Origin: Clostridia bacterium | Lineage (GTDB): Bacteria; Bacillota; Clostridia; Christensenellales; CAG-138 | Direction of reading: 5' to 3' | Assembly (NCBI GenBank): GCA_045603585.1 | Contig: JAZUMK010000042.1 | Coordinates: 10,171 to 74,170 of the forward strand | Length of the DNA: 64,000 nt | In this document: one piece after another, positions 1-64,000 of the stretch | Layout: the number at the start of each line of letters is the position of its first letter | Position numbering within the stretch: the first letter of the stretch is position 1 | Position numbers and translations under genes: made by a program | Notes under the pieces: model-generated | Told to the model about the DNA's origin: nothing | Seen by the model: the letters and a program-made list of their open reading frames with translations, nothing else | Databases searched by the model: none

Positions 1-1202
1 GCGGCCTGCTCCGGGGTGCGGAAGCAATCCCGATAGAGGGAGTTTTCCTTCATGGTTTCCACGGCGGTTTCAATTGCGGGATTGGTTTCATCCAGCACAA
101 AGTACGCATGAAGGTTGAGGAACTTTGCGCAGCGGATTATTGCAAGGGCGGCGCCCACGCAGTCCATATCCGGCATGGAATGGCCCACGATGAATACATT
201 GTCCGAGGCCTCCATAAGCTGCCTGAGGGCCTCTGCGAAAAGGCGGGTCTTTACGCGGGAATTGCGGGTGGTTACCTGACGCTTGCCGCCAAAGAAGGAA
301 TAGCCGCTGCCCCGCTTTATTACGGCCTGATCGCCGCCGCGGCCAAGGGCCAGCTGCATGGCGTTTCGTGCGGATTCATCAGAGGCGGCTATGCGGTCCG
401 CAACGCCCACGGATATGGACAGGGTAACGGACTGGCCTGTGCCGGTGTCTATTTCCCTTACGGCATCCAGCAGGGCAAAGCGCTGCTGCTCGATATCTGC
501 CAGATATTTGGCCTCAAATACAAAGATAAACTTGCTGTTGTCATAGCGGCGGTATACGCCGTTTATGGAGGAGACAAAGCTGCTTATCTTATCTTCCACA
601 TCGGAGAGCACCGTGTTGCGGTGAAACTGGCGGTCTGTCATCAGGTCGTCGTAATTATCCACCTGCACCAGGCCTATTGTGGGCATATTTTCCTCGTAAA
701 GGCGGGAATAGTGCAGCGCCTCTGTTCTGTCCAGCCAATACTGGAAGGTGAGCCGCTTTTCGCTCTTTATGCGCTGGATGGGCATGCTGATAAGCTGGAA
801 GGAGCGGCCGTTGTAATCTATGGACTGGGCCTGATTGGGAAAGCGGGGGTCCATATTGGGAATAAGGCGGCATATATCGTTGCCGGAATACATTGAGGAA
901 AAGGCATCGTTTGTCCATACGATGCGGCCCTCGGTATCAAAAAGCAGGCAGGGGATGGCGATGTTGGTTATCACGTTGCCTGCGGTGGTGTCGTTTTCCC
1001 GGAATATCTCGTTCATGGAGCTGTTTACCGCCCTCTTGTAGGAAAGGGTGGCGATAAGTCCCGCAAGGAAGGATATTATGCATGCCGCGGTGATGAGGGA
1101 AAGCAGCCATGCAGGCTGAAAGCCTCTTATCCCAAGGAGAAGGCATGCCAGAAGACCCGCTATAAAAAGCGGCACGAAGGCAAGATGAGGATTTCTGTCC
1201 AT
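1..1202 (-). CDS. gdpP: cyclic-di-AMP phosphodiesterase GdpP (YybT type), N-terminal ~400 aa; the 3' end runs off the window
   Basis: Manual minus-strand translation from the ATG at 1202..1200 (GGGGGA RBS upstream) stays open to position 1. It reads MDRNPHLAFVPLFIAGLL..., with two N-terminal TM helices, a PAS-like segment, a degenerate GGDEF segment (ALGRGGDQAVIK) and the start of a DHH domain (FIVGHSMPDMDCVGAA). It is absent from the ORF track because it has no in-window stop. Synteny with the yybS-like gene upstream supports the call. Confidence 0.8.
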   Translation of the reverse strand, partial: MDRNPHLAFVPLFIAGLLACLLLGIRGFQPAWLLSLITAACIISFLAGLIATLSYKRAVNSSMNEIFRENDTTAGNVITNIAIPCLLFDTEGRIVWTNDAFSSMYSGNDICRLIPNMDPRFPNQAQSIDYNGRSFQLISMPIQRIKSEKRLTFQYWLDRTEALHYSRLYEENMPTIGLVQVDNYDDLMTDRQFHRNTVLSDVEDKISSFVSSINGVYRRYDNSKFIFVFEAKYLADIEQQRFALLDAVREIDTGTGQSVTLSISVGVADRIAASDESARNAMQLALGRGGDQAVIKRGSGYSFFGGKRQVTTRNSRVKTRLFAEALRQLMEASDNVFIVGHSMPDMDCVGAALAIIRCAKFLNLHAYFVLDETNPAIETAVETMKENSLYRDCFRTPEQA

Positions 1203-1237
1203 GTTTTGTCCCCCGAAAAAGAAAGATGAGGTAAAAA

Positions 1238-2188
1238 TCAGCGCTTTGTTCTGTCTATGCCGAAGCGTATGCCCAGCAGTTTATCCGCAAGACCCATTAT
1301 GCACAGGCCGTACAGACTGTATGGGAAAAGGGCGATGAGAAGTATGGTGCTGAATATCAGGAAGCCTCTGCCTCTGCGCTTGTTCTTGATGGCGAATACC
1401 AAAAAGCACAGACCCATCAGCATATAGGGGCAGACCACTATCATGGTAAGGGCCAGAAGTATTGCGGAGGCGTTGTTTATGGAGGAGAAGGATACGATAA
1501 ACGCGCCTACCACCAGTATCAGCGCACCCTTGTAGAAGGAGCGGGAAAGCTGCCATTTTGTAAAGGAGGCCATGGGCTTGGTATCCGCTTTGAACTTTTT
1601 GCAAAGGCCCTTGGCGATGAGCACATTCAATAAGCCTGCCAGCAGGGAGGTTCCCACGATGCTCAGCACCGCAATGTCAGGCGCGCTGCGCTTGAGGAAG
1701 GCTGCAAAGAACTCCACCTGCTCCATGGCGGCCTGTTCAAGGCCCATCTGGGCGGCGCTTTCCACTGCGGCGTCCGCAAAGAATGCTGCATATTCGATAT
1801 AATAGGCAAAGGGATCCCCCAGCTCTATGAGGGGCATAAGGCAGGAAGCGGCATACTGGCTGAGGCCTGCGGCAAAGGCGCAGTATGTAACGGCGGAGCG
1901 GTATGCGCCCTTTTTCCTGAAGATGCAGGTGATTATGAAGCTCTGGCTCAGCAGCATTGCGGCGTAGCCTGCGCAGTTTGCCATGCCCAATGCGGGAACG
2001 TTTGCAAATATCACGCCGCAGGCAGCGGCGGAAGCAATGCCCAATGCGCCGTAGCCCCATGCAGTGCCGATGCAGCCAAACAATCCGGGGAATATCATAA
2101 GAAGCAGGGGAAGTATGCCGGCGGCCGCACCGGCGGCAAGGCCGGATATGGCGGAGATAACTCCCTGTTTCGCAGTTAACTTCTTCAA
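1238..2188 (-). CDS. YybS-like (DUF2232) polytopic membrane protein
   Basis: 316-aa strongly hydrophobic ORF lying directly upstream of gdpP on the same strand, as in the Bacillus yybS-yybT operon. Confidence 0.65.
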   Translation of the reverse strand: MKKLTAKQGVISAISGLAAGAAAGILPLLLMIFPGLFGCIGTAWGYGALGIASAAACGVIFANVPALGMANCAGYAAMLLSQSFIITCIFRKKGAYRSAVTYCAFAAGLSQYAASCLMPLIELGDPFAYYIEYAAFFADAAVESAAQMGLEQAAMEQVEFFAAFLKRSAPDIAVLSIVGTSLLAGLLNVLIAKGLCKKFKADTKPMASFTKWQLSRSFYKGALILVVGAFIVSFSSINNASAILLALTMIVVCPYMLMGLCFLVFAIKNKRRGRGFLIFSTILLIALFPYSLYGLCIMGLADKLLGIRFGIDRTKR

Positions 2189-2267
2189 GTAAATATGCCT
2201 CCTTGGCAGGTGTGTATTCGTATAGATATTTTATTATACATCCAATTCCGTTTTTTAACAAACACAA

Positions 2268-2296
2268 ATAAAAAAAGCCCCCATGAAAAGGGGGCA
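2268..2296 (-). terminator. intrinsic terminator after the serpin gene
   Basis: Stem GCCCCC/GGGGGC (2277..2282 / 2290..2295), followed by a T-run on the minus strand. Confidence 0.6.
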
Positions 2297-2309
2297 TGCA
2301 AAGCTGCTG

Positions 2310-3545
2310 TTATGCGGGCATATCGTATGCGCCAAGGAACAGGGGCAGCCCTGTTTCGATTTCTACTACGGCGTAGAGGAAGGGGCGGTCGAAATAGATG
2401 GGGATGGGCATCTCCATGGAGGCTTCTTCCGTTGCCGCGGCTTCGGTTACGGCGGCGGCCTCGGTGCCCTCTTCGTCCACGATTATCTTTACCTTCTGAT
2501 AAACTTCGGAAAGATACAGCTTCCCGTTGGGGCCGCTGCCCATGGGGATAAAGTTTGCAAGGTCGGGATCAAAGGCGGGAGAAAGACCAAGGGCGATAAG
2601 GTCCTCCGTCATGGAGCGGTCGTATTCAAAATCAAACTTGGGCAGCCTGAGGTGAGCAAGCTCCTCCTTTGCGGACTGAACAGTGCTCAGCAGCTTTTCC
2701 CCTGTGAGGGAGGAAACGTATTCTGCTAAATCCTCCTCGGGAAGAAGGGCGATAAAGGCCAGCTTTTCATCCTTATAGGGCAGCAGTATGCCGCTTGCGT
2801 CTTCTGTTTTAATATAGTTCAGATAGCCGTCTATGCTCATGAAGTCGGTCTGCATCTCCTCGCCTTCAGCTGTGGTGAAGGTGCTTTGGTGAGTGCGCCA
2901 TCCCTCAAAGGGACGCTGCCATTTTGCGTTCATGTACAGGGCATTCAGCAGCACCAGCATGGTATTTTCGGGATAGGGCTGGTCGTGCAGGGTGGGGATC
3001 AGGCCCTTGGTTTTGCTTTTTACCCAGTTGTTTATGGCCTGCATGTCCGCCTTTGAGGAAAGGTCCGCCATAAATACGTCCGCATCCATATGGGTGACGA
3101 TGGCGCGGAGGTAGTCCTCCTTTATCTGGGAGGAATCGTCACACCATGCGGAGCAGGCAAGGGCAAGCTCTGTGCCGCCGCCGATTTTTTCCAGCGAGGA
3201 CATAAGGGTGCGGCAGATGAGGTTTGTATAGTACATATCCGCCCCCATCACCTGCTCAAAGGCGGCAAGGGTATCGCCGTCCGCGCCGTTCATTGCCATG
3301 GCAAGGCAGATGTATGCGGACAGGGGAGATATGACGGGATTGGGCTCGCCTTCCTGTACAGCGCCGCTTAACAGCTTTGCGCCAAGATCGCCTATTGGGG
3401 AAAAGTCACCTGCGGCCTCTGCGGTAACGTCCAGCGGGGTTATTTTGTCGCCGGTGAGTATGTGGGCATGAATGGTGTTATGGGCGCAGCCTGTAAGCAT
3501 GGCTATGCACAGAATAAGCGCGGCAATGGGGATAATACGCTTCAT
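2310..3545 (-). CDS. serpin-family serine protease inhibitor, lipoprotein-anchored
   Basis: N-terminal lipobox (LTGC). Serpin hinge and reactive-centre-loop region DEEGTEAAAVTEAAA, and C-terminal FDRPFLYAVVE motif. Confidence 0.8.
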   Translation of the reverse strand: MKRIIPIAALILCIAMLTGCAHNTIHAHILTGDKITPLDVTAEAAGDFSPIGDLGAKLLSGAVQEGEPNPVISPLSAYICLAMAMNGADGDTLAAFEQVMGADMYYTNLICRTLMSSLEKIGGGTELALACSAWCDDSSQIKEDYLRAIVTHMDADVFMADLSSKADMQAINNWVKSKTKGLIPTLHDQPYPENTMLVLLNALYMNAKWQRPFEGWRTHQSTFTTAEGEEMQTDFMSIDGYLNYIKTEDASGILLPYKDEKLAFIALLPEEDLAEYVSSLTGEKLLSTVQSAKEELAHLRLPKFDFEYDRSMTEDLIALGLSPAFDPDLANFIPMGSGPNGKLYLSEVYQKVKIIVDEEGTEAAAVTEAAATEEASMEMPIPIYFDRPFLYAVVEIETGLPLFLGAYDMPA

Positions 3546-3720
3546 GGTATGCTCTCCTTCAGTGGGATGATACTATTATAACGTGTGAAATACCCCAAAG
3601 GTTGCGGGAGGCAAAGAATTAATATATTTTTTACCTATTCAAGCAATATATGGAATGGTACAATAAAAATGGAAGAGGATGGACTGCCTTCCTCTGTATC
3701 GAAAGGAGATATGAGCGTTT

Positions 3721-4677
3721 ATGAAGATAGTGGTGCTGGATGGCTATACCGAAAACCCCGGAGATCTTTCCTGGGCGCAGCTTGAGGAGCTGGGGGAGCT
3801 TACCGTATATGATCGTACCCCGGCAGATAAGGTAATTGAGCGCATCGGAGATGCAGAGATAGTGTTAACCAACAAAACCCCCATCACCGGAGAGACCATG
3901 CAGGCCTGCCCCAATATGAAATTCATAAGCGTACTTGCCACAGGCTATAATATCGTGGACTGCGCCGCCGCAAAGGAGCGGGGGATTCCCATTTCCAATG
4001 TGCCCACCTACGGCACTGCCTCGGTTGCCCAGTTTGCAATAGCACTGTTGCTTGAGGTGTGCCATCATGTGGCCCATCACGACAGGGCAGTTCATGAGGG
4101 CAGATGGGAAAGCAATCCGGACTGGTGCTTTTGGGATTATCCCCTCATTGAGCTTGCGGGGAAAACCATGGGCATAATCGGCCTTGGCCGCATCGGTCAG
4201 GCCACAGCCCGCATCGCAAAGGCGCTGGGCATGCGGGTCATCGCATCGGATAACGTGCACAGCGAAGCGGGGGCACAGGCCGCAGAATACGTTGAGCTGG
4301 ATACGCTCCTTGCGGAAGCTGATGTTATCGCGCTGCATTGTCCTCTTTTCCCCGAAACCCAGGGTATCATCAATAAAAATACCATCGCAAGAATGAAGGA
4401 CGGCGTAATAATCATAAACAACAGCCGGGGTCAGCTGGTGGTGGAGCAGGATCTTGCGGATGCCCTCAACAGCGGCAAGGTATACGCCGCAGGGCTGGAC
4501 GTGGTATCCACAGAGCCCATCAAGGGCGACAATCCTCTGCTCAGCGCGAAGAACTGCATAATCACCCCCCATATCAGCTGGGCGCCAAAGGAGAGCCGCA
4601 TGCGCATAATGGATATATCCGCAGATAATCTCAAGGCGTTTTTGGCCGGAAGCCCCATAAACGTGGTGAATAAATAA
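3721..4677 (+). CDS. D-2-hydroxyacid dehydrogenase (glycerate dehydrogenase / hydroxypyruvate reductase-like)
   Basis: MKIVVLDGY... N-terminus, NAD-binding GIIGLGRIG motif, and the catalytic region typical of D-isomer-specific 2-hydroxyacid dehydrogenases. Confidence 0.8.
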   Translation: MKIVVLDGYTENPGDLSWAQLEELGELTVYDRTPADKVIERIGDAEIVLTNKTPITGETMQACPNMKFISVLATGYNIVDCAAAKERGIPISNVPTYGTASVAQFAIALLLEVCHHVAHHDRAVHEGRWESNPDWCFWDYPLIELAGKTMGIIGLGRIGQATARIAKALGMRVIASDNVHSEAGAQAAEYVELDTLLAEADVIALHCPLFPETQGIINKNTIARMKDGVIIINNSRGQLVVEQDLADALNSGKVYAAGLDVVSTEPIKGDNPLLSAKNCIITPHISWAPKESRMRIMDISADNLKAFLAGSPINVVNK

Positions 4678-4701
4678 TAATTCCAAAAGGAAGATAAAAC
4701 A

Positions 4702-5931
4702 ATGAGCATCAGAAGCGACGCGAATTTTATAATTGAGCGGGCAATTGCCGCAGCAATGCCGGATGAGGCGGTGCGCAAGGCGCTGAGCGCAGTGGAGCTG
4801 CCGGATAAGGTATATCTTGTTGCCATAGGCAAGGCCGGCGCCCAGATGGCAAAGGCCGCATACGCCCAGCTGGGGGATAAGATACAGCAGGGCGTTGCCA
4901 TAACCAAGTACGATCATTCTGACGGAGACATTGGCCCCATCAAGGTATTTGAAGCAGGCCATCCCGTATTGGACGAAAACTCCGTCAAGGCAACCGATGA
5001 GGTGCTTAAGATAGTGGAAGGCCTTGGCGCAGAGGACACCGTGATATTCCTGGTTTCCGGCGGCGGCTCTGCCCTGTTTGAAAGCCCCCTTGTGGACCTT
5101 GAGGAGCTGCAGGATATAAATAAGCAGCTGCTTTCATCCGGTGCGGATATAGTGGAAATGAACACCATACGCAAGCGGCTTTCTGCCGTAAAGGGCGGAA
5201 AGTTTGCCTTGGCCTGCGCTCCCGCAAGGGTGGTATCCGTGGTGCTGTCGGATATTATCGGCGATCCTCTGGATATGATAGCTTCAGGTCCCGCCTATCC
5301 CGATGCTTCCACCTGCGATGATGCCCTTGCAATAGCGGAAAAGTATGAGCTGGATCTTTCCGTGGATGCGCTGGAGCTGCTGCATCAGGAAACGCCGGAT
5401 GCGCTGGACAACGTGGAAACATACGTTACCGGCAGCGTTCGCCAGCTTTGCGCCGCTGCGGCAGAGGCCGCAGAGGAGCTGGGCTATAAGCCTGTGGTGC
5501 TTACCGCAAGCCTTTGCTGCGAGGCAAAGGACGCAGGCAGCTTCCTTGCTTCCATTGCACAGTATCATCAGGATACTGCGGAGTCCCTTGCATTTATAGC
5601 GGGAGGCGAGACGGTCGTGCGTATTACCGGCGAAGGCCTTGGCGGAAGAAATCAGGAGCTTGCCCTGTCGGCGGCAGCGGGCATTGCGGGCTTTGAAAAC
5701 ACCGCGGTATTTTCCGTTGGCTCTGACGGCACCGACGGCCCCACAGATGCGGCAGGCGGCTATGCGGATGGCGACACCGCCCCCGCCCTTGCAAAGCTGG
5801 GAGTATCCATAGATGCCGTACTCAAGGCAAATGACTCGTATTATGCATTGCGGAATGTGGACGGCCTTGTTTTCACAGGCCCCACCGGTACCAATGTAAA
5901 CGACGTATGCTGCCTGCTGATAAAGAGGTAA
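4702..5931 (+). CDS. glycerate 2-kinase (DUF4147/MOFRL family)
   Basis: GGETVV...GLGGRNQELALSAA and GTDGTDGPTDAAG motifs typical of MOFRL glycerate kinases. It is adjacent to the glycerate dehydrogenase-like gene. Confidence 0.75.
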   Translation: MSIRSDANFIIERAIAAAMPDEAVRKALSAVELPDKVYLVAIGKAGAQMAKAAYAQLGDKIQQGVAITKYDHSDGDIGPIKVFEAGHPVLDENSVKATDEVLKIVEGLGAEDTVIFLVSGGGSALFESPLVDLEELQDINKQLLSSGADIVEMNTIRKRLSAVKGGKFALACAPARVVSVVLSDIIGDPLDMIASGPAYPDASTCDDALAIAEKYELDLSVDALELLHQETPDALDNVETYVTGSVRQLCAAAAEAAEELGYKPVVLTASLCCEAKDAGSFLASIAQYHQDTAESLAFIAGGETVVRITGEGLGGRNQELALSAAAGIAGFENTAVFSVGSDGTDGPTDAAGGYADGDTAPALAKLGVSIDAVLKANDSYYALRNVDGLVFTGPTGTNVNDVCCLLIKR

Positions 5932-5937
5932 TACCAT

Positions 5938-6258
5938 ATGAAAAAATACAAGCTTGAAGCATCGGCTGTGCTTATGCAGCTGGTCGTATTTTATCTGCTC
6001 CCCCTTATCGCAATCAAGCTGGGGCCCATCATGATGGTAATGATAATGCTGGTTGCAACGGGCGCAATCGCGGCTTTTCTGGGCTGCTGGTCAAATAAAA
6101 GCATAAAGTATTTTCTGCCTGTGGCTGCGGCGCTGCTGTTTATGCCCAGCGTGCCGCTGTATTACAATTCTTCCGCCCTGCTGCAGACCCTGTGGTATTT
6201 TGCCATGTCTGCCGTGGGCATGGGAATAGGCTCGCTGGTAGGCAAGGTAAGGGGATAA
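5938..6258 (+). CDS. small membrane protein, unknown function
   Basis: 106-aa ORF with 3 hydrophobic helices, tightly following the previous gene and followed by a terminator. Confidence 0.5.
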   Translation: MKKYKLEASAVLMQLVVFYLLPLIAIKLGPIMMVMIMLVATGAIAAFLGCWSNKSIKYFLPVAAALLFMPSVPLYYNSSALLQTLWYFAMSAVGMGIGSLVGKVRG

Positions 6259-6296
6259 AAAACGGCACAAAATTTTCCAAACCGCAAACACAAACA

Positions 6297-6325
6297 GGGA
6301 CAGCATGGCTTTGCTGTCCTTTTTT
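6297..6325 (+). terminator. intrinsic terminator
   Basis: Stem GGGACAGCA/TGCTGTCC followed by TTTTTT. Confidence 0.7.
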
Positions 6326-6470
6326 GCAGCACAAAGTGAAAAAATACGGTCATATTCTCTGTGCTTTTTTGTGCATATGTCCGGTAAGTGTGCTATACTA
6401 TATCCACAGATAATTCGTTCGCATTCATTTCAAAATAATATCAAATCAATTTTCAATAACGGAGGAGTTT

Positions 6471-8441
6471 ATGGCAACAGACATACGCTATCTTAATTTG
6501 CTTTCAAGGGAGTTCCCCTCTGTGGATTCCGCAAGCGCGGAAATTATAAAGCTGCAGGCAATACGCAGCCTGCCCAAGGGCACCGAGCACTTCATGAGCG
6601 ATATTCACGGCGAGCATGAGGCTTTTCTGCATATTCTGGGCAATGCATCCGGCGCAATTTACGAAAAAATCGACGAGCTGTTTGAGCATGCCCTCACCCC
6701 CGAGGAAAGGCGCAGCCTTGCAGTGCTGATATACTATCCTTCCGAAACCCTCCACGAAATAAAGTCCGGCATGACTGCAGGCATGTCCGATTGGTACAGG
6801 ATAACCATACACCGGCTCATCGAGATGGCCCGCTATACCGCCTCCAAATATTCCCGCTCCAAGGTTCGTCAGGCAATGCCCGAGGAATATGCCTACATAA
6901 TGGAAGAGCTGCTCAAGTCTCAGGATCAGCGCAACAGGCAGCATTATCACGATAACATTATCCGTTCCATAATAGATACCGATGTTGCGGATACCTTCAT
7001 CGTGGCCTTCTGCACCTTCATCAAGCGCATGGCCGTGGATACTCTGCATATAGTAGGCGATATATTCGACAGAGGCCCCCATGCGGACGTTATACTTGAT
7101 CATCTTATGGAGCATCACAGCGTGGATATCCAGTGGGGCAATCACGACGTGCTGTGGATGGGTGCAGCGGCAGGCAATCCCGCCTGCGTTGCCGTAGCGG
7201 TAAAGAACTGCCTCCATTACGACAATCTGGACATGCTGGAAAATGCCTACGGCATAAACCTGCTTAACCTTGCCATATTCAGCGACAGGATCTACGGCGA
7301 TGCGGAGGTATTCCATCCCCGCAACATGCCTGCAGGCCACCGCCTGCCTCAGGACGAGGTGCTGTTCTCCCGCATGCATAAGGCCATGTGCGTAATACAG
7401 TTCAAGCTGGAAGGCCAGCTGATAAAGCGCAGGCCGGAATACAACATGGACGACCGCGATGTGCTGTCCCGGGTGGATTACGAAAAGGGCACCCTTGAGG
7501 TGGATGGGGTTGAATATCCCCTCAGGGACAATCATTTCCCCACCATCGATCCCAAGGACCCCACGAAGCTTACCAAAGAGGAGCAGGATGTTATAGACCA
7601 GCTGGTATCCAGCTTCCAGCGCAGCGAAAAGCTGCAGACCCATGCCCGCTTCCTTTATTCCGTAGGCGCGATATACCGCTGTCATAACGGCAATCTGCTG
7701 TATCACGGCTGTATCCCCTGCACCGAGGACGGCGAATTCCAGGAATTCACCCTTTATTCCGATAAGCCCCTCAAGGGAAAAGCGTATCTGGACTGGGCAG
7801 ACCGTCTTGCCCGTCAGGGCTACTTTGCCCCCGAGGGCAGCATGGAGCGTGAGCGCGGCAAGGACTTCCTCTGGTTCCTGTGGTGCGGACGCAATTCACC
7901 AATATTCGGCCGTACACACATAGCCACATTTGAACGCACCCTCATCGAGGACAAAAACGCATGGCCCGAACCCAAGAACCCCTATTATAAGTTCTACGGC
8001 GATGAGGAATTCTGCCGCAAGATACTGGATGATTTTGGCCTGCATAAGCCCTGGAGCCGCATTATCAACGGCCATATTCCCGTAAAGGTAAAAGAGGGCG
8101 AAGACCCTCGTAAGGCCGGCGGACGGCTGGTGGTGATCGACGGCGGATTCTGCAAGGCATATCAGAAGCAGACCGGAATAGCAGGCTATACCATGTTCTT
8201 CAGCTCCCACGGTATGCGCATAGCCTCCCATGAGCCCTTTACCACCAGAAGCGATGCTATTTACGGCAAGAAGGATATAACCTCCCATTCATTCATAGTG
8301 GAAAACCTGCCCAGACGTCTGCTTATTGCGGATACCGACCTTGGCGAGGAGCTTGCCCAGAGAATATCCGACCTTAAGGAGCTGCTGGCAGCATACCGCG
8401 CCGGTAAGATAAGGACGGACGGCACCGGAGTAAACATATAA
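6471..8441 (+). CDS. fbp: fructose-1,6-bisphosphatase class 3
   Basis: 656 aa. The N-terminus MATDIRYLNLLSREFPS and the metallophosphoesterase motifs (GDIFDRGP, GNHD) match Firmicutes-type FBPase III. Confidence 0.9.
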   Translation: MATDIRYLNLLSREFPSVDSASAEIIKLQAIRSLPKGTEHFMSDIHGEHEAFLHILGNASGAIYEKIDELFEHALTPEERRSLAVLIYYPSETLHEIKSGMTAGMSDWYRITIHRLIEMARYTASKYSRSKVRQAMPEEYAYIMEELLKSQDQRNRQHYHDNIIRSIIDTDVADTFIVAFCTFIKRMAVDTLHIVGDIFDRGPHADVILDHLMEHHSVDIQWGNHDVLWMGAAAGNPACVAVAVKNCLHYDNLDMLENAYGINLLNLAIFSDRIYGDAEVFHPRNMPAGHRLPQDEVLFSRMHKAMCVIQFKLEGQLIKRRPEYNMDDRDVLSRVDYEKGTLEVDGVEYPLRDNHFPTIDPKDPTKLTKEEQDVIDQLVSSFQRSEKLQTHARFLYSVGAIYRCHNGNLLYHGCIPCTEDGEFQEFTLYSDKPLKGKAYLDWADRLARQGYFAPEGSMERERGKDFLWFLWCGRNSPIFGRTHIATFERTLIEDKNAWPEPKNPYYKFYGDEEFCRKILDDFGLHKPWSRIINGHIPVKVKEGEDPRKAGGRLVVIDGGFCKAYQKQTGIAGYTMFFSSHGMRIASHEPFTTRSDAIYGKKDITSHSFIVENLPRRLLIADTDLGEELAQRISDLKELLAAYRAGKIRTDGTGVNI

Positions 8442-8468
8442 CAGGCAAAATATAAGGAGAATTGGCAT

Positions 8469-9452
8469 ATGAAAGAATTTTCTGATTTCCCGCGGATATC
8501 CCTGGGCATACTGCCCACTCCCATGTACAGGCTGCCCAATATCAGCAGGCTGCTTGGCAAAAATGTATACGTAAAGCGTGACGATATGACAGGCGTTGCC
8601 CTTGGCGGCAACAAAGTGCGCAAGCTGGAGTTTCTCATTGCGGACGCAATGGAGCAGGGCTGCGATTATATGCTGACCACCGGCGGAGCCCAGAGCAATC
8701 ATGCCATGCTTACCGCAGCCTGCTGCAGCAGGCTGGGCCTTGGCTGCATACTCGTGCTGCAGAAGCGGGGCGTATGGCAGAAGCTGGGCAATCAGATAAT
8801 CAACAGCCTGCTGGGCGTGGATGTGCGCTTTGTGGATACCGATAATTTTGACGAAGTATATGCCGAAATGGAGCGCATCTGCGACGAGCTGCGTGCGCAG
8901 GGGCATAAGCCCTGTCTGGTGCCCATGGGCGGCTCTGTGCCCAGGGGCTCGCTGGGCTATGTGAACGCCGCAAAGGAAGCCATTGAGCAGGCAAAGGCCA
9001 TGGGCGTGACCTTTGATGACATAGTATGCTGCACCGGCAGCGGAGGTACCCATGCAGGTATGGACCTTGGCGCAAGGCTGTATTCTCCTTCCACCCGTGT
9101 AACCGGCATTGCCGTAAGCGATACCGAGTTTAAGCCCATCGTTGCAGACCTTGTAAACGGCGCGGCGGAGCTGATGGAAGCGGAGGTAAAAGTAGCTGCT
9201 GAGGATATAAACGTATACAAGTGCTTTGGTGCAGGCTATGCCATTCCATCCGCAGCGGGTGTTGAGGCCGTAAAGCTGATGGCAAAGCAGGAAGGCATAA
9301 TACTTGACCCCGTTTATACCGGCAAAACCTTCGCAGGTCTCCTTCAGCTTGCACAGCAGGGCTACTTTGAGGGCAGGGAAAACATCCTCTTCCTCCACAG
9401 CGGCGGCGCCGGCGGCCTGTTCGCTATCGATATGGATCATACGGAAGGATAG
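8469..9452 (+). CDS. PLP-dependent D-cysteine desulfhydrase / ACC deaminase family enzyme
   Basis: GGNKVRKLEFL motif and the overall tryptophan-synthase-beta-like pattern. Confidence 0.8.
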   Translation: MKEFSDFPRISLGILPTPMYRLPNISRLLGKNVYVKRDDMTGVALGGNKVRKLEFLIADAMEQGCDYMLTTGGAQSNHAMLTAACCSRLGLGCILVLQKRGVWQKLGNQIINSLLGVDVRFVDTDNFDEVYAEMERICDELRAQGHKPCLVPMGGSVPRGSLGYVNAAKEAIEQAKAMGVTFDDIVCCTGSGGTHAGMDLGARLYSPSTRVTGIAVSDTEFKPIVADLVNGAAELMEAEVKVAAEDINVYKCFGAGYAIPSAAGVEAVKLMAKQEGIILDPVYTGKTFAGLLQLAQQGYFEGRENILFLHSGGAGGLFAIDMDHTEG

Positions 9453-9836
9453 TAAGCTATGTTTATCTTCTTTTCTTTTTCTTTTCGGGAGAAAAGAAAA
9501 ACGAAAAGAAGCAAAAGAAAAAGAAAAGCCAAAGGGAAATATAATAAAAGTGGTATGCGATAGTGCGTACCACTTTTGCTTTTGAGGATGGTTATGTGTT
9601 TTGGCAGGAATGTTATCCGTCTTTGCCGTAGGCAAAGATACCTTAAAAGGGTGGTGGGCGGGAATGGATAATGCTTTATCCGCCAAACACAAATTCGGCC
9701 TCCCATCGAGGCCGAATTTGGATAGCACGTATATGTATGTTTAATAATTTGTTTTACGTTATTCTTTGGCGCTTTCTTTTAAAGAAAGTGCGACTTTTTT
9801 GGTTCTTTTTTCTTAGAAAAAAGAACATATCAAAAC

Positions 9837-11198
9837 CTACAGCAGCTTCTTAGTCTGGATGTAAACGTCGCCGGAGCCCAGTGTGATGACGATATCTCCG
9901 GGGGCGGCGTGCTCATCCAGCCATGCGCGGATATCTTCGAAGGTGGGCAGGTAAATGCCGTTGCCGCCGCCTGCGTTTATGCTGGCAACCATATCACGGG
10001 CGTGAACAGAGCCGTCGTCCTTTTCCCGGCCGGGGAAAATATCCGGCACCAGCACCGCGTCCGCCTGATTGAAGCAATCCACCACACCTGTAAAGAGGGT
10101 CTTTGCGCGGGTATAGCTGTTGCACTGGAAAACGCACCAGAGCTTATTGTGGCTTACGCGGCTTGCGGCGTCCAGCGCGGCGCGGTTTTCCGAGGGATGA
10201 TGGGCATAGTCGTGATATACCCTGATGCCGTCCCGCTCGCCGTAGAATTCAAACCTTCTGCGGGTATTGCGGAAAGCGCTGAGGGCTTCTGCGATGACCT
10301 TGAATTCACCGCCCAGATGCAGCGCAACCACCGCAGCGGCCATTGCGTCTACCACGCCGTGGCTGCCGGGCACATGCAGCTTGATATTGCCAAGGGATTC
10401 GCCCTTGCAGCACAGGTCAAAGGAGGGGCAGCCCTCATTGTCGTAAACGAGATTTGCGGGGGTATAGTCCGCATCTGCCATGCCGTAGGACAGCTTATTT
10501 CCGGGGAAATTGTCGAAAAGCTTCTTTACCCTGAAGTCATCGGTACAGGCGATAAAGCAGCCGTCTTCGGGCAGAAGGCCGATAAACTTTTCAAATGCCT
10601 TTACGATGTTGTCTATGGTTTTATAATAGTCAAGATGGTCGTTGTCGATGTTGTTTATCAGGGCAACGGTGGGGCGGAGGGTGAGGAAGCTCTCGACGTA
10701 TTCGCAGGCCTCAGTGATAAACAGGTCATGGGAGCCTATGCGGGTACCGCCCTGTAAGAATTCAACAAAGCCGCCGATATGCACCGTGGCATCCATGCCG
10801 CCCATATGGGAGATAAGCGCCAGCATGGAGGTGATGGTGGTTTTGCCGTGGCAGCCTGCTATGCCCACAACGTCCTTATAGCCTTCGGTAAGCTGACCCA
10901 GCACAACGCTGCGCTCCAGCTCGGGTATGCCAAGGCGTGCGGCTTCCGCCCGCTCCGGATTATCCGGCTTGATTGCGGCGGAGTATACCACAAGGTCGGC
11001 ATCTCCGATGTTTTCGGCCTTCTGGCCGATGGTAACGTCGATGCCCAGCTCTTCAAGGCGCTCGGTAAAGGGGGATACGGCGCTGTCGCTGCCCTTGACT
11101 TCATAGCCGCGGGCGCGGAGAATCTGAGCCAGACCGTTCATGGAACAGCCGCCTATGCCGATAAGATGTATTTTTTTATGTCCGTCAATGTGGGTCAT
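9837..11198 (-). CDS. murC: UDP-N-acetylmuramate--L-alanine ligase
   Basis: IHLIGIGGCSMNGLAQIL and GCHGKTT motifs. The preferred start is the ATG at 11198, preceded by GGAGG; the track ORF extends to 11231. Confidence 0.9.
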   Translation of the reverse strand: MTHIDGHKKIHLIGIGGCSMNGLAQILRARGYEVKGSDSAVSPFTERLEELGIDVTIGQKAENIGDADLVVYSAAIKPDNPERAEAARLGIPELERSVVLGQLTEGYKDVVGIAGCHGKTTITSMLALISHMGGMDATVHIGGFVEFLQGGTRIGSHDLFITEACEYVESFLTLRPTVALINNIDNDHLDYYKTIDNIVKAFEKFIGLLPEDGCFIACTDDFRVKKLFDNFPGNKLSYGMADADYTPANLVYDNEGCPSFDLCCKGESLGNIKLHVPGSHGVVDAMAAAVVALHLGGEFKVIAEALSAFRNTRRRFEFYGERDGIRVYHDYAHHPSENRAALDAASRVSHNKLWCVFQCNSYTRAKTLFTGVVDCFNQADAVLVPDIFPGREKDDGSVHARDMVASINAGGGNGIYLPTFEDIRAWLDEHAAPGDIVITLGSGDVYIQTKKLL

Positions 11199-11240
11199 AT
11201 TGTCCTCCATAAAACAGCGAATGCTACGCAAATCATTATA

Positions 11241-12053
11241 TCATATCGTATGGCAAACACAAGCAAAAGGCAGATGGGAAAGGGATACCGCGGCCTTTCG
11301 GGCGGCCGCCTCATTTTTAAATATGCCCACCACCGCCGCGCCGCTGCCCGTCATAAAGGCGGACACTGCGCCGCTGTCCAGAAGCATTTGCTTATGCAGG
11401 GCAATTTCGGGCAAAAGGGCGGATGCGGGCGGCTCAAGGGCATTTTTGCAAAGGGATGCAAGAAAGGCGGTGTCGCCTTTTTTTATTGCGGCGATGGCGC
11501 CGTCCGTATCCGGATGCTCCACAGGAAGCTGCAATGACCTGAACAGCCCCGCCGTGCTGACCCCGCCGCTGCCCTTTACTATTACCATATTGAGCCTTGG
11601 CGTGGGAAGGGGGGTGAGTATTTCGCCCACGCCTTCCGCCGCAGCGCAGCCCCCCATAAGGCAGAAGGGAACATCCGCGCCGACCTTGAGCCCCAGCTCA
11701 TACAGCCGCTTTTCCTCTATGGGATATCCGTAAAGCTGATTCATGCCCCTTAATACCGCCGCCGCGTCCGCGCTGGCGCCGCCGAGACCTGCCTCGGAGG
11801 GGATGTGCTTTGTAAGGCGGATATCTGCCCCTTTGCCTGTTTCCTGCCGGAAAAGCCCTGCGGCCTTTACTGCGGTGTTGTTTTCGGGCAAAGGAATATC
11901 ACAGCTGAAGCGGATATCTGACCCGGGCTGAATATCCACAACGTCGTGCAGAGAAACTGCACACATAACGCTCCGAAGGTCATGATAGCCGTCGGGACGC
12001 TTCCTGAGCACATCCAGGGTGAGATTTATTTTTGCATATGCCTTGATCTCCAT
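11241..12053 (-). CDS. ispE: 4-diphosphocytidyl-2-C-methyl-D-erythritol kinase
   Basis: MEIKAYAKINLTLDV N-terminus and the GHMP kinase motif PSEAGLGGASADAAA. Confidence 0.9.
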   Translation of the reverse strand: MEIKAYAKINLTLDVLRKRPDGYHDLRSVMCAVSLHDVVDIQPGSDIRFSCDIPLPENNTAVKAAGLFRQETGKGADIRLTKHIPSEAGLGGASADAAAVLRGMNQLYGYPIEEKRLYELGLKVGADVPFCLMGGCAAAEGVGEILTPLPTPRLNMVIVKGSGGVSTAGLFRSLQLPVEHPDTDGAIAAIKKGDTAFLASLCKNALEPPASALLPEIALHKQMLLDSGAVSAFMTGSGAAVVGIFKNEAAARKAAVSLSHLPFACVCHTI

Positions 12054-12142
12054 ATCTGCATTATAACAAAAGGGCTGTGAAATGTATATGCGTCCTTGGG
12101 TGTGGGGATAATTTCACCAGCGTATTAAAAAAGGAGATCCGT

Positions 12143-12670
12143 ATGAAAAAGTTCATTTATATAGCAGCGGTATGCATGCTGAGCTTTATGCTTATGCTTG
12201 TATTCAGGCCAAGGGTATTCCGACTGCATGTTATCGCAAACAGCGACAGCGCGGCGGATCAGACCGTAAAGCTTGCGGTGCGGGATGCCATACTGAGCTA
12301 CGAGCGGGATATGTGGGACGTATCCTCCGCAGCGGAGACAAAGGAGCGGCTGATGGCAGACGGAGCGGGGCTGTATGCCGCAATTGACAGCACCCTCAAA
12401 GGATACGGCATGGAGTATTCCGCGGAGCTGCATATGGGCCGCTATGACTTTCCGGACAGGGAATATGCAGGCGTGGTATATCCGGCGGGAGAATATCAGG
12501 CTCTGCGGGTGATACTGGGGGAGGGCAATGGAAAAAACTGGTGGTGTGTAATGTTTCCGCCCCTGTGCATACTGGAGGCTCCTGATGGGGAAATTGAGAA
12601 GGAGGCTAAGTTTGACAGCCTTATTCTCAAGCTCATAAGGGAGGTAAAATCAGGTGAAAAACAGCCATAG
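12143..12670 (+). CDS. spoIIR: stage II sporulation protein R
   Basis: FRLHVIANSDS...NWWCVMFPPLC motifs. The ATG at 12143 has an AAGGAG RBS; the track ORF begins upstream at 12077. Confidence 0.85.
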   Translation: MKKFIYIAAVCMLSFMLMLVFRPRVFRLHVIANSDSAADQTVKLAVRDAILSYERDMWDVSSAAETKERLMADGAGLYAAIDSTLKGYGMEYSAELHMGRYDFPDREYAGVVYPAGEYQALRVILGEGNGKNWWCVMFPPLCILEAPDGEIEKEAKFDSLILKLIREVKSGEKQP

Positions 12671-13337
12671 GGCGGTGGCCCTGCTGATGATAATCGCGTT
12701 TGTATGCCTGCTTATCCCGGTGAATGCGGACGCTGCGTCATTGGGACAGGGCTCATCGGGGGAAAAGGTAAAAACCCTGCAGAGCAAGCTGAAAAAGTGG
12801 GACTATTACGATGGGCCCGTTGACGGCGTATACGGAAACGGCACCCGCCGGGCGGTGGAAAAATTCCAGCGCAAGAACGGCCTGACGGTGGATGGGGTGG
12901 TTGGTCCTGCTACGGCAAAAGCCCTGGGAATGTCTCTGGGGGGCAGTTCATCAGGATCCTCAGGGGGCGGTTCCTCAGGCAGCTCTTCAAATAAAAACCT
13001 GTATCTCCTTGCTCAGCTGGTTCATGGCGAGGCAAGGGGAGAGCCGTATAAGGGCATGGTTGCGGTGGCGGCGGTGGTGCTGAACAGGGTGGAAAGCTCA
13101 TCCTTTCCAAACAGCATTTCGGGGGTAATATACCAGAAGGGGGCATTTTCCGTGGTGGATGACGGGCAGATAAACCTTGCGCCGAATGAACAATCCATCA
13201 AGGCAGCAAGAGACGCCATGAACGGCTGGGATCCCACAGGGGGCTGCCTCTATTACTATGCTCCTGCCAAGACCACAAATAAATGGATGCTGTCACACAA
13301 GGTAAAGGTGAAGATCGGCGACCATTCATTCTTTTAA
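12654..13337 (+). CDS. sleB: spore cortex-lytic enzyme SleB-like (PG-binding domain plus Hydrolase_2)
   Basis: Signal peptide, peptidoglycan-binding repeat (YGNGTRRAVEKFQRKNGLTVDGVVG), and a cell-wall hydrolase core (HGEARGEPYKGMVAVAAVVLNRV). GTG start with a GGGAGG RBS. Confidence 0.85.
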   Translation: MKNSHRAVALLMIIAFVCLLIPVNADAASLGQGSSGEKVKTLQSKLKKWDYYDGPVDGVYGNGTRRAVEKFQRKNGLTVDGVVGPATAKALGMSLGGSSSGSSGGGSSGSSSNKNLYLLAQLVHGEARGEPYKGMVAVAAVVLNRVESSSFPNSISGVIYQKGAFSVVDDGQINLAPNEQSIKAARDAMNGWDPTGGCLYYYAPAKTTNKWMLSHKVKVKIGDHSFF

Positions 13338-13349
13338 AGGAGAGGGCTT

Positions 13350-14678
13350 ATGAGGGAAAAGACTGTTGTTATGCTGAAAAAATACGCTCTGCCCATACTG
13401 CTGGCCGTTGCCCTTACAGGGGTGAGTCTGTGGGCGTTCAGTCAGCGGGCGCTGGCAAAAAGCTATAAAAATGTAGTGCAAAGCGGATACATGCAGGCTT
13501 ACGGCGAACTGACGGACGATTTGTATGAGCTGGAAACAGCACTGTCCAAGCTGATGGCGGTAAGCTCGCCTGCCCAGTATGTGCTGCTGCTGGATGAGGT
13601 GTGGCGGCTGTCGGGGTCTGCGGTCAGCAATATGTCCCATCTTCCGGTGTCCCACGTGGATACGGCGGAGCTGAATCAGTTTATCGTGCGGCTTGGGGAC
13701 TATGCCCATGCCCTTACAAAGAAGGCCGTCAACGGCGGCATGATAACCGAGGAGGATACGGAAAATATAGCCAAGCTGAGAAACAGCTGCGCTTCCCTTG
13801 CGGCGGAACATGAGCAAAAGCTGAGGGCAGGGGAAATACCTGATGGGGAAAGCGATGCATACTATGTGCAGGCGGAGGAGACCCAATACAAGGAGGGGGA
13901 GGATATTGCAAAATTTCCCACCCTTATATACGACGGGCCCTTTTCAGAGAGCAGCGAAAAGCTGCAGCCGCTGGGCCTGAAGGGAGCGGAGGTGGATCAG
14001 CAAACCGCAGAGGGGATGGCCGAAAACATCGCCGGCATGGATATGACCTTCTCCGGAGCAAACGAGGGACAGATACCCGCATATGAGTTCAGCTTTTCTG
14101 ATGAAAACGGCAGCTGGGCAGAGGTCTCAGTTACAAAACAGGGGGGTATGCTGCTGTATTATATGTCTTCTCCGGCGGGAAATGCCCAAGGCAAGCCCGA
14201 GGAGGCGGAGGGGCGGAAATATCGGGATATTGCCCTTGCAAAGCTTGGTGAGCTGGGATATGGGGAGATGCAGAGCGCATATGCCCAGTATTATGACGGC
14301 GTGGCGGTGATAAACTTTGCGGCGGTGCAGGATGGAGTGCTGCTTTACAGCGATCTTGTTAAGGTATGGGTGGACAGGGAAAGCCAAAGGGTGTGCGGTA
14401 TTGATGCCCGAAATTACCTTTTCAGCCACAGGCAGAGGGAATTTGCGCAGCCTCATGTATCCAAAGAGGAAGCTCAAAGCATGCTGTCATCTGCTCTTCA
14501 GGTGCAGGGCCATGCAATGGCGCTGATACCTGTTACCCCCGAAACCGAGGTGCTGTGCCATGAGTTTAAATGCACGCTGGGCGAGGATTCATACATACTT
14601 TACATAAACGCCGCAAACGGCCGGGAGGAACAGATATTCAAGATAATCGACAGCGAAGACGGTCAGCTGGTGATATAA
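13350..14678 (+). CDS. ypeB: germination protein YpeB
   Basis: 442 aa with an N-terminal membrane anchor and PepSY-like C-terminal repeats. It lies immediately downstream of sleB, as in the conserved sleB-ypeB operon. Confidence 0.8.
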   Translation: MREKTVVMLKKYALPILLAVALTGVSLWAFSQRALAKSYKNVVQSGYMQAYGELTDDLYELETALSKLMAVSSPAQYVLLLDEVWRLSGSAVSNMSHLPVSHVDTAELNQFIVRLGDYAHALTKKAVNGGMITEEDTENIAKLRNSCASLAAEHEQKLRAGEIPDGESDAYYVQAEETQYKEGEDIAKFPTLIYDGPFSESSEKLQPLGLKGAEVDQQTAEGMAENIAGMDMTFSGANEGQIPAYEFSFSDENGSWAEVSVTKQGGMLLYYMSSPAGNAQGKPEEAEGRKYRDIALAKLGELGYGEMQSAYAQYYDGVAVINFAAVQDGVLLYSDLVKVWVDRESQRVCGIDARNYLFSHRQREFAQPHVSKEEAQSMLSSALQVQGHAMALIPVTPETEVLCHEFKCTLGEDSYILYINAANGREEQIFKIIDSEDGQLVI

Positions 14679-14705
14679 TCCTTCATATCAGAGCAAATAC
14701 GGCAT

Positions 14706-14733
14706 AAAACCGCCCCTTATGGGGGCGGTTTTT
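14706..14733 (+). terminator. intrinsic terminator after ypeB
   Basis: Stem ACCGCCCC/GGGGCGGT followed by a T-run. Confidence 0.75.
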
Positions 14734-14839
14734 GCAGGGGCGAAATTGTCAAGCTTCACACAAAGATTGCTCCCTTTACTTGACAACGGAAAAAAAAGGA
14801 CGTAATCTTATATATTATATCTTTTTTATTAAGATTATT

Positions 14840-15469
14840 ATGCAGAAAGGGCATTGGCCGATGGACAGCGTGCATTCCGTCATCCGCAGGGAACTGTGCT
14901 CTTTTGCAGCAAAGGCATATGAGAACGCCACACCGGACATGTTTGATATGGATTGTCCGGGGGCGGAGATTTCCGCGCCGCTGGGCTTCAGGCCGGGGCC
15001 GGACGGGGCATGGTGGCAGCAGCGGCTGAGCGGCCTTGCCAAAGAATATCCCCCCATGCTGTACGGCACAAAGCTTATAAAATGCATTTCTTCCGCAAAC
15101 GGACATCTGCTTTTTCATCTTTCGGACGATGCATATTCCGCAATAATTTCCCATATAATAAAAAACTATCCCAAGCCCCAAATGCCGGAGGATACCGGCG
15201 ATATTGTAAACTATGCCCTGGCCCGCATGCTGATGCTGAGCCGAAAGGGCGGCAGCGGATGCCCCGATGCCTTTAAAAAAGGGCTGTGGCTGTGTTTGTG
15301 CATAGAGGGCTTTGAAGGAAAAAAGCGGGAGGCCCTTCGAAAGCGGGCGGCAGAGGCGCTGCTCAACGCAATGGAAGGGATGACCGGGGCGGAGCGGGAC
15401 GGCTTAAGGGAAACAGCCGGCGGCTGCGCCGATTGCGCCGCAAGATTATTGACGATAAATCCCCGATAG
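14840..15469 (+). CDS. hypothetical protein, possibly a stand-alone DALR anticodon-binding-like domain
   Basis: The segment VNYALARMLMLSRKGG resembles the ArgRS DALR helix (YAHARI..ILRK). The start is uncertain (14840 or 14861) and the RBS is weak. Confidence 0.4.
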   Translation: MQKGHWPMDSVHSVIRRELCSFAAKAYENATPDMFDMDCPGAEISAPLGFRPGPDGAWWQQRLSGLAKEYPPMLYGTKLIKCISSANGHLLFHLSDDAYSAIISHIIKNYPKPQMPEDTGDIVNYALARMLMLSRKGGSGCPDAFKKGLWLCLCIEGFEGKKREALRKRAAEALLNAMEGMTGAERDGLRETAGGCADCAARLLTINPR

Positions 15470-15484
15470 GAGGTAAATATAAAT

Positions 15485-16129
15485 ATGACTATAAAATGGC
15501 TTGGACATTCCTGTTTTTTGCTTACGGATTCCGAGGGCACCCGCCTGCTGCTGGATCCCTGCGATCCAGCTACCGGCTATGATATAGGAGTTCATGAGGT
15601 TGATGCCGTGACTTCCAGCCATGGACATCACGATCATAACTACTTTGCCGCGGCGGGCGAAGATCCCCGCATAATAAACGAGCCCGGCGAATTTACCGTG
15701 AACAGCGTAAAGATCACCGGCTATCCCACCTGGCATGACGATGCCCAGGGTGCTTTGCGCGGCCGCAATATAATGTATCTGTTCGAGATGGACGGCCTCC
15801 GCGTGCTGCATGCGGGCGATCTGGGACAGCTGCCGGATAAGGAAACACTGGATGCCATCTGCCATGTGGATGTGCTGCTTGTTCCGGTGGGCGGCGGATA
15901 CACCATCGACCATCGCGGAGCCAGAGAGCTTGCCAATACGCTCGGCATCAAGGTTCTTATACCCATGCATTACAAAACCGATGCGCTGAAGTTTGAGCTG
16001 GAGGAGGTAACTCCCCTGCTGGATCATGCCAGCGGCTGCGCCATTCACCGCATGCGCCAGAGCGAGGCTTCCATTTCCCCCGACAGCCTTGGCAATGACA
16101 GAATAATCGTATTGGATTACAGGGCATAG
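15485..16129 (+). CDS. MBL-fold metallo-hydrolase (UPF0173-like)
   Basis: MTIKWLGHSCFLL...SHGHHDH motif. Confidence 0.8.
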   Translation: MTIKWLGHSCFLLTDSEGTRLLLDPCDPATGYDIGVHEVDAVTSSHGHHDHNYFAAAGEDPRIINEPGEFTVNSVKITGYPTWHDDAQGALRGRNIMYLFEMDGLRVLHAGDLGQLPDKETLDAICHVDVLLVPVGGGYTIDHRGARELANTLGIKVLIPMHYKTDALKFELEEVTPLLDHASGCAIHRMRQSEASISPDSLGNDRIIVLDYRA

Positions 16130-16136
16130 CTTGCTT

Positions 16137-16616
16137 ATGCACATAAGAAAAGCGAGAACAGAGGATATCCCGGATATCATGCGCATATACGATGCGGCCC
16201 GTGCATCCATGCGCAGAAGCGGCAATATGAACCAATGGATAAACGGCTACCCATCCGAGGAGCTTGTACGGCAGGACATCGCAGACGGTGTGAGCTATGT
16301 TTGCTGTGAGGATGATGAGCTTTACTGCGTATTCGCCTTCATACTGGGAGAGGATCCCACATATGCCGTGATAGAGGACGGAGAATGGCCGAATTCAGAG
16401 CCCTACGGCACAATACACCGCATAGGCAGCGATGGACGAAGGAGAGGCCTTTTCCCGCTGTGTCTGGATTTTTGTACAGGGATAATAAAGACCGTACGCA
16501 TAGATACCCATGCGGATAATGCTCCCATGCATCACATACTTAAAAAACACGGCTTTACCCGCTGCGGTATAATTTACGTATACGACGGCAGCCCAAGGGT
16601 GGCCTACTGCAATTAG
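16137..16616 (+). CDS. GNAT family N-acetyltransferase
   Basis: MHIRKARTEDIPDIMRIYDAA N-terminus and GNAT-like core. The ATG at 16137 is preferred over the TTG at 16131. Confidence 0.7.
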   Translation: MHIRKARTEDIPDIMRIYDAARASMRRSGNMNQWINGYPSEELVRQDIADGVSYVCCEDDELYCVFAFILGEDPTYAVIEDGEWPNSEPYGTIHRIGSDGRRRGLFPLCLDFCTGIIKTVRIDTHADNAPMHHILKKHGFTRCGIIYVYDGSPRVAYCN

Positions 16617-16670
16617 AATCACAGCAAAAAAGTGACCGGTGTGGTCACTTTTGCGTATCGGGAGAAAGCC

Positions 16671-17084
16671 ATGATAAAAACCGTAAGAGACAATATCTGC
16701 GCTCCATACAGCCTTCACGATATGAATGTTATCGCCTTTGAGGTGGATGGTGACAGGATAACAATGCGCACCCAGTCCGGCATGTGCAGGACAATACCGC
16801 CCCTTGGCCAGCCGGATGGTTATGTGGAGTTTCATGGAGTGCGGTGGGATTACAGCTATGCCTATCTGCTGAATTTTACCGGCAATGTGGGAACCTTTTC
16901 CGGCGAAAAGATGTTTTTGAAGGACTTTATAGACAAAAATCCCATATTTGGATTCTGCATTATGGATGAAACCTATGGCTACAACTGCACCAAGTATACC
17001 GGATATCTTACCGGAAACCGGCAATTTTATGAGTGCATGGTGGAGATATACCACGAAGGGGATATGGTATTCGTGGAGGAATAA
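16671..17084 (+). CDS. hypothetical protein
   Basis: 137-aa ORF with a GGGAGA RBS, preceded by a terminator hairpin (16630..16655) and followed by a bidirectional terminator. Confidence 0.5.
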   Translation: MIKTVRDNICAPYSLHDMNVIAFEVDGDRITMRTQSGMCRTIPPLGQPDGYVEFHGVRWDYSYAYLLNFTGNVGTFSGEKMFLKDFIDKNPIFGFCIMDETYGYNCTKYTGYLTGNRQFYECMVEIYHEGDMVFVEE

Positions 17085-17094
17085 AAACTAAAAT

Positions 17095-17131
17095 AAACAG
17101 CGGGCTGCATTTTTTGCAGTCCGCTGTTTTT
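17095..17131. terminator. bidirectional intrinsic terminator
   Basis: 15-bp stem AAACAGCGGGCTGCA/TGCAGTCCGCTGTTT between convergent genes. Confidence 0.75.
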
Positions 17132-17200
17132 ATACACATCTTACATCATCTCGGGTTGTTTTTACGTCAATGATCCGGCTTTTATTGGGTTATTCAATGT

Positions 17201-18328
17201 TTATTCCACCACCTCCTTTAAATAGCCGTAGCCTTCGGCTTCCATCTGTTCATATGGGATAAACCTGAGGGATGCGCTGTTGATGCAGTAGCGCACGCCG
17301 TTGGGTGAATCCGGGTCGTTCTGGAAAACATGGCCCAGATGTGAGTTGCCTGCCCTGCTGCGCACCTCGATGCGCTGCATTCCGTGGCTGTTGTCGCGGA
17401 ATCTCAGTATAGCGGGCTCTTCGATGGGCTTGGAAAATGCGGGCCAGCCGCAGCTGCTTTCAAATTTATCAGCAGAGGAAAACAGAGGCTCTCCGGTTAC
17501 GATGTCCACATAAATGCCTTTTTCAAAGGTGTCCCAGTATTGGTTTTGGAATGGGTATTCCGTGCCGCTTTGCTGGGTAACCATATACTGCTCCTCTGTC
17601 AGCATTTCCCGTATCGCCTCATCTGCGGGCTTCTGATAGTCGCCGGGGTCTATCTGCATATCCTTGAACAGGTTTATTTTCCACATGGGGATGTGGCAAT
17701 AACCGCCAGGATTATTTACAAGGTAATCCTGATGATACTCTTCGGCGGGATAAAAGTTGAGCAGGGGGCCGATCTCCACGGCGAATTTTTCGTAGCGGCT
17801 TCTTTCGATTTCCGCTATCCGCTCAACGGTTTCCTTTGCCTTGCCATTGGTGTAATATACGCCTGTCTGATACTGGGAGCCCACATCATAGCCCTGCCTG
17901 TTTTCCACAGTGGGGTCTATTATGTAGAAAAATGCCAGCAGCAGTCCGTCAAGGCTTATCTGCTCAGGGTCGTATTCCACCCTTACGGTTTCGCGGAAGC
18001 CTGTATTTCCATTGCACACCGCATGGTAATTGGCATCCTCTGCCCCTGTGCCGTTGGCATAGCCGCTTTGTGCGTCTATAACTCCGGGGATGGATTGCAT
18101 CAGGTGCTCAAGGCCCCAGAAGCAGCCGCCGGCCAGATATATCACGTTTTGGGTTTCATGGGAAAAGTCCATAATTTCCACCTCGGGTTGGGTTTGATCT
18201 TGGGATAATGCGGCTTTTGCTGCGGAGCCGCTTTGCTGTGCAGGATCGGAACACCCGCTTACCACGGAGACTGCAAGAAGCAGGGCCATAAGCCATGGTA
18301 TAACTGTCCTGCGTTTCTTATACTTCAT
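17201..18328 (-). CDS. msrAB: bifunctional peptide methionine sulfoxide reductase MsrA/MsrB, secreted or lipoprotein form
   Basis: Lipobox VSGC, MsrA motif GGCFWGLE, and MsrB motif [11 protein letters not shown]. Confidence 0.9.
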
Positions 18329-18529
18329 AGGTGTCCTCCGTTTTTATTTAATCGGAACGGCACCGGATCATAGACGGAAAGAATACAGCGCGTATGCTGT
18401 TTTCTTGCTGAACTTTATTATGACAGCCCTCCTTTTTGCTGTCTGTGATTGTATTATACAGGGAAGCGAAATATACTTCCGTGATATTGTTACCAAAAAA
18501 GAGCAGCTGTGCTGCTCTTTATGTGTGGT

Positions 18530-19030
18530 TTATTTTATTCTGGCAAGGGAGACGTTTTTGTATGCGGGGTCAAAGGTGACTTCCTGAATTATATCCAGCC
18601 AGTCCGGGAAGAGTATTTCCTCGTCCTCGGACTTAAGCTCCACTTCCGCAACGGCTTTATCCTGCCAGAAGGGATATATGTCTATTTCGAATGTGTGGCC
18701 GCCGTAGGGTATGCATAGGCGGGTTTTTTCTATGGGGCGGAAGGCGGGGTCTGCATCCTTCAGCAGGGCAAGGTATTCTTCCTCGGATACAGTACGCTCG
18801 ATTTCCACGCGGGTAAGCTCGGATATTTTGTGCTTTTTAGTGTGGGTGTATATGCAGCCCTCTTTGGATACGCTTTTGCGTACCCTTGCGGCGCCTCCTG
18901 CAAGGTAGGTCTGTATCATATTAAGCTCGGCGCAGCCGGGCAATGACATAAGCTGAGCCTTGTTTGGATAGGCGATAAGAAACTTGCGCTCTATTTCAAG
19001 GGGCTGCTGTGTGTTTATAGTGTCAGCCAT
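18530..19030 (-). CDS. CYTH-domain protein (triphosphate tunnel metalloenzyme)
   Basis: EIERKFLI signature near the N-terminus; 166 aa. Confidence 0.75.
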   Translation of the reverse strand: MADTINTQQPLEIERKFLIAYPNKAQLMSLPGCAELNMIQTYLAGGAARVRKSVSKEGCIYTHTKKHKISELTRVEIERTVSEEEYLALLKDADPAFRPIEKTRLCIPYGGHTFEIDIYPFWQDKAVAEVELKSEDEEILFPDWLDIIQEVTFDPAYKNVSLARIK

Positions 19031-19038
19031 AGGCGTAT

Positions 19039-19272
19039 TTACTCTGTTACGATATAGGGAAGCAGCAGGTGAAGGTCGTCAGGATTGCTTATGGCAAGCT
19101 CGATACCCTCGATGCGCTGATCTTCAAATACCTGGGTAAGGGCAATATACTGGCACAGGCGGGATTTAAGATTGAGACAATCCCCCTCGGCGCTCAGCAG
19201 CTCAACCCGGCCTGCGCAGCTGTTTACCGCATCAAAAAAGCGGGCAGGCTCGGATATATCCTTTATCTTCAT
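19039..19272 (-). CDS. hypothetical small protein
   Basis: The ORF sits 8 nt upstream of the CYTH gene. The start at 19272 has an AAGGAG RBS; the track ORF extends to 19296. Confidence 0.45.
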   Translation of the reverse strand: MKIKDISEPARFFDAVNSCAGRVELLSAEGDCLNLKSRLCQYIALTQVFEDQRIEGIELAISNPDDLHLLLPYIVTE

Positions 19273-19392
19273 TTTGCGGCGTCTCCTTTTATCCATTTGA
19301 TGATATTATACATTAGATCACAGGCTTTTTCCATGGCATTGTTTTTTCATAACACACCTGCAATTCTTCACAATTCTTTCAAAATATTATTA

Positions 19393-19447
19393 TGACTGTG
19401 TCACGGGAATATTCTATAATTAGCACTCGAAGGGCGAGAGTGCTAAA
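19393..19447 (+). promoter_or_regulatory. sigma-A-type promoter plus a perfect CIRCE (HrcA operator) upstream of clpB
   Basis: The -10 TATAAT is at 19416..19421 and a -35-like ATGACT is 17 nt upstream. CIRCE TTAGCACTC-N9-GAGTGCTAA at 19421..19447 matches the consensus exactly. Confidence 0.85.
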
Positions 19448-19625
19448 ATGTTTCGCTCAAATGCTGCTGGCATTTGAGCGAGGAGCGCACAAGTGCTGCG
19501 CACGTGTGCGATTAGAATCCTTACGGGGCTTTACATGATTTGCCTATGGCGACTGCGGCCGCCACCGGGCGGCAAATCATGCAGGGAATGGATTCCTCCG
19601 GAATCCTTCCGCATTTGCCGTACAT

Positions 19626-19772
19626 GCCGCCAAATGCGGATCGGAAGCCTCTGGGTGTGGATGTGTCGCCGCCGAATGCGGATCGGAAGCCTCTGGGTGT
19701 GGATACACACGCCGCCAAATGCGGATCGGAAGCCTCGGAATGTGGATGCGCATGCCGCCAGATGCGGATTGA
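19626..19772 (+). repeat. 42-43-bp tandem repeat, ~3.4 copies, in the clpB leader
   Basis: Copies start at 19626, 19668, 19711 and 19754 (the last partial). The conserved core is GCCGCC(A/G)AATGCGGATCGGAAGCCTC..GTGGAT, with a ~6-nt variable tail. Confidence 0.9.
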
Positions 19773-19835
19773 AAACATCGCGTTGTCAATAATACTAACC
19801 GTGACCATTACCTCAAAGAAGGAGGAAAAGACATA

Positions 19836-22421
19836 ATGAACATAAACAAGCTTACTCAAAAATCCGTTGCCGCCGTACAGGAGGCACAGAGCATCGCCTC
19901 AAGGAAGGGCAGCTCTCAGGTGGATCAGCAGCACCTTATGGCTGCGCTGATGGATCAGGAGCTGATAGGCCAGCTGATAACCCGCATGGGCAAGGACAGG
20001 GAGGCTTTTTCCGCCGCCCTTGAAAAGGAGATAAACAAACTGCCCAGAATGAGCGGCGGCAGGGAGATGGACAGGGTATACATCACCTCTGAGCTGGACC
20101 GCGCCCTCAATTCCGCAGAGCAGCAGGCGGAGCATATGAAGGATGAGTATATCTCGGTTGAGCATCTTTTCCTTGGCATGCTGGAAGCCCCCAATGCTGC
20201 CATGAAGGAGCTTTTCCGCAGCTTTGCCATAAATCGCGATGAGTTCCTCAAGGCCCTCAACGAGGTGCGTGGCGGCGCAAGGGTAACCACAGACAGCCCT
20301 GAGGGCACATACGATGCTCTTGGCAAATACGCACAGGACCTGGTGGAGCTTGCAAGAAAGCAAAAGCTGGATCCCGTAATAGGCCGGGATGAGGAAGTAC
20401 GCAATGTTATCCGCATACTTTCCCGCAAAAGCAAGAACAACCCTGTGCTCATAGGTGAGCCGGGCGTGGGCAAGACCGCCATTGCAGAGGGCTTGGCTCA
20501 GCGCATAGTCAGCGGAGACGTGCCTGCAAACCTTAAGGAACGCAGGATATTCTCCCTGGACATGGGCGCGCTGATAGCCGGCGCAAAGTTCCGCGGTGAA
20601 TTTGAAGAGCGCCTCAAGGCTGTGCTCAACGAAGTAAAGCGCAGCGAGGGAGGCATCATACTCTTTATCGACGAGCTGCACAATATCGTAGGGGCAGGCC
20701 GTACCGAGGGCAGCATGGATGCAGGCAACCTGCTTAAGCCCATGCTGGCAAGGGGCGAGCTGCACTGTATCGGCGCCACCACCCTTGACGAATACCGCAA
20801 GTACATCGAAAAGGATGCCGCCCTGTCCAGACGGTTCCAGCCCGTAATGGTGGATGAACCTACCGTTGAGGATACCATCAGCATACTGCGCGGCCTTAAG
20901 GAGCGGTATGAGGTATTCCACGGCGTAAAGATACACGACAACGCCCTTATCGCCGCAGCAACGTTGTCCCATCGCTATATCAGCGACAGGTTCCTGCCGG
21001 ATAAGGCCATAGACCTTGTGGATGAGGCCTGTGCGCTGGTGCGTACCGAGATGGACAGCATGCCCACCGAGCTTGACGAAAAGCGCCGCCGCATAATGCA
21101 GCTGGAGATAGAGGAAGCCGCCCTGACAAAGGAAAGCGACAAGCTGTCTGTGCAGCATCTGGAGGATATCCGCCGCCAGCTTGCCTCTGAGCGGGAGGAC
21201 TTTGCAGGCCTTAAGGCCAAATGGGAAAACGAAAAGGATGCCATTAAGAAGGTACAGACCCTCCGCACCGAGATTGAGCAGCTCAATGCGGACATGCAGC
21301 AGGCAGAGCGCAATTACGACCTGAACAAGGCCGCCGAGATAAAGTACGGCACCCTGCCCAAGCTCAAAGAGGAGCTTGAGCAGGCGGAAGCGGATATGGA
21401 AAAGGGCAAGGCATCCGGACTGCTGCGGGATCGCATAACCGAGGAAGAGATCGCCCGCATAGTGGGCCGCTGGACCGGTATCCCTGTCAGCAAGCTGATG
21501 GAGGGAGAAAGGGAAAAGCTGCTGCATCTGGACAGCATACTGCATCGCAGGGTGATAGGCCAGGACGAGGCAGTGCAGACCGTATGCGATGCGATACTTC
21601 GCACCCGCGCAGGCCTGAAGGACCCGGATAAGCCCATCGGTTCCTTCCTGTTCCTTGGCCCCACCGGCGTGGGAAAGACCGAGCTTGCAAAGGCTCTGGC
21701 GGAAGCCCTCTTTGACGATGAGGGCAACATGGTTCGCATCGACATGAGCGAATACATGGAGAAGCATTCCGTATCCCGCCTTATCGGCGCCCCTCCGGGC
21801 TATGTGGGCTATGACGAGGGCGGTCAGCTCACCGAAGCCGTCCGCAGAAGGCCATACTGCGTTGTGCTGTTCGATGAAATCGAAAAGGCACACCCCGATG
21901 TATTCAATGTGCTGCTGCAGGTGCTGGACGATGGGCGCATCACGGATTCCCAGGGCCGCACTGTGGACTTTAAGAATACCGTAATAGTCATGACCAGCAA
22001 CCTTGGCTCCGCCTTTATACTGGAGGGCATTGAGGACGGCCGCATTACGGAGGAGGCAAGGGCACAGGTGGAAAGGCTGCTGAAGCAGAGCTTCCGCCCC
22101 GAGTTCCTCAACCGCATAGACGATACCGTGTTTTACAAGCCTCTCACTCAGGAAGAGATCTTCTCCATCACCGAGCTGCTTCTTGAGGATATCCGCAGAA
22201 GACTTGCCGAGCGCAGGCTGGACGTTGCCCTTACTGAGGCCGCGAAGACCTACATCGCCGAAGCCGGCTATGACCCCCAGTACGGCGCAAGGCCGCTGAA
22301 GCGGCTGCTTTCCAGCAAGCTTGAGACCCTTCTTGCCCGCCGCATAATCGAGAAGGATCCCGCTCCGGATACGGTTTTCACCGTGGATTACGATGGGGAA
22401 AAGCTGTACGTTCAGGAATAA
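19836..22421 (+). CDS. clpB: ATP-dependent chaperone ClpB
   Basis: 861 aa with two AAA+ modules ([16 protein letters not shown]) and the coiled-coil middle domain. GGAGG RBS. Confidence 0.95.
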
Positions 22422-22512
22422 TCATTGACGGCGGCACACAGGGCAATATAATGTAATATAAGACAAATGGGCCGCGGGCGGATTGTCCGCGTCCTGCCTT
22501 TTGGAGGGGAAT

Positions 22513-23187
22513 ATGAATTTTGACTATATGCAGGCCATCCGCGATCGCCACTCTGTACGCAGCTACCTTGCAGACCCCATACCTGAGACTATGGCAGCCG
22601 TCATCAATGATGAGATCGCCCGCTGCAACGCAGTAAGCGGCCTTTCAATGCAGCTTATCACAGAGGAGCCGGATGCCTTCAAGGGCTTCCTTGCCCATTA
22701 CGGCATGCTCAGCGGCGTGAAGAATTACATTGCGCTGGTTGGCCCCAAAGGGCCAAAGGTGGATGAGCTTTGCGGCTATTACGGCGAGAGGCTTGTGCTG
22801 CTTGCCCAGAGCCTTGGCCTTAATACCTGCTGGGTGGCAGGCACATACAGCCGCCGCAAGTGCAGAGCCGTGGTGCAAAAGGGGCAGAAGCTGGTCTGCG
22901 TTATTGCCATAGGCAAGGGAAAGACCAACGGCGTTCAGAGCAGATCAAAGCCCTTCAGCGCGGTATGCAAGGCAGAGGGAGAAATACCCGAATGGTTCAG
23001 GGCAGGGGTGGAGTGCGCCCTGCTTGCCCCCACTGCCATAAATCAGCAGGCCTTTACCTTTGAGCTGGTGGGCAGCAATGCCGTCCTTGCAAAGGCGGGA
23101 GTGGGCCCCTGCGCCAATATTGACCTCGGCATAGTAAAGCTGCACTTTGAGCTGGGGGCAGGCAAGGAGAATTTTGCCTGGGCATAA
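22513..23187 (+). CDS. nitroreductase family protein
   Basis: MNFDYMQAIRDRHSVRSY N-terminus typical of the nitroreductase fold. The ATG at 22513 has a GGAGGGG RBS. Confidence 0.75.
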   Translation: MNFDYMQAIRDRHSVRSYLADPIPETMAAVINDEIARCNAVSGLSMQLITEEPDAFKGFLAHYGMLSGVKNYIALVGPKGPKVDELCGYYGERLVLLAQSLGLNTCWVAGTYSRRKCRAVVQKGQKLVCVIAIGKGKTNGVQSRSKPFSAVCKAEGEIPEWFRAGVECALLAPTAINQQAFTFELVGSNAVLAKAGVGPCANIDLGIVKLHFELGAGKENFAWA

Positions 23188-23206
23188 AATAAAATTAAAA
23201 AAGTAC

Positions 23207-23235
23207 TTGACGTGAGCGCATGTGTGTGGTAACAT
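23207..23235 (+). promoter_or_regulatory. promoter of the tRNA-fMet/tRNA-Met pair
   Basis: TTGACG, 17 nt, TAACAT, ending ~18 nt before the first tRNA. Confidence 0.55.
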
Positions 23236-23252
23236 ACTCCTTGCGTTGACGG

Positions 23253-23328
<76 letters not shown>

Positions 23329-23332
23329 TTAT

Positions 23333-23409
23333 GGCGGCGTAGCTCAGTTGGCTAGAGCATTCGGTTCATACCCGGAGTGTCATCCGTTCGAGTCGGATCG
23401 CCGCTACCA
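23333..23409 (+). tRNA. elongator tRNA-Met (CAT); lysidine tRNA-Ile2 not excluded
   Basis: GGCGGCG acceptor, anticodon loop TTCATAC, T-loop TTCGAGT, and encoded CCA. Its 3' 50 nt are part of the att repeat. Confidence 0.85.
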
Positions 23410-23416
23410 AACAAAA
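23360..23416 (+). repeat. attL (57-bp direct repeat: tRNA-Met 3' 50 nt plus 7 nt)
   Basis: TTCGGTTCATACCCGGAGTGTCATCCGTTCGAGTCGGATCGCCGCTACCAAACAAAA is identical at 34396..34452. Confidence 0.9.
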
Positions 23417-23447
23417 AAGCTAGGTTTTACCTAGCTTTTTTTATTTT
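23414..23447 (+). terminator. intrinsic terminator supplied by the inserted element
   Basis: Stem AAAAAGCTAGG/CCTAGCTTTTT followed by a T-run. Confidence 0.75.
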
Positions 23448-23489
23448 CTGATTTCCGTGTGGTTGCTAAAAACCATCAAAAAAATGGGC

Positions 23490-23513
23490 GTTTACTGCAT
23501 TTTTACTGCATCA
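23490..23513 (+). repeat. TTACTGCA direct repeats (2 copies, 11-bp phasing), putative integrase arm-type sites on the attL side
   Basis: GTTTACTGCATTTTTACTGCATCA is also found verbatim at 34249..34272. Confidence 0.6.
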
Positions 23514-23543
23514 TTTTTCCTTTGCCCATGTTTTTGAGCAGTT

Positions 23544-24695
23544 TTACAGTGTTATTTGAACTTGCTGAGTGCCAATATGGGCATTGAGGGCAGCGATGGA
23601 GCTTTCCTCTTTTTGCTTGGAAAGATGGGTGTATATCTTCATGGTGGTTTGCACGTCAGCATGTCCCAGGAGCCGTTGAGCTGTGAGAACATCAACCCCC
23701 GCATCATAAAGCATGGTTGCGTATGTATGGCGCATCTGGTGGGCTGTAAACGGTTCTATGGCTTGTATTTTGGGATTACTGCGGCTTGCGTCCCTTCCTC
23801 CTGCTTGTATGTTTAAATAATGCTGATAGCTTTCCCAAGCCCTGCGGAACGCTGTGTTGCTCATCATTTCTCCAGCTTTTTGTGAGGGACAGACCAGCAT
23901 AGAAGCGTTACGTCTGTTTTTAATTAGTGCGGGCAAAATAGCATCAGGGATAGGGATGGTACGTTCTCCGGCCTTACTCTTAGGATCCTTTAAACTACCC
24001 TTATTGCCATAGAAGGCTGCGGCCTTGTTTATGGCGATGGTTTTGTTTTTCAAGTCTATGTCCCGCCATGTGAGGGCTATCAGTTCTCCGCGACGCAACC
24101 CGCAATACATCATAAGCAACGCAGCAAGCCCCATTCTGTGACCTTGCCATGTTTTATTGACAAGGTTTCTCTGAAAATCTGTCAAGGGTTGCCGCTCGTC
24201 TGCTCCGGCATCAGGAATGGATACTTTTGCAAACACATTGCGGAAAACTATATCATTCAGCATGGCAAAATCCAAGGCAGCGGCGGCAGCTTGCTTAACT
24301 TCTGTAATTGTCTTTTTGGCATATTCTTCTTCAACCATGCTGTTTAATATCGCCTGAAGGTGCATAGGCTTCAAGTCTTTTACACAAATATTACCAATAT
24401 CATTTAAGCGGTTTTTGATGATGCTTTCATACCGCTTTTTTGTTTTTTCGCTTGATGTGCGCTTGCATGTTTCTATCCATAGCGCAGCTAACTCTGAAAA
24501 GGTTATTTTTTCGTTGCTGGATAAGGTACCGTTTTTAAACTGGCGTTCATATTCAGCAGCCATTTGTTCCAACTCTTTTATGGTTTTTGCATAGAATGTT
24601 TTCCTGATGGGTTTTCCATCGGGTTTCCTGCCTATTGTTATCTGTTTTGAATAATTACCGTCTGCGCGGCGTTTGCGGTTGGATGGTGCTGCCAT
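23544..24695 (-). CDS. int: tyrosine recombinase / phage integrase
   Basis: 383 aa with catalytic-region motifs GLRRGEL, HQMRHTYAT and LLGHADVQTTMKIYTH. It is adjacent to attL. Confidence 0.9.
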   Translation of the reverse strand: MAAPSNRKRRADGNYSKQITIGRKPDGKPIRKTFYAKTIKELEQMAAEYERQFKNGTLSSNEKITFSELAALWIETCKRTSSEKTKKRYESIIKNRLNDIGNICVKDLKPMHLQAILNSMVEEEYAKKTITEVKQAAAAALDFAMLNDIVFRNVFAKVSIPDAGADERQPLTDFQRNLVNKTWQGHRMGLAALLMMYCGLRRGELIALTWRDIDLKNKTIAINKAAAFYGNKGSLKDPKSKAGERTIPIPDAILPALIKNRRNASMLVCPSQKAGEMMSNTAFRRAWESYQHYLNIQAGGRDASRSNPKIQAIEPFTAHQMRHTYATMLYDAGVDVLTAQRLLGHADVQTTMKIYTHLSKQKEESSIAALNAHIGTQQVQITL

Positions 24696-24701
24696 GTCTC
24701 A

Positions 24702-25286
24702 CTACCTTTCTTGTGGCGTGTCATCATCTATGCTGGCATGAATGCGAGAACCGTCATCAGGGAAAGTGTATCTTGGGATCTCGACTAACTCCGTAATTCG
24801 TTCTATGGCTTTTTGCCTTCCTGCATAGTTCAGTTTCATAAAGGCACGTTCTATAGGTTCAAAATCCTCGAGCAAATATAACTCATCATATTTGTCCAAT
24901 ACATCTAGCTGCCGTACGACGCCATTATAAAATCTTTGTGTCTCGGAGAAACTGTTTGAAATCCTTTCAAGTACTTTGGTTTTATGTGGTTCATCAAGAG
25001 AATCTATGCTATCAAGAGGAAGACCAAGGGTCATTTCTATTTCGTGAATATCATTATTTTCAAGAGCCTTAATCTGTTTATCAACATCAATAACATCAAT
25101 TCCTTGAAGAACTTCAATACCAACACGCAAAGCAGCTGCTATCTTTCGTAATTGTGATAAAGAAGGTTCTATTAGTCCGTTTTCATATTTTGATATTACA
25201 GGTCTCTGAACCCCTATTTTTTCTGCAAGCTCTGCCTGTGACATGCCCCGCTTTTTTCTTGTTGCCCTAATAAGTTTTCCTACCAT
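24702..25286 (-). CDS. XRE-family HTH repressor (cI-like)
   Basis: N-terminal HTH LIRATRKKRGMSQAELAEKIGVQRPVISKYENG, divergent from a Cro-like gene. The start at 25286 has a GGAGGA RBS; the track ORF extends to 25298. Confidence 0.8.
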   Translation of the reverse strand: MVGKLIRATRKKRGMSQAELAEKIGVQRPVISKYENGLIEPSLSQLRKIAAALRVGIEVLQGIDVIDVDKQIKALENNDIHEIEMTLGLPLDSIDSLDEPHKTKVLERISNSFSETQRFYNGVVRQLDVLDKYDELYLLEDFEPIERAFMKLNYAGRQKAIERITELVEIPRYTFPDDGSRIHASIDDDTPQER

Positions 25287-25374
25287 GATTTCCTCCATAG
25301 GCTACCGTGTTTATCTCTTTTCCTAATTTTATCCCAATAGGAACATATAGTCAAGATAAAGCCCTAAAAGGTTC

Positions 25375-25404
25375 TTGACAGGAACAAAGGGGATGAGTTA
25401 TACT
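25375..25404 (+). promoter_or_regulatory. rightward early promoter with AGGAAC operator-like repeats
   Basis: TTGACA (25375..25380), ~17-18 nt, TATACT (25399..25404). AGGAAC recurs at 25339, 25380, 25415 and 25446. Confidence 0.6.
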
Positions 25405-25466
25405 GTTTCCTGAAAGGAACTATTTTTTAAATGAATGTTCTGAATAGGAACTGGAAGGAGCTGCGA

Positions 25467-25655
25467 ATGAAGATTGATGCTAACAAGATTGATATTATTC
25501 TGGCGCGACAATGTAAATCGCTTGCGGAAATGCGCTCCGATACATCACCCAAAACTCTTAGGCGCATTCGTAACGGTGAAGATGTTAGACCTAAAACTGC
25601 TGGGAAAGTTGCTAAGTTTTTAGGCGTTGATGTTGCAGAAATTATGGCGGGGTGA
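25467..25655 (+). CDS. small HTH DNA-binding protein (Cro-like)
   Basis: 62 aa with a GGAAGGAG RBS before the ATG at 25467. It is divergent from the repressor. The HTH-like segment is PKTLRRIRNGEDVRPKTAGKVAKFLGV. Confidence 0.6.
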   Translation: MKIDANKIDIILARQCKSLAEMRSDTSPKTLRRIRNGEDVRPKTAGKVAKFLGVDVAEIMAG

Positions 25656-25659
25656 TTGT

Positions 25660-25851
25660 ATGGCAAAAGAAATGGAACGAATAACGTTAAATGCGATTGA
25701 ATTGGCTGCATGCTTTGGTGTTTCGCGCGCCACTGCATACAATCTTTTGCATGCAAAGGATTTTCCTGCCTTTACCATAGGGAAACGCCGCCTTGTGACA
25801 AAGGTAGCCTTTGAAAGGTGGTTGGAAGAACAGCAATGCAAAAACATTTGA
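25660..25851 (+). CDS. excisionase-like (MerR/Xis-type) HTH protein
   Basis: LNAIELAACFGVSRATAYNLLHAKDFPAFTIGKRRLV is typical of the excisionase/AlpA HTH_17 family. Confidence 0.65.
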   Translation: MAKEMERITLNAIELAACFGVSRATAYNLLHAKDFPAFTIGKRRLVTKVAFERWLEEQQCKNI

Positions 25852-25988
25852 ACAAAAGAATAAAGCTGAAGAGAAAATATTCGTGGTGGGATTATGAGCG
25901 CCACAAGAAAAAAATTGCGGCAAAGGGGCTCACATCAAGGGAATACGAAAGAGCAATCCTTGATTTAACCCGCAAGCTGGGACTTTAG
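25836..25988 (+). CDS. hypothetical 50-aa basic protein
   Basis: Manual ORF below the track cutoff: MQKHLNKRIKLKRKYSWWDYERHKKKIAAKGLTSREYERAILDLTRKLGL. It overlaps the end of the previous gene. Confidence 0.35.
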   Translation: MQKHLNKRIKLKRKYSWWDYERHKKKIAAKGLTSREYERAILDLTRKLGL

Positions 25989-26003
25989 GGGGACAAGTAT
26001 TTA

Positions 26004-26684
26004 ATGGCTGAAAGACGTATGTTCTCAAAAGCAATAGTTGATAGTGATGCTTTTTTAGATATGCCATTGTCAACACAGGCGCTTTATTTCCACTTGGGCA
26101 TGAGGGCTGATGATGAGGGATTTATTAATAATCCTAAAAAAATACAGCGTATGGTTGGGTGCAGCGATGATGATTCCAGATTGTTGGTTGCAAAAGGGTT
26201 CATCATTCCGTTTGAAAGCGGTGTTGTTGTTATTAGGCATTGGAAAATCCACAACTACATCCAAAAAGACAGGTATCGCGAGACTGTTTATCAAAGGGAA
26301 AGAGCGATGCTCACCGTAGAAGAAAACAAGACGTATACGGTAATGGATACAACATGTATACAAAGCGTGTCCATGTTGGACGCGCAGGATAGGATAGGTA
26401 AGGATAGGAAAGATAAGAAAAGTATAACAGCACGTTCGTGCCGTCCTTCCCTTGAAGAAGTAAGAGAATATTGTGATGAGCTGAACAGTACGGTTAATCC
26501 TGAAGCATTCATAGACCATTACACTTCAAATGGGTGGAAAGTGGGGAATCAGCCGATGAAGGATTGGAAAGCGGCTGTCAGGAATTGGGAACGCCGTCAA
26601 AGCGAAAGGCAACCAAAGGCCGCAGCAGTAAAGGACACAGGATTTTTGACGATGGAAGATATATATGGACGTAAGAAAGGATAA
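26004..26684 (+). CDS. phage replisome organizer / DnaD-domain replication protein
   Basis: The N-terminus MAERRMFSKAIVDSDAFLDMPLSTQALYFHLGMRADDEGF is typical of the phage replisome organizer N-terminal domain. The C-terminus is DnaD-like. Confidence 0.75.
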   Translation: MAERRMFSKAIVDSDAFLDMPLSTQALYFHLGMRADDEGFINNPKKIQRMVGCSDDDSRLLVAKGFIIPFESGVVVIRHWKIHNYIQKDRYRETVYQRERAMLTVEENKTYTVMDTTCIQSVSMLDAQDRIGKDRKDKKSITARSCRPSLEEVREYCDELNSTVNPEAFIDHYTSNGWKVGNQPMKDWKAAVRNWERRQSERQPKAAAVKDTGFLTMEDIYGRKKG

Positions 26685-27918
26685 TGCAGAAAGGGAAGTC
26701 CTGGGCGCCGCGCTTTTGAATAAGCGTGCCGCGGCTCTTGCTTGTTCGCTGAGGGAAACCGATTTTGTAAACCAAAAGCACAGGCTGATTTTCTCAGCCA
26801 TAAAAGGGCTGCACGATGGCGGTTGCGATGTTGATCCTATCACCGTTGAAGATGCTTTGGGGAGTAAGCGTGATGCGGCTGGCGGGTTTAAGTATCTCAA
26901 TGAGTTAGTGCTTGGGACAGTATCTCCGGCGAACGTAGAGAATCATATCCGCATTGTAAAGGAGCAGAGCCAAAGGCGCGGTTTTATTGCAGGGATGGGT
27001 AAAGTTGTATCCGCTGCATCATCAGGCGAGGACTATTTGGCAGAAGCCCGGCGCGTATTGGATGAAACCATAAACAGCTCAGCATCAGAGCTGCACCCGA
27101 TAGGTGATGACATAATGCCCGCGCTGGATTACATGTACTCAGAAACCGCAACGATAAAAACAGGCTATATCATGCTGGATGCCATGCTGAATGGCATTAA
27201 GGCGGGGCAGTTGGTATTGTTGGCAGGAACTACCAGGACAGGCAAAACAGCCTTTGCGCTCAATGTAGCCTTGAACGTAGCCGAAACAGGGCGGCGGGTG
27301 GTTATATTCTCACTTGAAATGAGCAAAAACGAGCTTATACAGCGTCTTATAACCATAAAGTCAGGCATTAGCTTCTATGAGCAAACAGGGGATACGGATT
27401 TAGCAATAGAGTATGTAAGAGCCGCTGATGAGCTGAAAGATGCGCCGATATACATTGATGATAAGGGTGGTGTGACAATGGAATATATTCGATCCCAATG
27501 TTATGCCGTAAAGCCTGATTTAGTGATTATTGACTACTTGGGGCTTGTCCGCACCGATAAGCGCAACACACGCGAGCAGGAAGTAAGCGAGCTGACCCAT
27601 GCGCTGAAAGCGTTTGCAAAAGAGATAAGTTGCCCTATATTGCTGCTTAGTCAGCTTAACCGCCGAGCGGATTATAGGGAAAGCGGCGAACCACGGTTGT
27701 CAGACCTGAGGGAATCGGGCGCAATCGAGCAGGATTCAGACACAGTGCTTCTGCTGCATCGGCCTGCCCTTTATGACGATAGCGCAGACAAGGCTGCATG
27801 TGTGCTGAATGTAGCCAAGAACCGAAACGGCATGTCAGGCAAAATACCCCTTGAATGGGACGGCGCACACTTTAAGTTTAAAGATGAAGAATACAAAGGG
27901 GGAACGCCATTTGATTAA
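26665..27918 (+). CDS. replicative DNA helicase (DnaB-like)
   Basis: DnaB N-terminal domain (ERE VLGAALL...), Walker A GTTRTGKT, and the RecA-like C-terminal domain ending ...AKNRNG. Confidence 0.85.
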   Translation: MDVRKDNAEREVLGAALLNKRAAALACSLRETDFVNQKHRLIFSAIKGLHDGGCDVDPITVEDALGSKRDAAGGFKYLNELVLGTVSPANVENHIRIVKEQSQRRGFIAGMGKVVSAASSGEDYLAEARRVLDETINSSASELHPIGDDIMPALDYMYSETATIKTGYIMLDAMLNGIKAGQLVLLAGTTRTGKTAFALNVALNVAETGRRVVIFSLEMSKNELIQRLITIKSGISFYEQTGDTDLAIEYVRAADELKDAPIYIDDKGGVTMEYIRSQCYAVKPDLVIIDYLGLVRTDKRNTREQEVSELTHALKAFAKEISCPILLLSQLNRRADYRESGEPRLSDLRESGAIEQDSDTVLLLHRPALYDDSADKAACVLNVAKNRNGMSGKIPLEWDGAHFKFKDEEYKGGTPFD

Positions 27919-27966
27919 AAAACGGCTGAAAACGTCTCACTTTGACCGAGGAAAGGAGGTTTTTAT

Positions 27967-28320
27967 TTGAACCCTAATCAGGAAAGGGCACTTGCAGCTC
28001 TTTTAACTAATCCCTCAAAAGAAAAAGCAGCTCGGGCGGCGGGTATTTCGACAAGAACTCTAAGCCGGTATCTGGATGACCCGGAATTTCAGAAACGGTA
28101 CAGGGCTGCATTTGATGAGCTGGTGGGTGGTGCCGCTAATACTGCAAAGCAGTGTTTAAGTCCGGCTATTGCGTGCTTGTATAACATAATGCGTGATACA
28201 TCAGCTGCAACACAGGCAAGGATACAGGCGGCGCGCACACTGCTTGAGTATGGATTAAAGCTGAATGAGCAAGCGGATATAGTGGAACGCATTGCGGCAC
28301 TGGAGAGGTTGAACGAATGA
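27967..28320 (+). CDS. terS: putative terminase small subunit (HTH protein)
   Basis: 117 aa with a TTG start and AGGAGG RBS. N-terminal HTH (KEKAARAAGISTRTLSRYL). The ATGA overlap couples it to terL. Confidence 0.55.
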   Translation: MNPNQERALAALLTNPSKEKAARAAGISTRTLSRYLDDPEFQKRYRAAFDELVGGAANTAKQCLSPAIACLYNIMRDTSAATQARIQAARTLLEYGLKLNEQADIVERIAALERLNE

Positions 28321-29684
28321 CAGACATTGAAAGACGATTGAACGCAATAGAAATCGCAACACGCCGCCGTATTGATGGTTGCAACCGCGCTGAAAATATC
28401 GAAGTGACGAACTATATGGCTCCGATATACAAGCCCATACACGCCGATTTAGCGGCTTGTAGGTATCAAAACATAAACCTCCCCGGTGGACGTGGTTCGG
28501 GTAAAAGCTCTTTTGTAAGCCTTGAAATTGTCGATGGAGTGATGAAAGACAAAACAGGGTGTAGCAATGGCATTGTATTCAGACGAGCAGCTTCTACTAT
28601 GCGCGATAGTGTGTATAGCCAAATTGCGTGGGCTATTGATGTGCTGGGCGTGAACGAGTTGTGGGAGGGTAAAATCAGCCCTTTGTCATGGACTTATAAG
28701 CCAACCGGGGCGCAAATCATCTTCAGAGGGTTGGATGATAGCAGCAAGCTAAAAAGCATAAAGCCTAAAAAAGGGATTTTCCGCTATGTATGGTTTGAGG
28801 AGTTTAGCGAACTGCCGGGAGAAAACTTTACCCGCTCTGTTTTGCAATCTGTTGTCCGTGGTGGTGCAAACTTCACCGTATTCAGAAGTTTTAATCCGCC
28901 TATAAGCAAGAATAATTGGGCTAATGTGTTTGTAGCGCGGCCTGATGAACGAGCTATCACGCTGCATACCAGTTACTTAGATATTCCCGCTGAGTGGCTG
29001 GGTGAGAACTTCATTTATGAAGCAGAACGGCTAAAGGAAGTTAACGAGGTTGCATACAGGCATGAATACCTGGGTGAAGCAACCGGCTCCGGCGGGGAAG
29101 TGTTCCCCAACATTATAACTAGGGAGATAACGGACGAGGAAACAAAGGAATTGCAGTACATATACTCAGGCATTGACTTCGGTTTTGCGGTTGACCCTGC
29201 GGTATTCATGAGGGTTGCATATGACAGGAAAAGCGATTCGGTGTATTTCCTTGACGAGATATATAAAAAGCATTGCAGTAACAAGCAACTGGCAGAAGCA
29301 ATAAAACAGCGCGGCTATGATAAGACCGGGCGCACCACCTATATCGCATTTGAGCGTATGGCAATAAACGAAGATGCAACTATTATTTGCGATAGCGCCG
29401 AACCCAAAAGCATAAGCGATTTGCGGGGAGAGGATTTGAATGCCATTGCATGCAAGAAGTTTGCGGGCAGTGTGCTTTATGGGATTAAGTGGCTGCAGCA
29501 TAGGCGGCTGATTATAGATCCGGCACGAACACCTAACGCATACAGGGAGTTTGTGGAGTATGAATACATGACAACCAAAGACGGCGAATTTTTGAGCGAT
29601 GTGCCGGATGCAAACAACCACTGTATTGATGCTGTAAGGTATGCGCTTGACAGAATTATAAATAATCGCGGAATTTCAGCATAA
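28317..29684 (+). CDS. terL: terminase large subunit (PBSX/XtmB-like family)
   Basis: Walker A GGRGSGKS near the N-terminus, a C-terminal nuclease-like region with conserved D residues, and a length of 455 aa. Confidence 0.8.
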   Translation: MTDIERRLNAIEIATRRRIDGCNRAENIEVTNYMAPIYKPIHADLAACRYQNINLPGGRGSGKSSFVSLEIVDGVMKDKTGCSNGIVFRRAASTMRDSVYSQIAWAIDVLGVNELWEGKISPLSWTYKPTGAQIIFRGLDDSSKLKSIKPKKGIFRYVWFEEFSELPGENFTRSVLQSVVRGGANFTVFRSFNPPISKNNWANVFVARPDERAITLHTSYLDIPAEWLGENFIYEAERLKEVNEVAYRHEYLGEATGSGGEVFPNIITREITDEETKELQYIYSGIDFGFAVDPAVFMRVAYDRKSDSVYFLDEIYKKHCSNKQLAEAIKQRGYDKTGRTTYIAFERMAINEDATIICDSAEPKSISDLRGEDLNAIACKKFAGSVLYGIKWLQHRRLIIDPARTPNAYREFVEYEYMTTKDGEFLSDVPDANNHCIDAVRYALDRIINNRGISA

Positions 29685-29697
29685 AGGGGGTGAGTAC

Positions 29698-29979
29698 ATG
29701 ACACACATAAAAATACATTGCGGCGCTTGTGGTTTTACGTGGGCGGTTTATGGGCGCGATAACTGGAATAGTGAGACAGCAGGACAATGCCCCAACTGTT
29801 TTGCAAAGATAGACCGTCAGGTATGGGAAAAGCAAATTATTCCTGCTTTTGCAGCAGCACAGGACGCAAATGCAGAACTGTATAAGGACAGCACAGGATA
29901 TAAAAGACCGCTTTTCACAGTGGATTTTGTATCAATGCACAAAAGGGCTTATACGCAGAATAAGCGAAAAATAGATTAA
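29698..29979 (+). CDS. hypothetical zinc-ribbon protein
   Basis: Two Cys pairs, CGACG...CPNC; 93 aa. Confidence 0.5.
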   Translation: MTHIKIHCGACGFTWAVYGRDNWNSETAGQCPNCFAKIDRQVWEKQIIPAFAAAQDANAELYKDSTGYKRPLFTVDFVSMHKRAYTQNKRKID

Positions 29980-30013
29980 ATGGACAGCGGGAAAGACCGC
30001 AGAAAGGAAGATA

Positions 30014-30661
30014 ATGAGTAAAGTATATTTCACACAGTACATTGACGATCTGGACAAGATAAGCAAAGAAGCCCGCGCAAAGATAGAGGCGGCAGAAAAG
30101 ACTTTTGCAGATGTAAAGGAAAAGGCCGGACAGGCTATCCGACAATTTCCAATAGGGCATGACAAGCGCACACGCGCAGAAATCGACCTGAGAGAGGCCA
30201 CAAAGAATTACAACCGCTCCATTCTGGAAATACAGGCGGGGGCCGAAACAAAGGTGAAGGACACCCGCAGCTCTTTGGTTAAGCATCTGGAAACATGGGC
30301 AGAGGCAAAGCCCGAAATGGTTGATAATAACGCTGTCACCCTTCTTTCAAGTGGTGCGCTTTCGGCTGCTGATCTGGTTGCCCTGGCAAACAAAAATTGG
30401 AACAACCCCACCATGCTAAAGCTCATACGCGCTCAGGCTCAAAAGACTAATGACAGGCTTTCCGCCGCCCTTGATATAAAAATCCGGGACTTTCTTTCCC
30501 CTACGCAGCGTATGAGGCTGTTTGATGATACTGCAACCATTATTGCGAAAACCTATCAAACAGATACTAATGTTGCCTTGAAGGTGGGGGCAGTATGGGA
30601 CGAGCAGTTTTACGATTCCGCACGTTCTCATATGGCAGCCCTTGAAGCGTTCCAGATGTAG
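30014..30661 (+). CDS. hypothetical all-helical protein
   Basis: 215 aa with a charged, helical composition. I recognise no motif. Confidence 0.5.
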   Translation: MSKVYFTQYIDDLDKISKEARAKIEAAEKTFADVKEKAGQAIRQFPIGHDKRTRAEIDLREATKNYNRSILEIQAGAETKVKDTRSSLVKHLETWAEAKPEMVDNNAVTLLSSGALSAADLVALANKNWNNPTMLKLIRAQAQKTNDRLSAALDIKIRDFLSPTQRMRLFDDTATIIAKTYQTDTNVALKVGAVWDEQFYDSARSHMAALEAFQM

Positions 30662-30679
30662 CAGAAAGGAGTTAAAACA

Positions 30680-31159
30680 ATGGCACTTACCCGCGCTTTT
30701 CTTAAAGATGTACTGGCAGACCACTCTAACCGTGACGAGCTCATAGATCAGATAATAGATGCACACATGGAATCTGTATCAGGGCTGAAAACGGAAGTGG
30801 AGCAGGCCAAAAAAGAAGCAGAGGAAACCCATTCCGTTACCGCCCGAATAGAAACCCTAAAAAGCGAAATTGCCGCGCTGCAGCCTAACGGCACAAGCTG
30901 GGAAAAAGAGTATAAAGCCCTTGCCGCCGAGTATGAGGCCGCAAAGGCGGCGGACGCAAGAAAAACAAGCTATCAGGACAACGCCGAGGCATTTTGCCAT
31001 CTTCTTGTGTCCCATGGCATGGCCTACCCCATGGCAAAAGCAATATCAATAAGCAGCCTCAACATAATAAGCGGAATCGAAATGCAAAACGGCAAAGTGA
31101 GAAATTATGATGCCATATCCGCAGCCATAAGAAGTGAGTACAGAGATTTGCTTTGTTAG
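30680..31159 (+). CDS. hypothetical coiled-coil protein, possibly a GP20-like scaffold
   Basis: The N-terminus resembles the phage GP20/scaffolding family (FLKDVL...LIDQIIDAHMESV..LK.EV), followed by a long coiled-coil segment. Confidence 0.45.
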   Translation: MALTRAFLKDVLADHSNRDELIDQIIDAHMESVSGLKTEVEQAKKEAEETHSVTARIETLKSEIAALQPNGTSWEKEYKALAAEYEAAKAADARKTSYQDNAEAFCHLLVSHGMAYPMAKAISISSLNIISGIEMQNGKVRNYDAISAAIRSEYRDLLC

Positions 31160-31287
31160 GGCAGAAAGGAGGAATAATGGTGCTTGTAAATGCAACAATA
31201 ATTGTGCTGGCGGCGGTATATGCTTAATGAGAATTTCTCTTATAACGGATATGCTGCTGAATAATTAAATAATAAGGGGTTGGGCAT

Positions 31288-32046
31288 ATGACAAACGAAC
31301 AAATGGTCAAATGCATAAGAGACGGCGAAAGCCGTCTCTTAGAAAAGCTGATAGAACGTAATCAGGGCATGATACATAAAACCATAAAGAACTATATGGG
31401 GTACGTGGATATTGATAAGGCCGTTGACTATGAGGACTTGTATCAAGCGGCGGTTCTTGGAATAATCGAAGCGGTTCCAGAGTGGGAAACAAGCCGGGGA
31501 ATGTTTATGACACTTGCAACATTCTATATGCGTAGAAGTATTCGCCGAGTGTTGGGGATAGCTACATCAAAACGAACGGTGGATAGTATGCCCACAGTGT
31601 CCCTGTATGCGCCTATAAATGAATTAGATGATATATCCCTGGTTGATACAATCGCGGATACCTCAGCTGTTGACCCGGTGGAAGAAGCTGAACTAAGCGA
31701 CATGCGGCGCATTGTCCGTGAAGCAGTTGAATCATTGCCAGAAAGTCAGTATATGGCCATACAACACTGGATTAACGGCGGCGATCCACTTGGAACGTCA
31801 CGGGAGCAGCTTGCCGCAAAAAAATCCCTTAGGAAAAATAAGGCTTTAATCAAAATGTGGGAAATGTGTAAAAGTGTGCCATATCATCATATAGGGTATA
31901 AAACATATAAAACCACCTTTACAAGCACAGTTGAAGCGGCAGCGATATATCGTGAGGAATGGTGGGAGCGCATGAATGCCCTTATAGATGCGCCTGACGG
32001 CGATTTGGACGTTAAGGCGTACAAACTGTCAACCGTAGCAGGATAA
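31288..32046 (+). CDS. sigma-70 family RNA polymerase sigma factor
   Basis: A region 2-like segment (DLYQAAVLGIIEAVPEW...FYMRRSIRR) and a region 4-like HTH (LPESQYMAIQHWINGG). Confidence 0.65.
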   Translation: MTNEQMVKCIRDGESRLLEKLIERNQGMIHKTIKNYMGYVDIDKAVDYEDLYQAAVLGIIEAVPEWETSRGMFMTLATFYMRRSIRRVLGIATSKRTVDSMPTVSLYAPINELDDISLVDTIADTSAVDPVEEAELSDMRRIVREAVESLPESQYMAIQHWINGGDPLGTSREQLAAKKSLRKNKALIKMWEMCKSVPYHHIGYKTYKTTFTSTVEAAAIYREEWWERMNALIDAPDGDLDVKAYKLSTVAG

Positions 32047-32209
32047 CGCCTTATAGGGTGGTTGCAACATCGCAGAATTGCAAGCAAGAGGCAATATATG
32101 AGGCGTGTTGCTAAAGAAGAGGAAAATGGTATTAGCGAAGATTTACGCAAATTACTGGGACATAGATTCAATCTCAATGGCAATGTGCTAATGACCGCTT
32201 TTATCTCAA

Positions 32210-32245
32210 AAATAAAATCCACATATAATCCTGTGGATTTTATTT
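32210..32245. terminator. bidirectional terminator between the sigma gene and the toxin gene
   Basis: 14-bp stem AAATAAAATCCACA/TGTGGATTTTATTT. Confidence 0.65.
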
Positions 32246-32569
32246 ATTTGCTAATCTTGCGATTTCTAATTCTATGAACATGATATCTTGTTCTGCAAGC
32301 CTACCAATGGGAGCCTCTATATCAGAAGGTCTCAACCTTAATACTTTATCTAATCTAATATTGGAAGGATGCTTTAATCCTGCGTTTTGCCAGTGTTTAA
32401 TAACATAACATGGATACCCCGGTTTGGGAGATTGGCTGGTGGTATACAATGCAACTATATAAGCGTCTCCGCTGCTTGTTATGATGACAGGCCGAGTTTT
32501 GATTTCATCTGGATCATCCTCGAATGCAACTTTGGCCCAATAGATATCCCACTTTCTTAATTTTTTCAT
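32240..32569 (-). CDS. MazF/PemK-like toxin
   Basis: WDIYWAKV...TRPVIITS...ALYTTSQ...IRLDKVLRLRPSDI...IGRLAEQD follows the MazF/PemK SH3-barrel pattern. The ATG at 32569 overlaps the upstream stop as ATGA. Confidence 0.6.
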   Translation of the reverse strand: MKKLRKWDIYWAKVAFEDDPDEIKTRPVIITSSGDAYIVALYTTSQSPKPGYPCYVIKHWQNAGLKHPSNIRLDKVLRLRPSDIEAPIGRLAEQDIMFIELEIARLANK

Positions 32570-33132
32570 ACAGATTTTTCGTCGTTCCAATCACTAGGCA
32601 AGATATAAGTCCCTGCTTCGTTGTAATATCCAGCTTCTTGAATCGTCGAATCTATCCTAGGCAAATTGATAGATGGTTGTGTAGAAAAAAAGGCCCTTAT
32701 ATCGTCCTGGTTTATAATCCTATTGCTAGAATTATATGCTTTATACCAAGGGCCACTGTCTACATGTGCTATATCTACTAACCCAGAAGTACTGAACTTG
32801 CGATAATGGGCCATTACCGCAGACAATAATTCTCTTTCATCTTCAGAAAATATATCCAGACTAAAATCCGGAGAAACACATTCGATAGGATGCTTCCCAA
32901 ACGATTTATACTGATGGTAGATGCTGGGGACTACCGGACCATAATCCCATGCTTCTATCCGTTCCTGAAACAGGGGCTTGCCAAACAAAGCAAGACTCCA
33001 TGCTTGCGCAAAGTACATCAACTTATTCAATCGGAGGTTGGTCATATATTCTTCGTTTTCATCAAGTCCAAGTATTATAAAATAATTGGCAACTGCTTCT
33101 TCTTTATGCACAAAAAAACCTCCTTTCTTCAT
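32566..33132 (-). CDS. Panacea (DUF4065, SocA-like) antitoxin-domain protein
   Basis: LRLNKLMYFAQAWSLALFGKPLFQERIEAWDYGPVVPSIY matches the DUF4065 core pattern (KLxYxAQxW...PLF...EAWxxGPV.P..Y). Confidence 0.75.
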   Translation of the reverse strand: MKKGGFFVHKEEAVANYFIILGLDENEEYMTNLRLNKLMYFAQAWSLALFGKPLFQERIEAWDYGPVVPSIYHQYKSFGKHPIECVSPDFSLDIFSEDERELLSAVMAHYRKFSTSGLVDIAHVDSGPWYKAYNSSNRIINQDDIRAFFSTQPSINLPRIDSTIQEAGYYNEAGTYILPSDWNDEKSV

Positions 33133-33438
33133 TTTGTATTATATGTTCTGGTTCTGCACAATGCAATAACCACTAAATAAAGTTTACAAAAATCTCTCCT
33201 AAATATCAATTTTTGCAGATTGAAATGGGTACCTTACACTAGAATATAAAAGGCTCAAAGAACCGAGCCAACGCTTTCTAAAGAAGCTGAGAGCATTCCG
33301 CTTAAGATTTCCATTTTTTTAATTGTAATATAGCTATATAACAAAACAAAGAAAACTCTACGGTGTTTTACAGTATACCTAGGCGTGTTTTGAATCAAAG
33401 GGGGGGTGTCACTTTTTGTTATATCCTTGTAATGACTA

Positions 33439-33467
33439 TTGACATGTAGCTAGCTACATGATAATAT
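33439..33467 (+). promoter_or_regulatory. consensus-like promoter with an embedded 18-bp perfect palindrome (operator)
   Basis: TTGACA (33439..33444), 17 nt, TAATAT (33462..33467). The palindrome CATGTAGCTAGCTACATG is at 33443..33460, and a half-site-like ATGTAGTTAGC follows. Confidence 0.7.
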
Positions 33468-33497
33468 GTAGTTAGCCACAGCAAGGAGGTGTTAATA

Positions 33498-33671
33498 GTG
33501 GCAGAAAAAAGCAGAGCCGATTATTTTAGAGAACGTCGGAAGAACTTAAAACAAATTGTGTTTATGGTAGATCGCGATAAAGCTATGGAGCTTGATAAGA
33601 AGCTTCAGGAACGCGGAGAAACTCGAACAGCTTGGTTTAGGCGTAAAGTAGACGAAGAAATCGGTAAATAA
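33498..33671 (+). CDS. small DNA-binding-like protein (RHH/CopG-like guess)
   Basis: 57 aa. The GTG start is 8 nt after AAGGAGG. The protein is basic, and it lies downstream of the palindromic operator promoter. Confidence 0.45.
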   Translation: MAEKSRADYFRERRKNLKQIVFMVDRDKAMELDKKLQERGETRTAWFRRKVDEEIGK

Positions 33672-33809
33672 AAAAGCGCCCTGTACTTCTTGGCGGATCG
33701 TCCAGAGCGCATAGGCACAACCACGCGGGAAAACCCGCAGAGGAGGTAAGTAAATTATAGCATGCTTACCTCCTATAAGTCAAAGATACGGTTTAGGAGG
33801 TTTTTTATA

Positions 33810-33956
33810 ATGGATAGAAAAGCAATGGATTCGACAGCAACAAGCCTGTTGTCTTTAACAGTAGATGAGCGAATAGCCCTTATCTTGTCGGCTTTGAATA
33901 TGGAAGAAAAAAAGCAGCTCAATGAGTTTTTGAAGAAGATGGGAGGGCAGAGGTAA
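33810..33956 (+). CDS. hypothetical small protein
   Basis: 48 aa with a GGAGG RBS. The TAATG overlap couples it to the next small ORF. Confidence 0.4.
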   Translation: MDRKAMDSTATSLLSLTVDERIALILSALNMEEKKQLNEFLKKMGGQR

Positions 33957-34093
33957 TGGATAGAAGCGGCAATGTGATTACCCGCGAACTTTTAGAACAA
34001 TTTGATCTGGAAACCTTAATGGTTATTTCCGGGATTGTAGATGCAATGCTTAAAACACAAAAGGCAGAAAATAAAGCGCAGGGCAAGGCGTAA
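33956..34093 (+). CDS. hypothetical small protein
   Basis: Manual ORF of 45 aa (MDRSGNVITRELLEQFDLETLMVISG...), translationally coupled to the previous ORF. Confidence 0.35.
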   Translation: MDRSGNVITRELLEQFDLETLMVISGIVDAMLKTQKAENKAQGKA

Positions 34094-34103
34094 GGGGTAG
34101 AAC

Positions 34104-34229
34104 ATGGATAACGATATTATTCTTTTGATTGACTGGTTGAGAAAGAATGCGGATAACCCTGAAGCCATTAGAAGGTTTAAGGATGCGGTTGCAGCTGAGA
34201 TGGATGGTGGTTTATCCTCACAGCGGAAA
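34104..34229 (+). CDS. hypothetical small protein
   Basis: Manual ORF of 41 aa (MDNDIILLIDWLRKNADNPEAIRRF...), the last ORF before the attR-side arm repeats. Confidence 0.35.
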
Positions 34230-34248
34230 TAAAGCCAACAATACCCAT

Positions 34249-34294
34249 GGTTTACTGCATTTTTACTGCATCAATACTGCAATCAAGCAGTAAA
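34249..34294 (+). repeat. TTACTGCA repeats (3 direct copies at 11-bp phasing plus 1 inverted), putative arm-type sites on the attR side
   Basis: Copies start at 34251, 34262 and 34273. The inverted copy GCAGTAAAC is at 34286..34294. Confidence 0.6.
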
Positions 34295-34395
34295 CTATGG
34301 ATATTATTGTAAATAATAGACGTGGTGACGGAATAAAAAAGCAAGGCAATTAGGGAAAATGCCGTGATATTTAGATTTATTCCAATCATGGCACT

Positions 34396-34452
34396 TTCGG
34401 TTCATACCCGGAGTGTCATCCGTTCGAGTCGGATCGCCGCTACCAAACAAAA
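34396..34452 (+). repeat. attR (57-bp direct repeat; a tRNA-Met 3' fragment)
   Basis: Identical to 23360..23416. It is followed by the likely original tRNA terminator. Confidence 0.9.
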
Positions 34453-34480
34453 CAGCATCCTGATGGGTGCTGTTTTTGTA
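34453..34480 (+). terminator. probable original tRNA-Met terminator, displaced by the insertion
   Basis: Stem CAGCATCC/GGGTGCTG followed by TTTTTG. Confidence 0.6.
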
Positions 34481-34527
34481 TTTTCACATATATAATAACC
34501 TCCCGGATATTTCCCGGGAGGTTTTTG

Positions 34528-35868
34528 CTATTCTTCCTCCTGCTGTCTGGGCAGAAGGGTTATTGTTGCGCTTTCTATCTGATAATCCTCCACCTGCACG
34601 ATGTGTATATCCATGCCCTCTATGGTGAGGCGGATATCCTGGGCTCCGTTTGCGGGGATGCTGCCAAGGGCTTCAAATACAAGGCCGGTAAGGGTATTGT
34701 GGTCTTCGGATTCAAGCTCAATGCCTATGGCTTCCTGGATATCCTTAAGGGGAAGATTGCCGGACAGCTGCCATGTGTTTTCGCTTATCTTATGAATATG
34801 GGGATCGGGATTTTTTGCATCCTCAGGCTCGTCGTTCAGCTCGCCCACCAGCTCCTCCAGCAGGTCGTAAAGGGTGATGACGCCCACCATTCCGCCGTAT
34901 TCGTCCATAACTACGGCCATGGAATTGCGGCTTTTCTGCATATTGCGGAAAAGCACGTCTGCCTTTACTGTTTCCAGCACGAAATATGCGGGCTGCAGGG
35001 CGTTTGCAAGGAGACTGCCGCGGCTCTTGTCCTCAAGGCGGAAGTAATCCTTTGCGTTGAGCAGGCCGATGATGTTATCCGGAGAGCCGTCGCATACGGG
35101 ATAGCGGGTGTAGCGGTTTTCGTGTATGGTCTGCGCCCATACTTCGTCGCTGTCCTCCATCCAAAGCAGGGCGGTGTCCGTCCTGTGGGTGGCGATATCC
35201 CCAACCTCTATGTCGTCAAATTCGAATACGTTCTGTATAAATTCCTTTTCCTGATGGTCGATGGCGCCCTTTTCGCTGCCCGCATCCACCATCATGCGTA
35301 TTTCCTCCTCGCTGACCTGATCGTCCGCTTCATTGGGGTCAATGCCGCAGAACCGCAGCACCAGGTTGGTGGAAAGGGACAAAAACCATACTATGGGCTT
35401 GAATACGGTGGATATGCCGCCAACAAGGCCGGATATGCCAAGGGCCAGCTGCTCGGATTTTTTCATGGCGATGCGCTTTGGCACAAGCTCGCCGAAAACC
35501 AGAGTAAAGTAGGAGAGAATGATGGTTATGAGTATTACCGCGGCGGTGTCAAGGGTGGCATAGGGAATATTTACCCCTTTGCTCAGTATCCAGTCCACCA
35601 GCGGCTCGGAGAAGTTATCTGCGGCAAAGGCGCTGCCAAGAAATCCCGAAAGGGTGATGGCGACCTGTATGGTGGCAAGGAATCTTGCAGGCTCAGAAGT
35701 AAGGCGGAACAGCCGCTTTGCTCGCTTGTCGCCCTGCTCGGCCATGCGTTCAAGCTTGGTTTCGTTTATGGAGAGCACCGCTATTTCTGCGCAGGCAAAT
35801 ATGGCATTCAGGGCTATGAGAACTACCTGCAGCAGAAGCAATAAACCTATGGAGTCGTCCATTGTCAA
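34528..35868 (-). CDS. CNNM/DUF21-CBS-CorC_HlyC family transporter (hemolysin-family, TlyC/CorC-like)
   Basis: 446 aa with an N-terminal DUF21 membrane domain, a CBS pair (HRTDTALL..., VMDEYGGMVGVITLYDLLEELVGE) and a CorC_HlyC C-terminus. Confidence 0.85.
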   Translation of the reverse strand: MTMDDSIGLLLLLQVVLIALNAIFACAEIAVLSINETKLERMAEQGDKRAKRLFRLTSEPARFLATIQVAITLSGFLGSAFAADNFSEPLVDWILSKGVNIPYATLDTAAVILITIILSYFTLVFGELVPKRIAMKKSEQLALGISGLVGGISTVFKPIVWFLSLSTNLVLRFCGIDPNEADDQVSEEEIRMMVDAGSEKGAIDHQEKEFIQNVFEFDDIEVGDIATHRTDTALLWMEDSDEVWAQTIHENRYTRYPVCDGSPDNIIGLLNAKDYFRLEDKSRGSLLANALQPAYFVLETVKADVLFRNMQKSRNSMAVVMDEYGGMVGVITLYDLLEELVGELNDEPEDAKNPDPHIHKISENTWQLSGNLPLKDIQEAIGIELESEDHNTLTGLVFEALGSIPANGAQDIRLTIEGMDIHIVQVEDYQIESATITLLPRQQEEE

Positions 35869-36072
35869 ATGACCTCTTTCTTTATAAATAATGTGGAGTG
35901 ATAATTTCCCAATAAAAACTGCAAAGCACAGCCTGTATATCGCCGGAGGGATATATAGACTATGCCTTATATGAACAAAGTATGGGTTTGTATGCTCAGC
36001 TTAGGATTAGCGTCGCTGTCGCTTTCGTCCATTGGGGAATACTATCCTGCCTTTTTGATGCTATTGGCTGAT

Positions 36073-36101
36073 ATTATATGCTATGCATAGGGTAATGTCA
36101 A
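36073..36101 (-). promoter_or_regulatory. consensus promoter for the CNNM/CorC gene, giving a ~200-nt leader
   Basis: On the minus strand: TTGACA (36101..36096), 17 nt, TATAAT (36078..36073). Confidence 0.65.
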
Positions 36102-36113
36102 CGGCGAACGAAA

Positions 36114-36554
36114 TTATTCACAAACGAAGAAGGCGGCGGAGGCTGTGCAGTACAGCTGCTCAGTCTCTCTGTGGTGTATATCCATGGTGAGATGCAGCAT
36201 CCTGCGGCCTTCATTTGAGAGGACGGCGCGAATGACTATGGGATCATCGGGGGATATGGCCTTGATATAGCTGAGGTTCAGGTTTGTGGTAACGCAGGCA
36301 GTGATGTCCATATATGCCCGGCACAAAAGCCCCGCGCAGGAATCCACCAGCCACGCCATTGCGCCGCCGTGGAGGGTGTTGTAAACGTTCAGCTCATCCG
36401 GGCAGATGGTATGGGTCAGCTGAAGCTCCCGCTTTTGTGCATCGCAGGAATAAAAGCTCAGCAGATGGGAGGGAAACTGAACGTAGCGGCTGTTGTATTT
36501 ATCTATGCAGGCCATTGCCCGCCGGGCAAATTCATCATTGGTGGGTCGTATCAT
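36114..36554 (-). CDS. PaaI-family hotdog-fold thioesterase
   Basis: LHGGAMAWLVDSCAG motif. The start at 36554 (MIRPTNDEF) has a GGAG RBS; the track ORF extends to 36689. Confidence 0.7.
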   Translation of the reverse strand: MIRPTNDEFARRAMACIDKYNSRYVQFPSHLLSFYSCDAQKRELQLTHTICPDELNVYNTLHGGAMAWLVDSCAGLLCRAYMDITACVTTNLNLSYIKAISPDDPIVIRAVLSNEGRRMLHLTMDIHHRETEQLYCTASAAFFVCE

Positions 36555-36859
36555 GTAAGCTGCTCCTATAGAATGATGTCCGGTAAAAGTATACCATCGC
36601 AAGCCCGCCCATTCAAGGCGGGGGAGAAGCAAAATGAAATATTGTGCGTCCAGTCCTGCAATGGGTATGAACACAGCTAATGAAAGCAAGGTTATATATT
36701 ATATCTGCCAATAGTGCGCTGTATTGATAAAAGTTTGATTATGTTGTATCATAGGTGATAATTGGGGCAGAAGTTAGTTTTGCTGACAATACGCCCCCAT
36801 CGCAAATTCATTTTCTAACATAATCAACATTTATAAAAAAGAAAGAGGTTAAAGCAAAA

Positions 36860-38467
36860 ATGGCAAAAATCGACCTGAGCAAGTACGGTATTACCGGAAC
36901 CACCGAGATCGTTCATAACCCTTCCTACGAAGTTCTTTTCAACGAGGAAACCAATCCTGCCCTGGAAGGTTTTGACAAGGGCCAGGTAAGCGAGCTGGGC
37001 GCCGTAAACGTAATGACCGGCATCTACACCGGCCGCTCCCCCAAAGATAAGTACATCGTAATGGATGAAAACTCCAGGGACACCATCTGGTGGACTTCCG
37101 ACGAGTTCAAGAACGACAACAAGCCCATTTCCCAGGATACCTGGAAGGCCCTCAAGGAAATCGCGATCGACGAGCTGACCAACAAGAGGCTGTTCGTTGT
37201 TGACGCATTCTGCGGCGCAAACAAGGATACCCGCATGGCTATCCGCTTCATCGTTGAGGTTGCATGGCAGGCTCACTTTGTAGAGAATATGTTCATCATG
37301 CCTACCGCCGAAGAGCTTGAAAACTTTGAGCCCGATTTCGTTATCTTCAACGCATCCAAGGCCAAGGTTGAAAACTACAAGGAGCTGGGCCTCAATTCCG
37401 AGACCGCCGTTGCCTTCAATATCACCAGCCGTGAGTCCGTTATCATCAACACTTGGTACGGCGGCGAGATGAAGAAGGGCATGTTCTCCATGATGAACTA
37501 CTATCTGCCCCTCAAGGGCATTGCTTCCATGCACTGTTCCGCCAATACCGACATGAACGGCGAAAACACCGCCCTGTTCTTCGGCCTTTCCGGCACCGGC
37601 AAGACCACCCTGTCCACCGACCCCAAGCGTCTGCTCATCGGCGATGACGAGCACGGCTGGGATGACAAGGGCGTGTTCAACTTTGAGGGCGGCTGCTATG
37701 CAAAGGTTATCAACCTGGATAAGGAATCCGAGCCCGATATCTACAACGCCATCAAGCGCAATGCTCTGCTGGAGAACGTAACTCTGGATGCAGAGGGCAA
37801 GATCGACTTTGCCGACAAGCGCGTAACCGAGAACACCCGCGTATCCTACCCCATCGACCACATCGAGAACATCGTACGCCCCGTTTCCGCCGCTCCCGCC
37901 GCAAAGAACGTTATCTTCCTGTCCGCTGACGCTTTCGGCGTACTGCCCCCCGTTTCCGTACTGACCGACGATCAGGCTCAGTATTACTTCCTCTCCGGCT
38001 TCACTGCAAAGCTTGCAGGTACCGAGCGCGGCATTACTGAGCCCACCCCCACCTTCTCCGCTTGCTTCGGTCAGGCATTCCTTGAGCTGCATCCCACCAA
38101 GTACGCCGAGGAGCTGGTAAAGCGCATGGAACAGAGCGGCGCAAAGGCATACCTTGTAAACACCGGCTGGAACGGCACCGGCAAGCGTATCTCCATTAAG
38201 GATACCCGCGGTATCATCGATGCCATCCTCAATGGCGACATCAACAACGCCGAAACCAAGACCATCCCCTACTTCAACCTTGCAGTTCCCACCTCTCTGC
38301 CCGGCGTGGACACCAACATTCTGGATCCCCGCAACACCTACGCAGACGTATCCGAGTGGGAGACCAAGGCAAAGGATCTGGCTTCCCGCTTTGCCAAGAA
38401 CTTCGTAAAGTACACCGGCAATGACGCAGGCAAGGCTCTGATCCCCGCCGGCCCCAAGGCTGAGTAA
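36860..38467 (+). CDS. pckA: phosphoenolpyruvate carboxykinase (ATP)
   Basis: 535 aa with kinase-1a [11 protein letters not shown] and the typical ATP-PEPCK N-terminus. Confidence 0.95.
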
Positions 38468-38489
38468 GCTTAAACAAAATCATACGATC

Positions 38490-38524
38490 ATACCCGGCGG
38501 AATACTCTGCCGGGTATTTTTATT
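38490..38524 (+). terminator. intrinsic terminator after pckA
   Basis: Stem ATACCCGGC/GCCGGGTAT followed by a T-run. Confidence 0.75.
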
Positions 38525-38654
38525 CCGTAAAAAATGCGGGAAAAGGCCGTTTTTCATCATATTTGCCTTGACAATGGGCGATACGTTAAGTAGCATTTAC
38601 CATGTTGGCAAAATGCGCGGCAGACTTATTGGCGGATGAAAGGATATAATCACA

Positions 38655-39521
38655 ATGCTTATAAAGGATATACTTAAATCCAGGCCTGTAACCTTCTCCT
38701 GTGAGCTGTTTCCACCAAAAGTGGGAACAGAGCTTCAGAAGGCGGATCTGGTGGTGGAAAAGACCGCTGCTCTCAAGCCTGACTTTATCAGCGTTACCTG
38801 CGGGGCAAACGGCGGAAATACCCAAAACGTGCTTCGCATGGCAAAGCATGCGGGAGAATGCGGCAGCGTCGGTCTTGCCCATCTCACCTGCGTTTCCGCA
38901 AGCCGCGAGGGAATAGCTCAGCGTATCGCCGAAATGAAGCAGAATGGCATATTCAATGTGCTGGCTCTCAGGGGAGACCTTCCCGAGGGTATGGAAAAGC
39001 CTGAGGATGCCTGTTTTCAGCATGCCAATGAGCTGGTGGAGCTGCTCAGGCAGAGCGGCGGATTCTCCGTGGGCGGCGCATGCTATCCCGAGTGTCATCC
39101 TGAAAGCTCATCCCAGGCGGAGGATATAATGTACCTTAAGCGCAAGGTGGAAGCAGGCTGCGATTTCCTTACCACCCAGATGTTCTTCGATAACGATCTG
39201 CTGTACCGCTTCCTCAACAAGCTGGCTGTAGCGGGTGTGGATGTGCCCATAATCGCAGGCATAATGCCCATAACCAGCAGCCGTCAGGTGGCCCGCATAA
39301 CAGGTCTCAGCGGCGCTCTCATGCCGCCCAGATTCCGCAATATGCTGGATCATTACGGCAGCAATGACGCCGCAATGGAGCAGGCGGGCATCGCCTATGC
39401 CTGCGAGCAGATCACAGACCTTGTGGCAAACGGCATAAGGGGCATACATATTTACACCATGAACAAGCCTGACATTGCGGGAAAGATACTGAATAACCTT
39501 TCTTCCGTATTGATGAGGTAG
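38655..39521 (+). CDS. metF: methylenetetrahydrofolate reductase
   Basis: 288 aa. FSCELFPPK... and the TTQMFFD motif are typical of MetF. Confidence 0.9.
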   Translation: MLIKDILKSRPVTFSCELFPPKVGTELQKADLVVEKTAALKPDFISVTCGANGGNTQNVLRMAKHAGECGSVGLAHLTCVSASREGIAQRIAEMKQNGIFNVLALRGDLPEGMEKPEDACFQHANELVELLRQSGGFSVGGACYPECHPESSSQAEDIMYLKRKVEAGCDFLTTQMFFDNDLLYRFLNKLAVAGVDVPIIAGIMPITSSRQVARITGLSGALMPPRFRNMLDHYGSNDAAMEQAGIAYACEQITDLVANGIRGIHIYTMNKPDIAGKILNNLSSVLMR

Positions 39522-39525
39522 CATA

Positions 39526-40161
39526 ATGCGCATACGTCAGGAGGAGGCCCTCAGATACCTTGGGGCGAAAATACCGGACGGGGACAGCGTTGCCCTTATT
39601 GAAGGGGCATGGCAGAAACTGCAGCGCATAGCCTCTCCCCGCCACAGGGTAATAAGGGTCAGCGTGGAAACCGGGGAAAGCATAGTCAAAATAGCCGACT
39701 TTCAGGCGGAGTCTTCCTCCCTTGGCATAAACCTCAGGGGCTGCAGCGAAGCATATCTGCTGGCGGCAACCCTTGGCGCAGAGGTGGACAGGGAGATGAC
39801 CAGACTTGGCGCAATCAATGTGGCGCAGGCCTTTGCATTGCAGGCGGCTGCGGCAAGCGTATTGGAGTGCTGCTGCGATGATGTGTGCGATGAGCTGGCG
39901 GAGGAGCTGAAGGAAGAAGGGCTGTATCTAAGGCCCCGCTTTTCTCCCGGCTACGGCGGCTTTTCAATACAGCATCAGAGCGATATTTTAAGATTGCTGG
40001 AAGGGGGAAGGATAGGCATGGGAGAAACCGCATCCCATATGCTCACCCCGCTTAAATCCGTTACCGCCGTGATAGGCATATCCTCAAAGCCCGGCCTTTG
40101 TCATGACAGCAAGTGCGAACTCTGCGGCAAGACGGACTGCCTGTTCAGAAAGGAACAATAA
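39526..40161 (+). CDS. stand-alone methionine synthase activation (reactivation) domain protein
   Basis: 211 aa of Met_synt_B12-type sequence (RFSPGYGG...). It sits directly upstream of, and is TAATG-coupled to, a metH that lacks this domain. Confidence 0.75.
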   Translation: MRIRQEEALRYLGAKIPDGDSVALIEGAWQKLQRIASPRHRVIRVSVETGESIVKIADFQAESSSLGINLRGCSEAYLLAATLGAEVDREMTRLGAINVAQAFALQAAAASVLECCCDDVCDELAEELKEEGLYLRPRFSPGYGGFSIQHQSDILRLLEGGRIGMGETASHMLTPLKSVTAVIGISSKPGLCHDSKCELCGKTDCLFRKEQ

Positions 40162-42533
40162 TGGCTGAATTTATAGATTTACTGGGCAAAAAACTGCTGT
40201 TTTTCGATGGAGGCATGGGCACCATGCTTCAGAGCGCAGGCCTTAAGCCCGGCGAAATACCGGATATCTGGAACGTTACCAATGGTGATAAGGTCATTGC
40301 CGTTCACAAGGCATACGCTGAGGCAGGCAGCAATATCATAATCACCAATACCTTCGGCTGCAACGAACTTAAGCTTGCAGGCTCCGGCTATACTGCGGCG
40401 GAGATCGCCGCCGCATCCGTACGCAATGCAAAGGCGGCCATAGCAGGCCTTGAGGACAGGTTTGTTGCGCTGGACATAGGCCCCAGCGGCAAGCTGCTAA
40501 AGCCCCTTGGCGATCTGGATTTTGAGGATGCCGTTGAGCTGTTTGCAAAGACTGTACGCGGCGGCGCCAGGGAAAATCCCGATCTTATCCTCATTGAAAC
40601 CATGTCGGATGCATACGAGCTGAAGGCGGCAGTATTGGCGGCAAAGGAAAACTCCGATCTGCCCATAGCTGCCACCGTTACCTTGGACAGCAAGGGCAAG
40701 CTTCTGACCGGCGGCGATGTGGAAAGCGTGTGCGCCTTGCTGGAGGGTCTTGGAGTGGATGCCATAGGTCTCAACTGCGGCCTTGGCCCCAGGGAAATGC
40801 TGCCCTTTTTGAAGCGGCTCAAGGGTGTATGCTCCCTGCCCATGGTACTTCAGCCCAATGCGGGTCTTCCCCGCTCCGAAAAGGGCAGGACGGTATTCGA
40901 CGTTGGCCCCGAGGAATTTGCCGAGCTTATGGAAAGCTGCATTTCAGAGGGCGTATGGCTGGCGGGCGGCTGCTGCGGCACTACCCCTGCCCATATCGGG
41001 GCGCTGGTAAAGCGCTGCGGCAAAATGAATCCTCCCCCTGTGGAGAAGAAGACACTTACCGTGGCCGCATCATACGGTCAGGCTTTGTACTTTGGCAAAG
41101 ATACCAGACTCATCGGCGAGCGCATAAACCCCACCGGCAAGCCCCGCATGAAAAAGGCGCTGCTGGAAGGCGACTACGATATGATACTGCAGGAGGGCAT
41201 ACTTCAGCAGGAGCAGGGCGCCCATGCGCTGGATGTGAATGCAGGCCTGCCGGGTATTGACGAGGCGGCTGTGCTTGCGTCCCTTACAAAGCAGCTTCAG
41301 GGGGTAACAGACCTTCCCCTGCAGCTGGACTCCGCAGACCCCGCCGCCCTTGAAATGGCTCTGAGGATATACAACGGCAAGGCCATAATCAATTCTGTAA
41401 ACGGCAAGCAGAGCAGCATGGATGCTGTATTTCCCCTTGCAAAGAAATACGGCGGCGTGATAGTTGCGCTCACTTTGGATGAAAGCGGCATACCTGAGGA
41501 TGCCGAGGGACGCATGGCCATTGCCCGCAGGATACTGGACAATGCCAAGCAGTACGGCCTTGAACCCCATGATTTTATATTTGATCCCCTTACCCTTACC
41601 GTAAGTGCGGGAGGGGACAACGGCAGGATAACATTGGAATGTGTTCGCAGGCTCCGTGACGAGCTGGGGGTATGTACTTCCCTTGGCGTATCCAATGTGT
41701 CCTTCGGCCTGCCAAACAGGGGTCAGCTCAACAGCGGCTTCCTTACCCTTGCAATGGGGGCAGGCTTGTCTGCCGCAATAGTAAATCCCCATGCTCCCGG
41801 CATGATGGAAGCATATAAGTCTGCCCGCGCCCTTCTGGGCATGGATGAAAACTGTGCCGATTATATAGCGGCATTCAGCGGCGAAGCCGCCGCCGCAGCG
41901 GCTGTGCCCCAGGAGGGAATGTCTCTTTATGATAGCGTATTGAAGGGGCTCAAGAGCGCTGCAATACAGGCCGCAGAGCGGGAGCTTATGGATAAGAGCC
42001 CCCTTGAGGTGATAGATCAGGCCATGGTGCCTGCGCTGAATACCGCAGGAGAAAGGTTTGAAAAGGGAACCATGTTCCTGCCCCAGCTGCTGATGTGCGC
42101 GGAGGCCGCAAAGGGCGCCTTCGGCGTCATCCGCTCCCGCATGGGAGAAGGGGAAGGCATGAGCCGCGGCAAGGTGGTTTTAGCCACCGTTCAGGGCGAT
42201 GTTCACGATATCGGCAAGAATATCGTAAAGGCGCTGCTGGAAAATTACAGGTTCAAGGTAATAGACCTTGGCAAGGATGTGCCTCCCGAGGAGGTTGTAA
42301 AGGCGGCAAAGGAACAGGGCGCAGGCCTTGTGGGGCTTTCTGCACTGATGACCACCACTGTGCCTGCCATGCAGCGCACCATTGAGCTGGTGAAGAAGGA
42401 GCTGCCCGGCTGCAGAGTGATGTGCGGCGGCGCAGTGCTTACCGGGGACTATGCAAGGCAAATAGGCGCAGATTACTACACAAAGGATGCCATGGCCGGC
42501 GTGCGCTGTGCCATGGAGGTATATCCCGAATAG
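40161..42533 (+). CDS. metH: cobalamin-dependent methionine synthase (Hcy-binding, pterin-binding and B12-binding domains)
   Basis: LLFFDGGMGT, GGCCGTTP and a B12-binding DxHxxG-type motif (GDVHDIGKN). The ATG at 40161 is preferred over the track start at 40113. Confidence 0.9.
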   Translation: MAEFIDLLGKKLLFFDGGMGTMLQSAGLKPGEIPDIWNVTNGDKVIAVHKAYAEAGSNIIITNTFGCNELKLAGSGYTAAEIAAASVRNAKAAIAGLEDRFVALDIGPSGKLLKPLGDLDFEDAVELFAKTVRGGARENPDLILIETMSDAYELKAAVLAAKENSDLPIAATVTLDSKGKLLTGGDVESVCALLEGLGVDAIGLNCGLGPREMLPFLKRLKGVCSLPMVLQPNAGLPRSEKGRTVFDVGPEEFAELMESCISEGVWLAGGCCGTTPAHIGALVKRCGKMNPPPVEKKTLTVAASYGQALYFGKDTRLIGERINPTGKPRMKKALLEGDYDMILQEGILQQEQGAHALDVNAGLPGIDEAAVLASLTKQLQGVTDLPLQLDSADPAALEMALRIYNGKAIINSVNGKQSSMDAVFPLAKKYGGVIVALTLDESGIPEDAEGRMAIARRILDNAKQYGLEPHDFIFDPLTLTVSAGGDNGRITLECVRRLRDELGVCTSLGVSNVSFGLPNRGQLNSGFLTLAMGAGLSAAIVNPHAPGMMEAYKSARALLGMDENCADYIAAFSGEAAAAAAVPQEGMSLYDSVLKGLKSAAIQAAERELMDKSPLEVIDQAMVPALNTAGERFEKGTMFLPQLLMCAEAAKGAFGVIRSRMGEGEGMSRGKVVLATVQGDVHDIGKNIVKALLENYRFKVIDLGKDVPPEEVVKAAKEQGAGLVGLSALMTTTVPAMQRTIELVKKELPGCRVMCGGAVLTGDYARQIGADYYTKDAMAGVRCAMEVYPE

Positions 42534-42551
42534 CACAAAACAACATAAAAG

Positions 42552-42585
42552 GCCGGGCTGTTCACATTTTCAGCCCGGCTTTTAT
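42552..42585 (+). terminator. intrinsic terminator after metH
   Basis: Stem GCCGGGCTG/CAGCCCGGC followed by a T-run. Confidence 0.75.
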
Positions 42586-42599
42586 AATGCCTGCAAACT

Positions 42600-43055
42600 T
42601 TATGGGGTTATTGTCCAGCGGCAGAAGGAAGGCCTGTTGGGATGAATTTTGTCCGGAGTGTTCCATATTTCTGCGCTGTCCAGCTCTTTGATATGGCTTT
42701 CTGTAAGCTCGCTGATGGAAATACGTCGGCCGTGGATAACGGGACTGTCCTCATATTCGCAATATGCTGACAGCCATACATGCCACAGCTCAACGCTGTC
42801 CGTATGCTGCAAAGCGGCTTTTATGTATTTTATGATTTGCCCGGCTCTGCCATGGGTATAGTTCCATTCCAGCCAAACGCCGTACTTCTTATCGGAATAA
42901 TCTCCCACTTCCTCAAAAATATGCAGAAAGAAGTTATCCTCGGCCTCTCCGTCGTATACCGTGCCAAGGTCAAGGTTTATCTCAGGGGGATAGTCCCGGG
43001 AGGGAGAATGGGTTGGCAGGGGGTGATCTGAGGCTATAAACGTGCAAACGCTCAT
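42600..43055 (-). CDS. hypothetical protein
   Basis: 151 aa with a GAGGAG RBS, 14 nt downstream of the nitrilase-family gene stop, so probably in the same operon. Confidence 0.55.
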   Translation of the reverse strand: MSVCTFIASDHPLPTHSPSRDYPPEINLDLGTVYDGEAEDNFFLHIFEEVGDYSDKKYGVWLEWNYTHGRAGQIIKYIKAALQHTDSVELWHVWLSAYCEYEDSPVIHGRRISISELTESHIKELDSAEIWNTPDKIHPNRPSFCRWTITP

Positions 43056-43069
43056 GACGCTAAGCTCCT

Positions 43070-43867
43070 CTACTCATTCTGTGAGATTTGGTAAACATCC
43101 GGCCGCCTGTCGCGGAATACGGGAATGGCGGAGCGGACGGCTGGGATGCGGGCCGGATCCAGCTCAGCCGTGAGTATCTCTTCGGCTCCTCCCGCTATGG
43201 CAATGGTTTCCCCAAGGGGATTGATTATTATGGATCTTCCGCCGAATTGGGTGGCGCCCGCCCTGCCGCAGGAATTGCAGCAGACAACATATGCCTGATT
43301 TTCTATTGCCCTTGCGGCGGCAAGGGTATGGAGGTGGGGGATGCGTACATCCGGCCATTGGGATACCATGAACAAAACATCCATGCCCTTGAGGGCAAGG
43401 GAACGGATAAGCTCGGGGAAGCGGATATCGTAGCAGATGACCAGACCGCATTTTACTCCGTCCGGCTCAAAGGAGCAGAGGGTATCCCCGGGGGTGTATA
43501 TGCGGTTTTCCCCCATCGGGGAGAAAAGATGGGTTTTATTGTAGGAGGCAATGCAGCTGCCCTGCCTGTCGAATACAAGAGAAGTATTGTACAGCCTGCC
43601 GTCATGAAAATCCGAAATGCTACCTGCGATAATATTTATGCAGTATTTTTTTGCAAGGCCGCCTATCAGTTCCTTGACGGCAGCTGCAGCACCGGCTGCC
43701 ATATAGTTGAGATCCTGCTCGGGATAAAAGCCGGTATTCCATGTTTCCGGCAGCAAAATCACGTCCGGTGCCTGTTTTGCGGCCTGCCCGATCAGCTCCG
43801 CCGCATGGGCATAGTTGGCTTCCGGACGGCCCAGCTCCATATTCATCTGGATACAGCATACCTTCAT
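43070..43867 (-). CDS. carbon-nitrogen hydrolase (nitrilase superfamily)
   Basis: MKVCCIQMNMELG..., LPETWNTGF and CYDIRFPE (catalytic Cys) motifs. The start at 43867 is preferred; the track ORF extends to 44029. Confidence 0.8.
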   Translation of the reverse strand: MKVCCIQMNMELGRPEANYAHAAELIGQAAKQAPDVILLPETWNTGFYPEQDLNYMAAGAAAAVKELIGGLAKKYCINIIAGSISDFHDGRLYNTSLVFDRQGSCIASYNKTHLFSPMGENRIYTPGDTLCSFEPDGVKCGLVICYDIRFPELIRSLALKGMDVLFMVSQWPDVRIPHLHTLAAARAIENQAYVVCCNSCGRAGATQFGGRSIIINPLGETIAIAGGAEEILTAELDPARIPAVRSAIPVFRDRRPDVYQISQNE

Positions 43868-43963
43868 AATATGCAGCCCCTTTGCATAAAAATATATAAA
43901 TATATTATACCAGACTTGAACGAACCGGACAATACGCCTCAGCGCGCAATGGGATTTTCGGTG

Positions 43964-43992
43964 TTGACAAGATGCGGTTTTGCTGTTATCAT
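43964..43992 (+). promoter_or_regulatory. promoter of the metY leader
   Basis: TTGACA (43964..43969), 17 nt, TATCAT (43987..43992). Confidence 0.6.
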
Positions 43993-44046
43993 CTTCTGCA
44001 ATGGGTCGTTTGACCCGGCAATCTTTCAAAGGAGGTATAGTTTCAC

Positions 44047-44109
44047 ATGATGAATATGTTTGCTATGATGATGCGTTATACCGCCTTTGATAATGCTCGC
44101 CGGGGCTAA
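44047..44109 (+). CDS. candidate Met-rich leader peptide (20 aa: MMNMFAMMMRYTAFDNARRG)
   Basis: Six ATG codons fall within the first nine codons. GGAGG lies 11 nt upstream. The ORF sits between a promoter and an intrinsic terminator, directly upstream of metY. Confidence 0.55.
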   Translation: MMNMFAMMMRYTAFDNARRG

Positions 44110-44132
44110 CTTCTCCAGCAAGAGCGAAATTC

Positions 44133-44170
44133 AAGGCGGTTATTGGCGTTGCACCAATAGCCGCTTTTTT
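44133..44170 (+). terminator. attenuator terminator upstream of metY
   Basis: Stem AAGGCGGTTATTGG (44133..44146) / CCAATAGCCGCTT (44154..), followed by TTTTTT at 44165..44170. It is located inside the 5' leader. Confidence 0.75.
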
Positions 44171-44213
44171 ATTGCAAATTAATCAATTTACACCATATCA
44201 GGAGGAAAGAACA

Positions 44214-45494
44214 ATGGCAGAACAGACCATCGGCACCAAATGCGTACAGGGCGGCTACACCCCCGGCAACGGCGAGCCCCGCCAGATACCCATAATCCAG
44301 AGCACCACCTTCAAATACCAAAGCAGCGCCGAGATGGGCAAGCTCTTTGTCCTTGCGGCCAGCGGATACTTCTACACCCGCCTGCAGAATCCCACCAACG
44401 ATGCGGTTGCCGCAAAGATCGCAGCCCTTGAGGGCGGCACTGCCGCAATGCTCACCTCCTCCGGTCAGGCGGCAAATTTCTACGCGGTGTTCAATATTGC
44501 ATCCTGCGGCGATCACGTTGTAAGCTCCTCCAGCATTTACGGCGGCAGCTTCAATCTTTTCTCCGTAACCATGAAGCGCATGGGTATCGAGTTTACCTTT
44601 GTTTCTCCCGATTGCACCGATGAGGAGCTGAATGCGGCATTCCGCCCCAATACCAAGGCGGTATTCGGCGAGACCATCGCAAATCCTGCACTCACCGTAC
44701 TGGATATTGAGCGATTTGCAAAGGCTGCCCATGACCACGGCGTACCCCTCATCATTGACAACACCTTTGCCACCCCCATAAACTGCCGTCCCTTTGAATG
44801 GGGTGCGGATATCGTGACACACTCCACCACCAAGTACATGGACGGCCACGGTGCAGGCGTTGGCGGCTGCATAGTGGACTCCGGCAGGTTTGACTGGACA
44901 AAGTACCCCAAAAAGTTCCCCGGCCTCTGTACTCCGGATGCCAGCTATCACGGCGTAACCTATACAGAGCGTTTCGGCCTTGAGGGAGCATACATCACCA
45001 AGGCCACCGCCCAGCTGATGAGGGATTTCGGCTCCACACAGTCTCCCCAGAATGCATTTATACTGAACCTTGGCCTTGAAAGCCTCCATGTGAGGGTAAA
45101 GCGCCATTGCGAAAACGCACAGGCGGTTGCAGAGTATCTTAAGAGCAATCCCAAGGTGGAATGGGTGCAGTACTGCGGCCTTGAAGGGGATAAGTACTAC
45201 GAGCTGGGCAAAAAGTATCTGCCCAACGGCTCCTGCGGTGTTGTGAGCTTCGGCGTAAAGGGCGGCCGTGAGGCTGCCGAAAGGTTCATGGGCAGGCTCA
45301 AGATAGCCGCCATAGAGACCCACGTTGCAGATGCCCGCACCTGCTGCCTGCATCCTGCCAGCTCCACCCACCGCCAGATGACGGATGCAGAGCTGAAAGC
45401 AGCCGGCGTTTCCCCTGACCTTGTGCGCTATTCCTGCGGTCTGGAAGATGCGGCAGACCTTATTGCCGATATAGAGCAGGCCCTTAACGACTAA
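44214..45494 (+). CDS. metY: O-acetylhomoserine aminocarboxypropyltransferase / sulfhydrylase
   Basis: 426 aa of the Cys/Met-metabolism PLP family (STTKYMDGHG lysine motif). The ATG at 44214 has an AGGAGG RBS. Confidence 0.9.
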   Translation: MAEQTIGTKCVQGGYTPGNGEPRQIPIIQSTTFKYQSSAEMGKLFVLAASGYFYTRLQNPTNDAVAAKIAALEGGTAAMLTSSGQAANFYAVFNIASCGDHVVSSSSIYGGSFNLFSVTMKRMGIEFTFVSPDCTDEELNAAFRPNTKAVFGETIANPALTVLDIERFAKAAHDHGVPLIIDNTFATPINCRPFEWGADIVTHSTTKYMDGHGAGVGGCIVDSGRFDWTKYPKKFPGLCTPDASYHGVTYTERFGLEGAYITKATAQLMRDFGSTQSPQNAFILNLGLESLHVRVKRHCENAQAVAEYLKSNPKVEWVQYCGLEGDKYYELGKKYLPNGSCGVVSFGVKGGREAAERFMGRLKIAAIETHVADARTCCLHPASSTHRQMTDAELKAAGVSPDLVRYSCGLEDAADLIADIEQALND

Positions 45495-45732
45495 AAGTGT
45501 CGCAAAAGTCCTGTTGGGACTTTTGCGAGAGAACAGATTTTGCCTAAAACGCCAAGGCGTTGACCGGCGGCAAAATCTGCAAAGTGCGAAAACCTTGCGG
45601 TTTTCATCCGTTCTGACGCACATGTCGTCAGAGCCGGATTGAAAATCAAGGGGTGCGCCCCTTGATAATCCCCGAGAAACACTTATTCGATAAAGTGTAA
45701 TCATCTAAAACTAACTAACGGAGGACGTAACC

Positions 45733-46659
45733 GTGCCTATAAAAATACCCAATCAGCTTCCCGCAACTCAGGTGCTCACCGACGAAAACATCTTCGTCAT
45801 GACCGAAACCAGAGCAATGACGCAGGATATCCGCCCCCTGCAGATACTTGTGCTCAACCTGATGCCCACCAAGATAGAGACCGAAACTCAGCTGGCACGC
45901 CTGCTGGGAAACACCCCTCTTCAGGTGGAGCTGGAGCTGATGCAGACACAGAGCTACGTTCCCCAGAATACCGCCGCCGATCACATGATCAAGTTCTATA
46001 CCACCTTTGACAAGGTGAAGGACCGCTACTTTGACGGCATGGTGATAACAGGCGCTCCTGTGGAAAAGCTGGATTTTCAGGATGTGCAGTATTGGGATGA
46101 GCTTTGCGAAATAATGGAATGGAGCAAAACCCATGTGCACAGCACCTTCCACATCTGCTGGGCGGCTCAGGCGGCATTGTATTATCATTACGGCATACCC
46201 AAGGTGGAGCTGCCCGAAAAGCTTTCCGGCGTATATCTCCATAAGGTGGACCGCCGCAGCTCCATGCTCCTCCGCGGCTTTGACGAGGCCTTCTGGGTAC
46301 CCCATTCCCGCAACACCACCGTACGCCTTGAGGATGTGAAGGCTTGCCCCAAGCTGAAGGTACTGTCCACCTCTCCACGGGCCGGCGTATATGCCCTTGC
46401 CACCGAGGGCGGCCGCCAGATATTCATCACCGGCCATTCCGAATACGACAGGGATACCCTCAAGAAGGAATATCTTCGCGACAAAAATGCGGGGCTTGAT
46501 CCCAAGGTGCCGGAAAACTACTTCCCCAATGATGACGATACAAAGGACCCTCTGGTAAAGTGGCGGGGCCATGCAAGCCTGCTGTATCAGAACTGGCTCA
46601 ATTATTACGTATATCAGGCCACGCCCTACAATATCCTCACCATTCAGCCCATATCCTGA
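45733..46659 (+). CDS. metA: homoserine O-acyltransferase MetA (acetyl/succinyl type)
   Basis: [11 protein letters not shown]...[10 protein letters not shown] and the conserved MetA core. GTG start with a GGAGGA RBS. Confidence 0.9.
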
Positions 46660-46756
46660 TAAGCAAAAAATGTCCGAAAATATCGGAATATCCCAAAGGC
46701 AAAATAAAACCGATGTCCGGAGGAGATCCGGGCATCGGCGGAATGGATGCGAAATA

Positions 46757-47020
46757 TCAGATTATATCGTCGGCGGTCTGCTTTACCGTTTCGATTATCT
46801 GGGGGGCCTTTTCCTTAACGGCATCTGCCGCCTCGGTGTAAACTTCGGTTGCGGCCTTGGCAACTTCGGTGAGAACGTCCATTGCGTCAACCTTGCCGTC
46901 GCCGTTTACGTCTTTTGCGCCCTCGGGGTTGTTTTCCTTATATTTTTCGGATACCTTCATGGCAGCCACGGTGGTTCCTGCCACTGCGCCAATGCCAAAA
47001 AGCTTCTTCAGAAAACCCAT
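46757..47020 (-). CDS. small protein with a single EF-hand/dockerin-like Ca-binding loop
   Basis: 87 aa with a perfect AAGGAGG RBS. It contains the loop DVNGDGKVDAMD. A terminator hairpin lies downstream at 46698..46738. Confidence 0.6.
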   Translation of the reverse strand: MGFLKKLFGIGAVAGTTVAAMKVSEKYKENNPEGAKDVNGDGKVDAMDVLTEVAKAATEVYTEAADAVKEKAPQIIETVKQTADDII

Positions 47021-47157
47021 GATGTGATCCTCCTTGTCGATATGGATGTATATTATAATGATATTATACCATAAATTGACGGATTACACGCAAAAACTAT
47101 CCCCTTCATTGACAAAAAATCCTCATCATAATAAACTGTAAGCGGAGGTGTGCAAAT

Positions 47158-48000
47158 ATGCAACCACTTGTATTTCAAAGCGATTTCGGCCTTGGGGACG
47201 GTGCGGTATGCGCCATGTACGGCGTTGCGGAAAGCGTTGACCCCGCCCTCAGGCTGTTCGACCTTACCCACGACATAGAGCCATACAACATCTGGGAGGC
47301 AAGCTATCGCCTCATACAGACCATCAGCTACTGGCCTGCGGGGACTGTTTTCGTATCCGTGGTTGATCCCGGCGTGGGCTCAACCCGCCGCAGCGTAGCT
47401 GCCCTCACCAAGGGTGGTCAGGTGATAATCACCCCGGATAACGGCACCCTTACCCATACCTTCAGGCTGGTAGGCATAGAAAGCGTACGGGAGATAGACG
47501 AATCCGTAAACCGCCTGCCCCATACCGGCGAAGCCTATACCTTCCATGGCAGGGATATATACGCCTACACCGGCGCACGCCTTGCCTCCGGCAAGATCGA
47601 TTTTTCCGGCATCGGCCCTGAGGTTCCTGTGGATTCTCTGGTTCGCCTGCCTGTGGTGGATCCTGTGCTGGAGGGTGGGCAGATAACCGGCACCATAGAC
47701 GTATTGGATGTGCGCTTTGGCAGCATATGGACAAACATCCCCCACAGCATGCTTAAGGAGCTGGGCATCAAATACGGCGACAGGGTGCAGGTGACCATCC
47801 GCAACGACACCCGAAGCCTCTACCGCAATACCATGACCTTTGCCCATTCCTTTGCGGAGGTATTCGTAGGCGAGCCGCTTTCCTATATCAATTCCCTTGA
47901 TTATGTGGCGGTTGCCATAAATCAGGGTTCCTTTGCCCGGGCCTACAATATCGGCACAGGCAACAGCTGGCACATAACCATAGCCCCCTCACCTTATTAG
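47158..48000 (+). CDS. SAM hydroxide adenosyltransferase (DUF62; chlorinase/fluorinase-like SAM hydrolase)
   Basis: FQSDFGLGDG... and VVDPGVGSTRR motifs are characteristic of the DUF62 family. Confidence 0.8.
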   Translation: MQPLVFQSDFGLGDGAVCAMYGVAESVDPALRLFDLTHDIEPYNIWEASYRLIQTISYWPAGTVFVSVVDPGVGSTRRSVAALTKGGQVIITPDNGTLTHTFRLVGIESVREIDESVNRLPHTGEAYTFHGRDIYAYTGARLASGKIDFSGIGPEVPVDSLVRLPVVDPVLEGGQITGTIDVLDVRFGSIWTNIPHSMLKELGIKYGDRVQVTIRNDTRSLYRNTMTFAHSFAEVFVGEPLSYINSLDYVAVAINQGSFARAYNIGTGNSWHITIAPSPY

Positions 48001-48068
48001 GGAGATATGCCGAACATATCCCACGGCAATTATAATATCCAAACACAATAAAAAAGGAGAAATCTACC

Positions 48069-48620
48069 ATGTGGAAAATCAACGTTAAGACCATCGTCGC
48101 CATAGGCATCGGCGCCGCACTGTTCTTCGTACTGGGCCGATTCGTGGCTATTCCCAGCCCTGTACCCAATGTTACCATTTGCATTCAGTACGGTCTGCTG
48201 GCATTCATGGCCGCTCTGTTCGGACCCATCGCAGGCTTCCTTATTGGCCTCATCGGTCACTTCCTTATCGACCTTAGCTGGGGCTGGGGCGTATGGTGGA
48301 GCTGGGTAATCGCTTCCGCTTGCTTCGGTTTCGTAGTAGGTCTGCTGGGCAACCGCACCCGTCTGGCTTTCGGCCAGTTCGGCAAGAAGGGCGCCATCAA
48401 CTTCAACCTGGCTCAGGCTATTGCTCACGCCGGCGCCTGGATCGTGATCGCTCCCATCCTGGACATCCTCATTTATCAGGAGCCTGTAAATAAGGTATTC
48501 CTCCAGGGCGGCGTTTCTGCTCTTTCCAACATCATCACCACCGCCATCGTCGGCACTCTGCTTTGCTTCGCATGGGCAAAGGCAGTTCCCGATAAGGGCA
48601 GCCTGAAGAAGGAAAACTAA
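48069..48620 (+). CDS. ECF transporter S component (UPF0397/YkoE-like)
   Basis: 183-aa protein with ~6 TM helices, followed by a dedicated duplicated ATPase and a T component (group I ECF layout). Confidence 0.7.
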   Translation: MWKINVKTIVAIGIGAALFFVLGRFVAIPSPVPNVTICIQYGLLAFMAALFGPIAGFLIGLIGHFLIDLSWGWGVWWSWVIASACFGFVVGLLGNRTRLAFGQFGKKGAINFNLAQAIAHAGAWIVIAPILDILIYQEPVNKVFLQGGVSALSNIITTAIVGTLLCFAWAKAVPDKGSLKKEN

Positions 48621-48711
48621 AACCCGAATAGCTTAATTGCCTTAAGGGGACGGATGCGGAGTCCGTCCCCTAAAAATATGATGTGATTTTAAAACACGGC
48701 GGGAGTAAAAT

Positions 48712-50424
48712 ATGCAGAAAATACCCGTAATAGAATTCAATAACTTCGGATATCAGTACAATGCCCAGGCAGAGCCAACTCTCCACGGCATTGACTTAAC
48801 CATATATAAAGGAGAAAAGGTGCTTATTGCCGGCCCCTCCGGCAGCGGCAAATCCACCCTTGCCCATTGCATAAACGGACTTATTCCATTTTCCTACGTT
48901 GGCGAGATAACCGGCAGCCTTAAGATAAACGGCAGGAAAACAAGGGATATGTCCTTGTTTGAAATATCCAAAACAGTAGGCACAGTATTGCAGGATTCTG
49001 ATGCCCAGTTTGTTGGCCTTACCGTGGCCGAGGATATTGCCTTTGCCATGGAAAACGACTGCACTCCCCATGAGGCGATGCTGCAGCGGGTTCAGCAGGC
49101 CGCAAAGGAAGTTGACGTGCTGAGCGTATTGAACCATGCTCCCCATGAGCTTTCCGGCGGACAGAAGCAGAGGGTATCCATGGCGGGCGTGCTGGTGGAT
49201 GATGTATCCGTACTGCTTTTTGACGAGCCCCTTGCAAACCTTGACCCCGCCACAGGCAAGGCAGCCATCGAGCTTATTGACGACATACACAAGCGCACAG
49301 GCGCCACCGTAATAATAATCGAGCACCGCATAGAGGACGTTCTCCACAGGGACGTGGACAGGGTGATAGTGGTAAACGAAGGCCGCATCGCTGCGGATAT
49401 GCATCCGGACGAGCTGCTTTGCTCCGACGTATTGGCAAAGACGGGGCTGAGAGAACCCCTGTATATAACCGCCCTTAAGTATGCGGGCGTTGAGCTTGCC
49501 CCTGATATGCATCCTGCAAACCTTGATAAAATTCAGCTTGACGAGGCTGTGCGCTCAAAGGTAGCCGGCTGGTTCCGTGCAACTCAGCCTGCCCCTCCAA
49601 AGGAGCAAGGAGATATGCTGCTTAATGCGGAAGGCATCCGCTTTGCCTACCCCAACGGCAAGGAAGCCCTTTGCGGCATTGATTTTCAGCTGCGCCGGGG
49701 TGAGCTTATGTGCATCGTGGGACAAAACGGCGCAGGCAAATCCACCTTCTCCAAGGTGATATGCGGCTTTGAAAAGCCCCAGTATGGCGTATTGTATCTT
49801 AAGGGAGAGGATATTGCCCCCCTGACGATCAAGGAGCGGGCAGACCATATCGGCTACGTTATGCAGAATCCCAATCAGATGATAAGCAAAAACATGATCG
49901 CGGAGGAAGTGGGCCTTGCCCTTACGCTGGACGGAATGGAACCTGAGGCAGTTAAGGAAAGGGTATTTGATACCCTGAAGATATGCGGCTTGTATCCCTT
50001 CCGCAACTGGCCCGTATCCGCCCTCAGCTTCGGCCAGAAAAAGAGAGTGACCGTGGCCTCCATACTTGCCATGGGGCCGGAGATAATAATACTGGACGAG
50101 CCCACCGCGGGGCAGGATTTCCGCCACTATACCGAGATAATGGAATTTCTGCTGGAGCTGAACAGGCAGGGCGTCACCATCGTGATGATAACCCACGATA
50201 TGCACCTTATGCTGGAATATGCTTCCCGCGCGGCGGTGTTTGCGGATGGCAGGATAATCGCAGACGACAGCCCCGCAAGGCTGCTGACAGACGGCGAAAT
50301 AATAAAGCAGGCCAGCCTGAAGGAAACTTCCCTGTTTACCCTTGCTGTGCTGTGCGGCATAGATCAGCCCCGGGAGTTTGTTCAGCGGTTTATCGACCAT
50401 GACAGGGAGGTGCGGCAGAGATGA
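48712..50424 (+). CDS. ECF transporter duplicated ATPase (EcfA-EcfA' fusion)
   Basis: Two ABC cassettes: GPSGSGKST ... LSGGQKQR and GQNGAGKST ... LSFGQKKR. Confidence 0.9.
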   Translation: MQKIPVIEFNNFGYQYNAQAEPTLHGIDLTIYKGEKVLIAGPSGSGKSTLAHCINGLIPFSYVGEITGSLKINGRKTRDMSLFEISKTVGTVLQDSDAQFVGLTVAEDIAFAMENDCTPHEAMLQRVQQAAKEVDVLSVLNHAPHELSGGQKQRVSMAGVLVDDVSVLLFDEPLANLDPATGKAAIELIDDIHKRTGATVIIIEHRIEDVLHRDVDRVIVVNEGRIAADMHPDELLCSDVLAKTGLREPLYITALKYAGVELAPDMHPANLDKIQLDEAVRSKVAGWFRATQPAPPKEQGDMLLNAEGIRFAYPNGKEALCGIDFQLRRGELMCIVGQNGAGKSTFSKVICGFEKPQYGVLYLKGEDIAPLTIKERADHIGYVMQNPNQMISKNMIAEEVGLALTLDGMEPEAVKERVFDTLKICGLYPFRNWPVSALSFGQKKRVTVASILAMGPEIIILDEPTAGQDFRHYTEIMEFLLELNRQGVTIVMITHDMHLMLEYASRAAVFADGRIIADDSPARLLTDGEIIKQASLKETSLFTLAVLCGIDQPREFVQRFIDHDREVRQR

Positions 50425-51248
50425 GAAACCTGTTCAATTACATTCCCCGCAGCTCCGTAGTGCATGACCTTACCGGCGCAACAAAGCTTGCGGCGCTGCT
50501 GCTGCTTACCCTTGCCAGCATGACCTCCTTTGATACCCGCCTACTTGGTGGCATGGTGATATTCGCCTTTGCCATGTTTGGGGTATCAAAGATAAAGCTT
50601 AAGGAAGTTGCTCCTGTGCTGTGGTTCACCTTTGTGTTCATGATACTGAACAACCTGCTGATATATGCATTCTCTCCCGAAGAGGGCGTTGCCATATACG
50701 GCAGCCGTACGGAGATATGCCATCTTTTCGGCAGGTATTATATCACTGTTGAGCAGCTGTTTTATCAGCTGAATGTGGTGCTGAAATATCTGGTAATGAT
50801 ACCTCTGGTACTGCTGTTTGTATCCACCACCAATCCCAGCGAATTTGCAGCATCCTTGAACCGCATAGGCGTAAGCTACAAGATAGCTTTCTCCGTGGCC
50901 CTTGCAATGCGCTATATTCCCGACGTGCAGAGGGAATATCACGATATCTCACTGTCTTTGCAGGCCAGAGGCGTGGAGATGACGGATAAGGAAAAGCTTA
51001 TCAACAGGATAAAGAACGTTGCAACAATACTCTTCCCGCTGATAATGACCAGCATGCAGAAGATAGAGACGATCTCCAATGCCATGGAGCTGAGAAGCTT
51101 CGGCAAGGAAAAGAAGCGCACATGGTATGCTGCCCGTCCCTTCCGTCCTGTGGATTACGCGGTTATCGCAGGCAGCGTGCTGGTGGTACTGCTGTCGGTA
51201 TGGCTTACCTTCCGCAACGGCGGCAGGTTCTTCAATCCCTTCGCATAA
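50421..51248 (+). CDS. ecfT: ECF transporter transmembrane T component
   Basis: 275-aa polytopic protein with the conserved ARG motifs (ALAMRYIP..., LQARG). Its start overlaps the ATPase stop. Confidence 0.8.
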   Translation: MRNLFNYIPRSSVVHDLTGATKLAALLLLTLASMTSFDTRLLGGMVIFAFAMFGVSKIKLKEVAPVLWFTFVFMILNNLLIYAFSPEEGVAIYGSRTEICHLFGRYYITVEQLFYQLNVVLKYLVMIPLVLLFVSTTNPSEFAASLNRIGVSYKIAFSVALAMRYIPDVQREYHDISLSLQARGVEMTDKEKLINRIKNVATILFPLIMTSMQKIETISNAMELRSFGKEKKRTWYAARPFRPVDYAVIAGSVLVVLLSVWLTFRNGGRFFNPFA

Positions 51249-51263
51249 TGAGAACAACATAAT

Positions 51264-51300
51264 AAAACCGCCGCATTATGCGGCGGTTTTGCGTTTTTTT
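51264..51300. terminator. bidirectional terminator
   Basis: Stem AAAACCGCCGCA/TGCGGCGGTTTT followed by a T-run. Confidence 0.75.
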
Positions 51301-51824
51301 TAGGATTTTACGAGTGCGTATATTCCGTAGCCGATCATAAAGCCTAAGCTGTTGAGTATCAGGTCATCCACATCGGTCACCCTGTCGAAAAAGGGCAACT
51401 GAAGCAGCTCGATGCACAGGGAAAAAAGTATTCCTGCGCCTATGGCTTTGATGGGGGTATTAAGCTCTTTGTATACCGAGGGCCATATAATACCTATGGG
51501 GATGAACATGGCGGTGTTGCCGATTATGTTCAGCTTTACTTCAAACAGTTTTTCATAATCCGTAATGTTTACAAAGGGGGTAAGGTTTATCCTGAAGGGG
51601 ATGATGTTTGCCATGTCCAGTATAAGGGGCTGTATTTTGCCGTTAAGCTTTTCAAAGGGGAAGAATGTGAAACGGGCAACTACGATAAAGCAAACATAAA
51701 CCGGCAGCAGCTGAAGCTCCCGCCTGAGGCTGATGCTTTTGTTTTTTGACCATATCACTGCCCTTGCAATAAGCCATATTATGCTTATGGCAAGTATCAT
51801 TGCGCTGTAGGATATCTGTATCAT
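51300..51824 (-). CDS. VanZ-family membrane protein
   Basis: The C-terminal motif ELLQLPFFDRVTDVDDLILNSLG is typical of VanZ-like proteins. The start at 51824 is preferred. Confidence 0.7.
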   Translation of the reverse strand: MIQISYSAMILAISIIWLIARAVIWSKNKSISLRRELQLLPVYVCFIVVARFTFFPFEKLNGKIQPLILDMANIIPFRINLTPFVNITDYEKLFEVKLNIIGNTAMFIPIGIIWPSVYKELNTPIKAIGAGILFSLCIELLQLPFFDRVTDVDDLILNSLGFMIGYGIYALVKS

Positions 51825-51940
51825 TTCATGCTGTCTCCGTTGATTTACATGAATATACCATAAAAACGGCAGAAACTCCACAGCCAGGAATAACCCGGCA
51901 GGATGTGCTCCATGCTAAAGCAAAAAAAGGAGATGCATCC

Positions 51941-52090
51941 ATGCAAGAGAAAAATCATACCTACCCCGATATTGCAGCCACCGCCTCCGCAACCGAGACC
52001 ACCGGGCTGATGCAGACCGTTCCCGAGAGTGAGGAAGAGCTTACTGCATATCAGCAGCTTGCGGGCATGGAGATACCAAAGCGGGGCTGA
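51941..52090 (+). CDS. hypothetical 49-aa protein
   Basis: AGGAG RBS, acidic and unstructured-looking, with a terminator hairpin at ~52097..52130. Confidence 0.35.
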   Translation: MQEKNHTYPDIAATASATETTGLMQTVPESEEELTAYQQLAGMEIPKRG

Positions 52091-52143
52091 AGGACAAACA
52101 AAAGAGGCATGCTTGAGGGTATGCCTCTTTATGTATAACGGAT

Positions 52144-53964
52144 TTAGTCTATATCCACGTGGAACTGGGTTTCGTAAAGCTGCTTGTAAAGGCCGCCCTT
52201 TTCAAGGAGCTCGTGATGGGTGCCCTGCTCAACAATGCGGCCCTTGTCAACCACCAGTATGCCGTCCGCTTTAAGTATGGTGGAAAGGCGATGGGCGATA
52301 ACGATGCTGGTGCGGCCCTTCATAAGGGTTTCCATGGCAGCCTGTATGGAGCTTTCGCTAATGGAATCCAGTGCGCTGGTGGCTTCGTCCAGTATCAGTA
52401 TGCGGGGGTTCTTCAGCACCACCCTTGCAAGGCTGAGGCGCTGCTTTTCGCCGCCGGAAAGCTTGAGGCCGCGATTGCCTACCTTGGTATCGTAGCCCTC
52501 CGGGAAGGACATTATAACGTCGTGTATGTTGGCGATCTTGCAGGCGCAGATTATCTCCTGCTCGGTGGCCTTATCCCGGGCAAAGCGGAGATTGTCCGCG
52601 ATGGTGCCGTTGAAAAGGTATGCTTCCTGAGTTACCACGCCTATCTGGCTGCGGAGGAAGGAAAGCTCGATATCACGAACATCCGTATCGCCTATCTTTA
52701 CGCTGCCATCATCCACGTCATACAGCCTTGGGATAAGGTTTACTATGGTGGATTTGCCTGAGCCGGAGGGGCCGACTATGGCGTACATCTTGCCGCCGGG
52801 AACCGTAAAGGAAAGGTCTGAAAGGATGGGCACGCCGGGGGTATAGGAGAAATCCACATCATTGAAGGTGATATCCTTGAAGGCCAGCCAGGGGCGAACG
52901 GGATTTTCGCAGTTTGCAATGCCGCGCTCCTTGTCCAGATAATCGAATATGCGGGTGAAAAGGGCAAGGGAGCGGGTAAAGTCCACCTGAATGTTCAGCA
53001 GGCTTTCAACGGGACGATAAAGCCTGTTGATAAGGGCTACTGTGGCGGTGATGGTACCGACGGTGAGGCCGGCAGTACCCTTGGCGATGATGAGATAGCC
53101 GCCTGCGAAGTAAATGAGCAGGGGGCCGATCTGGGTAAACATGCCCATTACCACGCGGAACCACTTGCCGCTGCGCTGTTCTTTAAGGGACAGCCTGGAT
53201 ACTTCGCCGTTTACCTTTTCAAAGCGGGCATATTCCGTCTTTTCTCTGGTGAACAGCTTTATAAGCAGCGAGCCTGATACCGACAGGGTCTCGTTGACAA
53301 GGTCGTTCATCTCGTCATGCTTTTCCTGCGACTGGGTAGCCAGCTCATAGCGGGTGCGGCCTGCGCTGCGGGTGGGCAGTATCAGCAGAGGAATGATGCA
53401 TATGCCTACCAGCGCCAGCTGCCAGCTCATGCTGAACAGGGCGATGAGGGTGGTGGTGACGGTGAGAACGTTGCTCACTATGCTGGTGAGTGTGCCGCTT
53501 ACCACGGAGGAAACGCCGGAGATATCGCTGTTCATGCGGGTGATGATATCGCCCTGCTTTTCCGTGGTGAAGAAGCTGTGAGCCATATACTGGAGATGGC
53601 GGTACATCTCGTTTCGCATGTCGTAGATTATCTGCTGGCTTATCCATGCGCTGATGTAGCTTTCCAGTACGCCTATTACCTGAGAGCCGGCAAGGGTGAT
53701 GAAAGCAAGGCAGATAAGCTTTATCAGCAGGCCCATGTCGGAGCCCACCAGCGCCTGGTCAACAATGCGGCCGGTGATGATGCTGGGGAACAGGCCAACC
53801 ACGCTGGAGGCGGCTATGGCCAGAAATACCAGCAAAAACTGCAGCCAGTAGGGCTTGAGGTAGCTGGCTATGCGCTTTAAAAGGGCAGGGGTGACAACAG
53901 GCATGTTGAGCTTTTCCTCATCTGTGAGGAAACCGCGGGGGCCTAATCTTGAGGGTCCGGCCAT
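52144..53964 (-). CDS. ABC transporter permease/ATP-binding protein (MsbA/MdlB-type exporter)
   Basis: A six-TM exporter domain plus a nucleotide-binding domain (GPSGSGKST, LSGGEKQR, ILILDEATS). The start at 53964 has an AGGAG RBS; the track ORF extends to 54033. Confidence 0.9.
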   Translation of the reverse strand: MAGPSRLGPRGFLTDEEKLNMPVVTPALLKRIASYLKPYWLQFLLVFLAIAASSVVGLFPSIITGRIVDQALVGSDMGLLIKLICLAFITLAGSQVIGVLESYISAWISQQIIYDMRNEMYRHLQYMAHSFFTTEKQGDIITRMNSDISGVSSVVSGTLTSIVSNVLTVTTTLIALFSMSWQLALVGICIIPLLILPTRSAGRTRYELATQSQEKHDEMNDLVNETLSVSGSLLIKLFTREKTEYARFEKVNGEVSRLSLKEQRSGKWFRVVMGMFTQIGPLLIYFAGGYLIIAKGTAGLTVGTITATVALINRLYRPVESLLNIQVDFTRSLALFTRIFDYLDKERGIANCENPVRPWLAFKDITFNDVDFSYTPGVPILSDLSFTVPGGKMYAIVGPSGSGKSTIVNLIPRLYDVDDGSVKIGDTDVRDIELSFLRSQIGVVTQEAYLFNGTIADNLRFARDKATEQEIICACKIANIHDVIMSFPEGYDTKVGNRGLKLSGGEKQRLSLARVVLKNPRILILDEATSALDSISESSIQAAMETLMKGRTSIVIAHRLSTILKADGILVVDKGRIVEQGTHHELLEKGGLYKQLYETQFHVDID

Positions 53965-54163
53965 TGATTTTTTACTCCTGTGTGTGGATTTACGCTGCTT
54001 TTTATCCGCAGCGCATGATTTCAGATCGGGCAAATAATATATTGCTGCATAAAGTATACAATAAACCGGAGAGAATTACCACAAAACATCCGAACTTGCA
54101 TAATTTCTTAACATGAAAACCATATAAAAAATCGCCGCGAACTCAGCGAAGTCCGCGACGACG

Positions 54164-54182
54164 TGGCGCGCCCGGCGCGATT
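54164..54182 (-). repeat. duplicated 19-nt copy of the tRNA-Arg 3' end (att-like scar)
   Basis: TGGCGCGCCCGGCGCGATT is identical to 54389..54407, which is the CCA, acceptor 3' strand and T-arm 3' strand of the tRNA. Confidence 0.8.
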
Positions 54183-54190
54183 ACCTAAAG

Positions 54191-54320
54191 GTATCCCTCC
54201 GACTAACAAAATTTCATCGCTCATGGCTCGAAATTTTGAAGTCTCCGGTATACTCCAGAGTATCCCTCCGACTAACAAAATTTCATCACCCATGGCTCGA
54301 AATTTTGAAGTCTCCGGTAT
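54191..54320. repeat. 69-bp tandem repeat (~1.9 copies), each unit a hairpin
   Basis: Units start at 54191 and 54260. The unit stem is CAAAATTTC/GAAATTTTG, extended by CCGACT/AGTC..GG. Confidence 0.85.
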
Positions 54321-54351
54321 CGAACGGGCACATTCTTACGGCAGGAACACG

Positions 54352-54384
54352 AAATAAAAATAACCACCTAATGGTGGCTATTTT
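54352..54384 (-). terminator. terminator after tRNA-Arg
   Basis: Minus-strand stem TAGCCACC/GGTGGTTA followed by a T-run. Confidence 0.6.
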
Positions 54385-54388
54385 TATT

Positions 54389-54465
54389 TGGCGCGCCCGG
54401 CGCGATTCGAACGCGCTGCCTTATGCTCCGGAGGCATACGCTCTATCCGAGTGAGCTACGGGCGC
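54389..54465 (-). tRNA. tRNA-Arg (CCG)
   Basis: Hand-folded 77-nt cloverleaf: GCGCCCG acceptor, anticodon loop CTCCGGA, T-loop TTCGAAT, encoded CCA. Confidence 0.9.
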
Positions 54466-54513
54466 TTGCTTGCATATGATAACATTTTTGCCTGTGCAAT
54501 TCAAGTCTTACCG

Positions 54514-55848
54514 CTAAATACCCAACAATGCAAGGCTTTCCGCCACGCTTTTTATCTTAAGGTATTTTACGCCGGGGATATCCGGCAGATTATCGCTGTG
54601 GGGCACTATCATGCGGGTATAGCCGAGGCGGGCGCATTCCTGTATGCGCTTATCCAGCCGGTTGACCGAGCGCACTTCGCCGGTAAGGGATATCTCGCCC
54701 AGTATTGCGGTATGGGGAGGCAGAGCGGTTTCGCTTGATGCGGAGGCTATTGCCATGGCGACGGCAAGGTCGCCTGCACGCTCTGCGAGGCGCAGGCCGC
54801 CCACGACGTTTGTATAAACGTCCTTATCGCAAAGGCGAAGGCCCGCCTTTTTTTCCAATACCGCAAGCAGCAGCACAAGGCGGCTGTTGTCGATGCCGGC
54901 GGCCATACGTCTGGGGTTTGAGAAGGGGGAGGGAGAAAGCAGCGCCTGAACTTCCACCAGCATGGGCCGGGTGCCTTCCATGGCGCAGGTAACGGCGCAG
55001 CCCGCAAGGTCTGTGCCGGTGATGAACAGTGTGGAGGGATCGGGGATTTCCGCCATGCCGGAGGAGCGCATTTCAAATACGCCTATTTCATCCGTGCTGC
55101 CAAAGCGGTTTTTTACAGAGCGGAGCAGACGGAAGGAATCCTGCCTGTCCCCTTCAAAATACAGCACCGTATCCACCATATGCTCAAGTATGCGGGGGCC
55201 TGCTATTGCGCCGTCCTTTGTAACGTGGCCCACTATGAATATGGCGGCGGAGGTGCGCTTTGCCATGCGGGTCAGCAGGGCTGTGGCCTCTCTGACCTGG
55301 GATATGCTGCCTGTTGCGCCGGAACAATCGGGGGAGTACATGGTCTGTACCGAGTCTATCATTATAAAGTCCGGCTTTGTGCGGTCGGCTTCGCTTTCCA
55401 CGGCGGAAAGGTCGTTTTCCGCAAGTATGAGCATTTCTCCGCCCACGCCCAGGCGCACAGCCCTCAGCTTGAGCTGGGCTGCGGATTCTTCGCCGGTAAC
55501 GTAAAGCACCTTGCCCCTGTCCGCAAGCTTTGCGGCGGTCTGCATAAGCAATGTGGATTTGCCGATGCCGGGATCGCCGCCAAGGAGTATTACGCTGCCC
55601 GGCACTATGCCGCCGCCCAATACCCTGTCCAGCTCGCCTATTCCGGAGGAGACCCTGCCTGTGGAGGCTGTTGCAACATGGGAAAGGGGAATGGCGCAGG
55701 CACCGGAAGAAACGGGAGAGCTTACCGCTACCCGCTTTTCCTCTATGAGGGTATTCCAGCTGCCGCAGCCGGGACATTTGCCCAGCCATTTGCCGCTTTC
55801 ATAGCCGCATTCGCCGCAGAAGAATACAGTCTTTGCGCCCTTTGCCAT
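54514..55848 (-). CDS. radA: DNA repair protein RadA/Sms
   Basis: N-terminal zinc ribbon CGECGYESGKWLGKCPGCGSWN, Walker A GDPGIGKST, KNRFG motif, and a Lon-like C-terminus. Confidence 0.95.
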   Translation of the reverse strand: MAKGAKTVFFCGECGYESGKWLGKCPGCGSWNTLIEEKRVAVSSPVSSGACAIPLSHVATASTGRVSSGIGELDRVLGGGIVPGSVILLGGDPGIGKSTLLMQTAAKLADRGKVLYVTGEESAAQLKLRAVRLGVGGEMLILAENDLSAVESEADRTKPDFIMIDSVQTMYSPDCSGATGSISQVREATALLTRMAKRTSAAIFIVGHVTKDGAIAGPRILEHMVDTVLYFEGDRQDSFRLLRSVKNRFGSTDEIGVFEMRSSGMAEIPDPSTLFITGTDLAGCAVTCAMEGTRPMLVEVQALLSPSPFSNPRRMAAGIDNSRLVLLLAVLEKKAGLRLCDKDVYTNVVGGLRLAERAGDLAVAMAIASASSETALPPHTAILGEISLTGEVRSVNRLDKRIQECARLGYTRMIVPHSDNLPDIPGVKYLKIKSVAESLALLGI

Positions 55849-55863
55849 AGGTGTTGCCTTTCT

Positions 55864-57066
55864 TTAGGGAATTTTAATGAATTTTACTATATCGCGCTCG
55901 CGGGAGGTAACGTCCATCCACATGACGTGGTCATCGGATACGCCAAGGAACATGGCCTGCTCGTAATCCTGGGTGAGCCTGTATATCTTGCCGTTGTCAA
56001 ATGTGTAAACGTATATGGCTTCATCCCGGGAATAGGCCACAAAATCAGAGCCGAGGCCAAATTCCACCACGCCGCTGTCAATGAGGAAGGGGGTGCCGCT
56101 GAAGCCCTTCATGCCGTACAGCTGGGTGTTTCTGCTGTGTACTTCCGTGAGCCATGCGGCATACTGGCGGTTGCATTCGGGATCGTGGACGAAGGTGCCG
56201 GTGTCCACGGATTTTACAGTGGAGGAGTTTATGTAAATATAGCTGAGAACGCTGGTATCCGACGCGCCCTGGGAGGTTGAGGAGTCTGCCCAGACCAGGG
56301 TGGTGTCGGATATAAAGGGCTTGCTCTGACCGTATACGGAATTGCTGAACATGGCTACCACGGTGGATTCCATGGTGGTAAGGTCGTATACAAACAGCTT
56401 GTCCCTTGTGGTGCCGGTTCTGTCCATAAAGGCCACGTAATTATCCGACAGGAAGGGCTCGGGCTGACCGGAGTATATATCCTTCACCTTGATGGGCTTA
56501 AGGGGGGAGGCGGTCAGGTCAACTGCCATTATTGCGCCGCCCTCGTCAATTTTTGCATCCAGATACACCAGCCATTTGCCGTTGAATTTGGGATACATAA
56601 AGTGGAAATTCTGGGGGGAGAGGGACAGCTTTTCGGCTGAGCGATCTTCCGGGTTAAAGAAGAACATATCGCTGAAGGCTACGTTTTTGCCGTCTGCCGC
56701 CAGCTTGCCCGCTGAGATTATCATGCGTCCGTTGTAGAAGTACGGGTCGGTAAACCATTTGTAATTGGATGAGCCGTCAAATACCAGCTCCTGTGTATTC
56801 CCGCCAAAGTCGTATCCCTTCATGGGATGGGGAGTGGGAGTGGGTACGGGAGTGGGGGCGGGGGTGGCTTCCGGGGTAAAGGGAGCGCGGTATTCTATGC
56901 CGATAAGGTCTGCTGCCTTGGGAACGGCCACGTAAAGGATAAGATAAAGCAGCGCCAAAAAGCCCAGTAGCACAGCTGACAGCTTGATAATGGGTCCCCA
57001 GATGGATGCATTGAGGCTGCGCCTCCTGCGCCTGCGCTTTGCCCTTTTAAAGCGGCGTCTTCCCAT
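55864..57066 (-). CDS. hypothetical membrane-anchored extracytoplasmic protein
   Basis: Arg-rich N-terminus (RRRFKRAKRRRRRR), one TM helix, a Pro/Thr linker, and a beta-rich (propeller-like) C-terminal region. I recognise no motif. Confidence 0.55.
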   Translation of the reverse strand: MGRRRFKRAKRRRRRRSLNASIWGPIIKLSAVLLGFLALLYLILYVAVPKAADLIGIEYRAPFTPEATPAPTPVPTPTPHPMKGYDFGGNTQELVFDGSSNYKWFTDPYFYNGRMIISAGKLAADGKNVAFSDMFFFNPEDRSAEKLSLSPQNFHFMYPKFNGKWLVYLDAKIDEGGAIMAVDLTASPLKPIKVKDIYSGQPEPFLSDNYVAFMDRTGTTRDKLFVYDLTTMESTVVAMFSNSVYGQSKPFISDTTLVWADSSTSQGASDTSVLSYIYINSSTVKSVDTGTFVHDPECNRQYAAWLTEVHSRNTQLYGMKGFSGTPFLIDSGVVEFGLGSDFVAYSRDEAIYVYTFDNGKIYRLTQDYEQAMFLGVSDDHVMWMDVTSRERDIVKFIKIP

Positions 57067-57267
57067 GGTGTCTCCTCGGTACGAATATATATCTGATTAT
57101 ATCACGACAAAGTCCGCCATATCAATGTGCCGATGATAATGCGGCGGTTTTCGGACAGGGATGCAAAATGTCAGAAAAACCTTTATTTATTTTGTATAAG
57201 TGGTATAATTCTGTGGTAAATAACAGGAAGCAGACAAAAAAGTTTACATATTAAGGAGAACACAACA

Positions 57268-57945
57268 ATGCTTGGAACCATAGTGAACACCCTTGCGGTG
57301 GCGGCAGGCGGCACAATAGGCCTGCTGCTGAAAAAAGGCATACCTCAGAAGGTCACGGATGCGGTCATGCAGGGTCTTGCCCTGTGCGTAATATTCATGG
57401 GCATATCCGGCGCCCTTGAGGGCAGCAAAACTCTGGCCATGATAGTTGCCATGGCGCTGGGCGCGGTGGTGGGCACGCTGCTGGATCTGGACGGTAGGCT
57501 GAATAAGCTTGGCGATGCCATCGAAAACAAGATGGCCCCCGGCGGTCAGGGAAAGATAGCCACAGGCTTTGTCACCGCCAGCCTGCTTTACTGCGTAGGC
57601 GCCCTTGCCATAGTGGGCAGCCTGCAGAGCGGCCTCACCGGCGACCATTCCATGCTGTATACCAAGTCCATGCTGGACTTTATCTCCTCCATAGTGCTGT
57701 GCGCAAGCCTGGGAGTGGGCGTAATACTGTCCGCGGTTACCCTGTTTCTCTATCAGGGCGTTATAACCATACTGGCGCAGGCCCTTGCCCCTGTGCTTAC
57801 GGATGGGGTTATTGCGGAGATGACCTGCGTGGGAAGCCTGCTGATAATCGGCATGGGTCTCAATATGCTGGGGGTCACCAAGATAAAGATAATGAATTAC
57901 GTGCCTGCCATCTTCATTGTTATCGGGCTGTATTTCATAATGTAA
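57268..57945 (+). CDS. DUF554 family membrane protein
   Basis: The N-terminus MLGTIVNTLAVAAGGTIGLLLKKG is typical of DUF554 (YdfK/YqgA-like). Confidence 0.75.
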   Translation: MLGTIVNTLAVAAGGTIGLLLKKGIPQKVTDAVMQGLALCVIFMGISGALEGSKTLAMIVAMALGAVVGTLLDLDGRLNKLGDAIENKMAPGGQGKIATGFVTASLLYCVGALAIVGSLQSGLTGDHSMLYTKSMLDFISSIVLCASLGVGVILSAVTLFLYQGVITILAQALAPVLTDGVIAEMTCVGSLLIIGMGLNMLGVTKIKIMNYVPAIFIVIGLYFIM

Positions 57946-58119
57946 AATTCCGCTATTAATAAGGGTTATCAGAGGGGCCGTATGGCCCCTTTTTCCATAT
58001 GATGTATTTTTCACACACTGCTTGTATTGTTCTCATAAACCGTGATAAAATGTATACAGGAAAAGATGGCTCCGATGGAGTTTCTGTCGGAGCAAGAGAA
58101 TATTCAAGGAGGATTTTTC

Positions 58120-58812
58120 ATGCAGTATTCACGCGAAGTGGAAGAAATGTATTGCGTTGCAAAGGGCGCAAAGCATGAACCCGCTCCCATACCCGAAGAG
58201 GGCAAATGGGTAAAAGCCAAGGAAGTTAAGGATATCAGCGGCCTGACTCACGGTGTAGGCTGGTGCGCTCCCCAGCAGGGCGCCTGCAAGCTGACCCTCA
58301 ACATCAAGGAAGGCATCATTCAGGAAGCATTGGTTGAAACTCTGGGCTGCTCCGGCATGACCCACAGCGCCGCCATGGCCTCCGAGATCCTTCCCGGCAA
58401 GACCATTCTGGAAGCACTGAACACCGACCTCGTATGCGATGCCATCAACACCGCCATGAGGGAACTGTTCCTTCAGATAGTATACGGCCGCAGCCAGAGC
58501 GCCTTCTCCGAGGGCGGCCTGGTAATCGGCGCAGGCCTTGAGGACCTGGGCAGGGGCCTCCGCAGCCAGATCGGCACCATGTACGGCACCCTCAAGAAGG
58601 GCCCCCGTTATCTGGAAATGGCAGAAGGCTATGTTCTGGGCATTGGCGTTGACGAGAATAACGAGATCATCGGCTACAAGTTCGTACATCTCGGCAAGAT
58701 GATGGACGCCATCAAGAAGGGCGTAGACCCCAAGGAAGCTTACGAGAAGAACATCGGCACCTACGGCCGCTTTGCTGAGGCCGTTAAGGTTCTGGACCCC
58801 CGCAAGGAATAA
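58120..58812 (+). CDS. NifU-N-like iron-sulfur scaffold-like protein (partner of the GGGtGRT protein)
   Basis: The conserved Cys pattern (GWCAPQQGACKL..., LGCSGMTHSAAMASE) resembles IscU/NifU-N. AAGGAGG RBS at the ATG at 58120. Confidence 0.6.
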   Translation: MQYSREVEEMYCVAKGAKHEPAPIPEEGKWVKAKEVKDISGLTHGVGWCAPQQGACKLTLNIKEGIIQEALVETLGCSGMTHSAAMASEILPGKTILEALNTDLVCDAINTAMRELFLQIVYGRSQSAFSEGGLVIGAGLEDLGRGLRSQIGTMYGTLKKGPRYLEMAEGYVLGIGVDENNEIIGYKFVHLGKMMDAIKKGVDPKEAYEKNIGTYGRFAEAVKVLDPRKE

Positions 58813-58825
58813 GGAGGGCGGCATA

Positions 58826-59821
58826 ATGGCAACTTTTGAAGGTTACGAAAGAAGAATAAATCAGATCAACCCCGTTCTGGAACAGTATGGTCTCAAGACC
58901 CTTGAAGAGGCAGATGAGCTCCTCAAGTCCAAGGGCATCGACGTACGCTCCATCGTTCTGGGCATCCAGCCCATCGCCTTTGAGAACGCCGTATGGGCAT
59001 ACACTCTGGGCGCAGCTATCGCCGTAAAGAAGGGCGTTAAGAGCGCTGCTGAGGCTGCCGAGTGCATCGGCGAAGGTCTCCAGACCTTCTGCATCCCCGG
59101 CTCCGTTGCCGACCAGCGCAAGGTTGGTCTGGGCCACGGCAATCTGGCTGCCATGCTGCTGAGCGACAGCACCAAGTGCTTCGCCTTCCTGGCAGGCCAC
59201 GAGAGCTTTGCAGCCGCTGAGGGCGCCATCGGTATCGCCCGCACCGCCAACAAGGTCCGCAAGGAGCCCCTGCAGGTCATCCTCAACGGCCTTGGCAAGG
59301 ACGCATCCTACATCATCTCCCGTATCAACGGCTTCACCTATGTTGAGACCGAGTACGATCAGTTCACCGGTGAGCTGAAGATCCTTGAAACCAAGGCATT
59401 CAGCAACGGCGAGCGCGCAAAGGTACGCTGCTACGGCGCAGACGACGTAAACGAGGGCGTAGCCATCATGCGTCACGAGGGCGTGGATGTTTCCATCACC
59501 GGCAACTCCACCAACCCCACCCGCTTCCAGCACCCCGTTGCCGGCACCTACAAGAAGTGGTGCAATGAGAACGGCAAGAAGTACTTCTCCGTTGCTTCCG
59601 GCGGCGGCACCGGCCGTACCCTGCATCCTGACAACATGGCAGCCGGCCCCGCTTCCTACGGCATGACCGACACCATGGGCCGTATGCACGGCGACGCCCA
59701 GTTCGCAGGCTCTTCCTCCGTTCCCGCCCACGTAGAAATGATGGGCCTCATCGGCGCAGGCAACAACCCCATGGTTGGCATGACTGTTGCTGTTGCCGTT
59801 GCCATCAGCGAAGCAAAGTAA
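58826..59821 (+). CDS. GGGtGRT family protein
   Basis: Contains the eponymous motif SGGGTGRTLHP. 331 aa with an AAGGAGGG RBS. Confidence 0.75.
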   Translation: MATFEGYERRINQINPVLEQYGLKTLEEADELLKSKGIDVRSIVLGIQPIAFENAVWAYTLGAAIAVKKGVKSAAEAAECIGEGLQTFCIPGSVADQRKVGLGHGNLAAMLLSDSTKCFAFLAGHESFAAAEGAIGIARTANKVRKEPLQVILNGLGKDASYIISRINGFTYVETEYDQFTGELKILETKAFSNGERAKVRCYGADDVNEGVAIMRHEGVDVSITGNSTNPTRFQHPVAGTYKKWCNENGKKYFSVASGGGTGRTLHPDNMAAGPASYGMTDTMGRMHGDAQFAGSSSVPAHVEMMGLIGAGNNPMVGMTVAVAVAISEAK

Positions 59822-59877
59822 TAGCTGCCTGAACCGCTTTTCAGCATCTGAAAAGGGCAAATAAAGCAAAATTTGGA

Positions 59878-59926
59878 TTAGACACATCATTGTGCGAAAA
59901 ACACCAATGATGTGTCTAACTTTTTA
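59878..59926 (+). terminator. strong intrinsic terminator
   Basis: 15-bp stem TTAGACACATCATTG/CAATGATGTGTCTAA followed by TTTTT. Confidence 0.8.
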
Positions 59927-60054
59927 TTTAGCCACATCATTATGATGGGAGGAATAATTGCCCAAAATTACAGTTGAATTATGTGCATTTGCTTGATAGG
60001 ATATAAATATCTTACAGAATAAAAAATAGATAAAGATATTTTGAGGATGAGCTT

Positions 60055-61779
60055 ATGAAGAAAAAGTTTGCTGCGATTTTGATGACCGTTCTGATGACTC
60101 TCTCTCTTGTTCCCGGCAGTGCATTTGCAGAGGAAACATACAATCTGTGGGTAGGAGGGGTGCAGGTAACCAGTGAAAACTTGCATATTGATAATAGCGA
60201 TGATTCCGGAATTAGCGGCATTGCAATTTATGACCCTGATCAAAATCTTTTGTCTTTGTTTGGTTTTTCTTATGCAGGTAGGGGGTATTCGTGGACGAGC
60301 GGTTCAGAAGCTTCTATATATTATGGTGGTACTGATATTCTTGCTATAGCTACTTCAGAAGGTGAAACCAGCATAACTCATCTGCCTTCTGCAGATTGCA
60401 TTAACAGCTATGGTATATATTCCAATGGTGGAATCTTGATATTCGGACATGATAGTGACAGCTTGATTGTCAACGGCGGAGCGGGTACTACAAGCTTTGG
60501 TATATATGCAAATGGCAGTAACGACAGCAACAACAGAAGCGGTGGACTTAGAGTATATGAATGCAGCGTGGTCGCCAATGGTGGAGCTTCGGTAGACAAT
60601 GGAAGTGCGAGTTATGGAGTGATGGCAGATGGTGACATTGACGTAGAAGGCGGTAGCTTGACGGGAAATGGCGGCAGTAGTGGCAAGGAAAGTTATGGCA
60701 TACACACCAGCGGCGGAATTAATATAAGCAATGACGGCAGTTTAATTGGCAATGGCGGAGATGTGAACGGAGAAGATAGCTACAGCATGGGCGTGTATTC
60801 TGACGAGGGCATCGATATGCTTGGAGGAAGTTTGATGGGCTGCGGAGGAGTCGGCAAGTTTAGCTATGGCACAGCAACATATAACATCACGGTATACAGT
60901 GGTAGCTTAACTGCCAATGGAGGAATCGGCAATTATAGTTACGGTGTGAATGCAAAGGCTGGCATTAGAGTATCTGGCGGCAACCTGTCGGGCAGCGGAG
61001 GCACGGCTGTTTACGCAAGTTATGGTGTAGAAGCTACTGGATATGTAGAGGTATCCAGCAATGGTATCCTAATGGGTAAGGGCGGAACTGCAACTGATGT
61101 ATATGGTATGAGTTTTGGAGTATATCCTAGCAGGCTTAATGTATCTGGGGGTAACCTGACGGGCATAGGCGGTAATGCTATGGAAAGCTTTGGTGTAAAT
61201 GCTATTTCAGATGGCATATCTATATCCGGAGGCGTTACTGTAGCACAGGGAAATAAGGCGGCATTCTTTGTAAAGCCCACGGTTAAAGACACTTTTACCG
61301 ATGCAAAGGTGTGGTACGGAGATGATGAAACTGCAGCAGACGATGCAGGCCAGAAACTGATAAGTGACCTTGAGACAAAATTCAATCAAAAGTATGTTCG
61401 TATTGCGGCAGCTCCTGATTCCGGCATAACCCCAACTCCTGTACCCTATGGCAAAGGCAAAGACCACTGGATAAAGTATGAGGGCGGAAACAGTTTTTCC
61501 ACGAGTTGCGGTGCTGTTCCTACTGCGGTTGAAATTGATGGCGTGGAAACGGGCTTCGTGGGTGATGGCAGATATCTCACCGTAACCTGTGTACCTGCAG
61601 GTGCAAATCGTATTACTGTGCGTTGGAATTCCACCAGTGTAAGCGTTAATTTCAAGCCGGATGCAGCAGCATACTGTACCGAGGTTGAAATACCCAAAAC
61701 CGGCGATGCATCCTCTATAGGCTGCGCACTGATGGCAGTCATAGCGGCTGCGGGCACTATGAGAATAAGGCGCAAATAA
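60055..61779 (+). CDS. repetitive cell-surface protein with a sortase-type sorting signal
   Basis: Signal peptide, ~10 degenerate ~27-aa repeats (GG.G..SYG.....GI.V.GGSL.GNGG, beta-helix-like), and a C-terminal IPKTG followed by a hydrophobic stretch and RIRRK. It is AT-richer than its neighbours. Confidence 0.75.
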   Translation: MKKKFAAILMTVLMTLSLVPGSAFAEETYNLWVGGVQVTSENLHIDNSDDSGISGIAIYDPDQNLLSLFGFSYAGRGYSWTSGSEASIYYGGTDILAIATSEGETSITHLPSADCINSYGIYSNGGILIFGHDSDSLIVNGGAGTTSFGIYANGSNDSNNRSGGLRVYECSVVANGGASVDNGSASYGVMADGDIDVEGGSLTGNGGSSGKESYGIHTSGGINISNDGSLIGNGGDVNGEDSYSMGVYSDEGIDMLGGSLMGCGGVGKFSYGTATYNITVYSGSLTANGGIGNYSYGVNAKAGIRVSGGNLSGSGGTAVYASYGVEATGYVEVSSNGILMGKGGTATDVYGMSFGVYPSRLNVSGGNLTGIGGNAMESFGVNAISDGISISGGVTVAQGNKAAFFVKPTVKDTFTDAKVWYGDDETAADDAGQKLISDLETKFNQKYVRIAAAPDSGITPTPVPYGKGKDHWIKYEGGNSFSTSCGAVPTAVEIDGVETGFVGDGRYLTVTCVPAGANRITVRWNSTSVSVNFKPDAAAYCTEVEIPKTGDASSIGCALMAVIAAAGTMRIRRK

Positions 61780-61794
61780 AATAATTACAAAACT

Positions 61795-61822
61795 AAAGGC
61801 ACCCTCCACGGGTGCCTTTTTT
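61795..61822 (+). terminator. intrinsic terminator
   Basis: Stem AAAGGCACCC/GGGTGCCTTT followed by a T-run. Confidence 0.8.
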
Positions 61823-61895
61823 CGACTTATCCCTTATACAGTACCGCTACCGGTACTTATATGGTATAATAACAGCGGCGCAACAAGGAGGACAC

Positions 61896-62177
61896 ATGGG
61901 ATTCTTATCGTATCTGTTTGGGCTGATAAGCCTGCTGCTGACGGCGGACGGGCTGTTTTTCAAAACCGGCATCGGGGAGCTTTTGCCATGGTTTACCGGG
62001 GCGGGGGCGGCGGTGACCGGCTGCCTTATCGCGGTGGTGTGGTATTTTGAGATAAAGGCCACGGAGAAGGCGAAAAAGCACAGGGCAAAGGCCTTTGCCG
62101 CAATGCTTTTCAATGTGGCGGCCTGCATACTGGCGGTGTGCCTGCTGATAATGGGCATACTGGAAACCATAGTATAG
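61896..62177 (+). CDS. small membrane protein
   Basis: 93 aa with 3 hydrophobic helices. AAGGAGG RBS at the ATG at 61896. Confidence 0.5.
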   Translation: MGFLSYLFGLISLLLTADGLFFKTGIGELLPWFTGAGAAVTGCLIAVVWYFEIKATEKAKKHRAKAFAAMLFNVAACILAVCLLIMGILETIV

Positions 62178-62186
62178 GAGGGGCGT

Positions 62187-62903
62187 ATGTCAAATACCAA
62201 GCTGAAGCCATTGTATCTGATGGACATATTCCGCGAAATGACAGACGAGGAGCATCGCCTTACCGTACCTGAGCTGGTGGAAGAGCTGCAGCGGCGGGGC
62301 GTGCGCTCCGAGCGCAAGGGCATATACAGGGACATAGATGCGCTTATCGAATACGGCGCGGATATTCGCAAAACCGGCACAGGGTATTATCTTGCCTCAA
62401 GGAGCTTTACCCAGAGCGAGCTCCGCCATATTGCATGGGCGCTGAAAAGCGCAGGCTTCCTCTCGGAGAAGCGCACAGCTATGCTGATGGGCAAAGTGGG
62501 GGCAATTGGCGGCAATTACACGGGTAAAAAGCTTATCCGTGGGGGAATGCATGCCAAAAAGAGCGAAAATGACGAGCTGCTGACCGCAATGGATGTACTG
62601 GATAAGGCCATCGGCGGGCGGCGGCAGGTAACCTTTTCATATGAAAAAAACAGGGATATTTCCTTAAGGAGATATCGGGTAAGCCCGTATGGGCTGATGT
62701 TCATAAAGGGCAGATGCTACCTTGCCTGCAATATAGAGGGCAGGGAGGATCTGAGCTGCATTCCGGTATACCGCATGCGGGCAGTGCGCTCGGATATGAG
62801 CCCATGGCGGCATTACAGCGAGGTGAGCGATTATCGGGGCGAGTTTCCGCTGGCGGATTTCGCCGCGAGGGCTGTGCGCAATGGCATGACAGAGGAGGTA
62901 TGA
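62187..62903 (+). CDS. WYL-domain transcriptional regulator (HTH plus WYL)
   Basis: N-terminal winged HTH (LTVPELVEELQRRGVRSERKGIYRDIDAL) and a WYL-like core (VTFSYEK...RYRVSPYGLMFIKGRCYL). Confidence 0.7.
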   Translation: MSNTKLKPLYLMDIFREMTDEEHRLTVPELVEELQRRGVRSERKGIYRDIDALIEYGADIRKTGTGYYLASRSFTQSELRHIAWALKSAGFLSEKRTAMLMGKVGAIGGNYTGKKLIRGGMHAKKSENDELLTAMDVLDKAIGGRRQVTFSYEKNRDISLRRYRVSPYGLMFIKGRCYLACNIEGREDLSCIPVYRMRAVRSDMSPWRHYSEVSDYRGEFPLADFAARAVRNGMTEEV

Positions 62904-62904
62904 T

Positions 62905-63315
62905 ATGCTGAAAGGGCATATGAAAAAACTGATATGCGTTGCTGTGGCGTGCATTTTTGCCGCGGCAGCGTGGGGCTGTGCCAAGGAGCAGCCCAAGGAG
63001 AGCCAGTGGGAGATATCCGTATTGTGCGCTGAGGAATCGGCACAGGATTCCTACGTGATAACCTACGGCGGCGTAACGGTGACCTCAGAGACCGGCATAC
63101 TGACCCTTCAGAACCGCAATGATTTTGAGATCGCGGTGCATCTTTCCTGCAATGGGCAGGAGGAGCAGATATTCGAAATACAGCCGGGCGGCATTACCGT
63201 GTTTCATCAGGCGGTAAAGGGAGAGGTGTATACCGTTGGCGTGCATGCCGAGGCAAAAGAGGGAACCAAAATAAACCTTATGGTTTATGACGGCGAAAGA
63301 AGCGAAGTGTACTAA
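62905..63315 (+). CDS. hypothetical lipoprotein
   Basis: Lipobox AAAWGC; 136 aa. It is translationally coupled to the WYL regulator. Confidence 0.55.
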   Translation: MLKGHMKKLICVAVACIFAAAAWGCAKEQPKESQWEISVLCAEESAQDSYVITYGGVTVTSETGILTLQNRNDFEIAVHLSCNGQEEQIFEIQPGGITVFHQAVKGEVYTVGVHAEAKEGTKINLMVYDGERSEVY

Positions 63316-63318
63316 AAT

Positions 63319-63343
63319 AAAAAAGCCCATAAGGGCTTTTTTA
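63319..63343. terminator. bidirectional terminator
   Basis: Stem AAAAAGCCC/GGGCTTTTT. Confidence 0.75.
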
Positions 63344-63838
63344 TTTGGCGGTTTGTTTTGTGATGTATATGTGCGCCGCGCCGAATATTATCGCCATTAC
63401 TGCCAGCAGCCAGTGCCTGAGGGTAAGGCCGCTCAGCAGGAATATGGCAATGGGGATGACGGAAAGCAGAATGGCAAGGTCCTCTGACGGCTTTTTTAAA
63501 TACGGGATATAGCAGGCCCAGTAGGCTATGAGCAGCGCCCCGTTGCCGAAGATGTAAATCATCAGGCCGATTATGGAGCCAAAGCCGAATTTTACAAGGC
63601 CGATATTGCATATCATCAGCAGCATGCAGGCATAGCGGCCTATGTTCTCAAGTATGAGGGCTGCTTTGCTTACAGGGGGACGGGGTTCACCCCGATGCTT
63701 TACGGCGTAAATTATATTGGGTATCAGCATCAGAACAACTATTATAAGGCCGAAGAAATTTATCCAGCCGGGAGATGATGTTACAAATATTGCGGTGGGG
63801 CCGTCTGCTCCGCCGATGATGCCTATGCTCTGATCCAT
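63341..63838 (-). CDS. hypothetical polytopic membrane protein
   Basis: 165 aa with N-terminal IGIIGGADGPTAIF and 4 hydrophobic helices. Confidence 0.5.
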   Translation of the reverse strand: MDQSIGIIGGADGPTAIFVTSSPGWINFFGLIIVVLMLIPNIIYAVKHRGEPRPPVSKAALILENIGRYACMLLMICNIGLVKFGFGSIIGLMIYIFGNGALLIAYWACYIPYLKKPSEDLAILLSVIPIAIFLLSGLTLRHWLLAVMAIIFGAAHIYITKQTAK

Positions 63839-63850
63839 ATGTACTCCTTT

Positions 63851-64000
63851 CTATAAATCCACATCTATTTCTTTATCTGCTGTCATGCTGTCCTCAGTGA
63901 CGATGCAGTCAAGGGCGATGATTTTCACGCCGGCTTTTTTTGCATCCCGAAGGGCAGCGCCAAACTGGGGATGGGTAACGTCATTGGGCACAAGGCGGGA
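63851..64000 (-). CDS. sfsA: sugar fermentation stimulation protein SfsA, C-terminal 49 aa; the 5' end lies outside the window
   Basis: Manual minus-strand translation gives ...SRLVPNDVTHPQFGAALRDAKKAGVKIIALDCIVTEDSMTADKEIDVDL, with the stop at 63853..63851. This matches the conserved SfsA C-terminus. It is not in the ORF track. Confidence 0.65.
   Translation of the reverse strand, partial: SRLVPNDVTHPQFGAALRDAKKAGVKIIALDCIVTEDSMTADKEIDVDL

Follow-up and report, generated by a model that had tools for sequence, protein, structure and literature searches.

The metY-metA locus

The 64-kb window (the whole stretch of DNA analyzed here) carries metY with metA downstream, preceded by a leader in which a short Met-rich ORF is followed by an intrinsic terminator (Table 1). 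The first-pass annotation had placed here a promoter, a GGAGG followed by a 20-codon ORF in which Met accounts for six of the first nine codons, and a terminator ending in T6 ahead of the metY start; we find each of these where it had been placed. We name metY by its Pfam match and by the source names of its homologues, and propose that it is the first gene regulated by the candidate attenuator described below; metA is probably cotranscribed with it. A TTGACA...TAnnAT pair occupies the equivalent relative position in relatives, and transcription of the leader and metY should start near 44000.

A second promoter-like site (TTCACA-16-TATGAT, 44042..44069) arises from GCT ATG ATG codons; as relatives do not share it, we rejected it as the cause of the ATG run. 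Upstream of the metF-metH operon (38655..) there is nothing but a promoter and a UTR of about 55 nt, which lacks a Met-rich ORF, and a regular-expression search of 1.4 Mb of loci found no second copy of the element in any locus.

Table 1. Features of the metY-metA locus, in coordinates of the window.
Feature	Coordinates	Strand	Description	Evidence or remark
Promoter	43964..43992	+	sigma-70-type promoter of the leader-metY transcript	TTGACA-17-TATCAT, extended TG, 11/12 matches
Segment A (region 1)	44026..44038	+	TCAAAGGAGGTAT; holds leader SD GGAGG (44031..44035)	A:B complementarity 12/13
Leader ORF	44047..44109	+	20 codons, MMNMFAMMMRYTAFDNARRG; stop TAA 44107..44109	SD GGAGG 44031..44035
Met-Met-Met run	44065..44073	+	ATG ATG ATG, putative regulatory codons	invariant in 19/19 distinct aligned leaders
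Segment B (region 2)	44078..44090	+	ATACCGCCTTTGA; core ACCGCCTT at 44080..44087	pairs with A or C
Hairpin H	44095..44125	+	closed by GCUC/GAGC, leader stop codon in loop	-10.9 kcal/mol
Segment C (region 3)	44131..44146	+	terminator 5′ arm and antiterminator 3′ strand; AAGGCGGT core	
Segment D (region 4)	44154..44173	+	terminator 3′ arm 44154..44167 plus T6 44168..44173	
metY	44214..45494	+	O-acetylhomoserine sulfhydrylase / aminocarboxypropyltransferase	Cys_Met_Meta_PP PF01053, E = 2.7e-119
metA	45733..46659	+	homoserine O-acyltransferase, HTS family	Pfam PF04204, E = 2.9e-139

A short leader ORF with an invariant Met-Met-Met run

The six ATG codons among the first nine of the leader ORF begin at 44047, 44050, 44056, 44065, 44068, and 44071; a nine-codon stretch with six ATGs occurs only once in the six frames of the window, where the runners-up have four. 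The Met-rich mini-ORF and terminator to which the first-pass annotation drew attention are kept together in relatives. Our alignment comprises 19 distinct leaders which, like all carriers of the element, come from uncultured metagenome-assembled genomes or metagenome contigs; 11 of these leaders were reached through MetY homology without any sequence pattern, and 8 through a pattern that itself fixed MMM, CCGYCTT, and AAGGCGG. Each of the 19 contains an SD-like purine tract 6-11 nt before the start, an ATG, an in-frame MMM, and a stop codon upstream of segment C, in a short ORF of 16-25 codons, and the extra ATGs that lie between the start codon and MMM are overwhelmingly in frame (16, versus 2 and 0 in the other two frames). 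In all 19 leaders the CCG of segment B lies 16 nt from the first ATG of the run, where the scan pattern had permitted a 5-nt range, and B itself begins 15-16 nt after that ATG; exactly two spacer codons separate MMM from B in the conserved layout, and the encoded peptide keeps the motif MMM-x-x-[TSA]-[AV]-F-[GD] throughout. As judged from the alignment, the invariant signal is the Met-Met-Met run rather than the total number of Met codons.

RNA-binding attenuation proteins are often used in Firmicutes, and the short tandem repeat AUGAUGAUG, whose sequence does not vary, or else segment B, could be the target of a TRAP- or PyrR-like protein. We regard such a protein-mediated attenuator as highly improbable, however: the repeat has three triplets where TRAP needs 9-11, and invariably shares the frame of an ATG preceded by an SD; the other ATGs, though scattered, also keep to that frame; and no conserved candidate for an adjoining regulator gene could be found, the upstream neighbors differing from one lineage to another (CN_hydrolase, Hydrolase_2, Fumerase_C, DegV, Abhydrolase).

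Mutually exclusive pairings in the leader RNA

The reverse complement of segment B, TCAAAGGCGGTAT, is identical to segment A at 12 of 13 positions, and B is also complementary to C (taken here as 44131..44143) through an 8-bp core, ACCGCCUU:AAGGCGGU, read from the sequence. C in turn contains the 5′ arm of the terminator, a 14-bp stem (44133..44146 / 44154..44167) followed by T6, with a hairpin energy of about -19 kcal/mol in the window and -16 to -28 kcal/mol across leaders. The alternative pairings A:B, B:C, and C:D, which the first-pass annotation had read from the window, recur in relatives, and both B:C and C:D show compensatory changes there; its observation that A contains the leader SD and pairs with B likewise holds, and A:B outperforms generic SD regions in most lineages. 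The leader RNA as a whole folds better than 200 of 200 dinucleotide shuffles (z = -3.3), and A:B is present in both the MFE and the centroid folds of the window leader.

Because the MAFFT alignment of the A region proved unreliable, A:B was judged by duplex energies against shuffles and real SD regions rather than by counting columns. The A:B duplex of the window has an energy of -17.9 kcal/mol (z = -5.6 against shuffles), and none of 33 control SD regions pairs equally well; A:B outdoes all, or all but one, of the 33 ordinary SD regions in 14 of the 19 leaders, and in about 5 (L002, L099, L001, L164, and L213) it has no advantage over a generic SD region. For B:C, 82% of cells are paired across the alignment compared to 39-57% when the partner is slid; the compensations include AU to GC or UA and GC to AU, with a covariation score reached by 0 of 500 shuffles, and RNAalifold run without constraints returns B:C as the consensus helix. 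Six of the 12 B:C pairs never vary, and are therefore uninformative for or against the pairing. For C:D, 91% of cells are paired across the 19 leaders, and 5 pairs have changed on both sides. The position of hairpin H is occupied in 19 of 19 leaders by a stop-codon hairpin of unrelated sequence (mean z = -1.9). A structured stop-codon hairpin thus also belongs to the element; it may act as a pause hairpin.

Close relatives, whose MetY proteins are 96-98% identical, display a selection footprint that sets constrained parts apart from variable ones. Identical columns number 12/13 in A, 11/11 in B, 16/16 in C, and 14/14 in D, and codons 1-9 are unchanged (27/27), while only 2 of 6 columns are identical in the spacer codons and 18 of 38 in H, where the sequence drifts and the hairpin is retained.

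Conservation of the MMM-x-x-[TSA]-[AV]-F-[GD] motif in all leaders, together with a UGA stop codon in 17 of 19, would also suit a nascent TnaC-like arrest peptide, MMMxx(T/S/A)(A/V)F, that senses free methionine or SAM rather than the charging of tRNA-Met. We find this very improbable indeed, in that i) the [TSA]-[AV]-F-[GD] part falls exactly on segment B, and the T/S/A and A/V residues change while base pairing of B with C persists, indicating that selection acts on the RNA; ii) the two residues following MMM vary freely; and iii) arrest at MMM under abundant methionine would induce biosynthesis, which is the wrong sign.

Nor do we favor the explanation that the ORF is a gene for a small functional protein, equipped with a terminator of its own, or that the arrangement arose by chance and has no role for metY. 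Small ORFs followed by terminators are common, and none of the leader peptides looked up is annotated (four peptides, in five sequence versions, returned nothing from a 15-billion-protein collection). Yet in the loci that we read a promoter always precedes the element and metY or metA follows it, and no further promoter lies beyond the terminator; the peptide sequence is variable except for MMM and the stretch encoded by B; the antiterminator overlaps an arm of the terminator, with compensatory changes; and six Met in nine codons are unique in the window. Taken with these observations, a free-standing gene or a coincidence seems extremely unlikely.

Known regulatory RNAs

Methionine genes of Firmicutes are normally controlled by an S-box or a T-box. 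The first-pass annotation had seen no SAM riboswitch or T-box consensus in the leader, and an Rfam scan of 43880..44260 at E<=10 agrees, returning no SAM riboswitch, T-box, or leader-peptide family, but only meaningless miRNA and snoRNA matches with E>1. Specifically, SAM-I/S-box, SAM-II, SAM-III, SAM-IV, SAM-V, SAM-VI, and SAM/SAH are all absent from the leader at E<=10, and neither the window nor any of the 94 related loci scanned contains a SAM family at the gathering threshold; the leader-peptide families (Trp_leader, His_leader, Leu_leader, Thr_leader, and others) match neither the window leader at E<=10 nor 15 member loci at the gathering threshold; the 15 member loci have no Rfam match of any kind at that threshold, at which the whole 64-kb window yields only tRNAs. 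The T-box model RF00230 does detect T-boxes before the orthologous metY in four other species (L017, L021, L023, and L068), and the T-box test therefore has power. The specifier of L017, the one T-box of the four whose specifier was read, is AUG; a Met T-box at the orthologous metY would be a functional equivalent of the leader, responding to the same signal, tRNA-Met charging.

The usual mode of control in Firmicutes, the T-boxes at these four orthologous loci, and the significant structure of the leader RNA would all be compatible with a ligand- or tRNA-sensing RNA, be it a degenerate T-box or a so far undescribed riboswitch for SAM or methionine, in which the short ORF is incidental. We consider this very unlikely, not only in light of the Rfam results for the leader and the 15 member loci, but also because the A-to-B stretch varies in length (5-10 codons) and in sequence except for AUGAUGAUG, leaving no conserved pocket; neither a specifier loop nor a T-box motif is present in the leader; and what is conserved belongs to a reading frame (SD, ATG, in-frame MMM and extra ATGs, stop codon before C).

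A model for attenuation by a Met leader peptide

We conclude that the features observed here, namely the conserved sequence elements with their compensatory changes and fixed spacing, together with the computed folding energies, very probably reflect a ribosome-mediated leader-peptide transcription attenuator, in which the supply of charged elongator tRNA-Met would set expression of metY-metA. A ribosome-mediated Met attenuator had been suggested from the window alone; the idea withstood each computational check that could have refuted it (known elements, conservation, pairings), and the comparative evidence now argues strongly for it. To judge from sequence, the ORF would be translated by a ribosome that stalls and is coupled to RNA polymerase, with a response in the direction set out below. 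Four segments, A, B, C, and D, would form mutually exclusive pairings, with hairpin H between B and C, and with A serving both as a sequestrator of the SD and, through A:B, as an anti-antiterminator. Thus, i) with no ribosome on the leader, A:B and C:D would both form, and transcription would terminate before metY; ii) when Met-tRNA is scarce, a ribosome would stall when the first Met codon of MMM, or a Met codon before it, occupies its A site; reaching about 12 nt past that codon, its front would end just short of B, and its bulk would hold A and B apart, leaving B to pair with C once C is made; the long B:H:C stem, in which H caps B:C, would be more stable than the terminator, so that RNA polymerase would read through into metY-metA; and iii) when Met-tRNA is plentiful, the ribosome would pass B to reach the stop codon within H, where it would cover or separate B and C and melt H, allowing C:D to form and transcription to terminate.

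Folding the whole leader with a ribosome constraint was uninformative, as A and B were paired all the same, on either side of the blocked stretch, and stall energies were instead obtained by restricting folding to the RNA downstream of the ribosome edge. Taking the footprint as +12 nt from the A site (the E. coli toeprint and profiling value, which may not be that of these hosts), the mean energy of the antiterminator over the 19 leaders is -27.3 kcal/mol (from -23 to -32) when Met 1 of the run occupies the A site and -16.7 kcal/mol when Met 3 does; the corresponding mean for the terminator is -21.6 kcal/mol. By this geometry, an A site on the first Met of MMM or on an earlier Met codon would leave B exposed, whereas a ribosome that has moved past MMM would cover B or stand between B and C. 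The stall position that favors antitermination, which the first-pass annotation had left open, is therefore predicted to be the first Met of MMM or an earlier Met.

Apart from the weak A:B of some leaders and the patchy spread of the element, other considerations speak against such a model. Leader-peptide attenuation requires a ribosome close behind RNA polymerase, and the analogy with Bacillus subtilis, where transcription outruns translation (Johnson et al. 2020, as reviewed in PMC7858274), would place that requirement in doubt. Moreover, fMet-tRNA is charged by the same synthetase, and Met starvation should therefore lower initiation too, favoring the terminating state with no ribosome on the leader. 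If the proposed mechanism is true, these Firmicutes keep the first ribosome near RNA polymerase, unlike the runaway transcription of B. subtilis, and AUG can be a starvation-sensing codon even though initiation needs the same amino acid. The Met leader would then bear on transcription-translation coupling in Clostridia, as a ribosome would be needed within a few tens of nucleotides, and would provide a clean system for asking how an elongating ribosome reads starvation for the initiator amino acid.

Comparison with known attenuators

Leader-peptide attenuation is a textbook mechanism, and to our knowledge methionine is absent from the amino acids that it senses, a gap plausibly explained by the identity of the sensing codon with the start codon; a Met-Met-Met family with a fixed 2-codon spacer would fill this missing specificity. 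Like E. coli trpL (Rfam Trp_leader) and the his, leu, thr, pheA, and ilv leaders of Proteobacteria, the Met leader has an SD-preceded short ORF with tandem codons for the end product; four segments with 1:2, 2:3, and 3:4 as alternative pairings and, ahead of the first biosynthetic gene, an intrinsic terminator; a region 2 that starts some 15-20 nt past the first of the regulatory codons, just out of reach of a stalled ribosome; and a stop codon sited such that a ribosome finishing the peptide would block 2:3. The Met leader differs in that its regulatory codon, AUG, doubles as the start codon; its region 1 is its own SD, with the regulatory codons in the loop between regions 1 and 2; a stop-codon hairpin is added that would cap the antiterminator; there is no sequence similarity, as seen from the lack of a match to any Rfam leader family; and the hosts are uncultured Clostridia (Oscillospiraceae and relatives) rather than Proteobacteria.

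Closer to home, Lactococcus lactis has leu and his leader-peptide attenuators. The Firmicutes his and leu leaders resemble the Met leader as ribosome-dependent attenuation in a Gram-positive host where T-boxes and riboswitches rule, and as substitutes for a T-box at the same gene in relatives, but they differ in amino-acid specificity, genes, and sequence families, and none of them senses methionine. In bacilli, a histidine leader precedes hisS/hisZ paralogues (Naville and Gautheret 2010, PMC2965389). The Met T-box (RF00230) would share with the Met leader its metY target, the tRNA-Met charging signal, and a terminator/antiterminator output, but its sensor is a structured RNA to which uncharged tRNA binds directly, with no need for translation. 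The S-box (SAM-I, RF00162) and other SAM classes, the usual controllers of metY and metA in Firmicutes, also choose between terminator and antiterminator, but the S-box senses SAM by a conserved aptamer. We know of no 4-segment terminator/antiterminator switch in the polycysteine ORFs of mycobacteria. Those ORFs, which like the Met leader are short, upstream, and rich in codons for a sulfur amino acid, tune a downstream operon to the supply of that amino acid but involve Cys codons, leaderless mRNAs, and Actinobacteria (bioRxiv 10.1101/834739).

The first-pass annotation had named leader-peptide attenuators as known mainly for amino acids other than Met, and this largely stands: a full-text literature search, with most subscription journals outside its scope, returned no description of the Met-leader element, and the exception is a weak "metL" annotation in Streptomyces lividans, the only prior proposal found (PMC8079986). 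Located before metNIQ in strain TK24, metL resembles the Met leader in being a proposed methionine-dependent leader peptide; it is, however, leaderless, has 29 aa with Met at three scattered positions, one of them the initiator (MSTTSDRTPATEATTTPGARCMCRRMCAF), is given without alternative pairings or comparative support, and precedes an actinobacterial transporter operon, and its authors report that a typical Rho-independent terminator structure is missing (PMC8079986). We believe it likely that the leader described here represents the first well-supported Met-specific leader-peptide attenuator, and a family of such elements in a clade of abundant, uncultured gut Clostridia, at metY and metA, where a Met T-box or no recognized leader is seen in relatives.

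Distribution of the element

The same order of SD, short ORF, MMM, two spacer codons, B, stop-codon hairpin, and intrinsic terminator is found upstream of metY, and sometimes of metA, in relatives. By exact-protein lookup, which uses no sequence pattern, the element is present at 8 of 8 MetY homologues with 86-98% identity (examples of their leaders are MMNMFAMMMRNTAFDKARRV, MRIRMLNNSMMMRCTVFGLLEKR, MYIYISMMMPVSAFGAFL, and MNRTFNFAMMMQRTAFGELLSQK). At greater distance it becomes rare: among 80 species-representative metY loci, two carry it (L001 and L002) and a third (L034) has a divergent variant, while 77 of the 80 metY orthologues at 77-86% identity have neither the canonical element nor the variant; most of the non-carrier loci that we read have a short upstream region with a promoter only. 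With a Met-rich leader confined to these three of 80 loci, the element is clade-restricted rather than general to metY, and its spread among metY orthologues is, on this sampling of sequences, patchy.

A pattern scan of metagenomes gave 120 stretches, of which 88, in as many metagenome contigs, are short ORFs of this leader family encoding 12 distinct peptides and preceding metY or, in L164, metA; overall, about 20 distinct leader peptides are counted. Leaders of the MNSIYASMMM-, MKMKPMMM-, and MNIGMVMMM- types occur frequently in samples from the gut. Of the 17 loci L201-L217, 12 have metY paired with metA (for L203, no Pfam family is recorded for the downstream gene), and in L164 the leader lies directly before metA. 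The Met leader would account for the control of methionine synthesis in Oscillospiraceae-like bacteria that are widespread in the gut and lack an S-box or T-box at these genes; its motif can be used for genome annotation and for predicting auxotrophy, and the catalogue of small ORFs gains about 20 unannotated entries. In one lineage that is very common in the human gut, the leader is retained before a decayed metA.

A Met-codon leader precedes metY

From sequence alone, the first-pass annotation had read the region before metY as a candidate Met-codon leader-peptide attenuator, and the promoter, Shine-Dalgarno (SD) sequence, 20-codon Met-rich ORF, terminator, and metY start on which it relied are all found where it placed them (see table). 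Its two upstream pairings are likewise confirmed in the sequence, the reverse complement of segment B matching segment A at 12 of 13 positions and sharing an 8-bp core with segment C (ACCGCCUU:AAGGCGGU). A stretch with six ATGs in 9 codons occurs once across the six frames of the 64 kb (next best, four), and the leader RNA, when folded as that annotation had suggested, is more stable than 200 of 200 shuffles (z = -3.3), with both A:B and the terminator contained in its minimum-energy and centroid structures; the Met-rich leader is thus not a product of chance. Segments A and C (the latter at 44133..44140) look like SD sequences, and segment B (ACCGCCUUU, 44080..44088) like the anti-SD end of 16S rRNA.

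Features of the metY leader and neighboring methionine genes in the window, and T-box leaders upstream of orthologous metY genes
Feature	Position	Strand	Evidence
Promoter TTGACA-17-TATCAT, extended TG, near-consensus	43964..43992	+	promoter scan
Segment A	44026..44038		
Leader SD GGAGG	44031..44035	+	sequence
Putative leader ORF, 20 codons, MMNMFAMMMRYTAFDNARRG*	44047..44109	+	sequence, translation
Met run (MMM), ATG ATG ATG	44065..44073		
Segment B	44078..44090		
Hairpin H, TAA in loop	44095..44125	+	folding
Leader stop codon TAA	44107..44109		
Intrinsic terminator (C:D), 14-bp stem + T6	44133..44146 / 44154..44167	+	terminator scan
metY, own SD before start; product Cys_Met_Meta_PP, E = 2.7e-119	start 44214	+	domain match
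metA, HTS family	45733..46659	+	domain match
metF-metH operon	38655..42533		
Region upstream of metF-metH	38468..38654		
metY-metA spacer	45495..45732		
Hairpins in spacer	45500..45528, 45648..45662		
SAM hydroxide adenosyltransferase-like gene (SAM_HAT_N, SAM_HAT_C)	47158..48000		
T-box, L017	2216..2455		Rfam
T-box, L021	2172..2419		Rfam
T-box, L023	2231..2456		Rfam
T-box, L068	2192..2435		Rfam

Searched against Rfam 15 at gathering thresholds, the whole window yields three tRNAs and nothing else, and the leader region (43880..44260) gives just meaningless miRNA or snoRNA matches with E>1 even at a permissive E<=10, in keeping with the earlier remark that neither a SAM riboswitch nor a T-box consensus was visible. 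Fifteen loci with related leaders have zero matches at the gathering threshold, and no SAM riboswitch is detected in any of the 94 related loci scanned with Rfam (79 of them species-representative; L034 was scanned separately). The test has power, since the same library detects T-boxes directly 5′ of orthologous metY in four other species, the specifier of the L017 T-box being AUG. Sensors of different types have replaced one another at metY.

Distribution of the leader

The MetY protein, searched against species-representative genomes, matched 80 loci at 77-86% identity. Conservation of the mini-ORF was first noticed here, before any sequence pattern was imposed: L001 (MKQNMLSSMMMPSAAFAAS) and L002 (MKMYMMMNVMMMPCTVFGLFPYPVC), two of the three top MetY matches among these loci, are laid out like the window, with a promoter followed by an SD, a Met-rich ORF, and a terminator. 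The element is also present at 8/8 MetY homologues (86-98% identity) retrieved by exact protein sequence, whose leader peptides are MMNMFAMMMRNTAFDKARRV, MMNMFAMMMHKTAFDIAPGIKS, MRIRMLNNSMMMRCTVFGLLEKR, MNSIYASMMMPGSAFGMFL, MYIYISMMMPVSAFGAFL, MLKRTYNGFYMMMPSTVFSRF, MIRTNACMMMPGSAFGTLL, and MNRTFNFAMMMQRTAFGELLSQK; the Met-rich mini-ORF and terminator are therefore shared with relatives, a comparison the first-pass annotation had proposed. Most other metY orthologues (77-86% identity) are preceded instead by nothing more than a promoter or by a T-box, and the Met-leader element is clade-restricted.

A metagenome DNA pattern (ATGATGATG, 5-9 nt, CCGYCTT, 25-55 nt, AAGGCGG) matched 120 stretches, 88 of which are short ORFs of the leader family encoding 12 distinct peptides. 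Metagenome leaders lie upstream of metY in L087, L094, L099, L100, L123, L168, L173, and L183, and upstream of metA in L164; the carriers are uncultured Oscillospiraceae, Clostridia, or "Firmicutes" genomes or contigs from ruminant, camel, and human gut. A 15-billion-protein collection contains none of the leader peptides looked up.

The commonest metagenome leader, MNIGMVMMMCKTVFGLF, accounts for 79 of the 88 family matches, from human gut (L090, with the ORF starting at 3543 of the oriented strand, L092, L150, L157, and ~75 other contigs). The metA behind it is decayed, MetA residues 6-58 and 131-185 alone being detectable, in different frames, and about a third of copies (24/79) carry GGT -> GAT in B, with loss of one B:C pair; possibly the lineage is auxotrophic for methionine and has nonetheless retained the leader. 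A divergent Met-rich leader, MMMLLMCNSKNMLSPCLRMPQRAKA, occurs in L034 (57..111 nt region upstream of metY), its ORF spanning -200..-122 as counted from the metY start. Its segments are unlike those of the family (A, GGAGAGGAGAAA; B, UUUCUCCCUGUCUCC; terminator, GCAGGG/CCCUGC), and the spacing of its Met codons from B is different as well. The same three alternative pairings can still form, and this leader has either diverged very far from the family or arisen independently.

Conservation follows the reading frame and the pairings

We aligned 19 distinct leaders from the window and its relatives, 11 found pattern-free and 8 chosen by a pattern that fixed the B:C core; ATG ATG ATG, CCGYCUU (B), AAGGCGG (C), and CCG (D) are invariant. 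In 19/19 leaders the CCG of B lies 16 nt from the first ATG of the run (exactly two spacer codons), although the metagenome pattern left this spacing free over a 5-nt range. Further ATGs between the start codon and the run number 16 in frame, compared with 2 and 0 in the other frames, so that it is the Met codon and not the mere trinucleotide which is enriched. An undescribed riboswitch or tRNA sensor is unlikely, as conservation falls on the features of a reading frame and no conserved pocket is present; nor do we favor an RNA-binding attenuation protein recognizing AUGAUGAUG, an improbable target in that it comprises only three triplets, always in frame, at a locus whose neighboring genes are not conserved.

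The peptide varies in the residues preceding the run, the two following it, and the C-terminal tail. The [T/S/A]-[A/V]-F-[G/D] stretch corresponds to segment B, where amino acids change and base pairs are kept; a sensing arrest peptide seems unlikely, since RNA pairing accounts for the conserved residues and such a peptide would regulate with the wrong sign. Among close relatives (MetY 96-98% identical), a sharp footprint of selection is apparent from the alignment columns: those identical number 12/13 in A, 27/27 in leader codons 1-9, 11/11 in B, 16/16 in C, and 14/14 in D, as against 2/6 in the spacer codons and 18/38 in hairpin H.

All three pairings proposed in the first-pass annotation find comparative support, the third in part: i) the C:D terminator has 91% of cells paired in the 19 leaders (26-68% with the partner slid), both-sided changes in five pairs, and a covariation score reached by no shuffle; ii) the B:C antiterminator has 82% of cells paired over 12 drawn pairs (39-57% slid), the ten inner pairs being nearly all paired, with compensations AU -> GC (L001, L099), AU -> UA (L213), and GC -> AU (L214), a covariation score reached by 0/500 shuffles although half of the core is invariant, and selection as the consensus helix by unconstrained RNAalifold; and iii) A:B, tested by duplex energy because the MAFFT alignment of the A region is poor, averages -16.8 kcal/mol (mean z = -2.8 against shuffles). 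Since B is like an anti-SD, with which any SD pairs somewhat, A was compared with 33 real SD regions of window genes; none or one of these controls matches A:B in 14/19 leaders, but the pairing is unremarkable in L002, L099, L001, L164, and L213. Lineages in which B is CCGUC have GGCGG or GGACGG, not GGAGG, as leader SD, which suggests that A:B pairing is traded off against ribosome binding. An unrelated small gene is hard to credit here, given that antiterminator and terminator overlap and covary, and that the element always lies between a promoter and metY or metA.

Hairpin H, between B and C, adds a part to the earlier scheme. Every leader has such a hairpin (-5 to -12 kcal/mol; mean z = -1.9), although its sequence is unrelated from one to another, and in 19/19 it contains the leader stop codon, which is TGA in 17, TAG in L002, and TAA in the window; the preference for UGA (RF2) might affect ribosome dwell time at H.

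A proposed mechanism

We modeled a stalled ribosome as protecting RNA through 12 nt past the first base of the A-site codon, a figure from E. coli toeprinting and profiling that may not be that of these hosts, and folded only the RNA beyond it. When Met 1 of the run occupies the A site and RNA has been made to C, the antiterminator B:H:C averages -27.3 kcal/mol (-23 to -32), compared with -21.6 (-16 to -28) for the terminator hairpin; when Met 3 occupies it, the antiterminator falls to -16.7 (-11 to -22), and the terminator is the best fold in 10/10 leaders folded with D included. The preference flips between Met 1 and Met 3, placing the switch point exactly at the run and explaining the invariant two-codon spacer.

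We infer that i) in the absence of a ribosome, A:B and then C:D would form and transcription would terminate; ii) when Met-tRNA is scarce, a ribosome stalled at the first Met of the run or an earlier Met codon would separate A from B, leaving B free to pair with C as it emerges, and RNA polymerase would read through into metY-metA; and iii) when Met-tRNA is ample, the ribosome would cross B, reach the stop codon in H, and melt H, and a ribosome on or between B and C would favor C:D and termination. By hiding the leader SD, A:B would restrict translation to the first, co-transcriptional ribosome, and H might, by analogy with the trp 1:2 pause hairpin, hold RNA polymerase for it. The scheme assumes a lead ribosome coupled to RNA polymerase; RNA polymerase runs ahead of the ribosome in B. 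subtilis (Johnson et al. 2020, as reviewed in PMC7858274). Initiation, too, should fall under methionine starvation, a push towards the terminating state.

Every computable defining feature of the trp/his/leu-type attenuators is present, and we think it likely, from sequence comparison and modeling, that in its uncultured hosts the metY leader is a leader-peptide attenuator with the same mechanism, which supports and refines the original reading. It differs from those systems in reading a Met codon, in having the leader's own SD as region 1, and in capping the antiterminator with a stop-codon hairpin; with no Rfam leader model matching, it falls outside described families. Its functional equivalent at the same gene in related species is the Met T-box. 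Firmicutes rarely have leader peptides. One for His, in bacilli, was presented as a novelty (PMC2965389), and the one earlier "methionine leader peptide" found in the full-text literature is that of Streptomyces lividans metL, a leaderless 29-aa ORF with three scattered Met, for which the authors remark on the lack of a typical Rho-independent terminator structure and offer no comparative support (PMC8079986). We found no description of the present element in that literature, which mostly excludes subscription journals and leaves novelty unproven.

Neighboring methionine genes

A second methionine operon encodes metF, a B12-dependent methionine synthase activation domain gene, and metH. Upstream are a promoter-like TTGACA-17-TAGCAT and a UTR of ~55 nt; this region has no Met-rich ORF, terminator, or Rfam match, and metF-metH is thus not under metY-type control. 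The metY-metA spacer, ~239 nt in the window and its closest relatives (L201, L202, L204, L205) and just 14-30 nt in other lineages, contains several hairpins and an inverted repeat (CAGATTTTGCC / GGCAAAATCTG), and may represent either a repeat element that inserted here or an additional control point for metA. Just downstream of metA lies a SAM hydroxide adenosyltransferase-like gene, followed by ECF-type transporter genes.
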